Shown here piece after piece: positions 1 through 64,000 of a stretch of 64,000 nt of DNA. Position numbers and translations under genes: made by a program. Under the pieces are notes generated by a model. That model searched no databases. It was not told where the DNA came from and saw only the letters and a list, made by a program, of their open reading frames with translations. Source of the DNA: Dehalococcoidia bacterium. GTDB lineage: Bacteria > Chloroflexota > Dehalococcoidia > DSTF01 > JACRBR01. Numbering within the stretch: position 1 is the stretch's first letter; each line of letters begins with the position of its first letter. The stretch is taken from positions 116,792-180,791 of the forward strand of contig JBBDXE010000008.1 in assembly GCA_040902505.1 (NCBI GenBank), read 5' to 3'.

Positions 1-406
1 CGCCCACAACCCGCTGGAGGCGCGGCACCTGGCGCGGGCGCTGCGGGACCACGAGCTGCCCCCCGGCGTCCGCCTGCACCTCGTCGCCGGCATCCTCGCC
101 GACAAGGAGCAGCAGGCGATGGTGCGGGCGCTGGCCGGCGTGGCCACGAGCGTCATCGTCACCCAGCCGCCCCTGGAGGAGCGCATCGGCGACCCGCAGC
201 GGATGCTGCGGCTCTTCGCCGGCGCCCTCGGCGAAGCAAACGTGGCCTTCGAGGCGTCCCCGCACGCTGCGCTCGAACGGGCCCTCGCCGCCGCCGCCCC
301 GGAGGATGTCGTCTGCGTCACCGGCTCCATCTTCCTCGTCGGTGCCCTGCGCGCGCGCTGGGTGCCTGAGCGCCGCATCCTCGACCGCCGCTCCGCGATG
401 CTCTGA
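1..406 (+). CDS. folC: Folylpolyglutamate synthase / dihydrofolate synthase (FolC), C-terminal fragment; 5' end upstream of window
   Basis: Frame 2 is open from the window edge (..HNPLEARHLARAL..GILADKEQQAMV..) to the stop at 404-406. C-terminal motif VCVTGSIFLVGAL is typical of the Mur-ligase C-terminal domain of FolC. Confidence 0.65.
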   Translation, partial: AHNPLEARHLARALRDHELPPGVRLHLVAGILADKEQQAMVRALAGVATSVIVTQPPLEERIGDPQRMLRLFAGALGEANVAFEASPHAALERALAAAAPEDVVCVTGSIFLVGALRARWVPERRILDRRSAML

Positions 407-507
407 GGGCGCCGCCGCAAGCCAGCCGCCCCTACAGCTTCACGCTCGGACGTCCCATACTGGGTTCGGCCGGCTCTTAGCGGCCCCGCGACTGAAAGGA
501 GCACGAC

Positions 508-1122
508 ATGGACTTCTTCGAGGTGATCCGCACCCAGCGCGCCATGCGCCGCCTCCTCCCCGACCCCGTCTCCGACGACGAGATCTGGCAGCTCCTCGAC
601 GCCGCCATCCGCGCCCCCAGCGGCGGCAACCGCCAGCCCTGGAACTTCCTCGTCGTCCGCGACCCCGCCCTCAAGGAGAAGATCGGCGTCTGGTATCTCG
701 ACGCCTGGCAGCGCATGTACGGCCCCGCCGCCAACGCCATGCAGGCCGACCCCGCCATGGCCCGCACCTTCCGCTCCGCCGACCACCTCGCCCGCCACCT
801 CGCCGAGGCCCCCGTCCTCATCATCGCCACCATCCGCAAGGAGATGCCCGTCACCGCCTACCCCACCCTCGGCGCCTCCGTCTACCCCGCCGTCCAGAAC
901 CTCATGCTCGCCGCCCGCGCCCTCGGCCTCGGCACCACCCTCACCACCCTCCACAAACTCCACGAGGGCGAGGTGAAGGAGCTGCTCGGCATCCCCGATG
1001 ATGTCGAGACCATGGCCCTCATCCCCGTCGGCCGCCCGAAGGGCAAGTTCGCCGAGGCAGCCCGCCTCCCCGTCGAGAAGGTCACCTACTGGGATCATTG
1101 GGGCGCGACGAAACAGCGATAG
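508..1122 (+). CDS. Nitroreductase family protein
   Basis: 204-aa ORF with the motif RAPSGGNRQPWNFLVV, characteristic of the NAD(P)H nitroreductase fold. ATG start at 508. Confidence 0.8.
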   Translation: MDFFEVIRTQRAMRRLLPDPVSDDEIWQLLDAAIRAPSGGNRQPWNFLVVRDPALKEKIGVWYLDAWQRMYGPAANAMQADPAMARTFRSADHLARHLAEAPVLIIATIRKEMPVTAYPTLGASVYPAVQNLMLAARALGLGTTLTTLHKLHEGEVKELLGIPDDVETMALIPVGRPKGKFAEAARLPVEKVTYWDHWGATKQR

Positions 1123-1189
1123 CGCCCGGCTGCGCCCGAGCGTCCAGAGGAGAACGTAGCGGCGTAGCTTCAGCTGCGCCCGGCCCCGG

Positions 1190-1220
1190 CTGACCGACTG
1201 ACAGACCGACAGACTGACCG
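1190..1220 (+). repeat. Short-period tandem repeat (CTGACNG)n in the spacer 3' of the nitroreductase gene
   Basis: Sequence ctgaccgactgacagaccgacagactgaccg. Period 7-8 nt, so TGA recurs in shifting frames. Confidence 0.7.
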
Positions 1221-1321
1221 GCTCCCGATGCTTGACCTCCGATCACACTCTTAACGGACGTGACGCCAACCCCCGCCCGCCGCCAGCTTCGCGGCGCCCC
1301 CCGCCATGTCAACGAGTCTGC

Positions 1322-1350
1322 TTGACACGTTTATGTCTCGGTGTTACGTT
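1322..1350 (+). promoter_or_regulatory. Putative sigma70-like promoter (TTGACA-17-TACGTT) in the long spacer upstream of the flp genes
   Basis: ttgaca at 1322-1327, a 17-nt spacer, then tacgtt at 1345-1350. The local sequence is more AT-rich than its surroundings. Confidence 0.35.
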
Positions 1351-1535
1351 CGATTCTGCTTTCTCCGCCAAAGCAGCGGGGCCCGGTACGGGGGTGGCCG
1401 CCGGAACCCGTCCAAGTTGAGCCTTGCATCGGGGGATTTCGCCCACTGGACGAGGGACGCGCGTAGCGCGCCCGGTGCATCGTTGTCGGCCGGATTCGGG
1501 GGGACGCCCGTGCAGCCCAGGGAGCGACCGCCCGT

Positions 1536-1561
1536 GACCGACCGCAACGTTGCGGTCGGTC
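1536..1561 (+). terminator. Perfect 26-nt palindrome (gaccgaccgcaacgttgcggtcggtc) followed by a U-rich tract (tcttgcgttgt); terminator-like or protein-binding site
   Basis: Reverse complement equals itself. Lies ~210 nt downstream of the putative promoter at 1322. Confidence 0.3.
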
Positions 1562-1913
1562 TTGCGTTGTAGGGGACGAGTAGATCCGGAAGGAGACGGC
1601 AGACACGGATGGCCCCGCCGCCCGCATTCCGCGGGCAAGCGTACAGCAGGCGGACGGGACCGGCGGCAACAGGAGCAGGGCGCTCCTCTCGCGCGGCTCA
1701 TCGTAACGCGCGCCGGTGACGCACTCAAAGCGTCACCGCGCACGCACCTTCGATGCTCTTCCCCGCACCCTGAGCGCCCGACAGACATCCCGCCTGTTGC
1801 CAGATAAGGAGGTGACGCAGGGAACGTCTGTCACACCCACACGGGCACACCCTTCGCCGCGGGGCGAAGGTCAACCAGCCAATCCATCAGTTGAAGGTTT
1901 CAGGAGGGTTCAG

Positions 1914-2159
1914 TTGTTGAGTATCGTCCTTTCAGCAGTCCGGTTCGCCCCGGCCATCAAGGATTACCTGTTCTCCCGAATGGGTGAGCGGGGCCAGGAC
2001 CTCGTCGAGTACGCCGTCCTCGTCGGCGGCATCGGCCTCATCCTCGCATTCGTCCTCTTCGCGTCCGACATCGACGGCGCGGCCCAGCAGTTCGCTGACC
2101 AGGTTGGCGCCTGCGTGAGCTTCGAGCAGAACGGCGGAGAATGCGAACTCGACCTCTAG
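1914..2159 (+). CDS. flp: Flp/Fap family type IVb prepilin (paralog 1)
   Basis: Canonical Flp processing motif G-QDLVEY followed by the hydrophobic stretch AVLVGGIGLILAFVLF. TTG start preceded by AGGAGG at 1902-1907. The 21-aa leader is conserved with paralog 2. Confidence 0.8.
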   Translation: MLSIVLSAVRFAPAIKDYLFSRMGERGQDLVEYAVLVGGIGLILAFVLFASDIDGAAQQFADQVGACVSFEQNGGECELDL

Positions 2160-2181
2160 GTCGAGACCAGGAGGGTCTAGT

Positions 2182-2427
2182 TTGTTGAGCATCGCTTGTT
2201 CCGCAGTCCGGTCGGCTCCGACCATCAAGGACTACCTGTTCGCCCGCGCGGGTGAGCGGGGCCAGGATCTCGTCGAGTATGCCGTCCTCGTTGGCGGCAT
2301 CGGCCTCATCGTCGCGTTCGCCCTCTTCACGGGCGACATTGGCGGGGCGGCCTGGCAGTTCGCCGATCAGCTCGGCGCCTGCGTCAGCTTCGAGCAGAAC
2401 GGCGGCCAGTGCGAGCTCGACCTCTAG
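2182..2427 (+). CDS. flp: Flp/Fap family type IVb prepilin (paralog 2; tandem duplicate of paralog 1)
   Basis: 81 aa, about 80% identical to paralog 1 (..IKDYLFARAGERG-QDLVEYAVLVGGIGLIVAFALF..). Same AGGAGGGT RBS context. Start coordinate accurate to +/-1. Confidence 0.8.
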   Translation: MLSIACSAVRSAPTIKDYLFARAGERGQDLVEYAVLVGGIGLIVAFALFTGDIGGAAWQFADQLGACVSFEQNGGQCELDL

Positions 2428-2441
2428 TCGAGACGGCGGCA

Positions 2442-2472
2442 GGGAGGGGTGGCCGCCTGCCACCCCTCCCTC
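2442..2472 (+). other. GC-rich stem-loop (12-bp stem agggaggggtgg/ccacccctccct, 7-nt loop) between flp2 and flp3
   Basis: Inverted repeat read directly from the sequence. No U-tract follows it. It may act as an mRNA stabiliser, attenuator or processing site between the pilin paralogs. Confidence 0.4.
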
Positions 2473-2497
2473 ACATTCCCCGCGGGGCGGACAGAGC

Positions 2498-2701
2498 ATG
2501 AAGACAGAACTCGTTCGGCGTAGTGAGCAAGGTCAGGATCTGGTGGAGTATGCCGTCCTGTTCGGCTGGATCGGGATCGCCGCGTTCATGACGCTGACGC
2601 TCAACTCCACGATCTCCGACGCCATGACATCGTTCACGCAGACCGTGATTGGCTGCGTGTCCTTCGGGGCCCAGGGCAGTGAATGTGCAATGGACCTATA
2701 G
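2498..2701 (+). CDS. flp: Flp/Fap family type IVb prepilin (paralog 3, divergent, short leader)
   Basis: MKTELVRRSEQG-QDLVEYAVLFGWIGIAAF.. The same G/XXXXEY motif sits behind a 12-aa leader. The mature part differs from paralogs 1 and 2. Confidence 0.75.
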   Translation: MKTELVRRSEQGQDLVEYAVLFGWIGIAAFMTLTLNSTISDAMTSFTQTVIGCVSFGAQGSECAMDL

Positions 2702-2727
2702 CCACGAAATTACTCGACAGGCGAAAC

Positions 2728-3267
2728 ATGAGAACGTTACACATCCGGCGGCACGAGAGGGGGCAGGGACTCGTCGAGTTCGCTGTCATCTTCCCCCTGT
2801 TCATCCTCCTCCTGTTCGCCATGGTCGATGGTGGCATCGTGATGGGACGCTACAACAACGTCACCAACGCGGCCAAGGAGGGCGCGCGCTATGCCGCCGT
2901 ACAGACCGGAAATGACGACACCGCAAAATCGAGAATCGTCGACTTGGTGAAGAACCACGCCCACGGGGCCCTGGACAGCGACCTTACGACCACTTGCGGC
3001 AACTTCTACGCCGCCTCCGCCGACAATGCTATCTGCGTGCAGTGGCTCGAGGGCCCGGACGGACAGGACCCGGGCGAGGTCGGCTCTTACGTCCGCGTTG
3101 CCATCCGGCACCGGCAGGACCTCATGCTCAGGATCCTCCCCGCCCTTGGTGGGCTGGGCACTTGGGAGATCGAAGGCTGCGCGCTCCAGCGCGTCGAGCG
3201 GCCCATCGACGTTGATGGCGACGAAGACGACGTCGACGAAGGATGCGATGACTTTGACGCACTCTGA
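2728..3267 (+). CDS. tadE: TadE-like pseudopilin / Flp pilus assembly protein
   Basis: N-terminus MRTLHIRRHERGQGLVEFAVIFPLFILLLFAMVDGG matches the TadE-like domain signature (ERGQ..VEFAL..P). Position after the flp genes supports this. Confidence 0.7.
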   Translation: MRTLHIRRHERGQGLVEFAVIFPLFILLLFAMVDGGIVMGRYNNVTNAAKEGARYAAVQTGNDDTAKSRIVDLVKNHAHGALDSDLTTTCGNFYAASADNAICVQWLEGPDGQDPGEVGSYVRVAIRHRQDLMLRILPALGGLGTWEIEGCALQRVERPIDVDGDEDDVDEGCDDFDAL

Positions 3268-4696
3268 GAGCGGCAGCCGCCCGCCGCGCGGAAGGCGGTC
3301 AGAGCACGGTCAGACGATCGTGCTCTTTGTCGCGTTCTTCTCCATTATGCTCCTGCTCGCCGGCTTCGCCATCGACCAGGGCAACTGGCTCAACCACCGC
3401 CGCGATGCCCAGAAGGACGCAGACAGCGCCGCCCGCATCGGCGCCGCGTACCTCGTGACGGCGCTCGAAGACCACAGCATCAGCGGGGCAGAGAGCACCA
3501 ACGCGACCAACCACATCAAGGCCGGTATTGACCGCAACACCGGGCCCGGGTCGCTCGCCGGCGTCACCATTAACGCCGCTACCTGCCCCACGTCCGAAAG
3601 CGGCAACATCCAGAACGTCGCGTCCGTCGAAGTGGTCGCGCACCGCCCGGCGGGAGGTCTCTTCACCGCGCTCTTCAACATTGATGACACGTCCGCTCAG
3701 AATATCGGCGCCCGGGCCACCACATGCGCGGGCACCGCGCAGACCCTGCACGCGCAGAGCATCGAAGGCATCCCGCTGGCCCTTGTGCGCCCGTCTTCTA
3801 CCTTGCTAGGTCAGACTGGCTCTAACCAGTATGCATGCCCACAATCAACGTGCCCCCGGCAGAAGGACTGCTTCGAGAACAGCGCCACCGGCGGCCTCAT
3901 CCTCGGTCGGGAGTGCGTGATCATGTGGTCCGAGGAGGACGACGAGGACTTCGGCGGCCCCCGCAGCCTCTTCCGGGCCGACCCGGACGACGATGACGAG
4001 TGTGAAGACGGCAACAGCGGCCGGAGCGAGATCGAAGACGGCATCGAGGACGGTATCGAGTTCATCTGCACCGTCGTACCGGGCAGTTCCTGCGGCAGCG
4101 GCGTCGCCTACTGCGTCAATGACTACAACAACGATATGTACGACGACGCCATCAGCGCCTTCGAGGAGCGACTGGACCGTGATGATGACTGCTCCGGTGA
4201 CAGCAGTCGGAACATCAGGTTCCGGGCGACCTTTTCCTTTGCGTCGGGAGAGTCGATCCCCAGCGGCAACGTGCCGGAGGGCATGGGAGGCTCCAGCAGC
4301 TCCAACAGCGAGGTCTACGCTCGGCAGGAATGTGACACGCCTCGAACCGTCCTGATGCCGGTCGTCATGGACGACAACGGCAGCGGCCGACAGCGCGTGC
4401 TCGGCTTCGTCCTGGTCTACATTACCGGCTGCTTCCGCCGCGATTTGAGCCTGTCGAACAGCAACTCGCTGAGTAATAACAACGGGCTGTGCAACGTTGA
4501 TGAGGATGACGAGGACATGGAGGTGCGCGGTGTCCCCATCCGTGTGTTCCTGAGCGAGGAAGACTCGATTGGCGGGCTCTGCCCCCTGCGGGTCACGACG
4601 AATACGCCGGGTACCAATACACCGTGCGTCACGTCGTTTTCAGGTAGCAGCTTTATCACCCTGAACGGGGCAGTCACGATCCAGACCACCAGGTAA
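3248..4696 (+). CDS. tadG: TadG-like / Tad N-terminal domain pilus assembly protein with an acidic Cys-rich C-terminal region
   Basis: N-terminus ..RRSEHGQTIVLFVAFFSIMLLLAGFAIDQGNWLNHRRDAQKDADSAARIGAAYL matches the Tad-like N-terminal domain. Start is uncertain: ATG 3248 overlaps the tadE-like stop by 20 nt, and in-frame upstream ATGs exist. Confidence 0.6.
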   Translation: MTLTHSESGSRPPRGRRSEHGQTIVLFVAFFSIMLLLAGFAIDQGNWLNHRRDAQKDADSAARIGAAYLVTALEDHSISGAESTNATNHIKAGIDRNTGPGSLAGVTINAATCPTSESGNIQNVASVEVVAHRPAGGLFTALFNIDDTSAQNIGARATTCAGTAQTLHAQSIEGIPLALVRPSSTLLGQTGSNQYACPQSTCPRQKDCFENSATGGLILGRECVIMWSEEDDEDFGGPRSLFRADPDDDDECEDGNSGRSEIEDGIEDGIEFICTVVPGSSCGSGVAYCVNDYNNDMYDDAISAFEERLDRDDDCSGDSSRNIRFRATFSFASGESIPSGNVPEGMGGSSSSNSEVYARQECDTPRTVLMPVVMDDNGSGRQRVLGFVLVYITGCFRRDLSLSNSNSLSNNNGLCNVDEDDEDMEVRGVPIRVFLSEEDSIGGLCPLRVTTNTPGTNTPCVTSFSGSSFITLNGAVTIQTTR

Positions 4697-4710
4697 AGGA
4701 CGGGAGAACA

Positions 4711-5529
4711 ATGGCACGAACGCTGGCACAACAGAACCCGGAACGCGCGAACCGGCTCATCTTCCTCGGCGCGCTCCTCCTCGCCGCCATCGCGGCGGTC
4801 CTCGTCTTCGTCGCCCTGGGCAACTTCGGTGATGACGGAGGCGGCGGCACGCTCACCGGCGACGTCGACGTCGTCGTCGCCTCGCACGGCCTCCCGGCGG
4901 GGACGAAGATCAGCGCCAGCGACCTCGAGCTCGCCACGTTCCCCAGCCAGAACGTCATCGACGGCGCCCTTACCAACCGCGACGAGCTGACGGGCTTCAC
5001 CACCCTCTACCCCATGGCCAAGGGCGACCAGTTCGCCCTCAGCAAGCTCGTGGAGGGTGAGCCCGACGCGCAGGCCGGCCTGGCCTACAGCATCCCCGCG
5101 AACTACCGCGCCATCGCCATCAGCGTCGATGCCGATAAGATCGTCGGCGGCCACCTGCGCGTCGGCGACCGCGTCGACGTCATCGCCGTCTACGATGTGA
5201 ACTCCGCGGAAGGCGGCAGCACCAGCGCCGCCCGCGTCCTCATGCAGGACATTGAGGTCCTGGCCGTCGCCGACACCGCGCCGGAGGCCATCACCCGCTT
5301 CGACGAGGACGGCAAGCTCATCGTTCCCGAGGACGGCGGCGAGGCCCGCTCGCTGCTGCCGAGTGAGGAAGACCCCAACCCCGACGCCGACACCATCACG
5401 CTCGCCGTCGAGTCGAACCTCACCGCCACGCTCGCGCTGGCGGCGGAGTCCGGGACGATCTATGTCGCGCTGCGCCCGAAGGGCGCCACCGACGGCGTCG
5501 ACAGCGAGCCGGTGTCGCAGCTGCAATAG
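4711..5529 (+). CDS. cpaB: Flp pilus assembly protein CpaB/RcpC
   Basis: N-terminal TM segment followed by a SAF-like segment (VVVASHGLPAGTKISASDLELATFP). Gene order is as in tad loci. Confidence 0.75.
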   Translation: MARTLAQQNPERANRLIFLGALLLAAIAAVLVFVALGNFGDDGGGGTLTGDVDVVVASHGLPAGTKISASDLELATFPSQNVIDGALTNRDELTGFTTLYPMAKGDQFALSKLVEGEPDAQAGLAYSIPANYRAIAISVDADKIVGGHLRVGDRVDVIAVYDVNSAEGGSTSAARVLMQDIEVLAVADTAPEAITRFDEDGKLIVPEDGGEARSLLPSEEDPNPDADTITLAVESNLTATLALAAESGTIYVALRPKGATDGVDSEPVSQLQ

Positions 5530-5572
5530 GGGCAAGAGAGAACGTAAGGAAGCAAGGACCCACGGAGGACAA

Positions 5573-6793
5573 GTGGCCAAGACACCGTCAGCCCTGATCG
5601 TAGACACAGACATTCAGGCGCGCTTCGAAGCCAAGCAGATCGTGAAGGCCTCCGGCCTGACGATCGCCGGCGAATGCGGCTTCGGGATGGAGGCGGTGTC
5701 ACTGGCGTCCGAGGTGCGCCCGGACATCGTGCTCGTCGGCGTCGGCGAGCCCATGGAGCGTCCGCTCCAGACCGTCGAATCGCTCCAGAGCCTGCTCCCC
5801 GAAACGCCCATCATCGTCTACTCCGACTCCAAGGAGATCGAGACGATCCGCAAGGCCATGATGGCCGGCGCCCGGGACTTCCTGACCAAACCGTTCAAGC
5901 CGGAGACCATGCGGGCCTCCGCCGTGGCCGCGCTGGAGTCGGAGGAGAAGAAGAAGCTGCGCCAGCTGGGGCAGATCCCCACCGCCCCCACCGCCGGCAC
6001 CGTGGTCACCATCTTCGGCGCCAAGGGCGGCATCGGCAAGTCCACCGTCGCCACCAACCTCGCCGTCGCCCTGGCCCGCATGGAGCGCTCCTCCGTCTGC
6101 ATCATCGACCTGGACAACGGCTTCGGCGACATCGCCGGCATGCTCGATGTCCGCCCCGAACGCACCCTCTCCGACATGGTGCGCGATATCGACAGCATCG
6201 AGCGCGAGGACATCCCACGTTACATGACGCGCCACGAGCTGACCGAGCTGGACATCCTGGCCGGCCCCACAGTCCTCGACTGGCGCAAGATCTCGCCGGA
6301 CCAGGTCCGCGCCGTGATCGAGCTGCTCGCCAAGAACTACGACACGGTGCTTCTCGACACCTGCGGCTCCCTGAACGAGCTGGCCGAGATGGCCGTCGAA
6401 GTGGCCACCATCGTCCTCTGGATCACCACCACCGAGTTCGCCAGCGTGAAGGACTCGCTGGAGGCCATGCGCGCCCTGAAGATGCTCTCCTACTCCCAGG
6501 AGCGCGTGCGCATCGTCATGAACGCCATCTCCCCGGACGACGGCGTTCGCCCGGCCGTCGTGCAGGACGCCCTCCAGCGTGATGTGTTCTGGAACATCCC
6601 GTACGACAAGAAGGTGCGACAGGGCACGCACCTGGGCCAGCCCATCGTCATTACGGCGCCGCAGTCCGTCGCCGCCAAGAGCATCAATGACCTGGCGACC
6701 GTCATCGCCGGCGGGCGGCTCGACCAGCGCAGGATTCTCGGCGGGTTCAAGTGGCGGCCCGGCACCCAGGCAGCCGTCGCGGAGGGTGGATAG
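5573..6793 (+). CDS. cpaE: Pilus assembly protein CpaE/TadZ (receiver-like domain + ParA/MinD-type ATPase)
   Basis: GTG start at 5573 with GGAGG 5 nt upstream. The N-terminal CheY-like region is followed by a deviant Walker A (GAKGGIGKSTVATNLA). The longer ORF from 5252 is rejected. Confidence 0.8.
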   Translation: MAKTPSALIVDTDIQARFEAKQIVKASGLTIAGECGFGMEAVSLASEVRPDIVLVGVGEPMERPLQTVESLQSLLPETPIIVYSDSKEIETIRKAMMAGARDFLTKPFKPETMRASAVAALESEEKKKLRQLGQIPTAPTAGTVVTIFGAKGGIGKSTVATNLAVALARMERSSVCIIDLDNGFGDIAGMLDVRPERTLSDMVRDIDSIEREDIPRYMTRHELTELDILAGPTVLDWRKISPDQVRAVIELLAKNYDTVLLDTCGSLNELAEMAVEVATIVLWITTTEFASVKDSLEAMRALKMLSYSQERVRIVMNAISPDDGVRPAVVQDALQRDVFWNIPYDKKVRQGTHLGQPIVITAPQSVAAKSINDLATVIAGGRLDQRRILGGFKWRPGTQAAVAEGG

Positions 6794-6796
6794 ATC

Positions 6797-8137
6797 ATGG
6801 CAATCGAAACAAAGTACGACTTCAGCCGCGCTCAGCTCGACGACTCCCAGAGCGAGAACGAGTGGTTCGAGGCGGTCCACGCCATCCACCAGCGCATGCT
6901 GCAAGAAATAGACATGAACGCCATCGAGAAGCTCAGCACCGAGCGCGCGCGAGAGGCCGTGACGGTCGCCGCGCGCCAGCTGGTGACCCAGACCTACCCC
7001 TCCCTTCTCGGAGACGACCGCGAGCGCGTGATCAAGCGCGTCATCGACGAAGCCATCGGCTACGGGCCGATCGAGCCCCTGATCGACGATGACTCCGTGT
7101 CTGAGGTGATGGTGAACGCCCCCGAAGAGATCTACTTCGAGCGCGACGGCATCATCTACCTCTCGCCGCTGCGCTTCAAGGACAACTCCCACATCATGCG
7201 CGTGGTGGAGCGCATCATCGCTCCCCTCGGCCGCCGCGTCGACGAATCGTCGCCCTACGTGGACGCCCGCCTGCCCGATGGCTCGCGCGTGAACATCGTC
7301 ATCCCGCCCCTCGTCCCGCGCAGCCCGACGATGACCATCCGCAAATTCCGCCGCGAGAAGTTCAAGGTCGCGGACCTGATCACCAACGGCACACTCACCG
7401 AGCAGATCTCGGAGTTCATGCGCGCCTGCGTGCGGCAGCGCCTCAACATCGCGATCTCCGGCGGGACGGGCACCGGCAAGACCACGCTGCTTAATGCGCT
7501 GTCAGGGTTCATCCCCAACAGCGAGCGGATCATCTCCATCGAGGACCCGATCGAGATGAAGCTGCAGCAGACACACTCGGTCGCCATGGAAGCCCGCCCA
7601 CCCAACATCGAGGGCAAAAACGAGGTCACCCAGCGAGACCTGGTGCGCAACGCCCTCCGTATGCGCCCTGACCGCATCATCGTCGGCGAAGTCCGCGGTG
7701 CCGAGGCCTTTGACATGCTTCAGGCCATGAACACCGGCCACGAGGGCTCGCTGACCACCGTCCACGCCAACTCGCCCCGGGACGCCCTCATCCGCATCGA
7801 GAACATGGTGATGATGGCGGGCTTCGAACTGCCCGTCCGCGCCATCCGCGAACAGATCGCGGCTGCGCTGCACCTTCTCATCCACATCGCCCGATTCTCG
7901 GACGGACGGCGCCGCGTGATCAACATCACCGAGGTCACCGGCCGCGAAGGAGATACGCTGACGACACAGGACATCTTCGCCTTCCGCCAGGAGGGACTGG
8001 ACCCCGATGGCCGCGTGCTGGGCGACCTCGAGCCAACCGGCATCGTCCCCAGCTTCGCCGATGACTTCGCCCGATCCGGCTTCCCCCTGGAACTCATGCT
8101 CATGCCTGGCATGGCCGCCACGGGAGGTCGCCGATGA
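6797..8137 (+). CDS. cpaF: Tad secretion ATPase CpaF/TadA (VirB11-type)
   Basis: Walker A GGTGTGKTT, Asp box and His box (GHEGSLTTVHANS) of the T2SS/T4SS ATPase family. ATG at 6797 lies 3 nt after the cpaE stop. Confidence 0.9.
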   Translation: MAIETKYDFSRAQLDDSQSENEWFEAVHAIHQRMLQEIDMNAIEKLSTERAREAVTVAARQLVTQTYPSLLGDDRERVIKRVIDEAIGYGPIEPLIDDDSVSEVMVNAPEEIYFERDGIIYLSPLRFKDNSHIMRVVERIIAPLGRRVDESSPYVDARLPDGSRVNIVIPPLVPRSPTMTIRKFRREKFKVADLITNGTLTEQISEFMRACVRQRLNIAISGGTGTGKTTLLNALSGFIPNSERIISIEDPIEMKLQQTHSVAMEARPPNIEGKNEVTQRDLVRNALRMRPDRIIVGEVRGAEAFDMLQAMNTGHEGSLTTVHANSPRDALIRIENMVMMAGFELPVRAIREQIAAALHLLIHIARFSDGRRRVINITEVTGREGDTLTTQDIFAFRQEGLDPDGRVLGDLEPTGIVPSFADDFARSGFPLELMLMPGMAATGGRR

Positions 8138-9102
8138 TCGAGCTGATTGCCGCCGTCGCCGCCGGTCTCGCCGTCGGACTCTTCGCGCTTTTCGTCATCC
8201 GGCTCATCTCTCTTCGCCCGGAGGACTACCGTATCCGCCGCCTCCGCGAGCGCCCGCAGGTGGTCCGCCGCGACCTCTCCTCAGAGGAGGTCATGCGCAA
8301 GGACTCCTCGCGCTTGCCGTTCCTGCGCGGTCTGCTCACCAACAGCGCCTGGGCGCAGCGCACGGAACTGCAGATCGAACAGGCGGGCCTCCATCTCCGG
8401 GTCGGCGAGTACCTGATCGGCCGGCTGGGCTTCACGCTCGCCGCGTTCGTCGTCGTCGCCCTCGCCTATCGCAGCACCCCGGGCACCATCGTGGCCCTCG
8501 CCTGCGCGGGCGTGGCCTTCGTCATCCCCGCCATCTGGCTGAAGGCTCTGCGCCAGCGGCGCATGGACCGCATCGCGAAGCAACTGCCCGAGGCCGTGAC
8601 GCTCATGGCCAACTCCCTCCGTGCGGGGTTCGCCTTCCAGCACGGCGTCGACATGGTCGCGCAGCAGATGGAAGCCCCGATCAGCGACGAGTTCACGCGC
8701 CTCATGGTCGACTTGAACCTCGGCGCCTCGGTCGAGGAGGGGTTGCAGGGCCTCATGGCCCGCGCTGACTCCGATGACATGAACCTCGTCGTGACTGCCA
8801 TCCTCATCCAGCGTTCCAGCGGTGGCAATCTCGCTGAGATTCTGGACATCGTGGGCGAGACCATGCGCGAACGCGAGCGCCTCACCGGCGAGGTCCGCAC
8901 CATGACCGCACAGCAGCGCTTCTCCGGCATGGTGCTGTCCATCTGGCCCCTCGCCCTGCTCGCCTTCTTCTCACTGATCAACTGGGACCAGACGTCCCTG
9001 CTCTTCACCACGAACGTCGGCCTGCTGCTGCTCGGAGTCATGGCGGTTGGCCAGGTGCTTGGATTTGTGACCATCCGCCGGATTCTGGACATCGATATCT
9101 AG
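8134..9102 (+). CDS. tadB: Tad pilus inner-membrane platform protein TadB (T2SS F domain)
   Basis: Polytopic membrane protein of the GspF-like family. ATGA start/stop overlap with cpaF. Confidence 0.8.
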   Translation: MIELIAAVAAGLAVGLFALFVIRLISLRPEDYRIRRLRERPQVVRRDLSSEEVMRKDSSRLPFLRGLLTNSAWAQRTELQIEQAGLHLRVGEYLIGRLGFTLAAFVVVALAYRSTPGTIVALACAGVAFVIPAIWLKALRQRRMDRIAKQLPEAVTLMANSLRAGFAFQHGVDMVAQQMEAPISDEFTRLMVDLNLGASVEEGLQGLMARADSDDMNLVVTAILIQRSSGGNLAEILDIVGETMRERERLTGEVRTMTAQQRFSGMVLSIWPLALLAFFSLINWDQTSLLFTTNVGLLLLGVMAVGQVLGFVTIRRILDIDI

Positions 9103-9112
9103 GGGATAGCTC

Positions 9113-20232: not shown

Positions 20233-20778
20233 CTAGCGCGCGACGCCTTCGAGCGTCCGCTTCAGCGCCAGCAGCCGTGTGCGTGTGCTCCCGTCGATCA
20301 GCTGGTCCCCGATGCGCGCGATGACCCCGCCGATGATCGACTCGTCCACGAGCGGCGTCACTTCCACCTGCTTGCCCGTCATCGAGGAGAGCCGCTCCTC
20401 CACCGCCCGCCGCTCGTCGTCGGTCAGCGGCACAGCCGTCGTGACCACCGCGTGCGCGACACCCCGGTGCGCATCGACCATCTCCCCGAAGATCCGCGCG
20501 ATGACCGGCGCCAGCGTGATCTTCCCCCGGTCCAGGAGCAGCAGCGCCAGGTTCAGCGCCTGCGGGGCGGCCTGCCCGCTGAGCGCGGCTTCGAGCAGCC
20601 GCCGTTTCTCCTCCCGCGGGATGCGGCCGCTGACCAGCACCGCCGCCACCTCTCCGTCGCTGACGAGGGTGGCGAGTGTCGCCAGGTCGTCGCTCCACTG
20701 GCCGAACGCGTCCGACTCGAGCGCCAGCTCGAAGACGGCTTCGGCGTAGCGGCGCGCGGAAGACTCCTTTACGGCCAC
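20233..20778 (-). CDS. atpH: F1Fo ATP synthase subunit delta (OSCP)
   Basis: GTG start whose first base overlaps the atpF stop (taGTG). VAVKESSARRYAEAVFELA.. is typical of the delta N-terminus. The 319-aa form in the ORF track is rejected. Confidence 0.8.
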   Translation of the reverse strand: MAVKESSARRYAEAVFELALESDAFGQWSDDLATLATLVSDGEVAAVLVSGRIPREEKRRLLEAALSGQAAPQALNLALLLLDRGKITLAPVIARIFGEMVDAHRGVAHAVVTTAVPLTDDERRAVEERLSSMTGKQVEVTPLVDESIIGGVIARIGDQLIDGSTRTRLLALKRTLEGVAR

Positions 20779-21290
20779 TAGTTCTTCTCCCGGAAGCTCG
20801 ACTCCGCGAGCGCCTCGTCGATCAGCCGGCGATGCGCCCCCCGGTCGAGGGATTGGTTGATCACCTTCTCCGCGGCGTCGATCGCCAGTCCGGCGAACTC
20901 CTTCCGCAGCTCCGCGATGGCGCTGTCCCGCTCCAGCTGGATCTCGTTGCGGGCGCGCGCCAGCGTTGCTTCGGCGTCGGCCTGCGCCTGCGCGCGGGCG
21001 TCCTGCTGGATACGTGCTCCGATCTCCTGCGCCTGCGCCACCAGCGCCTGCCCTTCGCGGTGCGCCTGCTGGATCTGCTCCTGCAGCTTCCGCTCCGACT
21101 CCGCCGCCTGCGCCTTCGCCGTTTCGGCCGCGTTCAGACTCTCGGCGATGCGCTCGCGGCGCTCGTCCAACATGCGGGTGAGCGGCCCCCACGCCACGAT
21201 GCGCAGCACCACCAGCAGAATGGTGAAGTTCACCAGCTGCGCGACGAGCACCGGCAGGTTGATGCCGAGGTCGGCGATACCGAGGATCAT
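20778..21290 (-). CDS. atpF: F1Fo ATP synthase subunit b
   Basis: N-terminal TM helix followed by a long charged coiled coil (RERIAESLNAAETAKAQAAESERKLQEQI..). Confidence 0.85.
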   Translation of the reverse strand: MILGIADLGINLPVLVAQLVNFTILLVVLRIVAWGPLTRMLDERRERIAESLNAAETAKAQAAESERKLQEQIQQAHREGQALVAQAQEIGARIQQDARAQAQADAEATLARARNEIQLERDSAIAELRKEFAGLAIDAAEKVINQSLDRGAHRRLIDEALAESSFREKN

Positions 21291-21337
21291 CTGATCATCT
21301 CCTCAGGGAGAGTCATGCGCCCGGGACGTACCCGTCG

Positions 21338-21601
21338 CTAGAACACGAATCCGATCATCACCGCCACGACCAGCGCGTAGATCGCGACCGCCTCGGCGAA
21401 CGCGATCCCCAGGATCATGTTGGTCTGGATGACCGGCTGCGCCTCCGGGTTGCGCCCCAGCGCCTCCATGGCCTTGCCGGTGAGCATGCCGATGGCGATC
21501 GCCGGCCCGGCGCCCCCCACGCCGATCGCCACACCGGCGCCGACGTACTTCAGGCCCACGTCCGTGAATTCGAGCAGCGGGACGAGCATTGCCAGGTCCA
21601 C
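21338..21601 (-). CDS. atpE: F1Fo ATP synthase subunit c
   Basis: 87-aa hairpin proteolipid with GAG..G motifs and the conserved carboxylate in helix 2 (..IAFAEAVAIYALVV). Confidence 0.9.
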   Translation of the reverse strand: MDLAMLVPLLEFTDVGLKYVGAGVAIGVGGAGPAIAIGMLTGKAMEALGRNPEAQPVIQTNMILGIAFAEAVAIYALVVAVMIGFVF

Positions 21602-21682
21602 TTGTGATTCCTCCTACCTCGCCCGCTACGGCGGGCATCTCTCGCGTCGTACAGCCCCCGTCCGCGGGGGATCCTCCTCAGA

Positions 21683-22903
21683 TCAGTGCGCTGCCTGCAG
21701 GGCGGGTTGCGCGTCGTTGTGCGCCTCTTCGTGGTCGTCGTCGTGCCCCTCGTGCGCTGCCACTGCCAGCACGCCGAACACGAGCGTCAGCATCGCGAAC
21801 ACAAAGGCCTGGATCAAGCCGACGAACACCTCTAGGGCGTAGAACGGCAGCGCCACCAGGAACGGCGAAAGAAACGTCATCACCAGCAGCAGGATCTCCC
21901 CCGCCAGCATGTTGCCGAAGAGCCGGAAGGTGAAGCTGATCAGCCGCGCGATTTCGGCGATGAACTCGAGCAATCCCACCACGAAGCCGATCGGGCTACT
22001 GATGTTGAAGAACTTCCCAAAGTAGCGGAACAGCCCCAGCGTCGATATCCCCCAGAACTCGATGAAGATCATCGCCATGATGGCGATGGACAGCGGCGAG
22101 TTGATGTCCGTGTTCATGCTGCGGAAAAACGGGATGAGGATGCCTACCTGCTTGCCGGCCTCATCGAGCTGCGCATAGGCCGCCTCGATGTTCGGCGCGT
22201 CGATGCCCTCCTCTTCATGCAGCGCTTCCAGGATCGCGGCTTCCTGTGCGTGCTCGACGCACTCGCCTTTCTCCTGCTTCAGCCCGGAGGTGTCCTCGCC
22301 CGCCGCCTTCGCCTCGGTGATCTCGTCGTCGAAAGCGGCGCAGGTCGCCGGGTCCACCTCAAACTCGATCTCCTTCTGGTTGGGCATGATCAGCCCGATC
22401 CCGCCCGCGTCCTTGAAGATCACCGCTTCCTTGTGGAACTCCTCCGCGTCCACCTTCTCAATCGTCCCGATGGCGTTGAAGAACGGCAGCAGCGCCATCC
22501 AGTTGGCGATCCAGATGAACGCAAAGATCGTCATCACCACAGGGAAGAACCGGCGCCCGTGCTTCTCGCCGGCCGTGTTGATGCAGACGGTGTACAGCGC
22601 CTCCACCACCGCTTCGGCGGCGTTCTGCAGTCCGCTCGGAATGAGCGAGAGCTTCCGCGTCGCCCGGTAGCCCAGGAAGAGCAGCACCAGCACCACGAAG
22701 ATCGACGTGACGTACGTGTTGACCAGTGGGAAGGGGCCGATGTCCGCGATCGTCTCCGCCTTGATCTCGATGATCGGCTTGGGCCCCCGGAAGAACACGA
22801 AGCCGACGCCGATCAGGACGAACGTGCCCAGGACGAGCGCGATGGTCCGGGGATTCCTCAAGGGGCGTCCTTCTTCTTTGGCACCGGGTTGTCCCGTTCC
22901 CAC
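21683..22903 (-). CDS. atpB: F1Fo ATP synthase subunit a, unusually long (406 aa) with an acidic insertion and a His-rich tail
   Basis: The conserved C-terminal helices carry the stator Arg (..RLFGNMLAGEILLLV..). A ~110-aa acidic insertion (EKVDAEEFHKEAV..EALHEEEGIDAPNIEAAYAQLDEAGKQ) interrupts the TM region. C-terminal tail reads HEGHDDDHEEAHNDAQ. Confidence 0.85.
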   Translation of the reverse strand: MGTGQPGAKEEGRPLRNPRTIALVLGTFVLIGVGFVFFRGPKPIIEIKAETIADIGPFPLVNTYVTSIFVVLVLLFLGYRATRKLSLIPSGLQNAAEAVVEALYTVCINTAGEKHGRRFFPVVMTIFAFIWIANWMALLPFFNAIGTIEKVDAEEFHKEAVIFKDAGGIGLIMPNQKEIEFEVDPATCAAFDDEITEAKAAGEDTSGLKQEKGECVEHAQEAAILEALHEEEGIDAPNIEAAYAQLDEAGKQVGILIPFFRSMNTDINSPLSIAIMAMIFIEFWGISTLGLFRYFGKFFNISSPIGFVVGLLEFIAEIARLISFTFRLFGNMLAGEILLLVMTFLSPFLVALPFYALEVFVGLIQAFVFAMLTLVFGVLAVAAHEGHDDDHEEAHNDAQPALQAAH

Positions 22904-23112
22904 TTCTGGACCGCGGCGATGGTATCCATCAGCATTCGATACCCGCCGTAGAACGCCGTGACCAGCCCCAGCGCCAGCCCTGAGAGCGTCAGGATGCGGC
23001 CCGTGCCGAGGGCCTCATCCAGGAAGTACCCGCCGATGGTCCCGCCGGCGATGCAGACCGCCACGTACGAGCCCAGTCCCAGGAGTTGCACTGCCGGGGT
23101 CAGGCGCTGCAC
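22858..23112 (-). CDS. Putative AtpI/AtpZ-like small membrane protein preceding atpB
   Basis: GTG at 23110-23112. 84 aa with two TM helices (..LLGLGSYVAVCIAGGTIGGYFLD.. and ..LSGLALGLVTAFYGGY..). Overlaps the atpB start by 46 nt, so it is uncertain. Confidence 0.35.
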   Translation of the reverse strand: MQRLTPAVQLLGLGSYVAVCIAGGTIGGYFLDEALGTGRILTLSGLALGLVTAFYGGYRMLMDTIAAVQKWERDNPVPKKKDAP

Positions 23113-23329
23113 GGCCCTGCCTCCCGCGTCCCTTTCGGACTTTGAGAATCCTATCACAAGCGGCTTGGGACGATCAACGTGAAATTTTGCACGAACGGGC
23201 GGCGCCTTCCCGTCCGGCACCGGCGAAGTATGCTGCGTTCCGCTTTGTGGGACAAGAGGATCACAGGCCCGCGGCCCTGCGGTGTGGTTGGGGCCCGTGG
23301 CGCCGCCCCGACGATCGTCGTGGAGCAAG

Positions 23330-24258
23330 ATGGACAAGTATCGAATCCTGACCGACGCGGATGTGACTCGATGGCTCCCCATGCCGGACGCCATCGCGGC
23401 GGTCGAGGGTGCCCTGCTGGCAAAGGAGCACTGGTCGCGCCGCCCAGATTCGATCTGCGCACGGGCTCAGGGGCCCTCGTCTTTACCGCCGGGGCCCTGA
23501 CCGACGGCTCGCTTGCTCACGGCTTCCGCGTCTACGGCGTGTTCCCGAACGCCCCCTCGGACGACCAGCTCGTCGCCGTCTACGACGGGTCGGACGGGAG
23601 GCTCCGCGGCATCGTGATCGGAGGCCTCCTGGGCGAGATGCGAACAGGCGCCACTGGCGGCGTCGCCGTCAAGTACCTGTCCCGGCCGGACGCATCGGGC
23701 GTAGCGCTGATCGGCGGCGGCTCCCAGGCCCGCACCCAGCTCGAAGCCATCGCCTGCGTGCGAGATGTCCGGACGGTCCGCGTCTGCAGCCGGACGAAGA
23801 GCAGCCGCCGGGCCTTCGCGACGGACATGGCCAAGCGGCTGTCCCTTGCGATCGAGCCCGTGGACGGCGCGGAGGCGGCGATGCGCGACGCCGACATCGT
23901 GGTCTGCGCGACGTCGAGCAGGCAGCCGGTGCTCGAAGCGAGCTGGATCCTTCCGGGAGCGCACGTCTCGACGATCGGCCCGAAGCTGCGCGATGCGCAC
24001 GAACTTCCGCTCGCCGTCGCCGAAGCGAGCGCGTTCATCGCCACCGATTCGCCCGCACAGGCGGAGGCCTACGATCCGCCCTTCTTCCTCGCCGGCACGC
24101 CGCACATGGACCGAATGGTCGACCTCGCGGACGTCGTGAGTGGCCGCGTCAGCGTCCCTGGGGCGGTCGGCGGACGCACGCTCTTCTGCTCAGTGGGGCT
24201 GGCCGGGACAGAGGTCGCGGTCGCCGATGTGTTACTGCGACGAGCAGCAAGCCGCTAG
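23330..24258 (+). pseudogene. Ornithine cyclodeaminase / mu-crystallin family gene interrupted by a -1 frameshift near 23430
   Basis: N-terminus MDKYRILTDADVTRWLPMPDAIAAVEGALLAKE is in one frame (from 23330). The rest of the protein (..LVAPPRFDLRTGSGALVFTAGAL.. to the stop at 24258) is in another. The frames meet at ctggcaaaggagcactggtc, where one missing G would restore LAKG-ALVAPPR. Confidence 0.6.
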
Positions 24259-24307
24259 GGAGGGGGAGGCTATCAGCACCGCTGACCCCTTCAACTCCGG
24301 CAGCTCC

Positions 24308-24345
24308 CAGTGACTAACAACCAGTCACCAGCGACCAGCTGCTAG
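24308..24345 (+). repeat. Short-period tandem repeat (GTCACCAG)n between the OCD-like gene and the convergent nuclease gene
   Basis: cagtgactaacaaccagtcaccagcgaccagctgctag. It ends in the stop codon of the minus-strand gene. Confidence 0.65.
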
Positions 24346-24863
24346 CTCTTCCGCTTGTCGAAGTCGTCCAGGTCGAGGCTCTCGATGAAGTCCTTGAACG
24401 GACCCATCCGCTCCAGTTCCTCGGGGTCGACGGGCTTCGTGCCGTCGATGCGCTCCACCGTCTCGCCATCGCGGTCCAGCATCACGCCCGCCTTGTCCAG
24501 CACGGTCTCATTGGCAAAGATCGGCACCTTCACCCGCACCGCCAGGGCGATGGCATCGCTCGGGCGCGAGTCGATCTCCAGCGAATGACCGTTCACGTCC
24601 AGCACGATGCGGGCGTAGAACGTGTCGTTCGTGAGGTCGTTCACGATGATGTGGTTGACCTGCGCTCCCAGCGTGTCGATCACCGACCGGAGGAGGTCGT
24701 GCGTCAGGGGCCGGGCGACCGCCACATCCTGTAGCTGGACGGCGATGGCGTCGGCCTCAGCCGGGCCGATCCAGATCGGCAGGTAGCGGTCGGACGACTT
24801 CTCCCGGAGGATGACCACCCGCTGGTAGTTCATCAGGCTTACCCTGATGCTTTCGATGGTCAT
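24342..24863 (-). CDS. Bifunctional nuclease (DUF151/BFN) family protein
   Basis: ..RYLPIWIGPAEADAIAVQLQDVAVARPLTHDLL.. matches the BFN domain signature. Start at MTIESIRV. Confidence 0.6.
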   Translation of the reverse strand: MTIESIRVSLMNYQRVVILREKSSDRYLPIWIGPAEADAIAVQLQDVAVARPLTHDLLRSVIDTLGAQVNHIIVNDLTNDTFYARIVLDVNGHSLEIDSRPSDAIALAVRVKVPIFANETVLDKAGVMLDRDGETVERIDGTKPVDPEELERMGPFKDFIESLDLDDFDKRKS

Positions 24864-24953
24864 CTCGATCAAAGCCAGCCAACCCTCCAACCCCAACGGG
24901 ATCCAGTCTAGTCACGCCCCAGTTTCGGTGTCAACGAATCAGAACCCGCCCCC

Positions 24954-26330
24954 TCACAGCCCCGTGACACCCGACGACGATGCTGGAGGCGGCCTCACCC
25001 CCACCGACCACTTAGCTTCGAAGTAGATACTGAACCCTGCGATCGTCGCCAACACGGCCGCGATCGCGAACAGCACCGGACTTACACCGAAGATATCGGC
25101 CACTGATCCCGCCACGATAAGAGGCAGGATCCCGACGGCGTTCGCCAGCACCACCTGGGAGGCGAACACCCGCCCCCGCATCTCCACCGGCGCCCGCTCG
25201 TGCAGGACCGTCTGTGCGGGGGCATTGACCCACGAATACGCCAGCCCTAGGGGCCCCGCGAAGGCTGCGGTGAGCAAGACCAGGATGGAGAGCCCGCCCG
25301 CCCGCTCCTCCGCGAAGGGGTTGAGGTCCTCCGTCCGCTCAAGCAGCGCCGCGATGATGTCCACCGACGCCAGCGCGATCACGAAGAGCGTCATCCCGCA
25401 CAACCCCGCGATCACCGTCCGGTTCTTCCCCAGCCGGGTGACCATGAACGGCAGGAAGCGCAACCCCACGATCGCCCCCACCCCCACCGGCGCGAAGATC
25501 GTCACCGCCTTGTCCGGCGAGATCTCCAGGACCGCCTGCATGTAGCGCGGCACGATCACCGCGAACAACAGCACCAGGGAGCTGCCCGTCGCATAGTGGA
25601 TCAGCGCCAGCGTCGCCACCGGGTCCTTCGCAAGCGTCCGCAGCGTGTGGGCGTAGTCGCCTGCGGCGTCGCGGAACTGGCGCATCTTCGGCCACTTCCG
25701 CTCGGGGGATCCGTCGTCGTCTTCGATCGGCGGCATCAGCCATGCGCAGACCACCGCCACCCCGAACATCACCGACGCGATGGCGAACACCCACATTGCG
25801 CCCAGCGTCGGGAGCAGCAACGGCGCCAGGAAGATCATCCCCGCCAGCTGCGACCCCGTGACCGCCATGCTGAACATGCTGTTCGCCGCGATGAGCTGGT
25901 CGCGCGGCACCACCGACGGCACGGTCACAGCGTCCGCCGTCCCGAACACCTGGCTCGCCGTCGCGAAGAACACGCTGATCAGCAGCAGCGCCGTTACGTG
26001 GTCACGGGCGAACAGGAAGCAGAGCGCCAGCCCCAGCCGCGCCACGTTCGTGTAGATCAGCAGCAGCCGCTTGCTCCAGAGGTCCACCAGTACGCCCGAG
26101 AACACCCCGAACAGCACCGACGGCACCACGAACGACAGCACCAAGATCGACGTCACCGTCGAGCCCTTCGTCAGCGACGTCACCAGCACCAGAAGGGTGA
26201 ACAGAATGGCGTTCTGGGCCGACTGTGAGATGAACTGCGCCAGCCACAGCAGCAGAAAGCTGCGATTCGTGAGCACCGGGCGCGGCCGGATCGGCGGCGG
26301 CAGCCGGTAGATGGCGGGGATCGGTCGCAT
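24954..26330 (-). CDS. MFS transporter
   Basis: 458 aa with 12 predicted TM segments. MFS-like loop motifs (..LWSKRLLL..). Confidence 0.7.
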   Translation of the reverse strand: MRPIPAIYRLPPPIRPRPVLTNRSFLLLWLAQFISQSAQNAILFTLLVLVTSLTKGSTVTSILVLSFVVPSVLFGVFSGVLVDLWSKRLLLIYTNVARLGLALCFLFARDHVTALLLISVFFATASQVFGTADAVTVPSVVPRDQLIAANSMFSMAVTGSQLAGMIFLAPLLLPTLGAMWVFAIASVMFGVAVVCAWLMPPIEDDDGSPERKWPKMRQFRDAAGDYAHTLRTLAKDPVATLALIHYATGSSLVLLFAVIVPRYMQAVLEISPDKAVTIFAPVGVGAIVGLRFLPFMVTRLGKNRTVIAGLCGMTLFVIALASVDIIAALLERTEDLNPFAEERAGGLSILVLLTAAFAGPLGLAYSWVNAPAQTVLHERAPVEMRGRVFASQVVLANAVGILPLIVAGSVADIFGVSPVLFAIAAVLATIAGFSIYFEAKWSVGVRPPPASSSGVTGL

Positions 26331-27659
26331 CTACGCGGTACTCCTCCCCGGCATGGCCAGGTTTCGCGCGGCGTAGAACAGCGCCAGCACCCCGCACGTG
26401 ATGGCGACCAGGACGAACACCGGCGACACGCCGATGACGTCCGCCAGCAGGCCCGTGAGCAGCACCGGCGGAATCGATGCCAGATTCGTCAGCACCGTGT
26501 GCGCCGCGAAGATCCGGCCCTGCATCTCCCGCGGCACCCGCTCATTCACGATCGAACGCCCCACCACGTTCACGAACGTGAAGGCGAACGCCAGCTCCGC
26601 CGCCAGCACCGTCGTCACCATGATGCGCGCCGAGCCCTCGCCGAACGGGCCCGGGTCGAACATCCCCAGCAGGTTCCAGCGCTCCAACATGTCGCCCATC
26701 GCCGGCACGAAGCCCAGGAGCAGCACCCCCGCGACCAGCGCCGCGAACGACCCGCCGATGCTCTTCCACGGCGAGACCCGGCCCGACACCTCCCGCACGA
26801 AGCGCAGTGCCAGCCAGATCCCCAGCGCCGCCGGCGCCACCACAAAGATCGCGTTCTCCAGCCCGATGTCCAGCACCTTCGTCGTGAACCGCGGCAGCAG
26901 CGTCGCCACCACCAGCCCCGTCGTGCTAGCCAGCACTGTGATCACCATCGCGATGTAGGCGACGGAGTCAAGCGTCAGCCGGTGCCACGCCTCCGCGAAG
27001 CGCTCGCGGCTCTCCTCGAACGAGATCACCGCCCCGCTCATCTTCCCGCCCAGCCCCTCCAGCAGTAGGAAGTTGAACGCCGCCGCCAGGAACATCGCCG
27101 CGCAGACGATGGCCAGCGCCTCCGGGCCCACCGTCTTCAGGAACACCGCTGGCAGGATCATCAGCCCCGCCACCTGCGAGATCAGCGAGCCCAGGTTGTT
27201 CAGAGAGTTCGCCGACGTCAGCTCGTCCCCCTCCACCACCGCCGGCAGTGCCGCCGCCTCCGCCGGCCCCGAGAACTGCGACCCCACGGCGAAGACCACG
27301 GCGATCACGTAGATCAGCACCAGGTTGTCCGTCGAGATCGCGAGCAGGAGGCACAGTCCTGCCCGCACGGCATTGGTCGCCGCCAGCACGACGCCCTTCG
27401 GCATGCGGTCCACCATCACGCCCGAGATCGTGCCAAGCAGCGCCGACGGCGCGATGTACGCCACCACGAAGAGGCTGCTCGCGAAGCTCTTCCCGGTGTC
27501 CCGCACCACCAGGATCAGCATCGTGTAGACCATGGCGTTGACCGGCGTGCTCGACAGCAGGCGCGCCACCCACAGTCGCCGGTACGCTTCGTTCTCGAAC
27601 AGCGTGCGCTCGCCGACCAGTGCGGAAAGCCGCAGCATCGCCGTCCGCGTGTCCGCCAT
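26331..27659 (-). CDS. MFS transporter (tandem paralog)
   Basis: Start at MADTRTAMLRLS (27657-27659), which forms an ATGA overlap with the stop of the upstream DUF951 gene. The stop abuts the next MFS start. Confidence 0.7.
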   Translation of the reverse strand: MADTRTAMLRLSALVGERTLFENEAYRRLWVARLLSSTPVNAMVYTMLILVVRDTGKSFASSLFVVAYIAPSALLGTISGVMVDRMPKGVVLAATNAVRAGLCLLLAISTDNLVLIYVIAVVFAVGSQFSGPAEAAALPAVVEGDELTSANSLNNLGSLISQVAGLMILPAVFLKTVGPEALAIVCAAMFLAAAFNFLLLEGLGGKMSGAVISFEESRERFAEAWHRLTLDSVAYIAMVITVLASTTGLVVATLLPRFTTKVLDIGLENAIFVVAPAALGIWLALRFVREVSGRVSPWKSIGGSFAALVAGVLLLGFVPAMGDMLERWNLLGMFDPGPFGEGSARIMVTTVLAAELAFAFTFVNVVGRSIVNERVPREMQGRIFAAHTVLTNLASIPPVLLTGLLADVIGVSPVFVLVAITCGVLALFYAARNLAMPGRSTA

Positions 27660-27898
27660 CAGTCGCGCTCCAGCGCGATGCGCACCTGCTCCGGGTCCGG
27701 CTCCGGCCCGCGGCTCACGAACGTCTTCAGCCGCTTCTCCAGCACCCGCCGCTCCAGCAGCACGCGGTGGCCGCACATCTTGCACTTCAGCCCGATGTCC
27801 GCCCCCAGCCGCACCACCTCCCACTCGAAGCCGCCGCAGGGGTGCGGCTTGCGCAGCCGTACCACGTCCTCCATGCGGAAATCGATGATCTCCGCCAT
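27659..27898 (-). CDS. DUF951 family small protein
   Basis: MAEIIDFRMEDVVRLRKPHPCGGFEWEVVRLGADIGLKCKMCGHRVLLERRVLEKRLK: the conserved HPCG..W and C..C pattern of DUF951. The 231-aa form in the ORF track is rejected. Confidence 0.6.
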   Translation of the reverse strand: MAEIIDFRMEDVVRLRKPHPCGGFEWEVVRLGADIGLKCKMCGHRVLLERRVLEKRLKTFVSRGPEPDPEQVRIALERD

Positions 27899-27900
27899 GG

Positions 27901-28731
27901 TCAACCCTTCGTCGCCGAGAGCGCCGCCGCGCGCACGCGGTTGATCTCGTCCCGCAGCCGCAGCGCCTCCCGCCGCGCCGCCGCCGCGAAGTCCGCCCCC
28001 TTCGATGCGTAAATCACCGCCCGCGACGCGTTGATCACCAGCCCAGCGCCCCTCGCGTCCAGCCCTGCCTGCACGGACTCCTCCAGCGCGCCCGCCTGCG
28101 CCCCCACCCCCGGCACCAGGAACGGCAGCCCCGGGCACAGCTCGCGCAGCCGGCGCATCTCTGCTGGATACGTCGCCCCCACCACCAGCCCCACGTTGCC
28201 GTGCCGGTCCCACGACGCCGCCCGCTCGGCCACGACCTCGTACAGCGGGCGGACGCCACCCTCCGTCTGCACCGGCAGGTCTTGCAGGTCGCCGGCGCCC
28301 GGGTTCGATGTCCGGCAGAGAATAAACGCGCCCTTCTCCGGCCGCGACAGCCACGGCTCCGTCGAGTCGCCGCCCACGTACGGGTTCACGGTGCAGGAGT
28401 CGAATCCCAAAACGTCGAAGATCGCCTTCGCATAGGCCTGCGCCGTATTCTCAACGTCGCCCCGCTTCGCGTCGGCCAGCGTGATGATGTGCGGCGGTAT
28501 CGCGTCGAGCGTCCGGCGGAGAGCCGCGTAGCCCCGCTCCGGGCCCAGCGCCTCGTAGAACGCCACGTTCGGCTTGTAGGCGCAGACCAGGTCTGCCGTC
28601 GCCTCGATGATCGCCAGGTTGAACCCCGCCACGTCGTCGACCGGCATGAGCGCCGGGTCGGGGTCGAGGCCGACGCAAAGGAGGCTGCCGCTGCGGCTCC
28701 ACGCCGCTTCTAGCTTCTCCCGGAAGGTCAT
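27901..28731 (-). CDS. pyrF: Orotidine 5'-phosphate decarboxylase (type 2)
   Basis: ..LLCVGLDPD.. and ..ITLADAKRGD.. are typical of PyrF. Confidence 0.85.
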   Translation of the reverse strand: MTFREKLEAAWSRSGSLLCVGLDPDPALMPVDDVAGFNLAIIEATADLVCAYKPNVAFYEALGPERGYAALRRTLDAIPPHIITLADAKRGDVENTAQAYAKAIFDVLGFDSCTVNPYVGGDSTEPWLSRPEKGAFILCRTSNPGAGDLQDLPVQTEGGVRPLYEVVAERAASWDRHGNVGLVVGATYPAEMRRLRELCPGLPFLVPGVGAQAGALEESVQAGLDARGAGLVINASRAVIYASKGADFAAAARREALRLRDEINRVRAAALSATKG

Positions 28732-28759
28732 GTCGCGCTCCCCCGCCGGCGAGGGCGGA

Positions 28760-29551
28760 TCACGGCGCCGCGGCCTCGAGGAGCGCCAGCAGCCGGTCTC
28801 GCACCGCCCCGAACGCCGCCTCGTCGCCGCTCGTAAGGTACAGCACCCCGCCCCCGGCTGCGCGGGCGTTCGCCAGCCCCCGCTCCCCCAGCACCCGGGC
28901 CACCTGCCGCGCCACCGCCCCCGACGGCTCGATCACCGCCACCCCCTCCCCCGCAGCCCGTTCGATCGCCCCCCGCAGGAAGACGTAGTGCGTGCACCCC
29001 AGCGCGATCACGTCCGCCCCTCCCGCCGTCGCCTCCGCGACGTACCGTCGCACGAGCGCGCGCGTCTCCTCGCTATCGATGTCCCCCGCCTCGACGCGCT
29101 CCGCCAGACCCGGCGCCGCCACCGTCCGCACCGTGACCTCCGCCCCATACCGGTCGATCAGCGCCGCCAGCTTCTCCCCGCCCGCCGTCCCCGGCGTCAC
29201 CAGCAGCGCCACCCGGCCCGCCAGCGTGCGCTCCGCTGCCGGCTTCAACGCCGGCTCCATCCCCACGAACGGCACGCCGTCGAACGTCTCCCGCAGCTGC
29301 GCGATGGCGGCGCTCGTCGCCGTGTTGCACGCGACGACGACCAGCTTCGCGCCGCCCGCCAGCAGCTCCCGCGTGACCGCCTCGGCGCGGCCGCGGACCT
29401 CCTCCGGACGCTTCGGGCCGTACGGGAAGTGGGCGGTGTCGGCGTAGTAGATCAGGTCCTCGCCCGGGAGCAGCCGCCGTATCGCCGCGAGCACGCACAG
29501 CCCGCCGGCGCCGGAGTCGAAGATCCCGATCGGTTGGGACGCGTCGAGCAT
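28760..29551 (-). CDS. murI: Glutamate racemase
   Basis: IGIFDSGAGGL and VVACNTAT motifs with the two catalytic Cys. Confidence 0.9.
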   Translation of the reverse strand: MLDASQPIGIFDSGAGGLCVLAAIRRLLPGEDLIYYADTAHFPYGPKRPEEVRGRAEAVTRELLAGGAKLVVVACNTATSAAIAQLRETFDGVPFVGMEPALKPAAERTLAGRVALLVTPGTAGGEKLAALIDRYGAEVTVRTVAAPGLAERVEAGDIDSEETRALVRRYVAEATAGGADVIALGCTHYVFLRGAIERAAGEGVAVIEPSGAVARQVARVLGERGLANARAAGGGVLYLTSGDEAAFGAVRDRLLALLEAAAP

Positions 29552-29597
29552 GCGGGAGCATCGTAGGACAGGCGATCGTGAGGCGTCCAGCGAAGCG

Positions 29598-31001
29598 TCA
29601 GACGGGAGCGCCCGGTGCGACCAGCGGCCACGGCCGCTCGCGCTCCATGATCGCCGCCAGGTCCAGCAGCAGGCCCTCCTCGTGGCGGCGCGCGTACACC
29701 TGCAGCCCCGTCGGCAGGCCGTTCGCCGACAGCCCGCCCGCGATCGAGATCGCCGGGTAGCCGGTGATGTTCGCCGGGATGGTCAGCAGCCCCGGGTTGT
29801 AGGGGTTGAGCTTCGTCTCGCCGCTGTACCGCGGCGCCGGGCCTTCCGCCTTGAACGGCTCGGTGGGGCTCGTCGGACAGACGATCAGGTCCACGTCCTC
29901 GAACACGTCCGCCATCGCTTCGTTCAGCTCCACCCGGAACTTCTCGAGCGACGCGGCGTGCCACACCCGGTAGTTAGGCGCCGAGTCCATGCCGTAGCGG
30001 ATCTCGAACGTCAGGTCGTCGCGGCAGTCGGGCCAGTACTCCTTCAGGTCGGCGAACAGCGACGGCAGCCCCGCGCTCGCCCACTTTCTCCCGCCCTCCG
30101 GGAGCCGCACCTCCCGCTCCACCCGCCGCAGCCCCGCTGCATCGAACAGCGTGTCTGCCGCCTCGCGCACCACCCGCTCCACCTCCGGCTCGACCACCGC
30201 CGTGCCGAACGTCACCGAGAACGCCGCCCGCAGCCCGCGCGTAGCGCGCGAGCCCAGCCCCGCCTCCCAGCCCTCGACGCGCGGGAGACTGAACGGGTCA
30301 CGCGCGTCGTACCCGGAAGCCACTTCGAGCCAGCGGGCGGTGTCACGCACACTGCGCGAGACCGTGCCCAGGCAGCTGGTGAGCGGGCCGTTGCGCGGCG
30401 CCGGCCCACGCGGGATCCGCCCGAACGTGCCCTTGAGCCCCACCAGCCCGCAGTACGCCGCCGGCAGCCGGATCGACCCGCCCCCGTCCGTCCCCGTCGC
30501 GATCGGCACCAGCCCGCCCGAAACCGCCGCCGCCGAACCGCCCGACGATCCCGCAGGCGTCCGTTCGAGGTCCCAGGGGTTGCGTGTCACGCCGTGCAGC
30601 TTCGTCGCCGTGTACCCAACGAGCCCGAACTCCGGCGACGCCGACTTCCCGGCGATCACCACGCCCGCTGCCCGCAGTCGCGTCACGTGCGTGCCGTCGT
30701 GGTCCGCGATGCGGTCCTTGAACACGACCGACCCCTCGGTCGAAGGCATCCCGGCGACGTCCTCCAGCTCCTTCACCAGGATCGGTACGCCGCCGAACGG
30801 CCCCGCGTCCTCGCCGGCGGCGATCCGGCGGTCGATCGCCTCCGCCGTCCGGCGCGCGCCTTCCGCGTCGAGGTATGTGACAGCGTTGAGCTTCGAGGAG
30901 GCGATCGCCTCCAGCGATGCTTCGAGCGCGTCCGCCGCCCGCACCTCGCGGCGGCGGATAGCCTCGGCGAGAGACGTTGCGTCACCCATCCACGGCTGCA
31001 T
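29598..31001 (-). CDS. Amidase (amidase signature family)
   Basis: GGSSGGSAAAV.GL....GTDGGGSIRLPAAYCGLVGLK amidase-signature motif. Confidence 0.85.
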   Translation of the reverse strand: MQPWMGDATSLAEAIRRREVRAADALEASLEAIASSKLNAVTYLDAEGARRTAEAIDRRIAAGEDAGPFGGVPILVKELEDVAGMPSTEGSVVFKDRIADHDGTHVTRLRAAGVVIAGKSASPEFGLVGYTATKLHGVTRNPWDLERTPAGSSGGSAAAVSGGLVPIATGTDGGGSIRLPAAYCGLVGLKGTFGRIPRGPAPRNGPLTSCLGTVSRSVRDTARWLEVASGYDARDPFSLPRVEGWEAGLGSRATRGLRAAFSVTFGTAVVEPEVERVVREAADTLFDAAGLRRVEREVRLPEGGRKWASAGLPSLFADLKEYWPDCRDDLTFEIRYGMDSAPNYRVWHAASLEKFRVELNEAMADVFEDVDLIVCPTSPTEPFKAEGPAPRYSGETKLNPYNPGLLTIPANITGYPAISIAGGLSANGLPTGLQVYARRHEEGLLLDLAAIMERERPWPLVAPGAPV

Positions 31002-31402
31002 CAGCGCACCTCACGGTCGGGGATCAGTGGATGTTCGGAACTATACGGCGCTGCACCCGGACGGGCGAGCGCACGCGGACGCGCTATCAGCCGCGCTTCG
31101 GCGGCGTGGGCTTTCGGATCGGTACGACGCGGATCGGGTACTTCGCCATTGGTCGAATCCAGCGCGAAGCCTAGTGCGCGCTCAGCTTGTGATCCAGCCC
31201 GCAGCGGATCCGCTGTCAAGTCGCCCTGACCTCCAGTGATGCGTCGGTGGCTCCGGTCCGGAGATCACGCCCGCTTGCACGTTCCCACAGGGACACCGCG
31301 CCGTGAGTGCGCTTTGGCCCCTGGACGTGATGCAAATGTGCGATTTTCGCAGCCAACTCGGTGGCGCCTCTGCTTGTGAATGTGCGAACATAGAACCTGA
31401 AC

Positions 31403-32803
31403 ATGACTCAGCGCTCGGATTCCTACGGGGCGCGACAGCGCTCGCGCCCGCCCCGCAGCCGTGTCCGCCGCTTCACCAACGTCGGCCGCATGCTGGCGCG
31501 CGTCTTCGCCGGCTACAAGTACATCAGCTTCCGCGAGAAGCGGAAGGGCACCGCTTGGGGCGAAGCCCGCCGCACCCAGCACCACGAGTGGAGCGCCAAC
31601 CGCTTCTACGAGACCGCCGTCCGCAACCAGGGCCTGATGATCAAGACCGGCCAGTTCCTCGGCTCCCGCCCCGACGTCCTCCCCGACGCCTACGTCGATG
31701 TCCTCTCCCGCCTGCATGACGAGGTCCCCCCCGAGCCCTTCGACGCCATCCGCGGCCAGATCGAGCGGGAGTTCGGCTGCCCGCTCGAGGACGTCTTCAC
31801 CGAGTTCGACCGCGAGCCCGTCGCGTCAGCGTCGCTGGCCCAGGTGCACCGCGCCGTCCTCAAGGACGGCCGCGTCGCCGCCGTGAAGGTGCAGTACCCC
31901 GGCATCGAGCGCATCATCGATATCGACCTCGGCAACCTCACGTTCTTCATCGGCGTCCTCAACCGCCTCGACCGCTCGATGGACTATCGCTTCGTCGCCG
32001 AGGAGATGCGCAAGCACATCCCGATGGAGCTGGACTTCATCAATGAAGGCCACAACGCCGAGCGCATCGCCGCTGCCTTCACGGGCGTCGAAGACATCGT
32101 CGTCCCCAAGATCTACTGGGAACACACCACCCGTCGCGTCCTCACCATGGAGTACATCGACGGCGTGAAGATCACCGACGCTGAAGGCATGCGGCGGATC
32201 GGAGTCGAACCCGCCGACGTCGCGAAGATCCTCGTCATGGCCTTCGCCGAGATGATCATCCGGCACGGCTTCTTCCACGCCGACCCCCACCCCGGCAACC
32301 TGATGACGCTGCCCGGCCCCAAGCTCGTGCTGATCGATTTCGGCCAGGCGAAGGAGCTGGGCCCCTCCTTCAAGGAGGTGCTGGTGCGCTTCACCCGCAC
32401 CATGCTCGCCGGCGACCAGGCGGCGATGGGCGTGGCCTTCCGCGAACTCGGCTTCCGCACGAAGAAGGACAACGCCGAGGGTTACGAGCAGCTCGGCGAC
32501 GCCTACGTCGGCCGCGTCGTGAAGCAGATGCAGGACACCGGCGCGGGCTGGGCCGAAGGCGAGGTGTTCGAGGAGTCGTACCAGGACATCACCAAGGTCC
32601 TGAAGGGCAACCCCCTCACCGCCGTCCCGCCCGACCTGCTCCTGGTCGGCCGAGTCTTCGGCCTGCTCAACGGCCTCAGCAAGACGCTGCAGGCGAAGAC
32701 GAACATGCTCTCTGCCTTCGCCCAGCTCGCCGACGAGATGGAAGCCGCGAAGGCCAACGGCCACGCCGCCGGCACCCCCTCCGGCCGCCTCCTCGAAGCG
32801 TAA
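31403..32803 (+). CDS. ABC1/UbiB-family atypical kinase
   Basis: ..ASASLAQVHRAVLKDGRVAAVKVQYPGIE.. together with ..HADPHPGNL.., characteristic of AarF/ABC1/UbiB. Confidence 0.8.
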   Translation: MTQRSDSYGARQRSRPPRSRVRRFTNVGRMLARVFAGYKYISFREKRKGTAWGEARRTQHHEWSANRFYETAVRNQGLMIKTGQFLGSRPDVLPDAYVDVLSRLHDEVPPEPFDAIRGQIEREFGCPLEDVFTEFDREPVASASLAQVHRAVLKDGRVAAVKVQYPGIERIIDIDLGNLTFFIGVLNRLDRSMDYRFVAEEMRKHIPMELDFINEGHNAERIAAAFTGVEDIVVPKIYWEHTTRRVLTMEYIDGVKITDAEGMRRIGVEPADVAKILVMAFAEMIIRHGFFHADPHPGNLMTLPGPKLVLIDFGQAKELGPSFKEVLVRFTRTMLAGDQAAMGVAFRELGFRTKKDNAEGYEQLGDAYVGRVVKQMQDTGAGWAEGEVFEESYQDITKVLKGNPLTAVPPDLLLVGRVFGLLNGLSKTLQAKTNMLSAFAQLADEMEAAKANGHAAGTPSGRLLEA

Positions 32804-32855
32804 GGCCGCCCTCCCAGCTCGCTATACTGCTTGCACGAACAACGGAGAGGCGTCG

Positions 32856-33074
32856 ATGGCCGTCCGCCGAAGCACCAACCAGAGCGCACGAACTCCGAAG
32901 AAGGCCGTCTCCGAAGAGGAGCGTGCGAAAAGGGCCAAAGCGCGCGCCGTTGTCGCCAGGGTACGCGCGAACAAGGAGTTCGTGGCTGGCGTCCGAGAGT
33001 CCCTCGAGGCCCGCCGCCGCGGCGAAAAACCGATCTCGTTAGACGAACTGAAACGCCTCATCGGCGACGCTTAG
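32856..33074 (+). CDS. Putative type II antitoxin (small basic protein)
   Basis: 72 aa, Lys/Arg-rich. The stop is 4 nt before the next gene. Confidence 0.35.
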   Translation: MAVRRSTNQSARTPKKAVSEEERAKRAKARAVVARVRANKEFVAGVRESLEARRRGEKPISLDELKRLIGDA

Positions 33075-33077
33075 GGA

Positions 33078-33371
33078 GTGCCTGAGTATCTCATCGGGCT
33101 CGATCCGTCGGCTCGCCGCTCTTACGAGAAGGTCGCGATTTCGACTGAGCGTGTACGCATTGACCGGATCCTCCAGAGTATCTGCGTCGATCCGGTCATC
33201 GACGATGAGACGAAGTTTGCCTTTCGCTCTGAGCGTGCCGGCCTCCGTGTGTACATGGATGCGGAGTTTTGGGTTGTCTATGAGGTCGTCGGCCCCGGTT
33301 CAATCGTCGCCGTGAACATGGGGTTCGAGGAGGAGCCACCGCGCGTGGAGCGCGAAGAGCCTCTTCTCTAA
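33078..33371 (+). CDS. Putative RelE/ParE-like toxin
   Basis: 97 aa. The C-terminal ..RVYMDAEFWVVYEVVGPGSIVAVNMG resembles the RelE/ParE beta-sheet core. Tightly coupled to the upstream small gene. Confidence 0.35.
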   Translation: MPEYLIGLDPSARRSYEKVAISTERVRIDRILQSICVDPVIDDETKFAFRSERAGLRVYMDAEFWVVYEVVGPGSIVAVNMGFEEEPPRVEREEPLL

Positions 33372-33374
33372 TCC

Positions 33375-33430
33375 CGGCGACCAGCGACCTGCGACCAGCA
33401 ACCAGTCACGAGCAACCCGGCAACCAGAAC
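33375..33430 (+). repeat. Short-period tandem repeat (CGACCAG / CAACCAG)n
   Basis: cggcgaccagcgacctgcgaccagcaaccagtcacgagcaacccggcaaccagaac. Confidence 0.65.
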
Positions 33431-33496
33431 AGCGGTTGATCGCCCGCACCCCCCGCCGTACCATGCCGTCAACCTGACGTAAGACGGAGCGGAATC

Positions 33497-34720
33497 ATGC
33501 CTGACCGCGCCCTCGAAGGCGTGCGCGTCGTCGACATCTCGCAGGGCATCGCCGGCCCCTACGCCACGAAGCTCCTCGCCGACTCCGGCGCCCGCGTCGT
33601 GAAGGTCGAGCCGCCCGCCGGCGACTACAGCCGCCGCCTCGGCCCCTTCCCCGGCGATGTCCCCGACCCCGAGCGCTCCGGCCTCTTCCTCCACCTCAAC
33701 ACCGGCAAGCGCAGCGTCACCCTCGACGTCTCCGTCGCCTCCGGGCAGGCCGTGCTGAAGAAGCTGCTGGCGAAGGCCGACATCTTCGTCGCCGGCGAGC
33801 GTACCTCGACGCTGAAGTCGTGGGGCCTCACCTACGACGACCTGAAGGCCGCCTATCCGGAGCTTGTCGTCGCCCAGGTGTCACCCTTCGGCGCGACCGG
33901 CCCCTACGCCGGCTACGGCGGCAACAGCCTCACCGCGCTGGCCATGAGCAGCATCATGTACAACACCGGCAACCCCGACCGCGAGCCGCTGGCCACCGGC
34001 GGTGAGCCCGGCGAGTACATCGCGGGCGTGCAGCTCTGGCTCGGCATTCTCGCGGCGCTGATGAATCGCGACGCACGCGGCGGCGGCGACCATGTCGACG
34101 TCTCCATCGCCGAGGCCGTCGCGGCGGCCGACGAGTACAACGCCGCCATGTACGCATTTCAGGGGGCCATCCGGCGCCGCTTCTACTCGCGCCACATCTT
34201 CGGCTACCCCAACGACATCGTGGAGTGCGCCGATGGCTATATCGTCATGATCCCCGGCGCCACCGGCTTTCCCTCCCCCCTGAACCCCGGCGTCGCCTCC
34301 CCCATGGGCCTGCTGCTCGAAGATGTGGAGCTGGACAAGTCGCCCCTCTTCACCCAGATGGGCGAGCGAATGCTCAACTGGCAGCAGTTCGACGAGCTGG
34401 TCCAGCCCTACCTCTCCACCCACACCGCCGTCGACATCGTGATGACGGCGCAGGCGCTGCGCATGCCCTTCGCCTTCGTCCCTACCGCCTCCGACCTGCT
34501 GTCCGACGACCACCTCGCCGAGCGCCGCTTCTTCGAGACCGTCCAACACCCGAAAGCCGGCGAGCTGAAGCTCCCCGGGGCGCCCTTCCGCATGTCCGAG
34601 ACGCCGCTGCAGACCGCCCCCGCCCCGCTCCGCGGCGAGGCGAACGAAGAGGTGCTCGTCGGCGAGCTGGGCTACGAGAAGTCCGACCTCACCGTGCTCA
34701 GCGACCGGGGCGTGCTATGA
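33497..34720 (+). CDS. CoA-transferase family III (CaiB/BaiF) protein
   Basis: N-terminal L.GVRVVD.SQ..AGPYATKLLAD.GA.V.KVE signature. Confidence 0.85.
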   Translation: MPDRALEGVRVVDISQGIAGPYATKLLADSGARVVKVEPPAGDYSRRLGPFPGDVPDPERSGLFLHLNTGKRSVTLDVSVASGQAVLKKLLAKADIFVAGERTSTLKSWGLTYDDLKAAYPELVVAQVSPFGATGPYAGYGGNSLTALAMSSIMYNTGNPDREPLATGGEPGEYIAGVQLWLGILAALMNRDARGGGDHVDVSIAEAVAAADEYNAAMYAFQGAIRRRFYSRHIFGYPNDIVECADGYIVMIPGATGFPSPLNPGVASPMGLLLEDVELDKSPLFTQMGERMLNWQQFDELVQPYLSTHTAVDIVMTAQALRMPFAFVPTASDLLSDDHLAERRFFETVQHPKAGELKLPGAPFRMSETPLQTAPAPLRGEANEEVLVGELGYEKSDLTVLSDRGVL

Positions 34721-36075
34721 CCGCCGGGCCCCTCCCTCTCGAAGGCGTCCGCATCGTCGACCTGGCGCAGGTGTTCGCCGGCCCGGCCTGCACCCGAATC
34801 CTCGCCGACCTCGGCGCCGACGTCATCCGCTTCGAGTCACCGAGCCGCCTCGACGTCACCCGCAACCTCATCCTCACCGACAACGACGGCATGGACCACC
34901 CGTGGCACCGCGCGTCCTACTGGGTGCTGCGCAACGCCGGCAAGCGCGAAGTCATGATCAATCTGGCAACGGAACCGGCGCGCGAGATCATCCGAAAGCT
35001 TGTCGCGAACGCCGACGTGGTGGTCGAGAGCTTCACCCCGCGCGTGATGCAGCAGTTCGGCCTCGCGTACGAGCAGCTCCGCGAGATCAAGCCCGACCTC
35101 ATCATGTGTTCGCTCTCCGGCTATGGCCAGGACGGCCCCATGCGCGACTTCGGCGCCTACGGCATGGGGCTGGAGGCCGCGTCAGGTATCTCCTCCATCA
35201 CCGGCTATGCAGGCGGGCCGCCGATCCGCTCCGGCCTCTCCTTCACCGACCCTTACTCCGGCTTCGTCGGCGCTGGCGCCGTGCTGACGGCGCTGCTCTA
35301 CCGAAAGCGCACCGGAAAGGGACAGTACATCGACCTCTCCGAGCAGGAGGCGGCGATCCCCATCATGGGCGCCGCCCTGCTGGAGTACCAGATGAACGCG
35401 CGCCTGCAGCCCCGGAACGGCAACCGCAGCGAGTGGGCCGCCCCCCAGGGCTGCTACCGCTGCGCCGGCGATGACCGCTGGGCGGTGATCTCCTGCTCCG
35501 ACGACGCCGAGTTTGGTCGCCTCGCGCGGGCGATGGGCCACGACGAATGGACGAAGGACGACCGCTTCGCGACCGTCCTTGCGCGGCACCAGCACCACGA
35601 CGCGCTCGATGCCGCCATCACCGGATGGACGTCGCAGCGCGACCACTACGACGTCATGCACACGCTGCAGAAGGCCGGCGTGAAGGCCGCCGCCGTCCTC
35701 GACGGCAAGGAGGCGCTGCTCGACCCGCACCTCCGCGCCCGGGACCACTTCGACACGATCGACCAGCCGATGCTCGGCAAGCGCCCGGTGCAGCGCCACG
35801 TCGCCGCGAAGTTCACGCGGTTCGAGCCGAAAGCCCGCCGCCACGCCCCTCTCCTCGGCGAACACAACGAGGAGGTTCTGCGCGAGATCGGAATGTCCGA
35901 CGCCGAGATCGCGCAGCTCAAGGAAGACAGCGTCATCGCCGACACCCCGCGCATCCCCGTCCCCCCGCAGATCATCTCCATGGCGCTGAAGCTCCCCTAC
36001 GACCGCTACATCGAGGCCGGCATTCTGCAGGCCATCGAGCCCGACTATCGCGAGCAGCTTGGCATCGCCGAATGA
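34717..36075 (+). CDS. CoA-transferase family III (CaiB/BaiF) protein (paralog)
   Basis: LEGVRIVDLAQVFAGPACTRILADLGADVIRFE. ATGA overlap with the upstream gene. The longer ORF from 34225 is rejected. Confidence 0.85.
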   Translation: MTAGPLPLEGVRIVDLAQVFAGPACTRILADLGADVIRFESPSRLDVTRNLILTDNDGMDHPWHRASYWVLRNAGKREVMINLATEPAREIIRKLVANADVVVESFTPRVMQQFGLAYEQLREIKPDLIMCSLSGYGQDGPMRDFGAYGMGLEAASGISSITGYAGGPPIRSGLSFTDPYSGFVGAGAVLTALLYRKRTGKGQYIDLSEQEAAIPIMGAALLEYQMNARLQPRNGNRSEWAAPQGCYRCAGDDRWAVISCSDDAEFGRLARAMGHDEWTKDDRFATVLARHQHHDALDAAITGWTSQRDHYDVMHTLQKAGVKAAAVLDGKEALLDPHLRARDHFDTIDQPMLGKRPVQRHVAAKFTRFEPKARRHAPLLGEHNEEVLREIGMSDAEIAQLKEDSVIADTPRIPVPPQIISMALKLPYDRYIEAGILQAIEPDYREQLGIAE

Positions 36076-36680
36076 CGCCGCGCGGCCACCCGCCCATCGA
36101 CGTCCGTCCCGTCGTCCTCGAAGGCGAACACGTCCGCCTCGAGCCGCTCAGCCGCGAGCATCTCGACGGCATCGAGCGTGCCGGCTCCTTCGAGCAGATT
36201 TGGCGCTGGATGTCGTTGTTCCCGCGTGCACGCGAAGACTTCGAGCGGGTGATCGACGAGGCCCTGCGTCAGCGCGAGGCCGGCCTCAGGTTGGCCTTCG
36301 CCATCATCGAGAAGACCAGCGCCGAAGTCGTCGGCAGCACCAGCTTCGTGGCCATCAGCCCGCGGGACCGCCGGCTGGAGATCGGGAGCACCTGGCTGAC
36401 GCCGCGCGTCCAGCGCACGCCCGTGAACACCGAGTGCAAGTACCTGCTGCTCCGCCACTGCTTCGAGGATCTCGGCTGCCTGCGCGTCGAGCTGAAGGCC
36501 GACGCCCGGAACACGCCGTCACGCAACGCCATCCTCCGCATTGGCGCGAAGGAGGAGGGGACCCTCCGAAAGCATCAGCTGCAGCAGGACGGCGTGCAGC
36601 GCGATTCCGTCTACTTCAGCATCCTCGACGACGAGTGGCCCGACGTGAAGCGCCGCCTCGAGGAGATGCTCCGCCGCTGA
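36072..36680 (+). CDS. GNAT family N-acetyltransferase (RimJ/RimL-like)
   Basis: ATGA overlap with the upstream CoA-transferase. Core ..ECKYLLLRHCFEDLGCLRVELK.DARN..S... is GNAT-like. Confidence 0.7.
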   Translation: MTPRGHPPIDVRPVVLEGEHVRLEPLSREHLDGIERAGSFEQIWRWMSLFPRAREDFERVIDEALRQREAGLRLAFAIIEKTSAEVVGSTSFVAISPRDRRLEIGSTWLTPRVQRTPVNTECKYLLLRHCFEDLGCLRVELKADARNTPSRNAILRIGAKEEGTLRKHQLQQDGVQRDSVYFSILDDEWPDVKRRLEEMLRR

Positions 36681-36690
36681 GTCCGCTACC

Positions 36691-36838
36691 CTAGCAAGGT
36701 GCTGAAAAAGGGGGTACAGGGGGCAGAGCCCCTTGTCGGGGGGCTCCGGGGGGTGTCCCCCCGGATTCACAACCATCCAACTGGGCGGGCGGGTGGGAAC
36801 GTCAACTGTTCCTCTTCGGGTTTTCAGCACCCTGCTAG
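36691..36838. mobile_element. MITE-like element copy 1: 148 bp with 18-bp terminal inverted repeats (CTAGCAAGGTGCTGAAAA ... TTTTCAGCACCCTGCTAG)
   Basis: Near-identical to 55986..56135 (one T-run indel). Internal perfect hairpin ccggggggtgtccccccgg. No coding capacity. Confidence 0.75.
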
Positions 36839-36890
36839 CGGGCGAAGCCGCCACCCGTGGATGGGCGTGCGCTCAACGGAAGGGGCGGGG

Positions 36891-36924
36891 TGCTCACGGC
36901 TCACAGCTCAAGGCTCACGGCTGA
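36891..36924 (+). repeat. Short-period tandem repeat (CTCACGG / CTCACAG)n upstream of the GT4 gene
   Basis: tgctcacggctcacagctcaaggctcacggctga. Confidence 0.6.
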
Positions 36925-36927
36925 ATC

Positions 36928-38229
36928 ATGAAAATCTGCTTCCTGATGTACCAGGGCAACATGTACTCGGGTGGGCAGGGCGTCTACCTCTACTACCTGA
37001 CCCGCGAGCTGGCGCGCTTGGGCCACGAGGTGCACGTCATCGCCGGGCCGCCCTACCCCCGCCTCGATGAGGCAGTCACTGCCCACCACATCACCGACTA
37101 CAGCTACTGGACGTACCACCACTACAAGAAGGACTTCATCTTCAACCGGCCGCCCCTCAGCTACTTCCACCCCGTCAACTTCTACGACTTCATCTCCACC
37201 CGCATCAGCCTCTCCTCGCTGCTGGCGAACTTCAGCGTGCGCGCCTACCTCAAGCTGCGCGAACTGTCCCGCGAGCACCGCTTCGACATCGTCCACGACA
37301 ACCAGACCCTGAGCTACGGCGTCTGGGCCGCCCACGCCACGGGATTCCCCCTCGTCGCCACGATCCACCACCCCCTCTCGTACGACCTGCGCAACGCCCT
37401 CCGCCAGGCCCGCACCGCCTACGAACGCGCCCGCCGCATCCTCTGGTCGCCCTGGATGATGCAGGAGGTCGTCGCCCGCCGCATCGAGCGGATCATCGTC
37501 GTCTCCGAGACCTCGAAGGTCGACGTCATGGACGCCTTCGGCCTCCCCGAGGACCGGATCCGCGTCGTCCACAACGGCATCGACACCGACACCTTTCGCC
37601 CGCTTCCGGACGTGGAGCGCCAGCCGGACAAGCTGCTCTACGTCGGCAACTCGGAGGACCGCAACAAGGGCGCCCGCTACCTCCTCGAGGCGCTGGACAT
37701 CCTCAAGGACGAGCTGGACTTCCGCGTGACCTTCGTGGACAACGAGAAGTGGCAGCTCAAGCTCGCCCCCCGCCTCGTCGACGAGCTGGGCCTGCACTCC
37801 CGCGTGGACTTCACCGGACGCATCACCACCCCCGAACTGGTGCGACACTACAACGAGGCGCGCCTCCTCGTCTCTTCGTCGCTGCACGAGGGCTTCGGCC
37901 TGCCGCTGGCGGAGGCGATGTCCTGCGGCACGCCCGTCATCGGGACGCAGATCGGCGCCTTCCGCGAGATCGTCCGCCACGGCGAAGACGGCTGGCTCGT
38001 CCCCCCCGGAGACTCCCGCGCGCTTGCGGAGGCGATCCGGATGATGTGGAATGACCCATCGTTGCGGGAGCGCCTCGGCGAGGCCGGCCGGCGCCGGATC
38101 CTCGATCGCTTTAGCTGGCGCCGCGCCGCCGAGCAGACGGTCGCCGTCTACGAGGAAGTTGCGCGGCCCCGGCGGAGCGTGCATCGGGCGCCCGCCATCG
38201 CTTCTACAGGTCAGGACCAGGACCGCTAG
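36928..38229 (+). CDS. Glycosyltransferase family 4 (GT-B, RfaB-like)
   Basis: N-terminal MYQGNMYSGGQGVY sugar-donor-loop motif. The C-terminal E-X7-E region (..SSSLHEGFGLPLAEAMSCGTPVIGT..) is typical of GT4. Confidence 0.8.
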   Translation: MKICFLMYQGNMYSGGQGVYLYYLTRELARLGHEVHVIAGPPYPRLDEAVTAHHITDYSYWTYHHYKKDFIFNRPPLSYFHPVNFYDFISTRISLSSLLANFSVRAYLKLRELSREHRFDIVHDNQTLSYGVWAAHATGFPLVATIHHPLSYDLRNALRQARTAYERARRILWSPWMMQEVVARRIERIIVVSETSKVDVMDAFGLPEDRIRVVHNGIDTDTFRPLPDVERQPDKLLYVGNSEDRNKGARYLLEALDILKDELDFRVTFVDNEKWQLKLAPRLVDELGLHSRVDFTGRITTPELVRHYNEARLLVSSSLHEGFGLPLAEAMSCGTPVIGTQIGAFREIVRHGEDGWLVPPGDSRALAEAIRMMWNDPSLRERLGEAGRRRILDRFSWRRAAEQTVAVYEEVARPRRSVHRAPAIASTGQDQDR

Positions 38230-38242
38230 CGCAGGAGCGCGC

Positions 38243-39016
38243 GTGCCCGACAACATCGTCAACGTCGACTTCCGCCGGCACTTCCGGCTCCGCCCCGGCG
38301 AGCGCGTACTCGACCTGGGCTGCGGCAGCGGCCGCCACACCCTCGAGGCCGCACGCTACCCCGTCCGCGTCGTCGGGCTCGACTTTTCCCGCGACGACCT
38401 GCAGGCCGCGCGCTTCATGTACGCCGACCTCCAGCGCAAGGGACAGGCCCCCGGCCATGTCGACTTCATCGTCGGCGACGCGCAGAACATGCCGTTCAAA
38501 GACGGCGCCTTCGACAAGTCGATCTGCACCGAAGTCTTCGAGCACATCCCCGACGATGCGCGCGGCATCGCCGAGTTCGAGCGCGTGACCAGGCCCGGCG
38601 CGGCGGTCGCAGTGAGCGTGCCGAACTACTGGCCCGAGACCGCCTTCTGGACGCTCAGCTGGGGCTACTGGCACACCCCCGGCGGCCACGTACGCCGCTA
38701 CCGCCCCGGGCAGATGCGCGGGATACTCGAGCAACAGGACATAACGATCGCATTCCAGCGCAACCGCCACTCATTCCAGTCCGTCTACTGGTTCTTCCGC
38801 TGCCTCTTCGGCATCGACAACGAGGGCTTCCTGCCCGTTCGCGTGTTCCAGAAGTTCATCAACTGGCACCACGCCCGCCGCATCAAGCTCCTGGAATACG
38901 TCGAAGCGACCGCCAACCTCGTGATCGGGAAGGATATGATCCTCTACGGCCGCAAGCGCGGCGGCGCCACGGAAGAGCCGGCTGCCGTCGCTGCCGCCGG
39001 CGCGCGCGAAGGATGA
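38243..39016 (+). CDS. Class I SAM-dependent methyltransferase
   Basis: GTG 38243 after a CAGGAG RBS. VLDLGCGSG motif I, with ..FDKSICTEVFEHIPDD.. and ..RVTRPGAAVAVSVPN.. SAM-MTase motifs. The longer ORF from 38051 overlaps the GT and is rejected. Confidence 0.75.
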   Translation: MPDNIVNVDFRRHFRLRPGERVLDLGCGSGRHTLEAARYPVRVVGLDFSRDDLQAARFMYADLQRKGQAPGHVDFIVGDAQNMPFKDGAFDKSICTEVFEHIPDDARGIAEFERVTRPGAAVAVSVPNYWPETAFWTLSWGYWHTPGGHVRRYRPGQMRGILEQQDITIAFQRNRHSFQSVYWFFRCLFGIDNEGFLPVRVFQKFINWHHARRIKLLEYVEATANLVIGKDMILYGRKRGGATEEPAAVAAAGAREG

Positions 39017-40587
39017 AGATGATCGAGAGCACCACGCTGGATCGCTTCCAGTCCGTCGACCCGCGCCTGCTCGATATCGCCGCCACCGACAACGTCGTCG
39101 ACATCGGCTGCGGGACCGGACGTCACGTGCTGGAGCTGGCGAAGGCCCCGGCGAACATCATCGGCGCCGACATCTCGTCCGAGGATCTGCTCAAGGGCCG
39201 CTACCTCATCGAGATCATGCGCCGGCGCCGCGAGGTGCAGGCCCGCGTGCACTGGATGCAGGCCGCCGGCGAACACCTCCCCTTTGCCGACGGCGCGTTC
39301 GACCGCGTCATCTGCACCGAGACGCTGGAGCACGTCGAGGACGATGCGCTCCTCGCGCGCGAGTTGGTGCGCGTGCTCAAGCCCGGCGGCATCCTCGCCA
39401 TCAGCGTCCCCGATGAGTACTCCGAGCGGCTGTTCTGGAAGCTCTCCGTGAACTACCGCACACACGTCGGCGGCCACGTCCGCATCTACAGCCGGCCGAG
39501 GATCGTCCGCCTCATGCGCGAGGCCGGGCTGCGCCCCTACGCCGTCCGCTACCGCCACTCGCTCGAGACCATGTACTGGCTCGGCCATGTCGCCTTCTGG
39601 AGCGAGTGGGGGAAGCAGGGCCCCATCACCAGCGCCTTCCGGAAGCTCCTCGATTCGCCGCGCTTGCGTGAGTCGAAGCTCATGTCCGCCCTCGATGACA
39701 TCGGCAACCGCATCCTCCCCAAGAGCATCGTCGTCTACAGCCGCAAGCCGCTCGACGAGCCGCTCGCGCCCGTGACGCTCGCCGACGAGACGCCGCACGA
39801 GTTCGGCGTGCCGGAGCATCTCGCGCCGGAGGTGGACGCCGAGGCGGCCTTCCGCGAAGCCCTCGTCGCCGCCGGTGAGCTGCCGTCGGCGAACGGCCAC
39901 GGCGCCGCCCGCGAGGCGGAGGAGCCCGACGACCGCACAGCCGTCGAGGTGCGCGCCGTCCCCGCTCCGTTCGAGATCGACCCCAACGCAGGCGGCGCCC
40001 CTGCAGCCTCCGGGCCGCTCGTCCTCCGCGACGAGTTGCGGATCGCCCTCACCCTCGAAGGCGAAGCGCAGAAGCAGCGCCTGGTGGAGATCCTGCGCTC
40101 CTGCCGCTTCCGCTTCATCGGCGAGGTCCAGGAGCTGTCCGGCGAGCAGGCCTCGACGCCCTGGACGCCCGACGGCCGTTCGATGAAGGAGATCGTCGGC
40201 CACATGACCGGCTGGGAACTCTGGGTCGTCACCGCCCTTGAGGAGATCGCCGCGGGCGCCGCCGAGCCCGGCATCATGTCGCTCTCCGGCTACCCCGTCG
40301 GCATCAGCCGCTACGGATCGATCGACGCCTTCAACGCCGCCCGCATGGCCGAGACGCGCGAGCGCATGTGGTCGGCCGTCCTCGCCGACTCCGACGCCAC
40401 GTTCGAGCGCCTACTCGCCGCCGTCGAGCGCGTGCCCGCGTCCTCACTGCGGCAGACGGCGCCCTTCTTCTGGCCCGACCTCGGCGGCACCGTCCCGTGC
40501 GGCGTCTACCTCCTCATGGTCTCCGCCCACCACTACCAGGAAGAGCACCTCCCCGAAGTGCTGAGAGGCCCCGCCGCTGCGCGCTAG
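39013..40587 (+). CDS. SAM-dependent methyltransferase fused to a C-terminal DinB/ClbS-like (DUF1706-type) four-helix-bundle domain
   Basis: The N-terminal half (VVDIGCGTGRH.., FDRVICTETLEHVEDD) is paralogous to the preceding methyltransferase. The C-terminal ~170 aa (..SMKEIVGHMTGWELWVV..HHYQEEHL) is ClbS/DinB-like. ATGA overlap with the upstream methyltransferase gene. Confidence 0.6.
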   Translation: MKMIESTTLDRFQSVDPRLLDIAATDNVVDIGCGTGRHVLELAKAPANIIGADISSEDLLKGRYLIEIMRRRREVQARVHWMQAAGEHLPFADGAFDRVICTETLEHVEDDALLARELVRVLKPGGILAISVPDEYSERLFWKLSVNYRTHVGGHVRIYSRPRIVRLMREAGLRPYAVRYRHSLETMYWLGHVAFWSEWGKQGPITSAFRKLLDSPRLRESKLMSALDDIGNRILPKSIVVYSRKPLDEPLAPVTLADETPHEFGVPEHLAPEVDAEAAFREALVAAGELPSANGHGAAREAEEPDDRTAVEVRAVPAPFEIDPNAGGAPAASGPLVLRDELRIALTLEGEAQKQRLVEILRSCRFRFIGEVQELSGEQASTPWTPDGRSMKEIVGHMTGWELWVVTALEEIAAGAAEPGIMSLSGYPVGISRYGSIDAFNAARMAETRERMWSAVLADSDATFERLLAAVERVPASSLRQTAPFFWPDLGGTVPCGVYLLMVSAHHYQEEHLPEVLRGPAAAR

Positions 40588-40810
40588 TTGTTAGTTCTCA
40601 GTCATCAGTAGCCAGTAGTTCGTGGGACGGGCGCATTGCAGGACTTTCGGAAGCTCGAAGTGTGGCGGAAAGCTCATGAGCTAACCCTGCTCGTGGATCA
40701 GCCGGGTGCTTGCTGACAAAATGACGGCTGAGACACTGACAACTAATGACTGAGGACTGAAGAACTGAGAACTGAAGACTGAAGACTGAGAACTGAAGAC
40801 TCACAACTCC
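40588..40810 (+). repeat. Composite spacer: inverted blocks of ACTGARR heptamers flanking a ~110-bp core
   Basis: The 5' block gttagttctcagtcatcagtag is the reverse-complement orientation of the repeat. The 3' block is gactgaggactgaagaactgagaactgaagactgaagactgagaactgaagact. Confidence 0.6.
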
Positions 40811-42106
40811 ATGAAGCTCGCCTTCATCATGTACCAGGGCAACATGTACTCGGGTGGACAGGGCGTCTACCTGCACTACATCACCCGCGAGCTCGTCCGC
40901 CTCGGCCACGAGGTGCACGTCATCTCCGGACGCCCCTACCCCACCCTCGCCGAGGGCGTCGTCCACCATCGCCTTCACACCTACAGCTTCTGGGCCTTCC
41001 TCAACGGTCGCGACGACCACGCCTACGATCACACCCACAACCCCGCCGAGTTCTTCCACCCCTGGAACTTCTACGAGTTCGCCTCCACCCGCGCCTCCCT
41101 CGCGTCGCTCTTCTTCACCTTCAGCGTCCGCGCCTACCGCAAGCTGGCCGAGCTGGAGGCCGCCGGCGGCCCCTTCGACCTCGTGCACGACAACCAGACC
41201 CTCGGTTACGGCATCCTCGCGATGCGCCAGCTGCGCGGCCGCCCCGTCGTCGCCAGCATCCACCACCCGCTCGCCATCGACCGCGCGAACAACCTCCGCG
41301 AAGCCCGCAGCCTCACCGCCCGCATCACGAAGGAGCTGTGGTTCCCCTGGCGCATGCAGTCCTACGTCGCCAACCGGCTCGACCTCATCCTCACCGGCTC
41401 ACGCAACTCCGCCCACTCCGTCAGCGCCGCCATGGACATCCCCATCGGGCACATTCGCCAGACTCCCTACGGCGTCGACCACGAGGTGATGCGCCCGCTG
41501 CGCGGCGTCCCTCGCGAGCCCGGCACCATCCTCTTCGTCGGCGACTCCGAGGACCGCAACAAGGGCGCGCGCTTCCTCATCGAGGCCTGCGGCCGGCTCG
41601 CGCAGGAGATGGACTTCCGCCTGCTGTTCAAGGACAAGAAGGAGAAGGACATGAAGGTCGTGCCGCCGCTGGTCTGGCAGCACGGCCTCATGCGCAACGT
41701 CGAATACATCGCGCGCGTCTCGACCGATGAGCTGGTGGCGCTGTACAACCGCGCCCAGGTCGTCGTCTCGCCGTCACTCTACGAAGGCTTCGGCCTCCCC
41801 GCCGCCGAGGCCATGGCCTGCGGTACCCCCGTCGTCGCCACCACCGCCGGCGCCTTCCCCGAGTTTATCGAGGACGGCCGCACGGGCATCCTCGTCCCCC
41901 CCGGCGACCCCGCCGCCCTCGCCGCCGCTATCCGCGCGCTCCTCACCGACCCCGAGCGCTGCGAGCGCATGGGGGCCGCCGCCAGCGAGCACATCCGCAC
42001 CAACTTCACCTGGACCCGCACCGCCCACCGCACCCTCGAGGTCTACGACGAAGTCCTCCCCCCGCACCCGCGTGCCACTCGCCCGGTAGTTGGCGGGCGG
42101 CGCTGA
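40811..42106 (+). CDS. Glycosyltransferase family 4 (paralog of 36928..38229)
   Basis: MYQGNMYSGGQGVYLHYITRELVRLGHEVHVI.., nearly identical N-terminal architecture. E-X7-E region present. Confidence 0.8.
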   Translation: MKLAFIMYQGNMYSGGQGVYLHYITRELVRLGHEVHVISGRPYPTLAEGVVHHRLHTYSFWAFLNGRDDHAYDHTHNPAEFFHPWNFYEFASTRASLASLFFTFSVRAYRKLAELEAAGGPFDLVHDNQTLGYGILAMRQLRGRPVVASIHHPLAIDRANNLREARSLTARITKELWFPWRMQSYVANRLDLILTGSRNSAHSVSAAMDIPIGHIRQTPYGVDHEVMRPLRGVPREPGTILFVGDSEDRNKGARFLIEACGRLAQEMDFRLLFKDKKEKDMKVVPPLVWQHGLMRNVEYIARVSTDELVALYNRAQVVVSPSLYEGFGLPAAEAMACGTPVVATTAGAFPEFIEDGRTGILVPPGDPAALAAAIRALLTDPERCERMGAAASEHIRTNFTWTRTAHRTLEVYDEVLPPHPRATRPVVGGRR

Positions 42107-42140
42107 CCGCTGACGGACTGACAGGCTGACAGACTGACGA
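42102..42140 (+). repeat. Short-period tandem repeat (CTGACNG)n, 3' of the second GT4 gene
   Basis: cgctgaccgctgacggactgacaggctgacagactgacg. Confidence 0.7.
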
Positions 42141-42141
42141 A

Positions 42142-42669
42142 CTAATCGACGTCCGACCACTCGTCCGGCGTGAGATCGAGCGGCCGCTGCTCCGGCTCCG
42201 CGTCGTCGGCCGGCGCCTCATCCTCCGGCAGCACATCTTCATCCGCCGGAGCGGCATCGTCCGGCGGCGGCTGAAGCAGCTCGACAAGCTGAATGCTCAA
42301 CCCGTGCGTCGACGCCATCGCCACGAACGCCGACCGCACCCCCGGCTCCGCCTCCACCGGCTCGCTGACCGCGACTCCCTGCGCCGACAGCTCCGCCACC
42401 GCGGCATCCAGGTCGTCGACCTCCAGCGCCACGTTGTAGAACCCCTCGCCGCGGCGCTGCAGGAAGCGCGTCAGCGGATTATCCGCGCCCTCCGGCGAGG
42501 CCAGCCGCAGCGCCCCGTCGCCCAGCGCCACGTCCGCCGTCCGCACGCCGAACGCCGGCAGCGGCGCCGGATCGCCCCCCGCCGTCCCGAACAGCCGCCC
42601 GAACGTCGCCCGCGCCTCATCGACGTCACCCACCGCGACCGTCACGTTGTGAATGCGAAGAATGCGCAT
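42142..42669 (-). CDS. VOC (glyoxalase/bleomycin-resistance fold) family protein with an acidic C-terminal tail
   Basis: Two beta-alpha-beta-beta-beta modules (..IHNVTVAVGDVDEA.. and ..FYNVALEVDDLDAAV..). The last ~50 aa are Asp/Glu/Pro-rich. Confidence 0.6.
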   Translation of the reverse strand: MRILRIHNVTVAVGDVDEARATFGRLFGTAGGDPAPLPAFGVRTADVALGDGALRLASPEGADNPLTRFLQRRGEGFYNVALEVDDLDAAVAELSAQGVAVSEPVEAEPGVRSAFVAMASTHGLSIQLVELLQPPPDDAAPADEDVLPEDEAPADDAEPEQRPLDLTPDEWSDVD

Positions 42670-42807
42670 GTCAGCGCAGATCGTAGCTCATCACGCGTCT
42701 GAGCGGCCTCTGCGCGAAGCCCACATCATCCAGTCTCGGCCACCCTCTCCACAGTGTGGAGAGGGCAGGGGTGAGGTCGAGTTCTGCGCCACACGCGGGA
42801 AGGTGAC

Positions 42808-42833
42808 TCCATCCTCCACCCTCCACCCTCCAG
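42808..42833 (+). repeat. Tandem heptamer (CCTCCAC)3 next to a 10-bp-stem hairpin (cctctccaca/tgtggagagg at 42741-42761)
   Basis: Sequence tccatcctccaccctccaccctccag. The reverse-complement version (CTGGAGG)n occurs at 50274-50296. Confidence 0.6.
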
Positions 42834-42842
42834 TTCGCCCCG

Positions 42843-44126
42843 TCAAGGGGTAGTCTCCCTGCACACCCCGGCCCGGTCGTCCGCGTTGCCCCGGGCGCTG
42901 TTCCCCGACGTGATCACGTTGCCCGCCTGGAAGATGCAGATGGCCGATCCTCTGTTGTCGAAGATCTCGTTGTTCTCGATGCGCCCCAGCGACGTGTTCA
43001 CGTACGACACGCCGATCCCGCGGTTTCGGTAGATCCGCGAGTTCGTGAGGTTCAGGTTCGCCCCCTGCGCCAGCACCCCGCCCCCCAGCGTCCCCGTGTC
43101 TGGCAGCACCACGCTGTCGTGGATGTCGTTGTTGTTGAGGCTTCCGGACGCCCGGATGCGCTCGCCGCTCCGCACCTGCGGATACTTCGTCGGGTCGGGG
43201 AACGCCCGGAACTCGATCGCGTGCTCCTCGTTTCCGTCGTACTCGTCCGCCTCCGACGTCACGCTCGCCCCCCACACGAACAACCCCGTGAGCACGTTTC
43301 GCCAGATGTGGTTGTTCCGGAACGTCCCCCGCGTCCCCGGGAACATCACGATGCCCGTGCTGCCGCTGCTCTGGATCACGTTCCCGTCGAGGATGATGTT
43401 CGCGTCCCCGACGAACCCGCGCAGGTTCGAGAGATAGCACTCCGGGATCTCCACCACCGCCGGCGGCAGCAGCGCGCACGGCGTCTGCCCCGCGAACACC
43501 CCCGGCCCCCGGTTGTGTGAGATGATGTTCCGCACGATCGTCGTCGTCGCCGTCTGCCCCACCGTCGATACCCCCACCCCGCCATTGTCGATGATCCAGT
43601 TCCGCTCGACCGTCGCGTTCGATTCGCGCCGCACCAGCACGCCGTCGCCGCTCATCGCGTACACGAACGAATCGCTGACCCGCCCGATGCTCCCCACGTC
43701 GAAGTGGATCCCCACGACCCCGCCCCCGGCGTCGATCCGCGCGAAGTTGATGTTCTGGCTCCGCCAGACGTAGGCGTTCGTCGGGTTCCCGAGATACAGC
43801 GTGAAGTCCTCGAACACGAGGTCGCGGCTGTTGAAGACCAGCAGCCCGTCCTTCGCCCCGCCCACGATCACCGTCGCCTTCGGCCCCAGCCCCCGCAGCG
43901 TCACGCCGGTCTTCGAATCGAAGGCCACCGGCCCGAGGTACACGCCCGCCGTCATGCAGATCACGTCGCCCCGGCCCGCCCGGTCGATGAGCGCCTGCAG
44001 CGTGTCCGGCCGCGCCAGCGTCGTGCACGCCTCCTGCCCCGCCGCGCGCGGCGCAACACCGGCCCCTCCGCCGGCGAGTAGCGCGATCAGGAAGACGATC
44101 GGGACAACAGGCCGCATCCGCCGCAT
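42843..44126 (-). CDS. Secreted right-handed parallel beta-helix (pectate-lyase/NosD-like PbH1 repeat) protein
   Basis: Signal peptide MRRMRPVVPIVFLIALLAGGGAGVA. Repeated ..NN.I..N..G.. beta-helix rungs. Start at 44126 with a GGAGG RBS. The 556-aa upstream extension is rejected. Confidence 0.6.
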   Translation of the reverse strand: MRRMRPVVPIVFLIALLAGGGAGVAPRAAGQEACTTLARPDTLQALIDRAGRGDVICMTAGVYLGPVAFDSKTGVTLRGLGPKATVIVGGAKDGLLVFNSRDLVFEDFTLYLGNPTNAYVWRSQNINFARIDAGGGVVGIHFDVGSIGRVSDSFVYAMSGDGVLVRRESNATVERNWIIDNGGVGVSTVGQTATTTIVRNIISHNRGPGVFAGQTPCALLPPAVVEIPECYLSNLRGFVGDANIILDGNVIQSSGSTGIVMFPGTRGTFRNNHIWRNVLTGLFVWGASVTSEADEYDGNEEHAIEFRAFPDPTKYPQVRSGERIRASGSLNNNDIHDSVVLPDTGTLGGGVLAQGANLNLTNSRIYRNRGIGVSYVNTSLGRIENNEIFDNRGSAICIFQAGNVITSGNSARGNADDRAGVCRETTP

Positions 44127-44247
44127 CACCCCACCTCCAGAATCAGCCCCGCTACGCCCATAGTACCCGGTCGGTATTAGAGATTTGAAGCTGCCTCTCA
44201 CGATAACATTCACGTAACTTAATGGCGCTAGGAGGGTGTGAGTCTGC

Positions 44248-45333
44248 ATGTCCCTGCCAAGACGGGAGACCATGGGAAACGTCCTAGTGATCCTGGGAGC
44301 CGGCGCCTCATACGATTGTGTGTGGAGGAGCGAGGTTGGAATCGACAAGAAATGGCGGCCACCGCTCGCGGACCAGCTGTTCTCGGACGAGTACCTAGAG
44401 ACGCGCCGGAAGTACGCAAGCGTTGCGAGCTTGGCCCAGCAACTCAATGCGGAACTCCGGCTGCCAGGAAGGGACGAGAACTTCGAGGTGCTGCTCGCGC
44501 GGTTGGCGGCCAACCCAACTCGCCAGCGGCGAATGCAGTTTCGGGAAGTTCCTGCTTACCTGCGCGATCTCCTAGGTCACGTCAGCCGAGCGTACACGAC
44601 AGAAGCACCGAGTTGTTATACCCGTCTGTTCGGCCAACTACTGGACGCTGGCGTTGGCAAGGTCGCCTTTGTGACGCTCAACTACGACACCTTGCTTGAG
44701 CGAGCAATCGCAGAGGCAGACGGCGAGCCGTTCTCCATGGACTGGTACACGCAGCATGATGAGTGGATGGTCATCAAGTTGCACGGTTCAGTGAACTGGG
44801 GCCGAAGGATCGTGCAGTATCCCAAGGAAATCAGGTGGGGGCCGGGAATGAGAAATGTCTCTGCCGGGCCCGACGTTTACCTGGAGCTGCTCAGGAATAT
44901 TGACGACTTAGAGGAATGCACAAGCGATGTCGTCGAGATCATGCTGGGCAACCCCGAGACGAACTGGATGAGGAATGAGCCATACTATCCGGTACTAGCG
45001 GTCCCAGTCGAGAACAAGCTCCAACCTGTATGCCCACAGGCTCACTTGGAGGCGCTAGGGAGCTTCCTCCCGCTCTGTACTGATGTGCTTGCGATTGGCG
45101 TCAGTTGGCGAGACAAGGATCTGATCGACATCTTGAACGAAGGACTACCTGACAATGCGAACTTTCTCTACGTCGGGTGGGACGACGAGTACGAGGAGTG
45201 TCTCGATCGCTTCCGGGCTGCAGTTCCTCATGTTCCGGCCGCGCGTCCGACAGACTTTTCCCCGGCGAACGGGTTTAGCGACTTCATCGAAGGAGGAGCG
45301 CTCGCCAAATTCATCTCAAGGGCGAGAAGCTAG
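44248..45333 (+). CDS. SIR2_2-family (SIR2-like NAD-binding) protein encoded in a lower-GC islet
   Basis: Contains the ordered motifs VLVILGAGAS, FVTLNYDTLLE and IKLHGSVNW, which define the SIR2_2 (DUF4020-like / ThsA-type) NADase fold. Local GC is visibly lower than in flanking genes. An alternative start is M9 (44272). Confidence 0.65.
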   Translation: MSLPRRETMGNVLVILGAGASYDCVWRSEVGIDKKWRPPLADQLFSDEYLETRRKYASVASLAQQLNAELRLPGRDENFEVLLARLAANPTRQRRMQFREVPAYLRDLLGHVSRAYTTEAPSCYTRLFGQLLDAGVGKVAFVTLNYDTLLERAIAEADGEPFSMDWYTQHDEWMVIKLHGSVNWGRRIVQYPKEIRWGPGMRNVSAGPDVYLELLRNIDDLEECTSDVVEIMLGNPETNWMRNEPYYPVLAVPVENKLQPVCPQAHLEALGSFLPLCTDVLAIGVSWRDKDLIDILNEGLPDNANFLYVGWDDEYEECLDRFRAAVPHVPAARPTDFSPANGFSDFIEGGALAKFISRARS

Positions 45334-45342
45334 TTCAGCCAG

Positions 45343-47046
45343 CTAACCCGGCGCCAGCAACTGCTTCGCCGCATCCGCCACGCCCTCCAGCCCCACGATG
45401 CGCGCATCCTTCTCCGTCCGCTGCTTCACCTCCGCCCCGCCCCCCTCGATGCTCCGCGGGCTCACCGTCACCCGTACTGGCATCCCCAGCAGGTCGGCGT
45501 CGTTGAACTTCACCCCCGCAGAGCCCTCCTCGCGATCGTCGTACAGCACGTCCAGCCCCGCGTCCTGCAGCTGCTGATACACCTGCTCCGCGCTCTCCCG
45601 CACGCCCGGCTTGTCCAGCCCAAGCCCCACGAGGTACACGTGGTACGGCGCCAGCTCCGGCGGCCAGATGATCCCTCGCTCGTCGTGGTTCGCCTCGATC
45701 GCCCCCGCGAACACCCGCCCCACGCCGATGCCGTAGCACCCCATGATGGCCGGCTTTAGCTCCCCCGCCTCGTCCGCGAACGTCGCGTTCAGCCGCTCCG
45801 TGTACATCGTCCCCAGCTTGAAGACGTGCCCCATCTCCACGCCGCGCTTCGTCTCCAGCGTCCCCCCGCAGCGCACGCACGTCGACCTGTCCTGCGCCAG
45901 CGAGATGTCCGTGACGATCTCCGCCGTCCAGTCGCGGCCGTAGTTCACGTTCTTGTAGTGCACGTCCGGCTTGTTCGCCCCGGCGACCAGGTTGTGCGCC
46001 GCCGGCACCGAATCGTCCGCCACCACCCGCACCCCCGTCAGCCCCACTGGCGACGCCGACCCCGCCACCAGCCCGTGTTTCCGCACGCCCGCCTCGTCGA
46101 GCAGCTCCAGCTCCACCGCCCCCAGGGCGTTGCGCAGCTTCGTCTCGTTGACCTCCAGGTCGCCGCGGATGGCGACGAACACCGGCTGGCCGTCCGCCTC
46201 GTAGAACACCGCCTTCAGCGTGTGGTCGTGGGGCACACCCAGGAATGCCACCAGCTGGTCGATCGTCTTCTGCCCCGGCGTCGAGACCTCCTCGAGCGGG
46301 CGGGGGTCGTCTGGCGGCAGCTCGTGCTTCTTGTGGTCCGCCTTCTCAGCGTTGGCGCCGTACCCGCAGCGGTTGCAGAGCAGGACGGTGTCCTCGCCCG
46401 ATTCCGTCAGGAAGACGAACTCCTCGCTCTCCTTCCCGCCGATCGCGCCGGAGTCGGCGAGGACGGTGATCGCCGGGACGGCGCAGCGCTCGAAGATCCG
46501 CACGTACGCGTCGCGCGCCGCCTGATAGTTCTCGTCCAGCCCCTCCCACGCCGTATCGAAGCTGTACGCGTCCTTCATCGTGAATTCGCGCACCCGCATC
46601 AGGCCGCCGCGAGGCCGCGCCTCGTCCCGGAACTTCGTCTGGATCTGGTAGACCATCAGCGGCATGTCGCGGTAGCTCTGCACCTGCCGCTTGAACAGGT
46701 CCACCACCACCTCCTCGTGCGTCGGGCCGAGCACGAAGTCCCGGTCGCGCCGGTCCTTGAGCTTCACCAGCACGTCGCCCATCGTCCGCATGCGGCCTGA
46801 GTCTTCCCACATCTCGGCTGGCTGCAACGCCGGCATCACCACTTCCTGCCCCCCCGCCCGGTCCATCTCCTCCCGGATGATCTGCTCGATCTTGCGCATC
46901 ACCCGCCAGCCCACCGGCAGGTAGCTGTAAATGCCGGCCGCCAGTTGCTGCACCAGCCCCGCCCGCAGCATCAGCTGGTGGTTCGCCGACTCCGCCTCGG
47001 CCGGCGCCTGCCGCAGCGTCTTGCCGAACAGCTTCGAGATGCGCAT
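45343..47046 (-). CDS. proS: Proline--tRNA ligase (bacterial type, with editing domain)
   Basis: 567 aa. Class II motifs and the N-terminal MRISKLFGKTLRQAP.. are typical of ProS. Confidence 0.9.
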   Translation of the reverse strand: MRISKLFGKTLRQAPAEAESANHQLMLRAGLVQQLAAGIYSYLPVGWRVMRKIEQIIREEMDRAGGQEVVMPALQPAEMWEDSGRMRTMGDVLVKLKDRRDRDFVLGPTHEEVVVDLFKRQVQSYRDMPLMVYQIQTKFRDEARPRGGLMRVREFTMKDAYSFDTAWEGLDENYQAARDAYVRIFERCAVPAITVLADSGAIGGKESEEFVFLTESGEDTVLLCNRCGYGANAEKADHKKHELPPDDPRPLEEVSTPGQKTIDQLVAFLGVPHDHTLKAVFYEADGQPVFVAIRGDLEVNETKLRNALGAVELELLDEAGVRKHGLVAGSASPVGLTGVRVVADDSVPAAHNLVAGANKPDVHYKNVNYGRDWTAEIVTDISLAQDRSTCVRCGGTLETKRGVEMGHVFKLGTMYTERLNATFADEAGELKPAIMGCYGIGVGRVFAGAIEANHDERGIIWPPELAPYHVYLVGLGLDKPGVRESAEQVYQQLQDAGLDVLYDDREEGSAGVKFNDADLLGMPVRVTVSPRSIEGGGAEVKQRTEKDARIVGLEGVADAAKQLLAPG

Positions 47047-47153
47047 CGAGATCCTGTACCTGCGGAGCTTCAGCTCAGCCTCGACTTCTGATTCTTGGTG
47101 CGTAGCTTAGCAAACGTCAGCGCGCCGGCCGTCGTCGCGTACACTGGTGCGCC

Positions 47154-47948
47154 ATGAGCGATCCCGCGGCCGCACGCTCCACCGTCGACGTGTCCGGCGT
47201 CGTGCCGGAGGCGCGTCACATCGTCCAGCGGGTCGCGGAGATCTACCTGCGCCACCTGGATGCGTCGTTCATTGGCATGGAAGCCCTGGGCTCCGCCGTG
47301 ACCGGCGACTTCATCCCCGGTTGCAGCGACGTCGACATTCACATGTATGCCGACGATGCCGCGTTCGTGGAGCCATGGCGCCTTCCGTTCGAGATGACCG
47401 TCGCGATTCACCGCGAACTGTCCGCGATCGATGTGGCGCCCTTCGGCTACGTCCAGTGCTACGTGCTGCCGGCGCGGCTGCTGGAAGGCTGGAACGGCCC
47501 CATCCCCGGCGCCTGGCACCTCGTCGCGGGCCGCGCGCCGCTCGCCGAGGCGACCGCCGGAGAGCTGCGCGACGCCGCGCACCGTTCACTCGCCGAGCTG
47601 CGTCCGGTGCCCCGGTTCCTCGAGAACGCCCTGCTGGACTACGGTGATGTGCGGCTGCCCCGCCTCGCCCGCCTGATCTGCACGAACGACGTCTGGCCGC
47701 ACCTGCGTCACCTGCGCATCGCCCGTGGCATGGACCCGATCGCCGCCTGGAACCAGCCGAAGCTGGCGGCCGTCGAGAGCCTCCCCGCTGACTCCCCGGC
47801 CGGTCAGGCTGCTCGCGCCTTCGTGGAAGCTCTCCACGCGTACTACCCGGAGCGGACATCCACCGATGCCGCCCTCGCCCTGCTCGAACGGGGCGTCGCG
47901 TTCCTGCACGCGGTCAAGGAAGAGTACGCCCGCCTGACCGAGACGTAA
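47154..47948 (+). CDS. Nucleotidyltransferase-domain protein (aminoglycoside adenylyltransferase-like)
   Basis: GS..TGDF.PG.SDVDIHMY matches the minimal NTase motif G[SG]x9-13Dx[DE]. Confidence 0.55.
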   Translation: MSDPAAARSTVDVSGVVPEARHIVQRVAEIYLRHLDASFIGMEALGSAVTGDFIPGCSDVDIHMYADDAAFVEPWRLPFEMTVAIHRELSAIDVAPFGYVQCYVLPARLLEGWNGPIPGAWHLVAGRAPLAEATAGELRDAAHRSLAELRPVPRFLENALLDYGDVRLPRLARLICTNDVWPHLRHLRIARGMDPIAAWNQPKLAAVESLPADSPAGQAARAFVEALHAYYPERTSTDAALALLERGVAFLHAVKEEYARLTET

Positions 47949-48009
47949 CGAAAGGCCCGTCTTGCGACAGGCCTTCGGTTGTCCGATCGTCCGGTATGGT
48001 CTCGCCGGT

Positions 48010-48474
48010 TTACGCCTCGGGGGCGCTCCACAGCGTCTGGTGATGCTCACCGATGATCGCCGCCACGTTCGCCGCACGCTCCCGCTGACCCAGGTCCCGT
48101 AGCGCCGCGTCGCACGTCTCCAGCGCCCCGGAGAAACCCGAGCCGACGACCCGCTCGCGGATCGCCTCCCACAGGCCACTCTCTTCCAGGTAAGCGATGC
48201 TGTGCGGCCAGAAGAAGAACAGGAAGCTCTGCGGTAGCCCCAGCGTCGGACGGTGCTGCCCCAGCCAGAAGTAGCGCTCCTGCACTGTCGCCACCGGGTC
48301 GACGATCGCCACCATCGGCATCCCGCACGACCCGTCGGGATCGGCGTCATCGTGCCGCGTGTCGATGAGCAGCCGCTCCGGGAACAGCCGGAACCCGGCC
48401 GCGAAGACATCCGCTTCCTTCACGATCTCGTGGATCTCGCCAAGGTTCACGAGCACGCCGTTCTCTGTTCGCAT
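48010..48474 (-). CDS. Hypothetical protein
   Basis: 154 aa from MRTENGVLVNLG.. No recognisable motif. Confidence 0.35.
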   Translation of the reverse strand: MRTENGVLVNLGEIHEIVKEADVFAAGFRLFPERLLIDTRHDDADPDGSCGMPMVAIVDPVATVQERYFWLGQHRPTLGLPQSFLFFFWPHSIAYLEESGLWEAIRERVVGSGFSGALETCDAALRDLGQRERAANVAAIIGEHHQTLWSAPEA

Positions 48475-48523
48475 CTCACTCCATCTGGCCGCCGCGGGAT
48501 CGGGGCGCCACGGCCTTCTCATT

Positions 48524-50149
<1,626 letters not shown>

Positions 50150-50196
50150 TCATCCTCCGGTTGGCTATGCGCTTGAAAGTGATGCTGTTTCGGGAT

Positions 50197-50223
50197 CTGG
50201 CACTCTCTGACCGAGAGTGCTAA
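50197..50223. promoter_or_regulatory. CIRCE-like HrcA operator (CTGGCACTC-N9-GAGTGCTAA) upstream of groEL
   Basis: Matches the TTAGCACTC-N9-GAGTGCTAA consensus, with a perfect right half, an exact 9-nt spacer and two mismatches in the left half. Confidence 0.7.
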
Positions 50224-50273
50224 GCCGAGTGTAAGGCACCGTCCCATGTGGATCAAGTTGTTCCATGCGACAA

Positions 50274-50296
50274 CTGGAGGCTGGAAGCTGGAGGAT
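50274..50296 (+). repeat. Tandem heptamer (CTGGARG)3, the reverse-complement family of CCTCCAC
   Basis: ctggaggctggaagctggaggat. Confidence 0.55.
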
Positions 50297-50349
50297 GGCT
50301 CGGCGCCCTTTCAGCCTCCCGTGCGACCGATAGCGGTATCTTGCCCCCC

Positions 50350-51396
50350 ATGACCGCCCCCCTGAACCTCCGCGACCTCGAAGCCCTCGCCCGCGAGCGC
50401 ATGCAGCCCGGCCCGTTCGCCTTCTACTTCGGCGGCGCCGCCGACGAGGTCACGCTGCGCGAAAACGAAGCCGCCTTCGAATGCCGCCGCCTCCGCCCGC
50501 GCGTCCTCCTCGACGTCGCCCGTCGCCGCCAGTCGGTGGAGCTCCTCGGGACGCGCGTCCGGCTGCCCGTAGGCGTCGCCCCCACGGGACAGCACGGCTT
50601 CGCCCACGCCGATGCGGAAGTGGCGACCGCTCGCGCCGCCGCGCAGGCCGGCGCCCTCTTCTGCCTCGCCACCGGCTCCACCCGGCCGATGGAAGAAGTC
50701 GCCGAGGCCTCCGGCGACGCCCCCCGCTGGTTCCAGCTGTACACGCAGTCCAACCGCGGCATCACCGAAGATCTCGTGCGCCGCGCGGCCGCCGCCGGCT
50801 TCGGCGCCCTCGTCGTCACTGTCGATCTACCCGTTGGCGGACGCCGCGAGCGTGCGGACCGCGCGGGCTTCCAGCTCACCAGCCCCCGCACCGGCAACTT
50901 CGCCCGCTACGGCGATGAGCAGTTCGCCGAGCTGACCCAGCGGTCCGGCTACGGAATGCTCACCTGGGATGATCTCGCGTGGCTGCGCGGCATCGCCCCT
51001 CTTCCCCTCGTCCTCAAGGGCATCCTCACCGCCGACGACGCGCGCCTCGCCGTCGAGCACGGCGCCGCCGCCGTCTGGGTATCCAACCACGGTGGCCGCC
51101 AGCTCGATCGCTCCCCCGCCAGCATCGACGTGCTCGAGGAGATCGTCGAGGCCGTCGATGGCCGCGCGGAGGTCTACCTCGATGGCGGCGTGCGCCGGGG
51201 CGTCGACGTGGTGACCGCGCTGGCGCTCGGCGCGCGGGCCGTCTTCATCGGACGTCCCGCCCTCTACGCCCTCGCCTGGAACGGCGCCGACGGCGTCGCC
51301 GCGATGCTCCTGATGCTCGCCCTCGAGGTCGACAACGCCATGGCCCTCCTCGGCGTCACCTCACTCGACAAACTCACCCGCGCCCACGTCATGTAG
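50350..51396 (+). CDS. FMN-dependent alpha-hydroxy-acid dehydrogenase/oxidase (L-lactate dehydrogenase / glycolate oxidase family)
   Basis: TIM-barrel FMN motifs: ..WFQLY.., ..VTVD.P..GRRERD.. and ..VWVSNHGGRQLD... Start at MTAPLNLRDLE. Confidence 0.8.
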   Translation: MTAPLNLRDLEALARERMQPGPFAFYFGGAADEVTLRENEAAFECRRLRPRVLLDVARRRQSVELLGTRVRLPVGVAPTGQHGFAHADAEVATARAAAQAGALFCLATGSTRPMEEVAEASGDAPRWFQLYTQSNRGITEDLVRRAAAAGFGALVVTVDLPVGGRRERADRAGFQLTSPRTGNFARYGDEQFAELTQRSGYGMLTWDDLAWLRGIAPLPLVLKGILTADDARLAVEHGAAAVWVSNHGGRQLDRSPASIDVLEEIVEAVDGRAEVYLDGGVRRGVDVVTALALGARAVFIGRPALYALAWNGADGVAAMLLMLALEVDNAMALLGVTSLDKLTRAHVM

Positions 51397-51429
51397 CAGC
51401 CGCAGGTGCGGCGAACGTAGACTCCCGGG

Positions 51430-51466
51430 CTCACTGAAAAACTGAGAACTGAGAACTGAAAACTAG
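51430..51466 (+). repeat. Short-period tandem repeat (ACTGARA)n between convergent genes
   Basis: ctcactgaaaaactgagaactgagaactgaaaactag. Confidence 0.7.
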
Positions 51467-52812
51467 TTCCGCGTCGTCCCCGGGATCCCGATCGCCACGT
51501 TCACCTTGATGAACACCGCGATCTCCTGCCGCACCGCACCCTGCCCCAGCCCGTCGATGCGCACGATCGCCGCGTCGCTCCCCAGCACCTTCCGCGGGTC
51601 GACGGAGATCATCAGCGTCGCTGTGCGCTCGCACGGTGACTCGCGCAGGCACGTCAGGTCGTCCCCCACCGCCACTCCCGCCAGCTGCGAGAACGTCACC
51701 CACGACTTGTCCGCGCTCACCCGCCACGGCACGATCCCCGTCCCCGCGTTCGAGATCTTCACCTCCACCGGCGTCGCCGACTGGTTCGGCCGCACATTCA
51801 CCAGCACGATCGGCCGGTCGATGGCGAGCCGCGGCAGCCCCAGCACCGCCAGGCGCACCAGCGGCGGAGGCGGCGGCGTGGCGTCCTGGTGCAGCGGCTT
51901 CGGCGTCGGAATGTCCATCCGCGTGTACGGGAAGTCGAAGTTGTCCAGGCTGAGCGGCGTGCTCCAGTACGGGTTGTTCAGGTCCGGCAGCGTCGCGTTG
52001 ATCGGCTCCCACAGCGCCTTCCCCTGCACCTCTGGCGGATTGGCCATGCAGCCGTACACCAGCTCCTGGTACGGGTGCAGCGCCCGGTTGTGGCTCAGCC
52101 CATCGTTTGCCCGCCCGCAGCTGTACGGCGTCCGCGGCCACCCGCCGTAGATCGGGTCCATCGGATGGTTGCTCCGGTTCGCCCCCGGCCCCGTGAAGCC
52201 GTTGTAGCCCCACACCGCGTAGTACCAGTTCTCCACGATCGCCGGGTCGCTGTCCGTGTCGATGCCCGCGATCGGCCGCGCTTCCGGCGCCGCGTTCCAC
52301 TTGTCGATCAGGATCGCTGCCCCCCGCCCGATGTTGTACGCGAAGTGCGTCGCCACCAACGCCTGCTCGTCCGTGGGCTGCTGGTCTTCGCCCAGCGGCG
52401 CTGTCATCCCGCTCGTCACCTGCGCGATCCCGTACCCGCAGTCGAACGACACCAGCCCCGGCCCGATCGCCCCGAACGGCAGCCCCGGCCCACCCTGCGT
52501 GATCACGCTCTCGATCCAGCTGATCGACTTCAGCAGCGTCGGCGGCACGTACACCGGCCCCGACGTGTTGCGCCCCCCCCGGACCCCCCGCTCCAGCAGC
52601 GGCTGCGAGAAGAAGCGGTCGCGCGGGAACAGCAGGTCGTGCCCCGCCAGGTCCATCGCCGCCAGGTAGAGTCGCCGGTCCTCCGTCGTCTCGTACGTCG
52701 TCGGCGACTGGGCGAACGCGCAGGCATTCGCCACCGGCGTGCGCCGCGACCCCGGCGCGAACATCGCCGCGAGCGCCAACGTTGCCAGACCCAGCGCCAG
52801 TAGCCGCATCAT
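51463..52812 (-). CDS. Secreted protein, possibly lytic-transglycosylase-like with a C-terminal Ig/BACON-like domain
   Basis: Start at MMRLLALGLATLALAAMFA (signal peptide), in an ATGA overlap with the upstream TolB-like gene. ..SWIESVITQGG...DCGYGIAQVTSG recalls the SLT E-S...G.Q motif. The 687-aa form in the ORF track is rejected. Confidence 0.4.
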   Translation of the reverse strand: MMRLLALGLATLALAAMFAPGSRRTPVANACAFAQSPTTYETTEDRRLYLAAMDLAGHDLLFPRDRFFSQPLLERGVRGGRNTSGPVYVPPTLLKSISWIESVITQGGPGLPFGAIGPGLVSFDCGYGIAQVTSGMTAPLGEDQQPTDEQALVATHFAYNIGRGAAILIDKWNAAPEARPIAGIDTDSDPAIVENWYYAVWGYNGFTGPGANRSNHPMDPIYGGWPRTPYSCGRANDGLSHNRALHPYQELVYGCMANPPEVQGKALWEPINATLPDLNNPYWSTPLSLDNFDFPYTRMDIPTPKPLHQDATPPPPPLVRLAVLGLPRLAIDRPIVLVNVRPNQSATPVEVKISNAGTGIVPWRVSADKSWVTFSQLAGVAVGDDLTCLRESPCERTATLMISVDPRKVLGSDAAIVRIDGLGQGAVRQEIAVFIKVNVAIGIPGTTRN

Positions 52813-54026
52813 TCCAGCCACCCCACGATCAGCACGTCCGAGGAGTCGGACACACGCTCGCGCGAGCCGTCCTCGTCCACCAGCTCCACGTGGCTCTGCC
52901 CCGCGTCGATCGGCGTCACCCCTTCGATGGCGCGCACCGCCAGCGTCGAGCCGTCCGGCGACCACCCCAGCGGCAGGTCGATGCCGTCCGCCTGCTGCGT
53001 GACCGCCCTCGCGGTGCCGTCCGCGTCCACCGCGCGCGCGCCGCCCCCCTCCCGGTCCACCGACCCGATCGTCAGTTCTCCGCCGGGGCTCCATTCCGGG
53101 TTGTACTCCGCCCGCCCGGCCCTTCCCGCGACGACGGCTTCTCCTGCCGTCCCCGTCGCCACGTCTAGTGTCATCGCTACGATCGCCGGCTCCGGCCCCG
53201 TGCGCGCGACGGAATAGGCCAGCGTCGCGCCGTCGGGCGAGAGCTTCCAGTCCCGTGCGATGCCGTTGCTCAGGTGCGCGACCAGCGCTTCGCCCGTGCC
53301 GTCCGGCGCGATGCTGTACAGGTCGGTGCCGCTGCTGCTCAGCGTCGCGAAGTAGATCCGCGACCCGTCCGGCGCGAACGCGATCGGGAACACCGCCGCT
53401 GTCGCCCACGTCGTGACCGTCGCCCGCGAGCCGTCGCGGCCCAGCAGCAACAGCTCGAACGTGCCGGCGCTGTTCTCGGCCGGCGTGTTCTTCCGCACCA
53501 CGATCGACTGGCTGTCCGGCGCCCACACCGGTGCGATCAGCAGGTCGGCGTCATCCGCGAGCAACGACACATCGCCGTCGTCCTCGATGACGCCCGCGAC
53601 AGCCGGTGCGTCCGCCGCCGGGTCGGCCGTGTCCGCCGGCAGCGCCGTGTATGCGATCGCCGACCCGTCCGGCGAGAGCGTCGCGAACGCGCCCCAGCCC
53701 GGCGCATGGTCGACCGTCGCCAGCGTGCGCCGCCCGCCCGCTACGTCCTCCGGGTCGACCGCGACGATCCTGTCCGCGCGCTCGCCGAACTCCGCAATGA
53801 TTAGCTGTTGGCCTTGAGACTGGGCCTGCTGGAAGGGCGTGGGCTGTTGGTTGTTGATGCGGTCGATCGCGAACCATCCGCCGCCCGCGATTGCAGCGGC
53901 GGTGCCCGTCGCGACAGCGGGCTTCGCGATGACGGAGATGACGCGGGCGAGGATCACAGGCGGCTCACTCCCTGCAGCTGCCTTCGTTCTCGCGCCGGCA
54001 CCCCGCCACGACCGGCGTCTCGGCAT
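52809..54026 (-). CDS. TolB-like / PD40 beta-propeller repeat protein with an N-terminal membrane anchor
   Basis: Repeated ..SPDGS.IA.. and ..APDGSRIYF.. PD40 blades. Confidence 0.6.
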   Translation of the reverse strand: MPRRRSWRGAGARTKAAAGSEPPVILARVISVIAKPAVATGTAAAIAGGGWFAIDRINNQQPTPFQQAQSQGQQLIIAEFGERADRIVAVDPEDVAGGRRTLATVDHAPGWGAFATLSPDGSAIAYTALPADTADPAADAPAVAGVIEDDGDVSLLADDADLLIAPVWAPDSQSIVVRKNTPAENSAGTFELLLLGRDGSRATVTTWATAAVFPIAFAPDGSRIYFATLSSSGTDLYSIAPDGTGEALVAHLSNGIARDWKLSPDGATLAYSVARTGPEPAIVAMTLDVATGTAGEAVVAGRAGRAEYNPEWSPGGELTIGSVDREGGGARAVDADGTARAVTQQADGIDLPLGWSPDGSTLAVRAIEGVTPIDAGQSHVELVDEDGSRERVSDSSDVLIVGWLE

Positions 54027-54270
54027 CGAGACGGCGTGCGAGTACCGCGTCCGCCGCCGTGCCGCGAATACTGTAGCAGATGAGGCCAGCCCCTACCGTA
54101 TCGGCGTGCGATTCAGATCGCAACATTCATCACGCACGCCACCGGCGAATCTACAGGCGTGTACGCCCGTCATCAGGATCGAGCCCGGTCACCAGTTACC
54201 AGCTACCACGTTCATAACCACGCTCGCACAGAGTCCCTAATGGTGTACGCGAGTAAACACGATCGAGATC

Positions 54271-54320
54271 CAGTCACCAAAACCGGTAACCGGTCACAAG
54301 TCACCAGCGGCCAGACCGCT
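54271..54320 (+). repeat. Short-period tandem repeat (GTCACCA / GGTAACC)n ending in the stop codon of the substrate-binding-protein gene
   Basis: gtcaccaaaaccggtaaccggtcacaagtcaccagcggccagaccgctag. Confidence 0.65.
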
Positions 54321-55953
54321 AGTCCTCGACCCGCGTCCGCACGTACCACTCCCGTACGCTCGCGAAGCGCGACGACGCAGTGATCAGCAGCGCATCGGCG
54401 AACCCCTGCACGCGCGGCGACTGCGCGTACGTGTACCCCGGCGCGTACAGCGGCAGCGCCGGCACCGCGGCGACGAACGCGTCCTGGAACTCCGCGTACA
54501 GCTCGCGGCGCCGGTCCACCTCCGTCGTCTGCCGCGCGCGCTCCAGCATGTCGTCGATGCTCGTGTCGAAGAGCTTTGCCAGGTTGCGCCCCGGCGGGGC
54601 GATCTGGCTCGAATGCCAGAACGGATAGGGGTCGGGGTCCGGCCCCGGGTCCACCAGCACCAGCGCCGCCTCGAACCGGCGCGGCAGCAGATGCTCGTCG
54701 ATGTACGTCCCAGCGTCCAGTGGCTGCACCGTCACCGACGCGCCGACCGCCCGCCACTGCCGCGCGATCTCCTCGGCGATCGCCACCCGCAGCGGGTCGT
54801 TCGTCGTCGACAGCGTGAACGCCAGCCGCAGCCCCCCGCGGTTGCGCACGCCGTCCTGTCCCCGCGGCCAGCCAGCCTGCTCGAGCGCGCTCGCCGCCTG
54901 CCCCGGACTGAACGACGGCACCTCGACCGGTGTGTACGCCCACGATCCCGGAGGGATGCCCGCCGGCGTGCCCTCACCCCCCGGCGAAAGAGCGACGATC
55001 AGCGCCGTCACGTCGATCGCCCGTTGCAGCGCCCGCCGCACGGTCGGGTCGGCGAAGATCGGCGAGTCGATGTTGAGGTACGCGGCGTTGAACGACATCG
55101 ACGTCAGCCTGTGCAGCGAGAAACCCTCCTCCCCGCCCAGCACGTCCAGCTGTGCCCGCGGCGTCGCCGGGTCGAGCAGCGCACCGTCCGCCGCGCCGTC
55201 GCGCAGCGCCGCCGCCAGCGCGTCACCGTCCGGGTACACCCGGAAGTCCAGCCGCGAGATGCGCGGCGGCCCCAGGTAGTACGTCGGGTTTGCCTCCAGC
55301 CGCACCCCGTCTGACGTCCGTCCCGCGAAGGTGTACGGGCCCGTCCCCACCGGGTCGGCGTTGAACGGGGTGTTCGCCAGCCCGTCCGCATCAAGCCCGT
55401 CGAGCAGGTGTTGGGGCAGGATCCCCACGTTCAGATACGCAAGGAACGGTGCGTACGCCTGCTCCAGCCGGAACTCCACGGTCAGCGGGTCGCGGGCGCG
55501 GATCACGACGCCCTGCATCAGCTGGGCCAGCACCGGGTCGCCCCGGAACTCCGGGTCGGCGATCGCCCCGAACGTGAACACCACGTCGTCCGCCGTAAGG
55601 TCGGCGCCGTCATGCCACGCCACGCCGTCCCGCAGGTGGAAGACGTAGTTGCGCCCGTTGCCCGTGATCTCCCAGCGCTCGGCCAGGTCGGGCTGCGGCA
55701 GCCCGTCCGCCCCCAGGCGCACGAGCCCGCTGAAGATCAACGACGCCAGGTCGGCGTCCGTGGGGTTGCTCTGTGCGAAGAGTGGGTTGATCTGCTCCGC
55801 CGCGCGCGTCACCCCCTCCACGTAGCGGCCGCCGCTTGCCGGCACCGCCTCGCCCTTGGGATTCGACAGCACGAAGTACCAGAAGACCGCGACCGCGGCG
55901 ATCCCAACCACCAGCGCGGCGAAGATCGGCCAGCGGGTCTGCGTCAGCGGCAC
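54319..55953 (-). CDS. ABC transporter substrate-binding protein, family 5 (peptide/nickel, DppA/OppA-like)
   Basis: 544 aa with an N-terminal TM anchor or signal. Conserved SBP_bac_5 regions (..NPTYY.GPP.I..L.FRV..D...). Confidence 0.8.
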   Translation of the reverse strand: MPLTQTRWPIFAALVVGIAAVAVFWYFVLSNPKGEAVPASGGRYVEGVTRAAEQINPLFAQSNPTDADLASLIFSGLVRLGADGLPQPDLAERWEITGNGRNYVFHLRDGVAWHDGADLTADDVVFTFGAIADPEFRGDPVLAQLMQGVVIRARDPLTVEFRLEQAYAPFLAYLNVGILPQHLLDGLDADGLANTPFNADPVGTGPYTFAGRTSDGVRLEANPTYYLGPPRISRLDFRVYPDGDALAAALRDGAADGALLDPATPRAQLDVLGGEEGFSLHRLTSMSFNAAYLNIDSPIFADPTVRRALQRAIDVTALIVALSPGGEGTPAGIPPGSWAYTPVEVPSFSPGQAASALEQAGWPRGQDGVRNRGGLRLAFTLSTTNDPLRVAIAEEIARQWRAVGASVTVQPLDAGTYIDEHLLPRRFEAALVLVDPGPDPDPYPFWHSSQIAPPGRNLAKLFDTSIDDMLERARQTTEVDRRRELYAEFQDAFVAAVPALPLYAPGYTYAQSPRVQGFADALLITASSRFASVREWYVRTRVED

Positions 55954-55985
55954 GGCACCTTCAGCCTCCGAGCGGGCCCCGGAGC

Positions 55986-56135
55986 GCTAGCAAGGTGCTG
56001 AAAAAGGGGGTACAGGGGGCAGAGCCCCTTGTCGGGGGGCTCCGGGGGGTGTCCCCCCGGATTCACAACCATCCAACTGGGCGGGCGGGTGGGAACGTCA
56101 ACTGTTCCTCTTCGGGTTTTTCAGCACCCTGCTAG
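55986..56135. mobile_element. MITE-like element copy 2 (150 bp); its terminal CTAG supplies the TAG stop codon of secG
   Basis: Same TIR pair and internal sequence as copy 1. The last 4 nt (56132-56135) overlap the secG stop at 56132-56134. Lies 33 nt upstream of the start of the substrate-binding-protein gene. Confidence 0.75.
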
Positions 56136-56362
56136 AGCGACGCGCGCACGCCCCAGGCGGAGATGATCAGGAACACGATGGCCAGGACGATCGTCAGCTG
56201 GAAGAGCGTCTTCTCGACGCCTCGGCGGGTCCGGAAGCTCGCGCCTGTCCCGCCGCCCAGCGCTGTGCCGATGCCCGACCCCTTCGCCTGCAGCAACAGC
56301 ACGATCGTCAGCACGATCGAGACGAGGATCTGCGCGATGTTCAGATAGTCTCGGAACTCCAC
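56132..56362 (-). CDS. secG: Preprotein translocase subunit SecG
   Basis: ..EFRDYLNIAQILVSIVLTIVLLLQAKGSGIGTALGGG....RRGVEK.LF..T.. Start is GTG 56362 after GGAGGGG, or ATG 56386. Confidence 0.8.
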   Translation of the reverse strand: MEFRDYLNIAQILVSIVLTIVLLLQAKGSGIGTALGGGTGASFRTRRGVEKTLFQLTIVLAIVFLIISAWGVRASL

Positions 56363-56418
56363 ATTCCCCTCCGGGCAGCGGCCCATTGTACGCGAAGGCT
56401 CCCCGCCCGCCAAAGCGC

Positions 56419-57357
56419 CTACATCGCCCGCAGGAGGCGGATGCGTTCCTCCACCGGCGGGTGCGTGCTGAACAGGTTGTTCAGCCACGACTTGTGGTCG
56501 TGCAGGGGGTTGCTGAAGTACAGGTGCGCCGTCGCCTTGTTCGCTTCTTCCAGCGGGTCCGGGTCCGCTGAGATCTTCTCCAGCGCCCGCGCCAGCGCGT
56601 CCGGATTCCGGCACAGCAGCGCCCCCGACGCGTCCGCGAGATACTCGCGCTGCCGCGAGACTGCGAGCTGGATCATCTTCGCCACCAGCGGCGCCAGCAC
56701 CGCCAGGACGATCGCCACGACGAGCAGGATAGCCATCGCCCCGCCCTTGTCGCGGTTCCCGCGCCGATGCCCCGCCCCGAACCACGTCCACCGCATGAAC
56801 ACGTCCGCCAGCAGCGCGATCAGCCCCACCAGCACCACCGTGATCGTCATCACGCGGATGTCGTAGTTGCCCACGTGCGACAGCTCATGCGCGATCACAC
56901 CCTCCAGCTCGGACTTCTCCAGCTTCTGCAGCAGCCCGCGCGTGACCGTCACCGCGGCGTGCTTCGGGTCGCGCCCCGTCGCGAACGCGTTCGGCGCCCC
57001 GTCCTCGATCACGTACACCCTCGGCATCGGCAGGCCCGAGCCGATGCTCAGATTCTCGACGATGCGATACAGCTCCGGCTCGTCGTCCTTCGTCACCGGA
57101 CGCGCCTGGCTCACCGCCAGCGCCACCGACGCGCTCGCGTAGTAGCTGAACAGCGCGTACGCCCCCAGCCCCGCGAACACCACGGGCGCAAACAGCGGCG
57201 GCACCCCCAGCGCGAGCGCGATGACCGTCGCGAACGCGCCCGTGATCGCCACGAACACCAGCATCAGCAGCCACGTCTGCCGCCGGTTCGACGAGATGCG
57301 GTCGTACACCAGGACAGGTGGTTGCGCGTCGGAGGGGATCGCCTGCTGGTCCGCCAT
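56419..57357 (-). CDS. htpX: Zinc metalloprotease HtpX (M48B)
   Basis: HELSHV zinc motif and four TM helices. Confidence 0.85.
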   Translation of the reverse strand: MADQQAIPSDAQPPVLVYDRISSNRRQTWLLMLVFVAITGAFATVIALALGVPPLFAPVVFAGLGAYALFSYYASASVALAVSQARPVTKDDEPELYRIVENLSIGSGLPMPRVYVIEDGAPNAFATGRDPKHAAVTVTRGLLQKLEKSELEGVIAHELSHVGNYDIRVMTITVVLVGLIALLADVFMRWTWFGAGHRRGNRDKGGAMAILLVVAIVLAVLAPLVAKMIQLAVSRQREYLADASGALLCRNPDALARALEKISADPDPLEEANKATAHLYFSNPLHDHKSWLNNLFSTHPPVEERIRLLRAM

Positions 57358-57363
57358 CCGCGG

Positions 57364-57948
57364 CTAGGGGTTGGCGGCGGGGGTGGAGAAGCTCACGCGT
57401 ACGTCCTCGCGCGCCGCCTCTTCGGCTTCGAAGAACTCCGCCGCCTGGAAGCCGAACATGTTCGCGAAGATCAGGCTCGGGAACGTCTCCCGCTTCGTGT
57501 TATAGGAGAGCACGTTCGTGTTGTAGAACTGCCGGGCGTACGCAATCTTCTCCTCGATGTCGCTCAGCTCGTTCTGCAGGTCCAGGAAGTTCTGGTTCGC
57601 CTTCAGGTCCGGGTACGCCTCCGCTACCGCGAACAACGAGCGCAGCGTCTGCGTCAGCATGTTGTTCGCTTCCGCCGCCTGCCCCGGCGTCCCCGCCTGC
57701 TGGAGCCGCGCCCGCGCCTCCGTCACGCTCTCCAGCGTCTGGCGTTCGTGCGCCGCGTATCCCTTCACGGTCTCGACGATGTTCGGGATCAGCGAAGCCC
57801 GCCGCTTCAGCTGCACGTCGATGCCCGACCACGCCTCCCGCACGCGCAGCCGCGCTTTCACCAGCCCGTTGTACATCCCCAGCACGATCAGCCCGAGGAT
57901 GACAACCAGCGCGACGACGATCCCGATGACGATCAGGGCGGGCAGCAT
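57364..57948 (-). CDS. lemA: LemA family protein
   Basis: N-terminal TM segment followed by the LemA core (..[31 protein letters not shown]..). ATG 57948 with a GGAGG RBS. Forms the usual lemA-htpX pair. Confidence 0.8.
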
Positions 57949-58226
57949 GAAGATTCCTCCGTCCTCACGAGTGTAACACGATGCCGGCCGCGCGCCGCCG
58001 CCCCGCCCCCGTTGCACGATGCAGCTCACGAGGTACGACCTTCACCTCAGCCCGCGCAGGACTGTGCGCCACTCTCACATGACGCCTCACGCCGCCTCAC
58101 CTGTGAAAATCGGTGCCATCTGTCGTCTTACCCGTCACTCTCGTGGGGCGGCGCGGATTGACACTCCTTGCCGCCCCGGACGAGCCGGTGATACGCTTCC
58201 ACCGCATCCCGCAGGGAGGGAGCGTC

Positions 58227-58535
58227 ATGCTGCTCGCTGGTCTCGGCCCGCTCGGTGTCCCCGAGCTGCTCATCATCGCCTTCATCGTCATCCTCGTCTT
58301 CGGCGTCGGCCGCCTCCCCGAAGTCGGCGGGGCGCTGGGCCGGGGCATTCGCGAGTTTCGCCGCGCCAGCAAGGACGATGACAAGGACGATGGCTCCACA
58401 ACGCTCAGCTCGAGCGAGCCGACCGCCGTCCAGGCCCCGGACGCCGTCTTCTGCTCCGAGTGCGGCACCCAGAACGATCGCGCCGCGAAGTTCTGTTCAT
58501 CCTGCGGGCACGCCCTCGGCGCCCCGGTCACCTGA
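58227..58535 (+). CDS. tatA: TatA/TatE-family twin-arginine translocase subunit with a C-terminal zinc-ribbon extension
   Basis: MLLAGLGPLGVPELLIIAFIVILVFGVGRLPEVGGALGRGIREFRRA is a canonical TatA TM helix and amphipathic helix. The C-terminus carries CSECG..x10..CSSCGH (CxxC-x12-CxxC). Confidence 0.7.
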   Translation: MLLAGLGPLGVPELLIIAFIVILVFGVGRLPEVGGALGRGIREFRRASKDDDKDDGSTTLSSSEPTAVQAPDAVFCSECGTQNDRAAKFCSSCGHALGAPVT

Positions 58536-58638
58536 CTCCGCACCTTACGCATTCCAGCCCGACAGCCCGGGCTCTTCAGCCAGCGCGGCCACCGGCGGCT
58601 TAACCGCCAGATCGGGCCAGATCCCACTCCGACACCGT

Positions 58639-58692
58639 GCTCACAGCTCACAGCTCACAGCTTGAGGCTCACGGCTCGGTTCACGGCTCGCC
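58639..58692 (+). repeat. Short-period tandem repeat (CTCACAG / CTCACGG)n
   Basis: gctcacagctcacagctcacagcttgaggctcacggctcggttcacggctcg. Confidence 0.7.
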
Positions 58693-58938
58693 GCTGCCCC
58701 GCCTCCGGTCCCACCGCGCGAACGCCCCGATGGCCGCCGCCGTCAGCGCGATCGGGATCAGCGCCAGCGCCGGGTGCACCGCGAACAGCATCACCGTCAC
58801 CGACACGTCGGCGAAGATCCCCACCATGGCTACGAAGGGCCACATGATCAGCCCGAACACCGCCCGCGTGATCACCAGCACGTCCAGGCAGCCGTACCGC
58901 GGCTCCCCGTCCGGCGGGCGCTGCTCGTAGTAAGCCAT
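58681..58938 (-). CDS. Hypothetical small membrane protein (85 aa)
   Basis: MAYYEQRPPDGEPRYGCLDVLVITRAVFGLIMWPFVAMVGIFADVSVTVMLFAVHPALALIPIALTAAAIGAF.. with two TM helices. Divergent from the HD gene. The 151-aa form is rejected. Confidence 0.35.
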   Translation of the reverse strand: MAYYEQRPPDGEPRYGCLDVLVITRAVFGLIMWPFVAMVGIFADVSVTVMLFAVHPALALIPIALTAAAIGAFARWDRRRGSGEP

Positions 58939-58996
58939 CCCGTATGATAGCCATGCGGCCCTGCGCGGGCCGGACATCGCTCGGCGGAGGTGCGGA

Positions 58997-59566
58997 ATGG
59001 ACCGGCAGGCGGCGTGGGATCTCCTCTGCGAATACACGCACGGCGACGGCCTGCGCAAACACGGCCTCGCCGTCGAGACCGTCATGCGCCACTTCGCCCG
59101 CCAGCACGGCGAGGACGAAAACGTGTGGGGCATCACCGGACTCCTCCACGACTTCGACTACGAGCGTTGGCCCACCCAGGAGGGCCACCCCTTCGAGGGC
59201 AACAAGATCCTCACCGAACGCGGCTACCCCGAGGACGTCCGCACCGCCATCATGGGCCACGGCGACTACACCGGCGTGCCCCGCGACACCCTCATGGCGA
59301 AGATGCTCTTCGCCGTCGACGAGCTCACCGGCTTCGTCACCGCCGTCGCCCTTGTCCGCCCCAACAAGAGCATCTTCGAGGTCGAGCCGGCGTCCGTCCG
59401 CAAGAAGATGAAGGACAAGGCCTTCGCGCGGCAGGTGAACCGCGACGACATCATCAACGGCGCTGCTCAACTCGGCGTCGACCTCGAAGCCCACATCTCC
59501 GAAGTGATCGCCGCGCTGAAGGACAACGCCGGTGCCCTCGGCCTGCGCGGCGCCGTCCCCGCCTGA
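58997..59566 (+). CDS. HD-domain phosphohydrolase
   Basis: ..ETVMRHFA....GLLHDFDYERWP.. carries the H..HD motif. Confidence 0.7.
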   Translation: MDRQAAWDLLCEYTHGDGLRKHGLAVETVMRHFARQHGEDENVWGITGLLHDFDYERWPTQEGHPFEGNKILTERGYPEDVRTAIMGHGDYTGVPRDTLMAKMLFAVDELTGFVTAVALVRPNKSIFEVEPASVRKKMKDKAFARQVNRDDIINGAAQLGVDLEAHISEVIAALKDNAGALGLRGAVPA

Positions 59567-59574
59567 CACCTTCG

Positions 59575-60972
59575 ATGCCGCCGCTCTTCCACTACCGCGC
59601 GCTGGATGAGCTTCGCGATGACGCTGCCTCGCGCGGAGTCGCTCTCCGCTTCGAAGGCGACATGGCCCCGCTCGCGCAGCCTCTCCGCATCGGGCCGCTG
59701 CACGTGGCGTCCCGGCTGGCCGTCCACCCCATGGAGGGCTGCGACGGCAACCTCGACGGCACTCCCGGAGATCTGACCTTCCGCCGCTGGCGCCGCTTCG
59801 CCGAGGGCGGCGCCGCCCTCCTCTGGGGCGAGGCGACGGCCGTCGTCCCCGAGGCCCGCGCCAACCCGCGGCAGCTCCTCATCTCCCGCGAGACAGCGGC
59901 CGCCCTGAAGCGCCTCCTCGACGACACACGCGCCGCCCGCCGCACCCGCTTCGGCACGCTCGAAGGCTTCATCGTCGGCCTCCAACTCACCCACTCCGGG
60001 CGCTGGTCGCACCCCCGCCCCCTCGTCGCCCGCCGCAGCCCCGCCGTCGATGCCGTCCGCGGCGCAGACGCCACCCTCCTCGACGACGCTGCCCTCGAAG
60101 CGCTCGAGGACCGCTTCGTCGAGGCTGCGGAGCTGACCCGCAACATCGGCTTCGACTTCGTCGACGTCAAACAGTGCCACACCTATCTGCTGAACGAGCT
60201 GCTCGGCGCCCGCTCCCGCGAAGGTGCCTACGGCGGCAGCTTCGAGCAGCGCACGCGCTTCGTCCGCAACGTCTTCGCGAAGGTCCGCGCCCGCCTCGGC
60301 GATACGATCGTCCTCGCCACGCGCATGAACGTCTACGACGGCGTCCCCTTCGTGGGAGGTGCGGGCGAGACGGGCGTCCCCGCGCCGCACGAACTACCGT
60401 ACGCCGGCGCCTGGGGCACCGACGCCGCCGACCCGGCGCGGCCGGACCTCACCGAGCCGCTGCGACTCATCGGCGACCTGCGCAGCCTCGGTCTGGCGCT
60501 GCTCAACGTCTCCATGGGCAGCCCCTACTACAACCCCCACATCGGCCGGCCCTTCGAACGTCCGCCCGTCGACGGCTACCTCCCGCCCGAACACCCCCTC
60601 GCCGGCGTCGAACGCCACGTGCGGCTCACCGCGGAAGTCCAGCGCTCCCACCCGGACCTCGCCGTCATCGGCACCGGTTACTCGTGGCTGCGCCACTTCG
60701 CGCTGCACGCCGGCGCCGCGAACGTCGCCGATGGCGCCGTGAGCATGGTCGGCCTCGGGCGGGGCGCCCTCGCCTACCCGGACTTCGCCGTCGACGCGCT
60801 GGAGCACGGCTCGATGGAGCGCGACAAGTCGTGCATCGGCGTCAGCTACTGCACCGCCCTGATGCGCGCCAAGCACAACGACCTCGGCCAGTACGCCACT
60901 GGCTGCGTCCCCCGCGACCGCGACTACGCGCCGCTCCTGAAGGACGCCCGCCGCACCGAGGGCTGGGAGTAG
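59575..60972 (+). CDS. Old-Yellow-Enzyme-like NADH:flavin oxidoreductase (TIM barrel)
   Basis: ..VHPMEGCDGN..., ..LQLTHSGRWS.. and ..KQCHTYLLNELL.. motifs of the OYE/2,4-dienoyl-CoA-reductase family. ATG 59575. Confidence 0.7.
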   Translation: MPPLFHYRALDELRDDAASRGVALRFEGDMAPLAQPLRIGPLHVASRLAVHPMEGCDGNLDGTPGDLTFRRWRRFAEGGAALLWGEATAVVPEARANPRQLLISRETAAALKRLLDDTRAARRTRFGTLEGFIVGLQLTHSGRWSHPRPLVARRSPAVDAVRGADATLLDDAALEALEDRFVEAAELTRNIGFDFVDVKQCHTYLLNELLGARSREGAYGGSFEQRTRFVRNVFAKVRARLGDTIVLATRMNVYDGVPFVGGAGETGVPAPHELPYAGAWGTDAADPARPDLTEPLRLIGDLRSLGLALLNVSMGSPYYNPHIGRPFERPPVDGYLPPEHPLAGVERHVRLTAEVQRSHPDLAVIGTGYSWLRHFALHAGAANVADGAVSMVGLGRGALAYPDFAVDALEHGSMERDKSCIGVSYCTALMRAKHNDLGQYATGCVPRDRDYAPLLKDARRTEGWE

Positions 60973-61138
60973 CCCCCGCCCCTCATCCTGCGAGAAGCAT
61001 GAGTCTGCCTCGCACACCGCCGCGACGGGTGCGAGGACACCATCACGTCGCTGTCACCGCCTATTGACACCCCGCACCGCCCCACCTAGGATAGATAGAC
61101 AAAGGATGTTATCGCTTTAGCATTTCGGGAGGAGAGCT

Positions 61139-61954
61139 ATGGCGGACGACACCGACATCATGGTCCCCGCCCGCGAATTCAACGCCGAGAACTTCTTGCC
61201 GGCGGACCTGCTCGCGAACTGGATCCGCCCCCTCGTCGCCGAGATCATCGGGCCCTTCGCGCTGGTCTTCGCCGGCGCCGGCTCCATCATGCTCGCCATC
61301 ACCCAGGGCTACGGCGATGGCGGCACCCTCGTCATGGTGGCGCTCGCCCACGGCCTCGCCATCGGCCTCATGATCGCAGGCGCCGGCCACATCTCCGGCG
61401 GCCACTACAACCCCGCCGTCACCGCCGGGCTCTGGCTCGGAGGCAAGATCGGCACCGTGAAGGCCGTCGCCTACGTCGCCGCCCAGCTCATCGGCGCCAC
61501 CGTCGCCGCCATGCTGCTGAAAGAGATCTTTGACACATCCACCGCATCGCTCGCGAACGCCGTCCCCTCCGTCAACTACGGCGGTGCAGGCGACAACGAC
61601 CTGATCATCGTAGGCAAGCAGAACGCCTTCATCCTGGAAGTCGTCTGCACCTTCTTCCTCGTCTACGTGATCTACGGCGTGGCCGTCGATTCTCGTGGAG
61701 CCCACGCCATCGCCCCCCTCGCCATCGGCCTCACCATCACCATGGACATCCTCTTCGCCGGCCCCCTTACCGGCGCTGCCATGAACCCCTCTCGCCACTT
61801 CGGCCCCGCCCTGGTCGAGGGCGAGTGGAAGGACGGCTGGCTCTACTGGGCCGCCCCGATGCTCGGCGCCACCATCGCGGCGATCGTGCAAAACTACATC
61901 TTCATCCCGAGGAGCCAGGCCGCACCCGAGGCCCGGCCCTCGGAGCACCACTGA
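61139..61954 (+). CDS. MIP/aquaporin-family channel
   Basis: First NPA box (SGGHYNPAVT), second NPS variant (AAMNPSRHFGPAL), six TM helices. Confidence 0.85.
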   Translation: MADDTDIMVPAREFNAENFLPADLLANWIRPLVAEIIGPFALVFAGAGSIMLAITQGYGDGGTLVMVALAHGLAIGLMIAGAGHISGGHYNPAVTAGLWLGGKIGTVKAVAYVAAQLIGATVAAMLLKEIFDTSTASLANAVPSVNYGGAGDNDLIIVGKQNAFILEVVCTFFLVYVIYGVAVDSRGAHAIAPLAIGLTITMDILFAGPLTGAAMNPSRHFGPALVEGEWKDGWLYWAAPMLGATIAAIVQNYIFIPRSQAAPEARPSEHH

Positions 61955-62017
61955 CGACCGGCAGGGGGTGGAGCCCATTGCCCGTAGCGCGACGGCCTCG
62001 TTAGGATGAGGCGACCG

Positions 62018-62072
62018 GCTATGGGCGATGGGGCTCGCCTGGACCGCCCGCGAGGCTGATGGCTCCTACCAG
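62018..62072 (+). ncRNA. Fluoride riboswitch (crcB RNA motif)
   Basis: GGGCGAUGGGGCUCGCCUGGACCGCCCGCGAGGCUGAUGGCUCCUACC aligns block-for-block with the known aptamer core (GGCGAUGG.G..CGCC ... ACCGCC ... CUGAUG.C.CCUAC). It sits directly 5' of crcB. Confidence 0.85.
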
Positions 62073-62090
62073 CGATGGTAGGGGCCTTTT
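62062..62090 (+). terminator. Riboswitch expression-platform terminator hairpin (CCUACC..GGUAGG) followed by a U-tract
   Basis: ctcctaccagcgatggtaggggcctttt. The stem shares the CCUAC segment with the aptamer, the classic fluoride OFF-switch arrangement. Confidence 0.6.
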
Positions 62091-62107
62091 CGTTTGAGCA
62101 GGACGCA

Positions 62108-62476
62108 ATGACCGTCGTCTATCTCGTCATTGGAGGGTCGCTCGGCACTCTCGCCCGCTACGCGCTCAGCGGCCGCGTCGACGACTGGTTCGGCCCCAGC
62201 GCGCTCGGTATCTTCGTCGTCAACATCATCGGGGCGTTTCTCATCGGGCTGTTCCTCACCCTCAGCGAGGAGCGCTTCCTCTGGCCGCCGGAGCTGCGCC
62301 TGCTGGTCGCGGTGGGATTCCTCGGCGCCTTCACCACCTTCTCGACCCTCACCTGGGAGACGTACCAGATGCTGGAGCTGCGTGACGTCGCCGGCGCGAC
62401 GCTGAACCTCGCCGGGAGCGCCGCCTGCGGCATGCTTGCTGTCTATCTGGGGGTGGTGGCCGCGCGTGTCATCTGA
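62108..62476 (+). CDS. crcB: Fluoride channel CrcB/FluC
   Basis: MTVVYLVIGGSLGTLARY...NIIGAFLIGLF.. and the second repeat GFLGAFTTFSTL. ATG 62108 after a GAGCAGGA RBS. The longer form from 62075 would overlap the terminator. Confidence 0.85.
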   Translation: MTVVYLVIGGSLGTLARYALSGRVDDWFGPSALGIFVVNIIGAFLIGLFLTLSEERFLWPPELRLLVAVGFLGAFTTFSTLTWETYQMLELRDVAGATLNLAGSAACGMLAVYLGVVAARVI

Positions 62477-62492
62477 CCACGGAGGTGGGACC

Positions 62493-62855
62493 ATGGACAT
62501 CACAGGACCGGCCAGGCTGCTGAAGGTCTACATCGGCGAAGCCGACAAGTGGCGCGGCAAACCGCTCTCCACCGCGCTGGTCGAGCGCCTGCGCGCCGAG
62601 GGCCTCGCCGGTGCGACCGTCACCCGCGGCGTCGAGGGCTTCGGTGCCAACAGCCGCATCCACACGGCCCACATCCTCCGTCTTTCGGAGGATCTCCCGC
62701 TCGTCGTCGAGGTCGTCGACCGCGCCGAGCGCATCGAACGAATCCTCCCCCTGATCGACGAGATGGTAGGCGACGGACTCGTCACGCTCGCCGACGTGGA
62801 CGTCGTCCACTATCGCCACAGCACGGCGAAGCCGCGGGGCGGTGGCAGCATGTAG
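62493..62855 (+). CDS. DUF190 family protein (fluoride-riboswitch-associated)
   Basis: MDITGPARLLKVYIGEADKWRGKPLSTALVERLRAEGLAGATVTRGVEGFG, the DUF190 core. DUF190 is known to co-occur with crcB. Confidence 0.65.
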   Translation: MDITGPARLLKVYIGEADKWRGKPLSTALVERLRAEGLAGATVTRGVEGFGANSRIHTAHILRLSEDLPLVVEVVDRAERIERILPLIDEMVGDGLVTLADVDVVHYRHSTAKPRGGGSM

Positions 62856-62916
62856 CGTCCGGCTCGACCGGGGCCGGCCCGTGCGCTACGATCGCCTGCG
62901 CGAGAAGGAGGCAGCC

Positions 62917-63288
62917 ATGGCCGACCCGAAGCAGGTGGTGATCGACTTCTGCGCGGCGTGGGACGCCCGGGACCAGCAGCGCATCCTCGACGCCTTCACA
63001 GACGATGCCGTCTACCACAACATCCCCATGCCGCCGGCGAACGGCAAGGACGCCATCAAGGCCCTGCTGAACATGATCCTCACCCCGGCCACCGGCGTCC
63101 GCTTCGACATCAAACAGATCGCTGCGGACGGCGACAAAGTGCTCACCGAGCGCGTCGACACCTTCCGCATGGGCGAACGCACGATCGAGCTGCCCGTGAT
63201 GGGCACGTTCGAGGTCCGCGACGGCAAGATCGCCGCCTGGCGCGACTACTTCGACCTCGCCACCTGGACGAAGCAAGCCTCAGGCTAG
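62917..63288 (+). CDS. SnoaL-like / limonene-1,2-epoxide-hydrolase-like (NTF2 fold) protein
   Basis: ..VVIDFCAAWDARDQQRILDAFTDDAVYHNIPMPP..G.DAIKA.. matches the NTF2-like fold. AAGGAGG RBS before ATG 62917. Confidence 0.55.
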   Translation: MADPKQVVIDFCAAWDARDQQRILDAFTDDAVYHNIPMPPANGKDAIKALLNMILTPATGVRFDIKQIAADGDKVLTERVDTFRMGERTIELPVMGTFEVRDGKIAAWRDYFDLATWTKQASG

Positions 63289-63469
63289 CGCTCGTAGAGC
63301 ACGGGCTTCCAGCCCGCGCGGCTGGAACATCTCTGTCATCCCGAGCGCAGCGAGGGATCTTCGCAAGAGGGATCGTCTGTGCACGCACGGGCCGGCCGAG
63401 AGAACACGCGCGCGTGTCGCGGTCGCGGTCTGATCCGCTTGTGTCGCGGGTTCAAGGCCGGCGCGTCGC

Positions 63470-64000
63470 CTACTTCGCCGTCTCTTCGATGACCGCCACG
63501 AACTTCTCGTTCAGCATCTTCCGCAGCTTCGCCAGGCCGGTGTACGCGATCTCCTCCTGCGAGGCCATCCCCACGCCGAACGGCTGCTGCTGCCGCATCC
63601 AGTCCGCCCGCTCCTGCGCCTGCGCCCGGTAGCGGTCCCACGCCAGGTTGCCGAACACGTCGACCAGGTTCTCGCTGAAGTGCCCTTCGGGGCTGACTGA
63701 GAGCGCCAGGCAACTCACGATCGGCAGGCAGTACGCGCCCGCCACCGCCGTCTTGATCGGCACCGGCATCAGCGGCATCGTGTGCGACCCGCGCGCGTCG
63801 CCCGTGATCAGCGGCGTCAGCCGGAACGGGTCCACCACCTCCTCCAGCGCCGGGAAGATGCGCTGGTTGCGCACGATCATCACCGGGTCGTCCTTCCCCT
63901 GATACGTCCCCGTGATGTTGTGCAGCCGGTCGGTGCTCGCCGCCACTCCTACCTCCCCGGGGTACACTCGGCTCTCGATGCGCGCGACGCCATAGCGGTC
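63470..64000 (-). CDS. Hypothetical protein, 5' end beyond window edge
   Basis: The frame is open from the stop at 63470 to the window end. The first in-window start is GTG 63965-63967. No motif recognised. Confidence 0.35.
   Translation of the reverse strand, partial: DRYGVARIESRVYPGEVGVAASTDRLHNITGTYQGKDDPVMIVRNQRIFPALEEVVDPFRLTPLITGDARGSHTMPLMPVPIKTAVAGAYCLPIVSCLALSVSPEGHFSENLVDVFGNLAWDRYRAQAQERADWMRQQQPFGVGMASQEEIAYTGLAKLRKMLNEKFVAVIEETAK

Follow-up and report, generated by a model that had tools for sequence, protein, structure and literature searches.

Two dispersed repeats of about 150 bp in a Dehalococcoidia MAG raise the question of what kind of element they represent and how they came to lie at two sites of the same genome. 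They are contained in a stretch of 64,000 nt, which was analysed as a whole and is referred to here as the window. A preliminary description had proposed that the repeats are copies of a novel MITE with 18-bp terminal inverted repeats (TIRs), mobilised in trans by a transposase encoded elsewhere. In our assessment, both are very probably copies of a non-autonomous MITE that derives from an insertion sequence (IS) of the IS5 family or is parasitic on one, and the MITE reading is thereby upheld. The repeats are small (140-141 bp) and non-coding, carry TIRs and target-site duplications, and are dispersed at unrelated sites, with presence/absence seen for one of them (copy B). Their ends are near-identical to those of IS5-family elements with a DDE transposase, and the duplication is a 4-bp sequence of the YTAR type.

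Anatomy, target site and flanking genes of the two copies

The features of the two copies and of the genes around them are as follows.

36072..36680, plus strand: GNAT acetyltransferase gene (Pfam Acetyltransf_3, 65 bits), stop codon 10 nt upstream of copy A
36691..36694, no strand: left target-site duplication CTAG of copy A, as read from outer 4-mers that are direct repeats across the family
36695..36834, plus strand: MITE copy A, element proper, 140 bp, non-coding (alignment, ORFs, BLASTN, fold)
36695..36708, plus strand: left 14-bp TIR of copy A, CAAGGTGCTGAAAA, a core also found at the ends of full-length IS5-family elements
36716..36736, plus strand: hairpin 1 of copy A, ACAGGGGGC-AGA-GCCCCTTGT, a hairpin present here in all 34 sequence variants
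36746..36764, plus strand: hairpin 2 of copy A, CCGGGGGG-TGT-CCCCCCGG (= ccggggggtgtccccccgg; sequence, fold, family comparison)
36821..36834, minus strand: right 14-bp TIR of copy A, reads CAGGGTGCTGAAAA on the minus strand
36835..36838, no strand: right target-site duplication CTAG of copy A, as read from direct-repeat behaviour in relatives
36928..38229, plus strand: family 4 glycosyltransferase gene, start 89 nt downstream of copy A
54319..55953, minus strand: peptide ABC transporter substrate-binding protein (SBP) gene (Pfam SBP_bac_5, 236 bits), start 33 nt from copy B
55987..55990, no strand: left target-site duplication CTAG of copy B, read as for copy A
55991..56131, plus strand: MITE copy B, element proper, 141 bp, with one T more than copy A in the T-run
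55991..56004, plus strand: left 14-bp TIR of copy B
56012..56032, plus strand: hairpin 1 of copy B, identical to copy A
56042..56060, plus strand: hairpin 2 of copy B, identical to copy A
56118..56131, minus strand: right 14-bp TIR of copy B
56132..56135, no strand: right target-site duplication CTAG of copy B, read as for copy A; 56134-56132 on the minus strand is the TAG stop of secG
56132..56362, minus strand: secG, start codon uncertain (Pfam SecG, 48.6 bits; synteny with locus L179), with the element at its stop codon

In an alignment, copy A (36691-36838, 148 nt) and copy B (55987-56135, 149 nt) were identical except for one T, the extra T of copy B being situated in a T-run, and the identity stopped sharply at the CTAGs, with unrelated 20-nt flanks on each side. 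The presence of two near-identical copies is thereby confirmed, as is the internal hairpin described earlier (hairpin 2), while the start of copy B, previously placed at 55986, is corrected to 55987. A search of the window for the 18-mer CTAGCAAGGTGCTGAAAA and its inverted partner, with one mismatch, gave exactly four matches as compared to none in 100 shuffles, and a sensitive BLASTN search identified no third or degenerate copy in the 64 kb. Two ORFs, 36699..37070 and 55836..56135, have a common peptide only across the repeated DNA and differ outside the repeat. They are spurious read-throughs that arise as artefacts of the repeat, and the absence of coding capacity had been recognised correctly.

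Since CTAG is a palindrome, the window alone fits both a duplicated target and an outer part of the TIR, and relatives were needed to tell the two apart. Among 107 elements with paired ends, the outer 4-mers were CTAG/CTAG in 46, and another 14 were bounded by identical non-palindromic direct 4-mers (TTAG in seven, CTAA in five, ATAG and CTAT); inverted outer 4-mers, such as TTAG/CTAA, were found in none of the 107. The 4-mers duplicated across the relatives (CTAG, TTAG, CTAA, TTAA) are of the YTAR type, in agreement with MITEPsy1/ISPsy2, and a 4-bp YTAR duplication is that expected of IS5-group elements. The count of 14 direct against no inverted pairs shows that the outer CTAG is a 4-bp target-site duplication and not part of the inverted repeat, which bears out the earlier suggestion that CTAG itself could be the target. 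With CTAG as duplicated target, the TIR is 14 bp long and the element proper covers 36695-36834 and 55991-56131. The inverted repeat with a single mismatch thus stands (CAAGGTGCTGAAAA / CAGGGTGCTGAAAA; consensus CA(A/G)GGTGCTGAAAA), but the 18 bp first ascribed to it divide into a 14-bp TIR and the 4-bp CTAG duplication.

An empty site for copy B was identified in the Chloroflexota MAG GCA_030774575.1 (L179), where the gene order LemA - M48 peptidase - SecG - SBP is the same as in the window and the SBP is 66% identical to that of the window. The end of secG in this MAG (...TCCTAGCGC / ...GTCTCCTAGCGC) contains a single CTAG, which includes the stop codon; the element is absent and a spacer of 52 nt leads to the SBP gene, while the window reads ...TCGCTCTAG[element]CTAGCGC... 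at the secG stop. After removal of the element and one CTAG, the window aligns through the secG-stop site of this genome, which, as a distant relative and not a sister strain, provides an empty site for copy B and supports the MITE reading for this copy. The single CTAG in the relative indicates that copy B landed on the secG stop codon and that the duplication regenerated the stop. For copy A, the gene order on the upstream side of the glycosyltransferase is not conserved, the neighbours there being different in relatives, and no empty site was obtained.

Copy A is preceded by the GNAT gene and followed by the glycosyltransferase gene, both on the plus strand, and copy B is preceded by secG and followed by the SBP gene, both on the minus strand; the two copies have opposite orientations relative to local transcription. 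An end flush with a stop codon, which had been claimed for both, is a property of copy B, where the secG TAG falls within the right CTAG, and not of copy A, which begins 10 nt past the GNAT TGA (36678-36680). CTAG is fourfold depleted in the window, with 43 sites observed as compared to 188 expected from base composition, and among the sites left, several fall on TAG stops (e.g., 38226, 54319, 57364). The scarcity of CTAG and the location of several of its sites in TAG stops explain the association of the element with gene ends, and the overlap of CTAG with TAG explains why it adjoins the stop codon of secG.

Other repeats were also observed in the window, of which the plus strand (1-64000) has 67.9% G+C overall and a strong strand asymmetry (37.7% C vs. 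30.2% G). Intergenic microsatellites with a period of 7 or 8 are located at 1190-1220, 14917-14975, 36892-36922, 40728-40808, 42110-42138, 51440-51464 and 58639-58689. Their units contain TGA or its complement TCA (e.g., CTGACAGA, ACTGAAG, GCTCACA), so that with such a period stop codons arise in all three frames. Two of them, made up of heptamers, stop a few nt short of the ATG of a family 4 glycosyltransferase gene (36928 and ~40812). The two genes are paralogues 3.9 kb apart, with 77% DNA identity across their 5' ends (36927-37122 and 40810-41005). A tandem array of 268-bp units that are 84% identical is located at 1901-2804, with two more diverged copies of a 52-nt core in which, judged by eye, the conserved N-terminal part of small pilin genes of the Flp type may be recognised.

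Ends shared with IS5-family insertion sequences

A search for the ends, in the form CTAGCARGGTGCTGAAAA, in a collection of species-representative genomes recovered at least 120 loci from Acidobacteriota, Actinomycetota, Chloroflexota, Planctomycetota, Pseudomonadota, Myxococcota, Nitrospirota, Gemmatimonadota, Verrucomicrobiota and others. Pairing of plus- and minus-strand ends yielded two size classes which, among the matches listed, comprised about 30 short elements of 75-250 bp and 15 long elements of 1.27-1.4 kb with one ORF of ~380 aa each. ORFs of the long elements scored 283.6 and 221.2 bits on the NCBIfam model NF033581 "IS5 family transposase" (cutoff 140), and the domains identified in the ~380-aa ORF are Pfam DUF772 and DDE_Tnp_1. 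Identity among the transposases of the different full-length elements amounts to only ~46-61%, while the 14 terminal bases are nearly invariant among these elements, with no conservation further in. On sequence comparison, the ends of the repeats in the window are those of autonomous IS5-family elements, and the full-length IS with the same TIRs that the preliminary description had proposed to look for has thus been found, in other genomes. No IS5-type transposase was detected by tblastn in the 64-kb window or in the metagenome loci that carry the MITE. Autonomous elements with the same ends were identified in Chloroflexota and Dehalococcoidia MAGs (L053, L012), which makes a partner IS plausible in the lineage of the window.

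These observations are consistent with a mechanism in which an NF033581-type DDE transposase (DUF772 + DDE_Tnp_1, ~380 aa), encoded elsewhere in the genome, would bind both 14-bp ends. The transposase would move the 140-bp element and cut the target, a YTAR tetranucleotide (CTAG in this case), with a stagger of 4 nt, and repair of the cut would leave the tetranucleotide duplicated on both sides. In a genome with 68% G+C, in which CTAG is depleted and in several cases falls on a TAG stop, insertion at gene ends would be likely, and it would be harmless since the duplication regenerates the stop, as at secG. Insertions are presumably tolerated because they lie between genes and the stop codon is restored, and the difference of a single homopolymer indel between copies A and B points to recent transposition. 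Mobilisation in trans by a transposase encoded outside the window, as previously proposed, is thus the probable route, with a partner IS that would reside in the same genome and possibly with a role for the conserved internal hairpins.

The wider family, internal hairpins and alternative explanations

A large family of related elements was recovered in a scan of metagenomes anchored on the left end and hairpin 2, by which hairpin 2 was fixed in the search pattern. In total, 50 loci were identified, about half of them from the metagenome Ga0214472, and most contain a related element of ~149 bp at a different site with its own flanking 4-mer pair. The window element is ~55-65% identical to its relatives overall, with the two-hairpin left arm kept. 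A sub-group with the right half of the window element (CTGGGCGGGYGGGTGGGA) includes L147, L168, L163 and L132 and is ~57-65% identical to it where measured, and the nearest relatives found are L147 and L168, with ~65% overall identity. A covariance model of the left arm, applied to the window and 99 genome loci, identified the window copies and the Chloroflexota/Dehalococcoidia loci L095, L011, L066 and L013; the only match outside the Chloroflexota was a weak one of 24.6 bits in the alphaproteobacterium Lichenicoccus (L049). The short elements of other phyla have the same ends and unrelated cores.

Related and unrelated repeats were observed at several of these loci. A MITE of ~159 bp with the same IS5-type ends is present in three Tepidiformaceae MAG chromosomes (L087 6034-6192, L101 1216-1374, L120 4644-4801), at different insertion sites and with a core unrelated to that of the window element. 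In L140 (minus strand, ~308 bp spanning a match at 4012-4075), a tandem pair of related MITEs is parted by a repeat of the flank TCCGGGAAGA, a local duplication of element and flank. A 13-nt unit, GACCGGACGCCAG, is repeated about eight times directly after the MITE copy in the Dehalococcoidia MAG L095 (5174-5280). A near-perfect 60-nt palindrome in L157 (360-420; CCCAGATACCTCTCACCCCCTCTCCC...GGGAGAGGGGGTGAGAGGTATCTGGG), which is unrelated to the TIRs, is similar to the third hairpin found in some variants of the MITE and was the source of a spurious mir-3179 match.

The predicted fold of copy A has an energy of -82.2 kcal/mol, with z-scores of -5.4 and -5.7 on the two strands as compared to shuffles. 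Per-sequence folds retained hairpin 1 in all 34 sequence variants, with an outer pair that switches among C-G, G-C and A-T, and in one variant class the inner stem is replaced on both sides (AGAGGGGC/GCCCCTCT vs. GTCCCGAC/GTCGGGAT). The replacement, a palindromic unit GTCCCGAC-N2-4-GTCGGGAT in the place of hairpin 1, was identified in L133, L153, L126, L130, L135, L136, L138 and L141. The same GTCCCGAC..GTCGGGAT unit is also located near the right end in L133 and L153, and the swap in hairpin 1 may for this reason be an exchanged module rather than a stepwise compensation. RNAalifold on a MAFFT alignment yielded a weak covariation term of -0.93 kcal/mol, which is attributed to misalignment of the variants with swapped stems. 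Retention of hairpin 1 suggests a constraint on structure, a suggestion that is weakened by the possible module exchange, by a search pattern that fixed hairpin 2 and by the small covariation term. A permissive Rfam search matched Clostridiales-2 (RF02937) at 26.2 bits as compared to a gathering score of 58.6, and this candidate was rejected, since the match was absent from 14 loci in which other members of the family are present. Scans of both sites identified no promoter-like or terminator-like sites at either copy, and no orientation bias relative to flanking ORFs was seen among 23 family members (7/6/5/5), as classified by crude ORF calls that misassigned copy A.

The structural data bear on an alternative in which the element would chiefly be a structured RNA or DNA module of use to the host, for example by stabilising mRNA, by insulating neighbouring cistrons or as a small RNA, with the IS5-type ends as its means of dispersal. 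Such a reading would account for a fold far better than that of shuffles on both strands and for a hairpin 1 that persists through whole stem replacement and outer-pair switches. It would also fit a left arm that is kept despite the low overall identity and that, among the 100 sources searched with the model, is confined to Chloroflexota loci apart from the weak Lichenicoccus match. Against it stand the lack of an Rfam family, with Clostridiales-2 below its gathering score, the lack of promoter-like or terminator-like sites, and the opposite orientations of the two window copies to transcription together with the lack of bias among the 23 members. In addition, the invariance of hairpin 2 was imposed by the search pattern, and a mobile palindrome may have been exchanged in the stem swap, as the same unit is also present near the right end of L133 and L153. 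We consider this explanation unlikely. Similarly, it is doubtful that the MITE carries, in its two-hairpin left arm (hairpin 1 and hairpin 2, GGGGG-TGT-CCCCC), a functional module under selection, and a function beyond selfish mobility is possible but unsupported. If such a module did exist, it could for example be an accessory site for the transposase, a stabiliser of mRNA ends or an insulator between secG and the downstream ABC-transporter gene, and a regulatory structure would then be carried through the genomes of Dehalococcoidia by this family.

A second alternative is a REP/BIME palindrome moved by a RAYT (IS200/IS605-like Y1), or a derivative of IS630/Tc1-mariner. The intergenic location and the richness in G+C palindromes are shared with the former, and the latter has CTAG as its classic target, of which only the TA is duplicated. 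However, elements with these ends encode a DDE transposase of the IS5 family and not a RAYT or IS630 transposase, and non-palindromic 4-mers are duplicated whole (TTAG..TTAG, CTAA..CTAA), which fits a duplication of 4 bp and not of TA only. With IS5-family DDE ends and a 4-bp duplication, the repeats were not assigned to REP/BIME, and we regard both versions of this explanation as highly improbable.

A segmental duplication, a product of gene conversion or an artefact of MAG assembly has a negligible probability and is effectively refuted: only two copies are present in the window, the source is a MAG and the Logan assembly of SRR27977660 (a 5.6-kb contig, L178 1-25, SRR27977660_8552) ends 25 nt inside copy B, but the identity ends exactly at the CTAGs between unrelated flanks, as already argued in the preliminary description, the same contig, an independent short-read assembly of the same population, reproduces the junction between copy B and its flank base for base, and the TIR, the 4-bp duplication and the hairpins recur at dozens of unrelated sites in other assemblies. 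The contig break inside copy B is the behaviour expected of a repeat, a site at which assemblers struggle.

As IS5-related MITEs, the two repeats have practical consequences. The element should be masked in annotation so that the spurious ORFs go uncalled, and the repeat breaks short-read assemblies of Dehalococcoidia. A single 14-bp end is common to IS5-family elements across more than 10 phyla, despite their divergent transposases, and has given rise to unrelated MITEs repeatedly, which offers a handle for cataloguing such elements in uncultured lineages. In populations of Chloroflexota, the family could also provide markers at the strain level. These results leave the present picture of how MITEs work as it is.

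Comparison with known systems

The closest described example is MITEPsy1 from Pseudomonas syringae pv. phaseolicola, a 100-nt element that derives from ISPsy2 of the IS5 family and depends on an IS5-family transposase in trans; its insertion duplicates 4 nt at CTAG or YTAA, and its transposition has been captured experimentally (PMC3189936). By analogy, the window element probably works like these IS5-derived MITEs. Both elements are small and non-coding, with closely similar TIRs (GGAAGGT-CTGAAAAAGCC in MITEPsy1 vs. GCAAGGTGCTGAAAAAGGG in the window). They differ in length (100 nt vs. 140 nt), in the two-hairpin left arm, which MITEPsy1 lacks, and in the gammaproteobacterial host of the latter. 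Well conserved copies of MITEPsy1 (>97% identity) are found only in certain P. syringae pathovars (PMC3189936), whereas the window family is spread through Chloroflexota metagenomes. Compared by the published 18-nt TIR only, the two have no common core and were not placed in one sequence family.

The nearest annotated relatives of the transposases in a plasmid collection are ISAzs10 (Azospirillum sp. B510) and ISMch8 (Methylorubrum extorquens CM4), whose transposases are ~60% identical to those of the full-length elements with exactly the ends of the window element. Their ends are related to those in the window (CAGGCCGCGGAAAA, CAGGACGCGGAAAA, CAGGCTGTTGAAGA), and ISAzs10 has a 4-bp TTAG..TTAG duplication. 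In contrast to the window element, both are autonomous and 1.3-1.5 kb long; their ends differ from CAGGGTGCTGAAAA at 3 of 14 positions, and they are absent from the window.

Correia elements target TA. Like the window element, the Correia/NEMIS, RUP, ERIC and QMITE repeats are short and intergenic, with TIRs, target duplications and a strong predicted RNA structure (PMC10969869), but their parent IS families and targets are different and their sequences unrelated.

The novelty claimed for the repeat holds for this particular family and not for its kind, since IS5-derived MITEs with a 4-nt CTAG/YTAA duplication have already been described and are mobile (PMC3189936). The literature searched contained no description of MITEs in Dehalococcoidia, and a search for the TIR string returned coincidental primers only. 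Among IS5-derived MITEs, a known kind of element, the repeat in the window constitutes a new family.

Follow-up and report, generated by a model that had tools for sequence, protein, structure and literature searches.

The biogenesis of methylmannose polysaccharide (MMP) in M. smegmatis requires MmpH, an endomannosidase (hydrolase), and in the same system the Methyltransf_24 protein MeT1 serves as the reducing-end 1-O-methyltransferase. Both belong to the MMP cluster found in nontuberculous mycobacteria and in other actinomycetes, together with ManT, the MMP alpha-1,4-mannosyltransferase whose M. hassiacum structure is PDB 7QSG, and pMeT3, the 3-O-methyltransferase, which is still only putative (PMC9883506). 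The methylglucose lipopolysaccharide (MGLP) genes of mycobacteria likewise lead to a polymethylated polysaccharide through a cytoplasmic GT4 enzyme, the alpha-1,4-glucosyltransferase Rv3032, and the methyltransferases Rv3030 and Rv3037c (PMC9883506). A text search for papers naming both methylmannose polysaccharide and Chloroflexi found no report of a polymethylated polysaccharide from Chloroflexota.

Here we describe four genes in a 64-kb stretch of DNA (the window) from a Dehalococcoidia bacterium, which an earlier note had proposed as a possible methylated-glycan locus. The genes, their domains, their paralogy, and the DinB fold described there all held up, while most of the ATGA junctions did not. 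We consider it fairly probable that the four genes represent a Chloroflexota offshoot of the pair of enzymes that is central to the actinobacterial MMP pathway.

Locus organization and gene neighborhood

The four genes occupy positions 36928-42106 on one strand (+) and encode two ManT-like glycosyltransferases, GT4-1 (36928..38229, 433 aa) and GT4-2 (40811..42106, 431 aa), on either side of two pMeT3-like SAM-dependent methyltransferases, MT1 (38243..39016, 257 aa) and MT2 (39019..40587, 522 aa). Pfam places GT4 domains in the two outer genes and Methyltransf_11-type domains in both middle genes, and no transmembrane segments are predicted in any of the four proteins. Two GT4 paralogues do flank two methyltransferase paralogues, as had been claimed, with 51% identity over 418 aa within the first pair (E 2e-141) and 34% over 220 aa within the second (E 5e-47), and the N terminus said to be common to both GT4 proteins, MYQGNMYSGGQGVY...LGHEVHVI, is present in each.

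The gene starts required revision. A 321-aa ATG open reading frame (38051-39016) covers the MT1 region and runs 179 nt into GT4-1; the true start of MT1 is most likely the GTG at 38243, which has AGGAG 5 nt upstream, follows the TAG stop of GT4-1 by 13 nt, so that a pMeT3-family methyltransferase lies directly downstream of the glycosyltransferase, and gives the 257-aa length that was called independently on a Logan contig. Of the ATGA overlaps that had been reported, the one between GT4-1 and MT1 does not exist, and the one between MT1 and MT2 is present at 39013-39016, where an alternative ATG (39013) overlaps the MT1 stop, but is probably not the start used. The second ATG, at 39019, is the conserved start of MT2: M3 never varies in 53 homologues, a GAAGGA sequence precedes it by 7 nt, and the length it gives, 522 aa, is that of the NCBI protein. 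MT2 and GT4-2 do not overlap and are 223 bp apart.

This gap (40588..40810, +) contains a decayed mobile-element gene of the 23S-rRNA-intervening-sequence four-helix-bundle type (PF05635), recognized by its translation and by flanking inverted repeat arrays. Positions 40636-40695 translate as LQDFRKLEVWRKAHELTLLV, which is 70% identical to the N terminus of a counterpart that is still intact at this site in a related locus (L001:11505-11864), and the remnant is bordered by inverted arrays of 7-nt repeats with arms at 40586-40621 and 40759-40794. It stands outside the enzyme system and parts GT4-2 from the operon. Across genomes, the linkage of GT4-2 to the other three genes is only loose: it is adjacent in four related loci (L001, L005, L009, and L018), separated by about 45 kb within one contig in two (L004 and L022), and inverted in one (L025).

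The neighbors are housekeeping genes, and none of them encodes a flippase, a polymerase, an exporter, or a polyprenyl-phosphate transferase. Since there are neither transmembrane segments nor nearby export genes, an intracellular product such as MMP fits this locus. We therefore regard it as very improbable that the four genes serve a cell-surface glycan pathway that would build a capsule, an S-layer glycan, or an exopolysaccharide with methylated sugars. Such a role might be read from the generic JGI label "glycosyltransferase involved in cell wall biosynthesis," from low-scoring NCBIfam hits to GT4 families of the EPS type, and from an exported beta-helix protein gene that is syntenic with GT4-2, but this synteny is confined to close relatives, where its orientation relative to GT4-2 shifts, and the EPS/LPS family scores fall far under their cut-offs (for EpsE, 123 bits versus 400). 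Moreover, all four proteins are soluble, and no genes for Wzx, Wzy, an ABC exporter, an initiating phosphoglycosyl transferase, or sugar-nucleotide synthesis lie within about 15 kb on each side.

The glycosyltransferases and their sugar donor

Both GT4 proteins have the features of CAZy GT4 retaining GT-B enzymes (Glyco_transf_4 and Glycos_transf_1, Pfam E 1e-30 to 1e-36), and by far their best solved relative is M. hassiacum ManT (E of about 1e-60, versus 1e-24 for the next). The match to 7QSG is full length for GT4-1 (E 9.6e-61, 209 bits) and for GT4-2 (E 9e-59, 202 bits), while the next solved match of either reaches 90-94 bits; GlgM (6TVP) appears as a solved match at only E 7e-18. When the genuine MMP cluster of M. 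hassiacum was used as the reference for direct comparison, its ManT was 34% identical to GT4-1 (E 1e-66) and 34% identical to GT4-2 (E 4e-61). Hidden Markov models (HMMs) trained solely on canonical clusters with linked MmpH or MeT1 genes gave 400 bits for GT4-1 and 389-393 bits for GT4-2, and beyond the four genes, no further ORF in the 64-kb window matched the canonical ManT or pMeT3 models. GT4-1 is identical to an NCBI protein (P0387) from a Dehalococcoidia metagenome-assembled genome (MAG), and a 78%-identical homologue has already been called "MMP alpha-(1->4)-mannosyltransferase" by JGI automatic annotation.

Both window proteins keep the catalytic and donor-binding residues of ManT (G15, H142, K240, E313, G314, F315, L317, and E321), and the E-x7-E motif is kept as EGFGLP..EAM. 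Among 96 aligned sequences, all of these residues are invariant in the canonical clade and in the clade of the window (described below), except for L317, which is nearly so (L in 37/45 sequences of the window's clade). ManT is inactivated or severely impaired by the mutations K240A, E313A, and E321A (PMC9883506).

The predicted guanine contact differs. At the position of ManT Asp293, which is predicted to contact guanine by analogy with the guanine N2 contact in PimA, both window proteins have Thr; Asp occurs there in 43 of 51 canonical sequences versus 0 of 45 in the window's clade, and the Gly of canonical sequences at position 290 is Arg in the window's clade. Because position 293 is never Asp and position 290 has changed from Gly to Arg in this clade, GDP-mannose is unsupported as the donor of the window enzymes.

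The methyltransferases

Both methyltransferases align with M. hassiacum pMeT3 over its full length (134-170 bits), MT1 with 36% identity over 236/243 aa (E 3e-56) and MT2 with 34% identity over 236 aa (E 3e-40). The canonical pMeT3 HMM scored them at 228 and 205 bits, respectively, versus 48-52 bits for unrelated Methyltransf_11 controls. In MT2, the methyltransferase domain spans residues ~14-247 (39052..39753, +), as delimited by tblastn with pMeT3, and an AlphaFold2 model is mostly confident there (58-96 in ten-residue blocks to residue 190, 48-83 beyond). The suggested resemblance to the gene logic of actinomycete polymethylated-polysaccharide clusters thus proves to be actual homology, given the ManT matches, the full-length pMeT3 matches, and the HMM scores; at the family level, the best relatives are ManT and pMeT3, and neither unrelated GT4 enzymes nor small-molecule methyltransferases are closest.

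The closest solved structures to the methyltransferase domain are the sugar O-methyltransferases AtmM and RebM, found by Foldseek on the MT2 model and also by sequence searches, in keeping with a sugar substrate. Together with MitM and TleD, these closest solved enzymes work on natural products, which raises the question of whether a non-polymeric acceptor (a glycolipid, a compatible solute, a protein, or a secondary metabolite) receives one or two methylated sugars, with the DinB domain binding or processing the aglycone. DinB-superfamily proteins often handle small molecules, as the thiol S-transferases and ClbS do, and GT4 includes the glycolipid and small-molecule glycosyltransferases PimA, MshA, and BshA. 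We think such an acceptor unlikely: the natural-product methyltransferases match over the Rossmann core only and at 50-60 bits, well below the full-length pMeT3 matches, the ManT match is about twice as strong as those to the solved relatives PimA, MshA, and BshA, and the neighborhood contains no genes for aglycone or lipid biosynthesis.

The DinB-type domain of MT2

The C-terminal part of MT2 (residues 336-518; 40018..40566, +) had been described as a DinB/ClbS-like domain, and structure prediction bears this out, with a four-helix bundle of the DinB superfamily in the AlphaFold2 model (pLDDT 94.7, pTM 0.90). Foldseek retrieved YfiT (1rxq), mycothiol maleylpyruvate isomerase (MDMPI, 2nsg/2nsf), and ClbS (7mtl), and also DfsB and the N-terminal domains of EgtB/OvsA; for 1rxq, 2nsg, and 7mtl, the probability was 1.00 and the TM scores were 0.60-0.75, but the E value was only 1.6e-3. 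At the sequence level, the domain falls just under the Pfam cut-offs for DUF1706 (23.5 bits versus 24.2) and DinB_2 (21.4 versus 24.8), some MT2 homologues do carry these hits in a precomputed table, and a sequence search of the domain against the PDB matched no solved structure.

Seven residues of the domain (H397, W401, E402, H507, Y508, E511, and H512) are invariant among 53 homologues, and the His and Glu residues among them belong to the first and the last long helix. H397, H507, E511, and H512 are possible candidates for a metal triad like the His/His/His or His/Glu/His set on helices 1 and 4 of metal-dependent DinB enzymes of the YfiT/MDMPI type. The linker that precedes the domain (residues 250-335, ~85 residues) is variable and disordered, except for the short motif DDR..VEVRAVPAPF (residues 306-320; 39928..39972, +), in which D306, R308, E312, V313, R314, A315, A318, and P319 are invariant in the same 53 homologues (pLDDT <50).

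More than 100 metagenomic proteins preserve the fusion of the two domains, and in a set of 1.84 billion representative proteins this architecture forms one 50%-identity cluster. The earlier view that a DinB fusion to a sugar-type methyltransferase is unusual is justified; it is confined to one Dehalococcoidia lineage.

Distribution and phylogeny of the family

Scanning 185,579 species genomes yielded 596 confirmed relatives, and in the best 80 loci among these the GT4 gene is followed by an adjacent methyltransferase gene wherever the contig is long enough. The family splits into two well-supported clades. The canonical ManT clade is mostly from Actinomycetota and is linked to MmpH and MeT1, while the second clade, to which the window belongs, comes mainly from Chloroflexota and Myxococcota MAGs and has a duplicated GT4 without MmpH or MeT1. 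Bootstrap support for canonical ManT is 100% without L028, a Dehalococcoidia MAG locus, and 88% with it, and the three Chloroflexota paralogue groups hold together at 100%. The glycosyltransferase and methyltransferase trees mirror each other, and the pair has therefore co-evolved. All related sequences are from metagenome bins, so their taxonomic labels may include binning errors.

The search for a glycoside hydrolase partner that the earlier note had advised turned up no MmpH homologue, either in the 64-kb window (tblastn with M. hassiacum MmpH, best E 0.41) or in the clade loci. MeT1 likewise has no homologue in the 64-kb window (tblastn, best E 2.2), and neither gene lies within 8 kb in the ~30 loci of the window's clade.

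These observations bear on whether the product is authentic MMP, a 3-O-methyl-alpha-1,4-mannan as in mycobacteria, with MmpH and MeT1 encoded elsewhere in the genome. The ManT/pMeT3 homology and the conserved catalytic residues would agree with this, MeT1 is several kb distant in some actinobacterial loci, and L028 has a GT4-pMeT3-MmpH cluster, so that a full pathway exists in Dehalococcoidia. However, L028 groups with the canonical clade and not with that of the window, where MmpH and MeT1 are missing from the surveyed loci and the predicted guanine-contact Asp293 is gone throughout, and a homopolymer needs no two or three glycosyltransferases and two methyltransferases. For these reasons, we judge authentic MMP to be quite unlikely.

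Proposed pathway and comparison with known systems

Our results lead us to favor a Chloroflexota offshoot of the MMP enzyme pair, in which GT4-1 and GT4-2, as soluble retaining GT-B enzymes, would lengthen a cytoplasmic oligo- or polysaccharide from a nucleotide sugar, and MT1 and MT2, as members of the pMeT3 family, would use SAM to O-methylate freshly added sugar residues. GT4-1, MT1, and MT2 would form one tightly coupled operon, with GT4-2 acting in trans. The presence of two glycosyltransferase and two methyltransferase paralogues, and of a third glycosyltransferase elsewhere in related genomes, suggests a product with linkages or residues of two kinds, or one methylated at two positions, and not a simple 3-O-methyl-alpha-1,4-mannan. 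As MmpH and MeT1 are missing from the window and the clade loci, priming, chain-length control, and end-capping would have to differ from those of MMP. For such an accessory role, the DinB-type domain of MT2, in which His and Glu residues are invariant, is the strongest candidate; it might handle the substrate or an end group in a metal-dependent way, or act as a scaffold. A mycobacterial-type pair of sugar-adding and sugar-methylating enzymes, duplicated and rearranged in an uncultured Dehalococcoidia bacterium, suggests that methylated sugar polymers extend beyond actinobacteria.

Among described systems, the MMP cluster comes close in several respects: the glycosyltransferases share ancestry with ManT, as do the methyltransferases with pMeT3, the glycosyltransferase-then-methyltransferase order is kept and tightly coupled, the ManT catalytic residues are conserved, and the enzymes are soluble, with export machinery absent. 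In contrast to that cluster, the window genes form a sister clade of canonical ManT at 34-36% identity, have replaced the predicted guanine-contact Asp293, and lie in Dehalococcoidia, with the glycosyltransferase in two or three paralogues and the methyltransferase in two, one of them DinB-fused.

With MGLP, the window shares the general logic of a cytoplasmic GT4 enzyme and SAM-dependent methyltransferases. The NCBIfam model TIGR02149 (glgA_Coryne), which we assume to cover Rv3032-type enzymes, scores the window glycosyltransferases at 130 and 114 bits, where its cut-off is 302.4, and ManT itself at 116.

The bundle of MT2 has the same fold as the DinB superfamily, including DinB_2, DUF1706/ClbS, YfiT/BstA, and the N-terminal domains of MDMPI and of EgtB/OvoA, but here it forms the C-terminal part of a fusion with a sugar-type methyltransferase, from which a disordered linker separates it. 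OvoA also pairs a DinB and a methyltransferase domain, in a different order and with a sulfoxide-synthase domain in between.

Also close are uncharacterized GT4-MT-GT4 and GT4-MT-MT-GT4-GT4 clusters from Chloroflexota and Myxococcota MAGs (L010, L012, L016, L019-L021, L031, L032, and L035), which share with the window the clade of their glycosyltransferases and methyltransferases, the duplicated glycosyltransferases, and the absence of MmpH and MeT1. In L010 and L012, the genes form a compact five-gene operon whose MT2 orthologue is 242-245 aa long and has no DinB domain; in the lineage of the window, the DinB fusion was added, the third glycosyltransferase next to the others was lost, and the linkage of GT4-2 became looser.

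Gene Models and Layout

The cassette occupies positions 36928-42106 of the window, whose G+C content is 68%, and consists of four genes on the same strand that encode two GT4 glycosyltransferases (GT4-1 and GT4-2) and two SAM-dependent methyltransferases (MT1 and MT2). GT4-1 spans 36928-38229 (+), and MT1 (+) likely starts at GTG 38243, 13 nt past the GT4-1 TAG stop and with AGGAG 5 nt upstream, and ends with the TGA stop at 39014-39016; this 257-amino-acid (aa) product is also encoded by an independently called gene on a Logan contig. The ATG open reading frame (ORF) at 38051-39016 (321 aa), which corresponds to the first methyltransferase of the earlier note, shares 179 nt with GT4-1, and its 64 N-terminal residues are an Arg/Ala/Pro-rich, out-of-frame read-through. 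The MT1 stop overlaps an ATG at 39013. The second Met of the MT2 frame (39019) is invariant in 53 homologues and is preceded 7 nt upstream by GAAGGA; the exact form of MT2 beginning at 39013 is not on record, and the NCBI product begins at the second ATG. MT2 (+) stops at 40587, and GT4-2 (+) follows from 40811, 223 bp after the end of MT2. The ATGA overlaps said in the earlier note to join the methyltransferase genes to their neighbors are therefore mostly wrong; GT4-1, MT1, and MT2 are tightly coupled nonetheless. The MT2 and GT4-1 products are identical to two NCBI proteins (our handles P0001 and P0387) from a "Dehalococcoidia bacterium" metagenome-assembled genome (MAG).

Related loci, numbered with the prefix L, differ in detail. 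One close relative has an insertion of about 3.8 kb between MT1 and MT2 (L005:6059-9845), and therefore the tight MT1-MT2 junction of the window is not universal. In two long-read assemblies, the GT4-1 orthologues (L001:7765-9059 and L018:8001-9249) are broken into two or three frame-shifted pieces, which are either assembly errors or pseudogenes.

The gap between MT2 and GT4-2 (40588-40810) holds the first 20 codons of a four-helix-bundle gene of the 23S rRNA intervening-sequence type (PF05635, bAvd-like). This remnant is 70% identical to an intact 119-aa gene at the same site in L001 (11505-11864) and is bounded by inverted arrays of 7-nt repeats (AGTTCTC and ACTGAGA types); the pair resembles two states of one small mobile or insertion element, decayed in the window and intact in L001. 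Elsewhere, GT4-2 is found on the same contig at a distance of about 45 kb (L004 and L022), beside an inverted MT2 (L025), or in a locus without MT genes (L017). Since its position varies among genomes, the stable unit is GT4-1/MT1/MT2, with which GT4-2 co-occurs without obligatory co-transcription.

A promoter and terminator scan gave no sites, and no riboswitch or other RNA element reached the gathering score of an Rfam model. Upstream of GT4-1, an 18-nt inverted repeat (36691-36838) that is 94% complementary encloses a G+C-rich 112-nt spacer with a weak Rfam match (Clostridiales-2, 26 bits versus a gathering score of 58.6), and four tandem GCTCAMRG units immediately precede the GT4-1 start codon (36892-36919).

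Homology to MMP Enzymes

The cassette is most economically read, and probably rightly so, as a variant of the core machine that makes methylmannose polysaccharide (MMP). Both glycosyltransferases carry the Pfam domains Glyco_transf_4 and Glycos_transf_1 and are 51% identical to each other (E 2e-141). Among all PDB sequences, the entry 7QSG is far ahead for both, matching over the full length with E values of 9.6e-61 and 9e-59 (next, ~1e-24); 7QSG is ManT from M. hassiacum, the alpha-(1->4)-mannosyltransferase responsible for MMP elongation (PMC9883506). The M. hassiacum locus (L003) encodes ManT, the putative 3-O-methyltransferase pMeT3 (243 aa, Methyltransf_11), the hydrolase MmpH, and, on the opposite strand, the 1-O-methyltransferase MeT1 (Methyltransf_24). 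In direct comparison, ManT is 34% identical to GT4-1 (E 1e-66) and 34% identical to GT4-2 (E 4e-61).

The methyltransferases point to the same cluster. MT1 and MT2 each match Methyltransf_11/25/31, and MT1 is 34% identical to the N-terminal domain of MT2 over 220 aa (E 5e-47). The pMeT3 protein, itself uncharacterized, is 36% identical to MT1 over 236 of its 243 residues (E 3e-56) and 34% identical to the MT2 N-terminal domain (E 3e-40), and this similarity runs well beyond the Rossmann core into a C-terminal extension with the motifs GGH(V/I)R.Y and GKS..Y..KP. Similarity to RebM, MitM, and AtmM is confined to about 110 core residues (44 to 60 bits), and we regard it as rather unlikely that the cassette enzymes serve a small-molecule or lipid acceptor. 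Hidden Markov models (HMMs) trained only on sequences of the canonical clade, in which ManT is linked to MmpH or MeT1, scored the window's glycosyltransferases at 389 to 400 bits and its methyltransferases at 205 to 228 bits; two unrelated Methyltransf_11 proteins from the same loci, used as controls, reached 48 to 52 bits against the methyltransferase HMM.

NCBIfam has no model for ManT or pMeT3, and ManT scores like the window's glycosyltransferases against the glgA_Coryne and MshA models, all far under the cut-offs; the enzymes of methylglucose lipopolysaccharide (MGLP) synthesis (Rv3032 and Rv3030) were compared through NCBIfam and PDB proxies of this kind. A protein 78% identical to GT4-1 (P0438) is named "MMP alpha-(1->4)-mannosyltransferase" by JGI. 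Automatic annotation thus sometimes carries over the ManT name, so that the link has been latent in databases without analysis.

The second half of the M. hassiacum system is missing here: tblastn searches with MmpH and MeT1 against every frame of the 64-kb window found neither (best E, 0.41 and 2.2).

Family Distribution and Phylogeny

A scan for the motifs FD[VLI]VHDNQ and [NK][MT][YH][SC]GGQGV across one genome per species (185,579 species) yielded at least 596 confirmed relatives, all of them MAG or metagenome sequences, and the best 80 loci were kept and searched locally by tblastn, with proteins of the window and of M. hassiacum as queries. Among these best 80, a GT4 gene followed by an MT gene was found in essentially all sufficiently long loci. 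Acidimicrobiia, Microthrix, Streptomyces, Embleya, Nocardiopsis, and other Actinomycetota have ManT-pMeT3-MmpH, usually with MeT1; four Desulfobacterota-type MAGs have ManT-pMeT3 with MeT1 or MmpH, and one Dehalococcoidia MAG (L028) has GT4-pMeT3-MmpH. Other Dehalococcoidia and Myxococcota/"delta" MAGs have GT4-MT-GT4 without MmpH or MeT1, three loci (L010, L012, and L013) form a compact GT4-MT-MT-GT4-GT4 operon, and the nearest kin of the window (L001, L005, L008, L009, and L018) share its GT4-MT-MT::DinB-GT4 order. The range of canonical clusters (loci L028, L033, L034, and L036-L083), which includes the Desulfobacterota-type MAGs and the one Dehalococcoidia MAG, is wider than the Actinobacteria surveyed previously (PMC9883506), with binning errors possible. 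Canonical MMP-type clusters, with or without MeT1, occur commonly among MAGs of Acidimicrobiia, Microthrix, and sponge-associated Actinomycetota.

In neighbor-joining trees (distance-based, 200 bootstraps, midpoint-rooted, no outgroups), the canonical ManT clade (bootstrap value, 100% if L028 is left out and 88% if it is included) stands apart from a second clade that holds the window. Three paralogue groups of Chloroflexota, GT4-1 (99%), GT4-2 (77%), and GT4-3 (99%), unite at 100% inside the second clade. The methyltransferase tree parallels that of the glycosyltransferases, and MT1 and MT2 are paralogues that arose in the Chloroflexota sublineage. Where the third glycosyltransferase paralogue stands alone (L014 and L015), the adjoining genes are only unrelated housekeeping genes.

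Some GT4-MT-GT4 clusters have neighbors of their own. In L016 (7000-8004 and 11193-11963), and likewise in L019-L021 and L031, GNAT and NUDIX genes (Pfam-checked in L016 only) lie directly upstream on the same strand, and an unrelated Methyltransf_11 gene lies downstream on the opposite strand, in the place of MeT1 in MMP clusters. These genes could act as functional stand-ins, providing acetylation, nucleotide-sugar hydrolysis, and end methylation.

Active Site and Donor Specificity

The ManT residues G15, H142, K240, E313, G314, F315, L317, and E321 have been discussed and partly mutated (PMC9883506). All except L317 are invariant in 96 of 96 aligned sequences from both clades, and therefore retaining GT-B chemistry is conserved; within the window's clade, 37 of 45 sequences have Leu at position 317. 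The base-recognition loop is altered. Asp293 of ManT has been proposed, by analogy with PimA Asp253, to contact guanine N2 of GDP-mannose, and this position carries Asp in most canonical sequences (43 of 51) and in none of the 45 from the window's clade (Thr in 22, Val in 9). At position 290, Gly predominates in the canonical sequences (42 of 51) and Arg in the window's clade (38 of 45). These substitutions suggest that the donor nucleotide, and with it the sugar, may not be that of ManT. Production of authentic MMP is made improbable by this altered loop together with the multiplicity of paralogues, and we treat the product of the variant MMP-type cassette as a methylated glycan whose composition is left unspecified.

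The DinB-Type Domain of MT2

The C-terminal part of MT2 (residues 352-510) falls just below the Pfam cut-offs for DUF1706 (23.5 bits; cut-off, 24.2) and DinB_2 (21.4; cut-off, 24.8). More than 100 homologues of the fusion protein, with 59 to 71% identity, all stem, where named, from Chloroflexota or Dehalococcoidia metagenome sequences. The MT2 orthologues of L010 and L012 are 242 to 245 aa long and lack the DinB domain, and therefore the fusion is recent.

In an AlphaFold2 model of full-length MT2, the methyltransferase domain is mostly confident, with lower confidence past residue 190, and residues 250-335 form a disordered linker of variable length before a confident C-terminal domain, which, modeled alone, gives four long helices (pLDDT 94.7, pTM 0.90). 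The top Foldseek matches in the PDB all belong to the DinB superfamily (TM 0.5-0.75, probability 1.00, best E 1.6e-3) and include YfiT (1rxq), mycothiol-dependent maleylpyruvate isomerase (2nsg and 2nsf), TT2238, ClbS (7mtl), DfsB, and the N-terminal domains of OvsA and EgtB; at the sequence level, the domain matched none of the solved structures. In an exhaustive HMMER search of 1.84 billion representatives, the domain had 147 matches at E <= 1e-3, and the only full-length cluster below 1e-30 was the MT2 fusion family itself. Next nearest were stand-alone proteins of 160-200 aa with 25-36% identity, several without a Pfam match, and the tandem-domain relatives are DUF1706/DinB_2/MDMPI_N proteins.

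Seven residues of the domain (H397, W401, E402, H507, Y508, E511, and H512) are invariant among MT2 homologues and all fall within two of the four long helices, the second (H391-413) and the fourth (H496-518). In metal-dependent DinB enzymes, the residues that bind the metal occupy helices comparable to these. We hypothesize that the domain either acts at the chain end in a metal-dependent accessory role or provides a scaffold, because the examined loci of this lineage lack both MmpH, which cleaves and primes chains, and MeT1, which caps chain ends. The linker motif DDR..VEVRAVPAPF (MT2 residues 306-320; window 39928-39972) is nearly invariant despite its predicted disorder and may be a docking peptide.

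Genomic Surroundings

Upstream of the cassette lie genes for an amidase, a UbiB-family kinase, a family III CoA-transferase, and a GNAT protein, and downstream lie those for a glyoxalase, an exported beta-helix protein, a SIR2-like ORF, ProRS, and GroEL; further out are MFS transporters, OMP decarboxylase, an ATP synthase subunit, an FMN dehydrogenase, and a solute-binding protein. None of the cassette neighbors resembles a gene for glycan export, polymerization, lipid carriers, or sugar-nucleotide synthesis, and no hydrophobic stretch that could span a membrane occurs in any of the four cassette proteins. A surface glycan is unlikely as the product.

The right-handed beta-helix protein (42843-44126, -), with Beta_helix/NosD repeats, was considered as a substitute cytoplasmic hydrolase and rejected. 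It has a clear signal peptide from an internal Met, so it cannot serve a cytoplasmic polymer, and it has no sequence relative in the PDB; its gene is syntenic with the glyoxalase-family gene and GT4-2 in close relatives only, with changing orientation. The glyoxalase was set aside as a system part on the same synteny, and the GNAT protein and CoA-transferase because the upstream genes are not conserved. A defense-system reading, raised by a "GT4-conflict" Pfam match, was also dropped: PADLOC returned nothing for the glycosyltransferase and only a generic match to the methyltransferase core for MT2.

Between the beta-helix gene and proS, a 361-aa ORF (44248-45333, +) with a SIR2_2 domain (E 1.4e-8) and weak PADLOC SIR2 matches (E ~2e-4) lies within the lowest-G+C stretch of the window (62.5% versus ~68%). 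The syntenic interval of L001 has two small ORFs instead, and the SIR2_2 ORF may be an acquired defense-type gene.

Comparison with Known Methylated Polysaccharide Systems

In the variant MMP-type machine that we favor, the ManT-like transferases would build a soluble intracellular oligo- or polysaccharide, and the pMeT3-like enzymes would methylate their product. We speculate further, and only tentatively, that a distinct methylated glycan is made in the cytoplasm of Chloroflexota and, on the same grounds, of Myxococcota and other phyla by means of two or three ManT-like glycosyltransferases and two pMeT3-like methyltransferases, with a donor other than GDP-mannose and no MmpH-dependent self-recycling, and that in the window's lineage the putative metal-binding DinB domain of MT2 adds a new priming, end-capping, or chain-length function.

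If the products are methylated glycans, the known range of this compound class is widened, natural variants without MmpH recycling bear on the unsolved priming of such polymers, and the previously unstudied DinB-domain fusion gains a concrete, testable biochemical context. The literature ascribes to MMP and MGLP a role in sequestering fatty acyl chains and in temperature adaptation and treats them as peculiar to mycobacteria and a small number of other actinomycetes, and the MMP cluster has been described in Actinobacteria only (PMC9883506); a literature text search for "methylmannose polysaccharide" together with "Chloroflexi" returned nothing. Across the window and its 80 related loci, MAGs of Chloroflexota, Myxococcota, and Nitrospinota hold a deep sister family of the ManT-pMeT3 pair, and canonical clusters with MmpH and/or MeT1 extend to Acidimicrobiia, Desulfobacterota-type MAGs, and one Dehalococcoidia MAG. 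Should the proposal of a distinct glycan be true, polymethylated polysaccharides would be no peculiarity of the Actinobacteria.

Follow-up and report, generated by a model that had tools for sequence, protein, structure and literature searches.

A stand-alone SIR2_2-type gene in a variable slot beside proS, probably gained horizontally and a candidate one-gene defence module

SIR2 effectors of described defence systems

The SIR2 subunits of the SIR2-HerA (Nezha / GAO_19) systems, namely PsSIR2 (8w9l), SaSir2 (8yhx) and EcSIR2 (8j4u/8su9), are the closest solved structures to the product of a SIR2_2-type gene located in the window, the whole 64-kb stretch of DNA from a Dehalococcoidia bacterium analysed here, with a sequence identity of 15–18% and TM-scores of approximately 0.5. 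In the SIR2-HerA systems, the gene of the HerA ATPase is adjacent and SaSir2 requires HerA to open its α15 lid, whereas the window protein is partner-less, with no HerA gene adjacent to it, elsewhere in the window or within 2.5 kb of the SIR2 gene in 43 non-redundant homolog loci. The PADLOC models for SIR2 subunits of this type (GAO_19-type ‘SIR2’, E = 2e-4) match the window protein weakly and partially, as does the best-scoring PADLOC model, Aga_SIR2 (1.6e-4).

As opposed to the window protein, Thoeris ThsA has a C-terminal SLOG/Macro sensor domain and an adjacent gene for the TIR protein ThsB, both absent here. The short pAgo-associated SIR2 proteins (SPARSA / Aga_SIR2) come with APAZ and an adjacent short pAgo, which are absent in the window and in the homolog loci, and Avs5 (SIR2-STAND) has a fused STAND NTPase and repeat sensor that are not present in the window protein. 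A likeness exists to DSR1 and DSR2, in which a SIR2 NADase defence is encoded by one gene and SIR2_2 forms the N-terminal domain, but these are approximately 1000 aa or more in length and carry large C-terminal sensors, as opposed to the 353 aa of the window protein. The vertebrate FAM118A/B (SIRal) proteins, relatives of the antiphage sirtuins, are likewise single-domain SIR2_2 proteins of approximately 350 aa; filament formation controls these NAD-processing proteins, and control by oligomerisation recurs in ThsA, Avs5, SIR2-HerA and FAM118B (PMC12700824). More broadly, Bonhomme et al. split SIR2 proteins into sirtuins and ‘sirims’ and found defence systems to be 12-fold enriched around bacterial sirims, which provides a prior for a defence role of the present gene (10.1101/2024.09.18.613514).

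A one-gene defence has been proposed for a small Sir2-like protein that stands alone, ‘sole-Sir2’, a candidate from a preprint on CRISPR-supervised systems, which is the only text returned by a full-text literature search for that name. It is a single protein of approximately 440 aa, in which a non-SIR2 N-terminal part is followed by a DSR2-like C-terminal Sir2; in vitro, it turns NAD+ into ADPR, and protection of E. coli against T2 and T4 is reported for a close homolog (10.1101/2024.12.27.630466). The window protein resembles sole-Sir2 in its small, stand-alone form and in the proposed one-gene defence, and is set apart from it, by description, by a length of 353 aa, a SIR2 domain that begins from approximately residue 10 and a nearest likeness to the SIR2-HerA type. 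A first-pass annotation of this DNA had regarded a SIR2_2-only protein of this size as not belonging to any described system. This stands for the architecture of approximately 350 aa, of which no description was met in the literature searched, but not for small one-gene Sir2 defence as such, which is not unprecedented given sole-Sir2; the novelty of the present case is tempered to that extent.

Fold, catalytic site and a hypervariable insert

The 361-aa ORF at 44248–45333 on the plus strand is present exactly as first annotated, with an intact frame in the mechanical ORF list, apart from a small correction at its start. The identical NCBI protein (‘MAG: SIR2 family protein [Dehalococcoidia bacterium]’) is encoded on a 202,887-bp contig, begins at Met9 and is 353 aa long, and in the family alignment the first β-strand lies 2–5 residues after the start in nearly all homologs. 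Because the homolog starts and the NCBI annotation favour Met9, the true start is likely to be 44272 rather than 44248, and the coding sequence is given here as 44272–45333 (+). Shine–Dalgarno candidates upstream of both starts are weak.

Starting from the N terminus, and in the numbering of the 361-aa ORF, the protein contains the GAGAS glycine-rich NAD-binding loop (residues 17–21; 44296–44310, +), the TLNYDTLLE motif with the catalytic-type Asn145 (residues 143–151; 44674–44700, +) and the KLHGS motif with the catalytic-type His179 (residues 177–181; 44776–44790, +). The order of the three motifs is as originally proposed, and an alignment of 45 family members adds that their key residues are invariant: G17, A18 and G19 in the first, with A20 and S21 conserved in at least 90%, N145 and Y146 in the second, and K177, H179 and G180 in the third. 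Further invariant positions are P38, P39, F45, E80, W184, P248, P253, G284 and D289, and every invariant and nearly invariant residue of the 45-member alignment is kept in the window protein.

Pfam SIR2_2 (PF13289) matches the window protein significantly, at 35.4 bits against a gathering cutoff of 24.5 (E = 1.4e-8), over residues 140–189 only. It is the sole Pfam match in the protein, and a precomputed match to the same family is found on most homologs. An AlphaFold2 model with the family alignment as input shows a single domain (pLDDT 91.5, pTM 0.91) with the SIR2 Rossmann fold and a helical cap domain, confident over its full length, such that all 353 aa belong to one SIR2 fold. No SLOG, Macro, APAZ, STAND or other sensor domain was recognised in the Pfam scan or in the model. 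The sole significant PDB-sequence match of the family profile is 8w9l (PsSIR2; 1.4e-7), in which TLNYDTLLE is aligned with TNYDLLMEQ and KLHGS with KLHGSINW. The catalytic residues of SaSir2 are N226, with T225 before it, and H287 (PMC11514289), and N145 and H179 of the window protein are, as judged from sequence, their counterparts. The SIR2 fold and the catalytic-type residues are thus directly established.

A classical sirtuin (CobB-type deacylase) was considered and ruled out: Pfam SIR2 (PF02146) has no match at E ≤ 1 in the window protein, and the translated sequence contains no CxxC pairs and hence no CxxC...CxxC (Cys4) zinc module. Together with the SIR2 fold matches, these two absences define the protein as consisting solely of a SIR2 domain of the SIR2_2 (defence, ‘SIRim’) type, so the defence-type fold put forward in the first-pass annotation is borne out by both the PF13289 match and the structural matches. 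The same two absences speak against the gene encoding an accessory NAD-dependent enzyme outside immunity, such as a protein deacylase or an ADP-ribosyltransferase with a regulatory part in some process of the host or of a mobile element, as does the finding that the best structural and sequence matches of the window protein are defence NADases; we consider such a role unlikely.

Directly after KLHGSxNW, residues 190–243 (44815–44976, +) form a hypervariable insert. Its column entropy of 3.07 bits is the highest in the family alignment, compared with 1.8–2.2 in the core; with indels, it spans 46–74 aa in different members, and the confidence of the AlphaFold2 model is lowest here (pLDDT 66–68). 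The insert contains a helix, residues 208–217, located 29–38 residues past H179. In SaSir2, the α15 helix, 29–38 residues past H287, blocks the NAD+ site; HerA binding melts this helix, and its deletion produces an enzyme that is active without HerA. The spacing of helix 208–217 may therefore be compared with that of the α15 lid, a likeness in position only. On account of this spacing, its variability and its low model confidence, the insert is proposed as a candidate lid, and could act as an autoinhibitory or a specificity element.

Gain of the gene at a slot beside proS

As the first-pass annotation described, the gene is located between a secreted β-helix gene and proS. The former (42843–44126, −) is native and encodes a right-handed β-helix (NosD-like) protein of 427 aa with a signal-peptide-like N terminus (Pfam Beta_helix, 1.5e-25; NosD, 3.9e-14); it lies upstream of the SIR2 gene and is divergent from it. 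The likewise native proS, encoding proline–tRNA ligase (45343–47046, −; NCBIfam NF006625, 725 bits against a cutoff of 558), is convergent with the SIR2 gene, the two stop codons being 9 bp apart. Farther neighbours are genes for a glyoxalase, glycosyltransferases, a methyltransferase and groEL, and two ORFs without a family match. A Pfam scan of 52 ORFs shows the content of the window to be housekeeping, with ATP synthase, T2SS/T4P, transporters, groEL, proS and glycosyltransferases. PADLOC returns only generic matches on the same ORFs (mad2, PD-T4-6 and PDC-M28B), and the 64-kb window contains no further defence gene. The absence of an adjacent TIR, HerA, pAgo or STAND partner, noted at first for the immediate surroundings, extends in the PADLOC and Pfam searches of the 52 ORFs to the rest of the window.

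The SIR2 gene has the lowest GC and the lowest GC3 of any gene in the window. Its ORF has a GC content of 0.579 against a window mean of 0.679, and only 0.27% of 1086-bp sliding windows are as low, every one of them overlapping the gene. Among 53 putative genes picked by a GC3 > GC1 > GC2 pattern, its GC3 of 0.693 is the minimum (mean 0.884, s.d. 0.062); that of the β-helix gene is 0.885 and that of proS 0.949, and the low-GC islet is limited to approximately 44.0–45.4 kb. These window minima and the sliding-window check agree with the initial description of a lower-GC islet with A/T-ending codons.

The locus was compared with 80 proS loci from species-representative genomes, retrieved via ProS. 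The closest sampled relative, a Dehalococcoidia MAG (L011), has a ProS that is 81% identical and a β-helix ortholog that is 68.5% identical, and in it proS is followed by a gene for a 295-aa APH-family phosphotransferase (PF01636) and then by the β-helix gene. In blastn, the alignment of the window with L011 breaks off at 45375 and picks up again at 44009, and because of this break in nucleotide homology the intervening 44010–45374 is read as a replaced, variable slot, occupied by the SIR2 gene here and by the APH-family kinase gene in the relative. No APH homolog is found within the window, and the APH gene of the relative, unlike the SIR2 gene, has a native composition (GC 0.670, GC3 0.81). 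Lineage-wide orthologs in a housekeeping context were not found: all 80 proS loci lack a SIR2 homolog. Among 5.8 billion proteins searched, the SIR2 protein finds its best match other than itself at 39% identity, far below the 68–81% of the orthologs of the flanking genes. The closest homologs are on contigs with a GC content of 0.51–0.58, which fits a lower-GC donor.

The foreign composition of the gene and its absence at the locus of this relative are direct observations. Because of this composition, the different occupant of the slot in the relative and the lack of any SIR2 homolog above 39% identity among the 5.8 billion proteins, a lineage-specific horizontal gain of the gene is well supported by sequence comparison, in line with the acquisition first suggested from composition. 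That the gene is foreign in composition and is not kept in the closest relative also argues against the non-immune accessory enzyme considered above. The SIR2 gene is adjoined by no integrase, transposase or tRNA in the window. A 12-nt direct repeat (44111/45368) that brackets the islet was evaluated as an insertion scar and rejected, since chance alone would give approximately 0.5 matches of this kind and each copy falls within coding sequence that is conserved. The locus illustrates cleanly how one gene can replace another in a variable slot that adjoins an essential gene, proS.

The SIR2 and β-helix genes are separated by a divergent, relatively AT-rich intergenic region (44127–44271), extending from the β-helix start (44126, −) to the SIR2 start, within which both promoters presumably lie. 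No sigma-70 consensus promoter match and no terminator were found for the SIR2 gene in a consensus scan, which is uninformative for Chloroflexota. If the gene were a decaying or silent passenger, acquired and currently functionless in its host, then the lack of a consensus promoter and terminator, the stop codon 9 bp from that of the convergent proS and a composition that has not been ameliorated would all be expected features. Yet the frame is intact, all invariant and nearly invariant family residues are kept, the model is confident over the full length, and the promoter scan, being for the sigma-70 consensus only, says little in this phylum. A passenger of this kind is therefore very improbable.

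The family, its genomic contexts and a proposed function

A family profile search against 1.84 billion representatives at 50% identity returned 6,628 proteins with E ≤ 1e-3; of these, 1,852 reach E ≤ 1e-30, so the family has at least 1,852 clusters at 50% identity, with lengths of about 320–400 aa. The best 150 of the profile matches all have 263–398 aa and align to the profile end to end, and from these lengths and alignments a stand-alone architecture of approximately 350 aa appears to be the rule for this large and diverse family. Members are spread over Chloroflexota, Actinomycetota, Elusimicrobiota and other phyla, with source names that include Dehalococcoidia, Chloroflexi, Gaiellaceae and Elusimicrobiota. 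Among ten 90%-identity clusters examined, nine are singletons and one has two members, a pattern typical of fast-turnover accessory genes, which again counts against a non-immune enzyme.

The known defence models of PADLOC v2 and NCBIfam do not capture the family. Across the 45 family members, the best PADLOC matches are to Aga_SIR2 (6e-11) and ‘SIR2’ (2.2e-10), all of them partial. The NCBIfam model NF042942 (‘SIR2_antiphage’) reaches 11.1 bits against a cutoff of 500 (E = 0.14), the NCBIfam Dsr2 model (NF041819) 11.2 bits against a cutoff of 1400, and the PADLOC Dsr2 model an E value of 4e-3. The weakness of these matches and the lack of a recognisable sensor domain are points that count against a defence role.

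Genomic contexts of the homologs are variable. Six long homolog contigs have no neighbour in common, and in two of the six the SIR2 gene is located amid housekeeping genes. Contexts with mobile genes include integrase, excisionase and primase: one homolog adjoins an integrase / HTH_17 / DUF3854 / Terminase_4 element, one adjoins DDE transposases, another has pheST on one side and three IS110 transposases on the other, and one shares an island with an integrase, a 1300-aa helicase-PLD protein and a further SIR2_2 gene. For a larger sample, 80 metagenome loci and one viral-contig locus were retrieved, and 1,247 neighbour ORFs from 91 loci (77 non-redundant) were clustered to test for a conserved partner. 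The commonest neighbour is a tyrosine integrase, at 8 of the 91 loci (approximately 5 independent), followed by a 116-aa DUF559 protein at 5; as no neighbour family is common to more than 8 of the 91 loci, a conserved partner gene was rejected.

Closer to the gene, 132 ORFs within 2.5 kb of SIR2 at 43 informative non-redundant loci include ABC_tran (5), Phage_integrase (3), AbiEii (2), TIR_2 (2), E1-E2/JAB (2), ArdC (2) and N6_Mtase (1). Ten large ORFs scanned as candidates for the two TIR_2 carriers included no TIR. As raw counts, the numbers for the 132 ORFs are suggestive of a mobile-element and defence component that is visible, not dominant. In three loci (L158, L125 and L142), SIR2 is the last gene of a tightly spaced cluster, preceded in order by genes for a metallo-β-lactamase, an E2/E1/JAB fusion and a 244-aa unknown protein; the cluster is part of a defence island that also contains a caspase-helicase fusion, DUF5677, an M78 peptidase and AbiEii, and the first of the three loci is a clear defence island. 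The housekeeping character of the window, and the plain housekeeping surroundings of many homologs, count against a defence role.

Carriage by typical phages or plasmids was also considered and dropped, as phage, plasmid and viral-contig collections contain hardly any family members. No match was found in cultured-phage and plasmid collections by tblastn, a scan of IMG/VR returned one full-length family member only, and a search of viral folds in BFVD gave only classical viral sirtuins, with weak scores. This near-absence, by which mobile carriage is not general, is a further point against defence.

Globally, the loci show no obligate partner; the stand-alone architecture and the variable context are both directly established. 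The first-pass annotation had left open whether the gene is a minimal single-gene module or an orphaned effector, and it is the former that is favoured: with at least 1,852 stand-alone clusters and no conserved partner in 43 loci, standing alone is the normal state of the family, which disfavours an orphan. A related possibility is that the protein is an effector dependent on an unlinked partner, such as a HerA-like ATPase, a TIR signal generator or a pAgo, and so belongs to a split version of a known system. The closest solved relatives, SaSir2, PsSIR2 and EcSIR2, are inactive without HerA, inspection of this MAG covered 64 kb, a TIR_2 protein lies within 2.5 kb of SIR2 at 2 of the 43 homolog loci, and one sub-lineage is found in the operon-like cluster with the E2/E1/JAB fusion, all of which would agree with a dependent effector. 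Defence partners are, however, nearly always adjacent, and neither the 43 loci (within 2.5 kb) nor the window contains HerA, pAgo or STAND. Nor does the protein have a SLOG, Macro or APAZ domain with which to receive a signal or bind a partner, one SIR2 fold filling its 353 aa. We regard dependence on an unlinked partner as quite unlikely.

The reading that we favour, as somewhat probable, is that the gene would be a self-contained abortive-infection module in which NAD+ depletion serves as an anti-phage suicide switch. We infer the NADase chemistry and the defence phenotype from the fold, the catalytic residues, the patchy distribution and the partial mobile and defence association. An unregulated NADase is toxic, so some control of the enzyme would be required, and since the closest structural relatives need HerA, a partner-less enzyme would need control of a different kind. 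In the proposed mechanism, the product of this minimal single-domain SIR2_2 (‘SIRim’) gene, acquired horizontally into the variable slot between proS and the β-helix gene, would be held inactive in the uninfected cell, possibly with the insert as its lid, through its oligomeric state, or both. The insert would then be released on a cue from a phage or mobile element, and/or by an oligomeric change, after which the enzyme would hydrolyse NAD+ at Asn145/His179 and the infected cell would be arrested. By analogy with the closest characterised relatives, the products would be ADPR and nicotinamide. A more specific version, which we hold as tentative and rather doubtful, is that the bare SIR2 domain might be sensor and effector in one, with insert 190–243 as a diversifying autoinhibitory lid that phage factors release directly; such a lid would be the partner-free counterpart of the HerA-triggered α15 opening in SIR2-HerA.

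If self-contained SIR2 defence proves true, the window protein would represent the smallest architecture of NAD+-depletion immunity, and would raise the question of how one catalytic domain senses infection without a partner or a sensor domain, which bears both on the activation of SIR2-HerA and on the filament-controlled FAM118/SIRal sirtuins. Defence censuses now in use would miss the family, because it is absent from the model sets searched (PADLOC v2 and NCBIfam) and is concentrated in poorly studied environmental phyla. The family, whose thousands of diverse members span several phyla, might then amount to a widespread form of immunity that needs only one minimal protein.

Direct repeat and neighbouring genes of the islet

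The low-GC islet that holds the stand-alone SIR2 gene is flanked by an exact 12-nt direct repeat, GCCGCATCCGCC, with one copy on each side, the first inside the beta-helix gene at its 5′ end (44111-44122) and the second inside proS at its 3′ end (45368-45379). As about 0.5 such 12-nt matches are expected by chance in the 1.9-kb region around the islet, the repeat is probably a coincidence. In the closest sampled relative (L011), an APH-family phosphotransferase gene (L011 6435-7322) of native composition sits in the slot that separates proS from the beta-helix gene; there is an 8-nt overlap between its start and the proS stop.

Elsewhere in the window, two GT4 glycosyltransferase genes and, between them, a gene for a fusion of a methyltransferase and a DinB/DUF1706-like domain lie on the + strand (36928-38229, 39013-40587 and 40811-42106). 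Both glycosyltransferases also match the Pfam family PF20706 (‘GT4-conflict’), but their matches to general GT1 families are stronger. A second GC dip at approximately 40400-41000 (0.57-0.60), smaller than that of the SIR2 islet, is intergenic and lies upstream of the glycosyltransferase gene starting at 40811. Three sizeable ORFs, all of native composition, have no Pfam or NCBIfam match: two between proS and groEL (47154-47948, +, 264 aa; 48010-48522, −, 170 aa) and one at 51463-53526 (−, 687 aa).

Neighbourhoods of SIR2 family members

Within one sub-lineage of the SIR2 family, five loci encode an endonuclease-like DUF559 protein of approximately 116 aa, 0.1-1.7 kb from the SIR2 gene and in no constant orientation (L133 1058-1411; L144 214-561; L157 6038-6388; L159 6179-6532; L168 2867-3217). 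In MAG GCA_029262675.1, a family member lies in an island (L007 1623-5525 and 14223-15086) that also holds genes for a tyrosine integrase and a helicase-PLD protein of 1300 aa, as well as another, unrelated SIR2_2 gene; the same MAG encodes the family member P0008 on a separate contig.

A cluster with an E2/E1/JAB fusion

At three further loci, a family member closes a compact cluster of genes that all lie on one strand (L158 5770-11032; also in L125 and L142). The gene for the SIR2 protein (353 aa) follows those for a metallo-beta-lactamase of 380 aa, an E2/E1/JAB fusion of 782 aa and an uncharacterized 244-aa protein, in that order. Genes for a caspase-helicase fusion (904 aa), DUF5677, an M78 peptidase and AbiEii flank this cluster, which may constitute a defence system based on ubiquitin-like conjugation, with SIR2 as its effector.

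Follow-up and report, generated by a model that had tools for sequence, protein, structure and literature searches.

A miniature IS5-family element in a Dehalococcoidia genome lies at a CTAG that very probably already held the secG stop codon

In the 64-kb stretch of Dehalococcoidia DNA analyzed here (the window), we found that the repeat between secG and the gene for a family-5 substrate-binding protein (SBP) is, judging by its sequence, an IS5-family MITE of 141 nt lying between duplicated CTAGs. In the account that we consider very probably correct, a non-autonomous IS5-family derivative inserted at a native CTAG that held the secG stop codon, and the duplication of this target kept the stop. 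What is new is one more IS5-family MITE, here in Dehalococcoidia, the kind itself being already known.

The whole repeat unit comprises 149 nt (positions 55987-56135) with 19-nt inverted ends, the left end CTAGCAAGGTGCTGAAAAA (55987-56005) pairing with CTAGCAGGGTGCTGAAAAA on the minus strand (56135-56117). Its outermost four bases are CTAG on either side (55987-55990 and 56132-56135), the same 4-mer being found at both ends of both copies in the window. Between them lies the element itself (55991-56131, 141 nt), with G+C-rich hairpins inside and terminal inverted repeats of 15 nt, CAAGGTGCTGAAAAA at 55991-56005 and, as the reverse complement of 56117-56131, CAGGGTGCTGAAAAA; orthologous spacers are free of it. 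The end pattern gave four matches in the window, equal to two units, vs none in 100 shuffles. The second unit, which we refer to as copy 1, occupies 36691-36838 (CTAG 36691-36694, element 36695-36834, CTAG 36835-36838), between two plus-strand genes: a GNAT acetyltransferase gene, whose TGA stop is 10 nt away, and a GT4 glycosyltransferase gene, which starts 89 nt beyond the unit. Copy 1 and the secG-proximal copy 2 are 100% identical over 134 nt, the sole difference being one T fewer in the right-end T-run of copy 1. Similarity of the flanks ends exactly outside the CTAGs, and the two genomic contexts are unrelated.

The first-pass annotation had already called the unit a MITE, which we can endorse, since it is short, has inverted ends and a target-site duplication, carries no transposase gene and is present in at least two near-identical copies. 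The remaining features were placed correctly, but the repeat starts at 55987 and not at 55986, where the base is G here and C at copy 1. ORFs within or largely within the unit are chance ones of 42-45 aa, and two longer mechanical ORFs cross into it from the flanks. A tblastn search with an IS5-type transposase found no transposase homology across the 64-kb window, and the Rfam scan of the window gave no match at copy 2. The AGCG found on both flanks of copy 2 was considered as an alternative duplication and rejected, as copy 1 is without it (TACC vs CGGG) and the arrangement is mirror-like rather than direct. In an independent assembly containing the same genes (Logan contigs, SRR27977660), contigs end inside the MITE on both sides, which is the behavior expected of a multi-copy repeat in short-read assemblies.

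To place the element, we compared its ends with those of annotated insertion sequences. BLAST of the element against plasmids returned matches to the ends of annotated IS5-family elements, and IS5-family insertion sequences on two alphaproteobacterial plasmids have ends near-identical to those of the MITE (CAGGNTGCTGAAAAA) together with CTAG duplications. The element on Methylocella tundrae plasmid 3 reads CTAG/CAGGATGCTGAAAAACCC...CAGCAGCCTG/CTAG, with the longer right end GTTTTTCAGCAGCCTG, and that on Azospirillum sp. TSH58 plasmid p05 reads CTAG/CAGGCCGCGGAAAAA...CGCACCCTG/CTAG, with the longer ends CAGGCCGCGGAAAAAGG...TTTTTCCGCACCCTG; the ends of both follow CAGG(A/C/G)(T/C)GC(T/G)GAAAAA. 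Each is ∼1.3 kb long and encodes a transposase (353-358 aa) that matches NCBIfam NF033581 (IS5 family) at 243 and 269 bits, respectively, against a cut-off of 140, as well as Pfam DUF772 and DDE_Tnp_1. The likeness extends to Escherichia coli IS5, whose ends GGAAGGTGCGAA(T/C)AAG resemble those of the MITE, and to the 4-bp Py-T-A-Pu duplication of IS5 and the IS5 group (NF033581), mostly CTAG and thus the same as here. IS5 itself is known to duplicate Py-T-A-Pu, with CTAG the commonest target (PMC5493358). Whereas IS5-group elements are ∼1.2-1.3 kb long and carry a transposase gene, the window MITE has 141 nt and none. The closest known counterpart is of similar build: MITEPsy1 of Pseudomonas syringae pv. 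phaseolicola has ends GGAAGGTCTGAAAAAGCC and a 4-nt CTAG/YTAA duplication and is thought to derive from ISPsy2 of the IS5 family (PMC3189936). Both are short and non-coding (100 nt vs 141 nt here), with ends GGAAGGTCTGAAAAAGCC vs CAAGGTGCTGAAAAAGG here and a 4-nt CTAG or YTAA duplication. The two differ in host phylum, ours being Chloroflexota (Dehalococcoidia), and in the interior, which in the window MITE is unrelated, G+C-rich and hairpin-rich.

We also carried out a family scan of one genome per species for the end core GGTGCTGAAAA, followed after 95-125 nt by TTTTCAGCACC, which yielded at least 115 loci. Among the matches listed, the hosts included Acidobacteriota, Chloroflexota, Myxococcota, Proteobacteria, Bacteroidales, Nitrospinaceae and one archaeal MAG. 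Neither a search for end pairs spaced 0.4-4 kb from each other nor tblastn with the transposase revealed a full-length parent among the 115 loci listed. The 64 kb analyzed here hold no IS5-type transposase, and the matches listed by the protein search with the Methylocella transposase were close alphaproteobacterial-type relatives, none of which could be linked to this genome or to Chloroflexota. A literature search on the end sequence returned unrelated primer matches only, and no exact match to GGTGCTGAAAAACCCGAAGAGG, the right end specific to this subfamily, turned up in metagenomes. Compared with the interiors of other family members, that of the window element stands at background (∼55%) among the matches listed, except for one locus at 65%. 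This locus, L007 (4062-4185 of the Dehalococcoidia MAG contig JAUSFE010000039.1), is the sole element among the matches listed whose interior resembles that of the window MITE. It is flanked by a CTAC/CTAC duplication and keeps both G+C-rich hairpins, one of them with paired changes (CCGG...CCGG to CTGG...CCAG). In addition, we observed an element with the same end core on a viral/proviral contig (L128, 5936-6082 of IMGVR_UViG_3300025525_000034), one contig from one viral-collection scan, and an unannotated, apparently split IS5-type transposase gene beside a matching end on Sinorhizobium meliloti GR4 pRmeGR4d (L123, ∼1846-2443).

On its other side the unit faces the SBP gene (54319-55953, minus strand), which encodes a family-5 solute-binding protein of 544 aa with an N-terminal membrane anchor (SBP_bac_5, PF00496, E = 9.4e-70) and matches an NCBI MAG protein of the same length at 100% identity. 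Its GTG start is backed by this 544-aa NCBI product and by orthologues beginning (V/L)P(L/F)TQTRWP. As the first-pass annotation had measured, 33 nt separate the unit from this start (55954-55986), so that the MITE adjoins the secG stop and sits in the 5′ or intercistronic region of the SBP gene. The 33 nt constitute the native secG-SBP spacer on the minus strand, with a GGAGG ribosome-binding site at 55969-55965, and align colinearly with the corresponding spacers in relatives (36-52 nt). We noted that the order LemA-HtpX(M48)-SecG-SBP_bac_5 (54319-57945, minus strand) is conserved in several Dehalococcoidia/Chloroflexota genomes (L117, L126 and L127) and that no permease genes adjoin the SBP gene.

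Given this position, the element might have been recruited to control the SBP gene in cis, at the RNA or DNA level, be it as an attenuator, a promoter or a hairpin for processing or stability, which we regard as improbable. RNA of the unit is predicted to fold into a self-contained hairpin from either strand, at −73.1 kcal/mol (z = −6.4) and closed by a 19-bp stem for the minus strand and at −82.1 kcal/mol for the plus strand, and greatly exceeds shuffled sequences in stability (z = −6.4 and −5.4), with the SBP start codon only 33 nt away. There are also precedents, in that co-transcribed Neisseria MITEs are RNase III substrates (PMC2229807) and IS5 is reported to be able to create fusion promoters (PMC11894529). 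However, such stability follows from the inverted ends common to any MITE, and a simple consensus scan found no promoter-like or terminator-like site on either strand of 55987-56135. The sole promoter-like site in 55700-56500 is a sigma-70-like consensus match upstream of secG (TTGGCG-17-TACAAT, 56385-56413, minus strand). The GGAGG ribosome-binding site has a low predicted probability of being unpaired whether the element is present or removed (0.09 vs 0.00), the two copies in the window are oppositely oriented relative to their neighboring genes, and relatives manage without the element. We judge the insertion most likely to be near-neutral. The element would probably be co-transcribed with its neighbors, and if so RNase III-type processing, as in co-transcribed Neisseria MITEs (PMC2229807), is a possible but conjectural RNA-level effect. 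The Correia/NEMIS elements of Neisseria, the model for such an effect, are likewise intergenic MITEs with inverted ends that are co-transcribed and form long hairpins. They differ in their TA duplication, A+T-rich composition, IHF site and transposase lineage, and RNase III cleavage, shown for Correia/NEMIS, is only conjectured for the window MITE.

To establish where the element ends and its target begins, we examined the flanks of the family members. Among the matches listed, 41 copies continue as CAG.../...CTG, as in the window, with both flanks available. Identical direct 4-mers stand beside the ends in 27 of these 41 listed copies: CTAG in 19, and non-palindromic 4-mers in the other 8 (CCAG in three, CTAC in two, CTAA in two and GTAG in one). 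If the 4-mer were part of the inverted repeat, an inverted arrangement would be expected, and this was seen in just 1 of the 41 copies among the matches listed. Since direct 4-mers, including non-palindromic ones, prevail in this way, the 4-mer is best read as a target-site duplication. We thus take the flanking CTAGs to be a 4-bp target-site duplication with the consensus CTAG/YTAR and not element sequence, which sets the limits of the element proper at 55991-56131 (141 nt).

A quite different reading of the same flanks, to which we give very little credence, is a Tc1/IS630-type MITE that duplicated TA alone within CTAG, so that the outer C/G would belong to the flank and the inner G/C would be the termini of the element. 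IS630-type elements do choose CTAG and duplicate TA, and one copy in our set (L051, ATAG...CTAT) fits the TA model better. Against this, the eight non-palindromic copies (CCAG, CTAC, CTAA and GTAG) fit a direct 4-bp duplication and not TA, so that the informative non-palindromic flanks among the matches listed favor the former 8 to 1, and the autonomous elements with the same ends encode transposases of the IS5 family, not of the IS630 family. The choice between the two models leaves the conclusion on secG unchanged, since the empty site is CTAG under both.

We next turn to the secG stop itself. The gene (56132-56362, minus strand; PF03840, E = 6.6e-13) starts with GTG at 56362, preceded by GGAGGGG, and encodes 76 aa ending in ...WGVRASL*; the protein is identical to NCBI MEX2245392.1 from a Dehalococcoidia MAG. 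The TAG stop, read from 56134 to 56132 on the minus strand, does lie inside the right CTAG (56132-56135), as had been noticed from the sequence. When 55991-56135 is removed in silico, the minus strand reads ...GTG CGC GCG TCG CTC TAG CGC TCC GGG..., with a 33-nt spacer before the GTG of the SBP gene. This reconstructed empty site (...TCGCTCTAGCGCTCC...) is colinear with two related genomes (L116 and L117); it is a reconstruction compared with fairly distant genomes (SBP identity of 68% or lower), not with a sister strain. Apart from the source organism, the highest identities reached were 88% for SecG and 68% for the SBP. An exact-match metagenome scan for the reconstructed site (CGTCGCTCTAGCGCTCCGGGGC) gave zero matches. 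One candidate empty site, a mate in the SecG cluster (P0121), was set aside, since it belongs to the same organism and lies on a contig that breaks off within the element.

Four related genomes keep the order of secG and the SBP gene without the element, at spacers of 36-52 nt. In three of the four, secG ends in TAG, in two of them within CTAG: L117 reads ...CTC CGC TAG C (spacer 42 nt), L127 reads ...GTC TCC TAG CGC (52 nt) and L126 reads ...CTC GTG TAG CGG (36 nt), 'TAG CG' being shared with the reconstructed site. The fourth, L116, ends in ...TCC GTC TGA (39 nt) and encodes a SecG of 76 aa. Upon alignment of the SecG proteins, we found that ...WGVRAS(L/I/V) is conserved and that the tail beyond it varies (0-4 residues), also in genomes without the element. 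Three homologues of 76 aa (P0009, P0110 and P0113) stop exactly where the window SecG does.

These comparisons bear directly on the MITE-driven gene-end remodeling proposed in the first-pass annotation, by which the insertion would have given secG a new C-terminus, the element carrying in the TAG and truncating or altering the protein. The stop does sit in a CTAG common to both copies of the repeat, and SecG, at 76 aa, is one residue shorter than in most relatives (77; range 77-80 aa). Nevertheless, the CTAG is the duplicated target rather than element sequence, and CTC TAG is present in the reconstructed empty site. Among relatives that lack the element, TAG stops occur at the same position or 1-2 codons from it, 'TAG CG' is shared, and one SecG of 76 aa (L116) has the same aligned end. 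Moreover, if the CTAGs belonged to the element and no duplication had occurred, excision would add 14 residues (LAPGPARRLKVPCR) to SecG, a tail that no homologue has. We consequently find the proposal hardly credible. Taken together, the duplicated target, the CTC TAG empty site and the like-ended relatives argue that the stop existed beforehand, that the element landed on it and that the duplication preserved it. On this comparison SecG appears unchanged by the insertion and the case an ordinary one, with little consequence for secG biology.

Insertion at a pre-existing stop could have proceeded as follows. An IS5-type DDE transposase, supplied in trans, would cut the DNA with a 4-bp stagger at a pre-existing CTAG, located where the last secG codon meets the TAG stop, and repair of the gaps would leave CTAG duplicated on either side of the 141-nt element. 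The secG-proximal copy of the CTAG would keep the original frame and stop, and the native 33-nt spacer and its ribosome-binding site would stay intact. The sole change to the locus would be ∼145 extra nt, strongly self-pairing, between secG and the SBP gene. We infer that mobilization would have been by a transposase in this genome; a partner of the NF033581 type would be expected to have CA(A/G)GGTGCTGAAAAA ends.

Why should a stop codon be the site? The window has a G+C content of 67.9% and contains 43 CTAGs vs 188 expected from base composition, an approximately four-fold under-representation. By a heuristic based on length and GC3, 15 CTAG sites in the window in addition to the one of secG are the stops of likely genes, which corresponds to ∼40% of native sites. 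A similar picture emerged from the family, where an ORF of at least 120 codons ends in the duplicated triplet in 12 of the 41 copies among the matches listed. All 10 of the stop-abutting ORFs that we tested had Pfam matches, consistent with intact genes, and in about half of the 10 the profile reaches to within a few residues of the stop, as in RadC (121/121 at residue 230 of 231), DUF979 (307/307 at residue 346 of 347), DUF5612 and MTHFR. Landing on native stops thus looks habitual in the family, at roughly the rate expected from a random choice among CTAGs. It is a by-product of the target preference, because CTAG is rare in a 68% G+C genome and many of the surviving CTAGs are TAG stops. For annotation this calls for caution: CTAG-targeting IS5-type elements in G+C-rich genomes will often stand flush against TAG stops, which should not be mistaken for gene remodeling.

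A broader reading, which we offer tentatively and would sooner doubt than accept, is that the GGTGCTGAAAA ends define a very widespread, as yet unnamed superfamily of IS5-type MITEs whose target choice gives harmless sites. As a part of this reading, its CTAG-targeting branch would sit at native TAG stops in ∼30% of copies among the matches listed, the gene being preserved by the duplication, and an acidobacterial branch would sit in hairpin loops. Were this a selected 'safe-harbor' strategy and not a by-product of tetranucleotide preference, it would add something modestly new to MITE ecology. The ends also mark a large cross-phylum group, which makes systematic masking and annotation feasible, and the window element breaks short-read assemblies.

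A distinct behavior was observed for acidobacterial loci of the family scan (among L003-L115), which have the same end core but continue as GAG.../...CTC, for example L004 (1835-1957), L071 (7610-7745) and L079 (1927-2051). The direct 4-bp repeats of this subfamily are TTTA, TAAA, TTCA or TGAA. In 26 of 39 copies among the matches listed, the 5 nt that flank the repeats on one side are complementary to the 5 nt on the other, and the stems so formed vary by locus (GGGGC/GCCCC, CACGC/GCGTG, CAGGC/GCCTG and CATGC/GCATG). This suggests that these elements insert into the 4-nt loop of pre-existing hairpins.

Lastly, the window holds further features of its own. Short tandem arrays of related 7-8 nt units recur in its intergenic DNA, with units CTGACAGA, GACTGAG/AACTGAG and GCTCACG/GCTCACA; the arrays lie at 1190-1218, 14925-14975 and 42110-42138, at 40748-40801 and 51440-51464, and at 36892-36922 and 58639-58662. 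Several are directly 5′ of start codons, for instance those of two paralogous GT4 glycosyltransferase genes at 36928 and ∼40810. The sole Rfam match in the window is a fluoride riboswitch (RF01734) at 62015-62075 on the plus strand, with 43.9 bits against a gathering score of 34 (E = 6.9e-09). Near the start of the window we observed a tandem duplication of 268 nt with 84% matches (1901-2434 and 1984-2804). Within the 1901-2804 region, the beginning of a short gene occurs four times in succession, encoding ...GQDLVEYA..., and by this motif the array looks like tandem Flp-type pilin genes.
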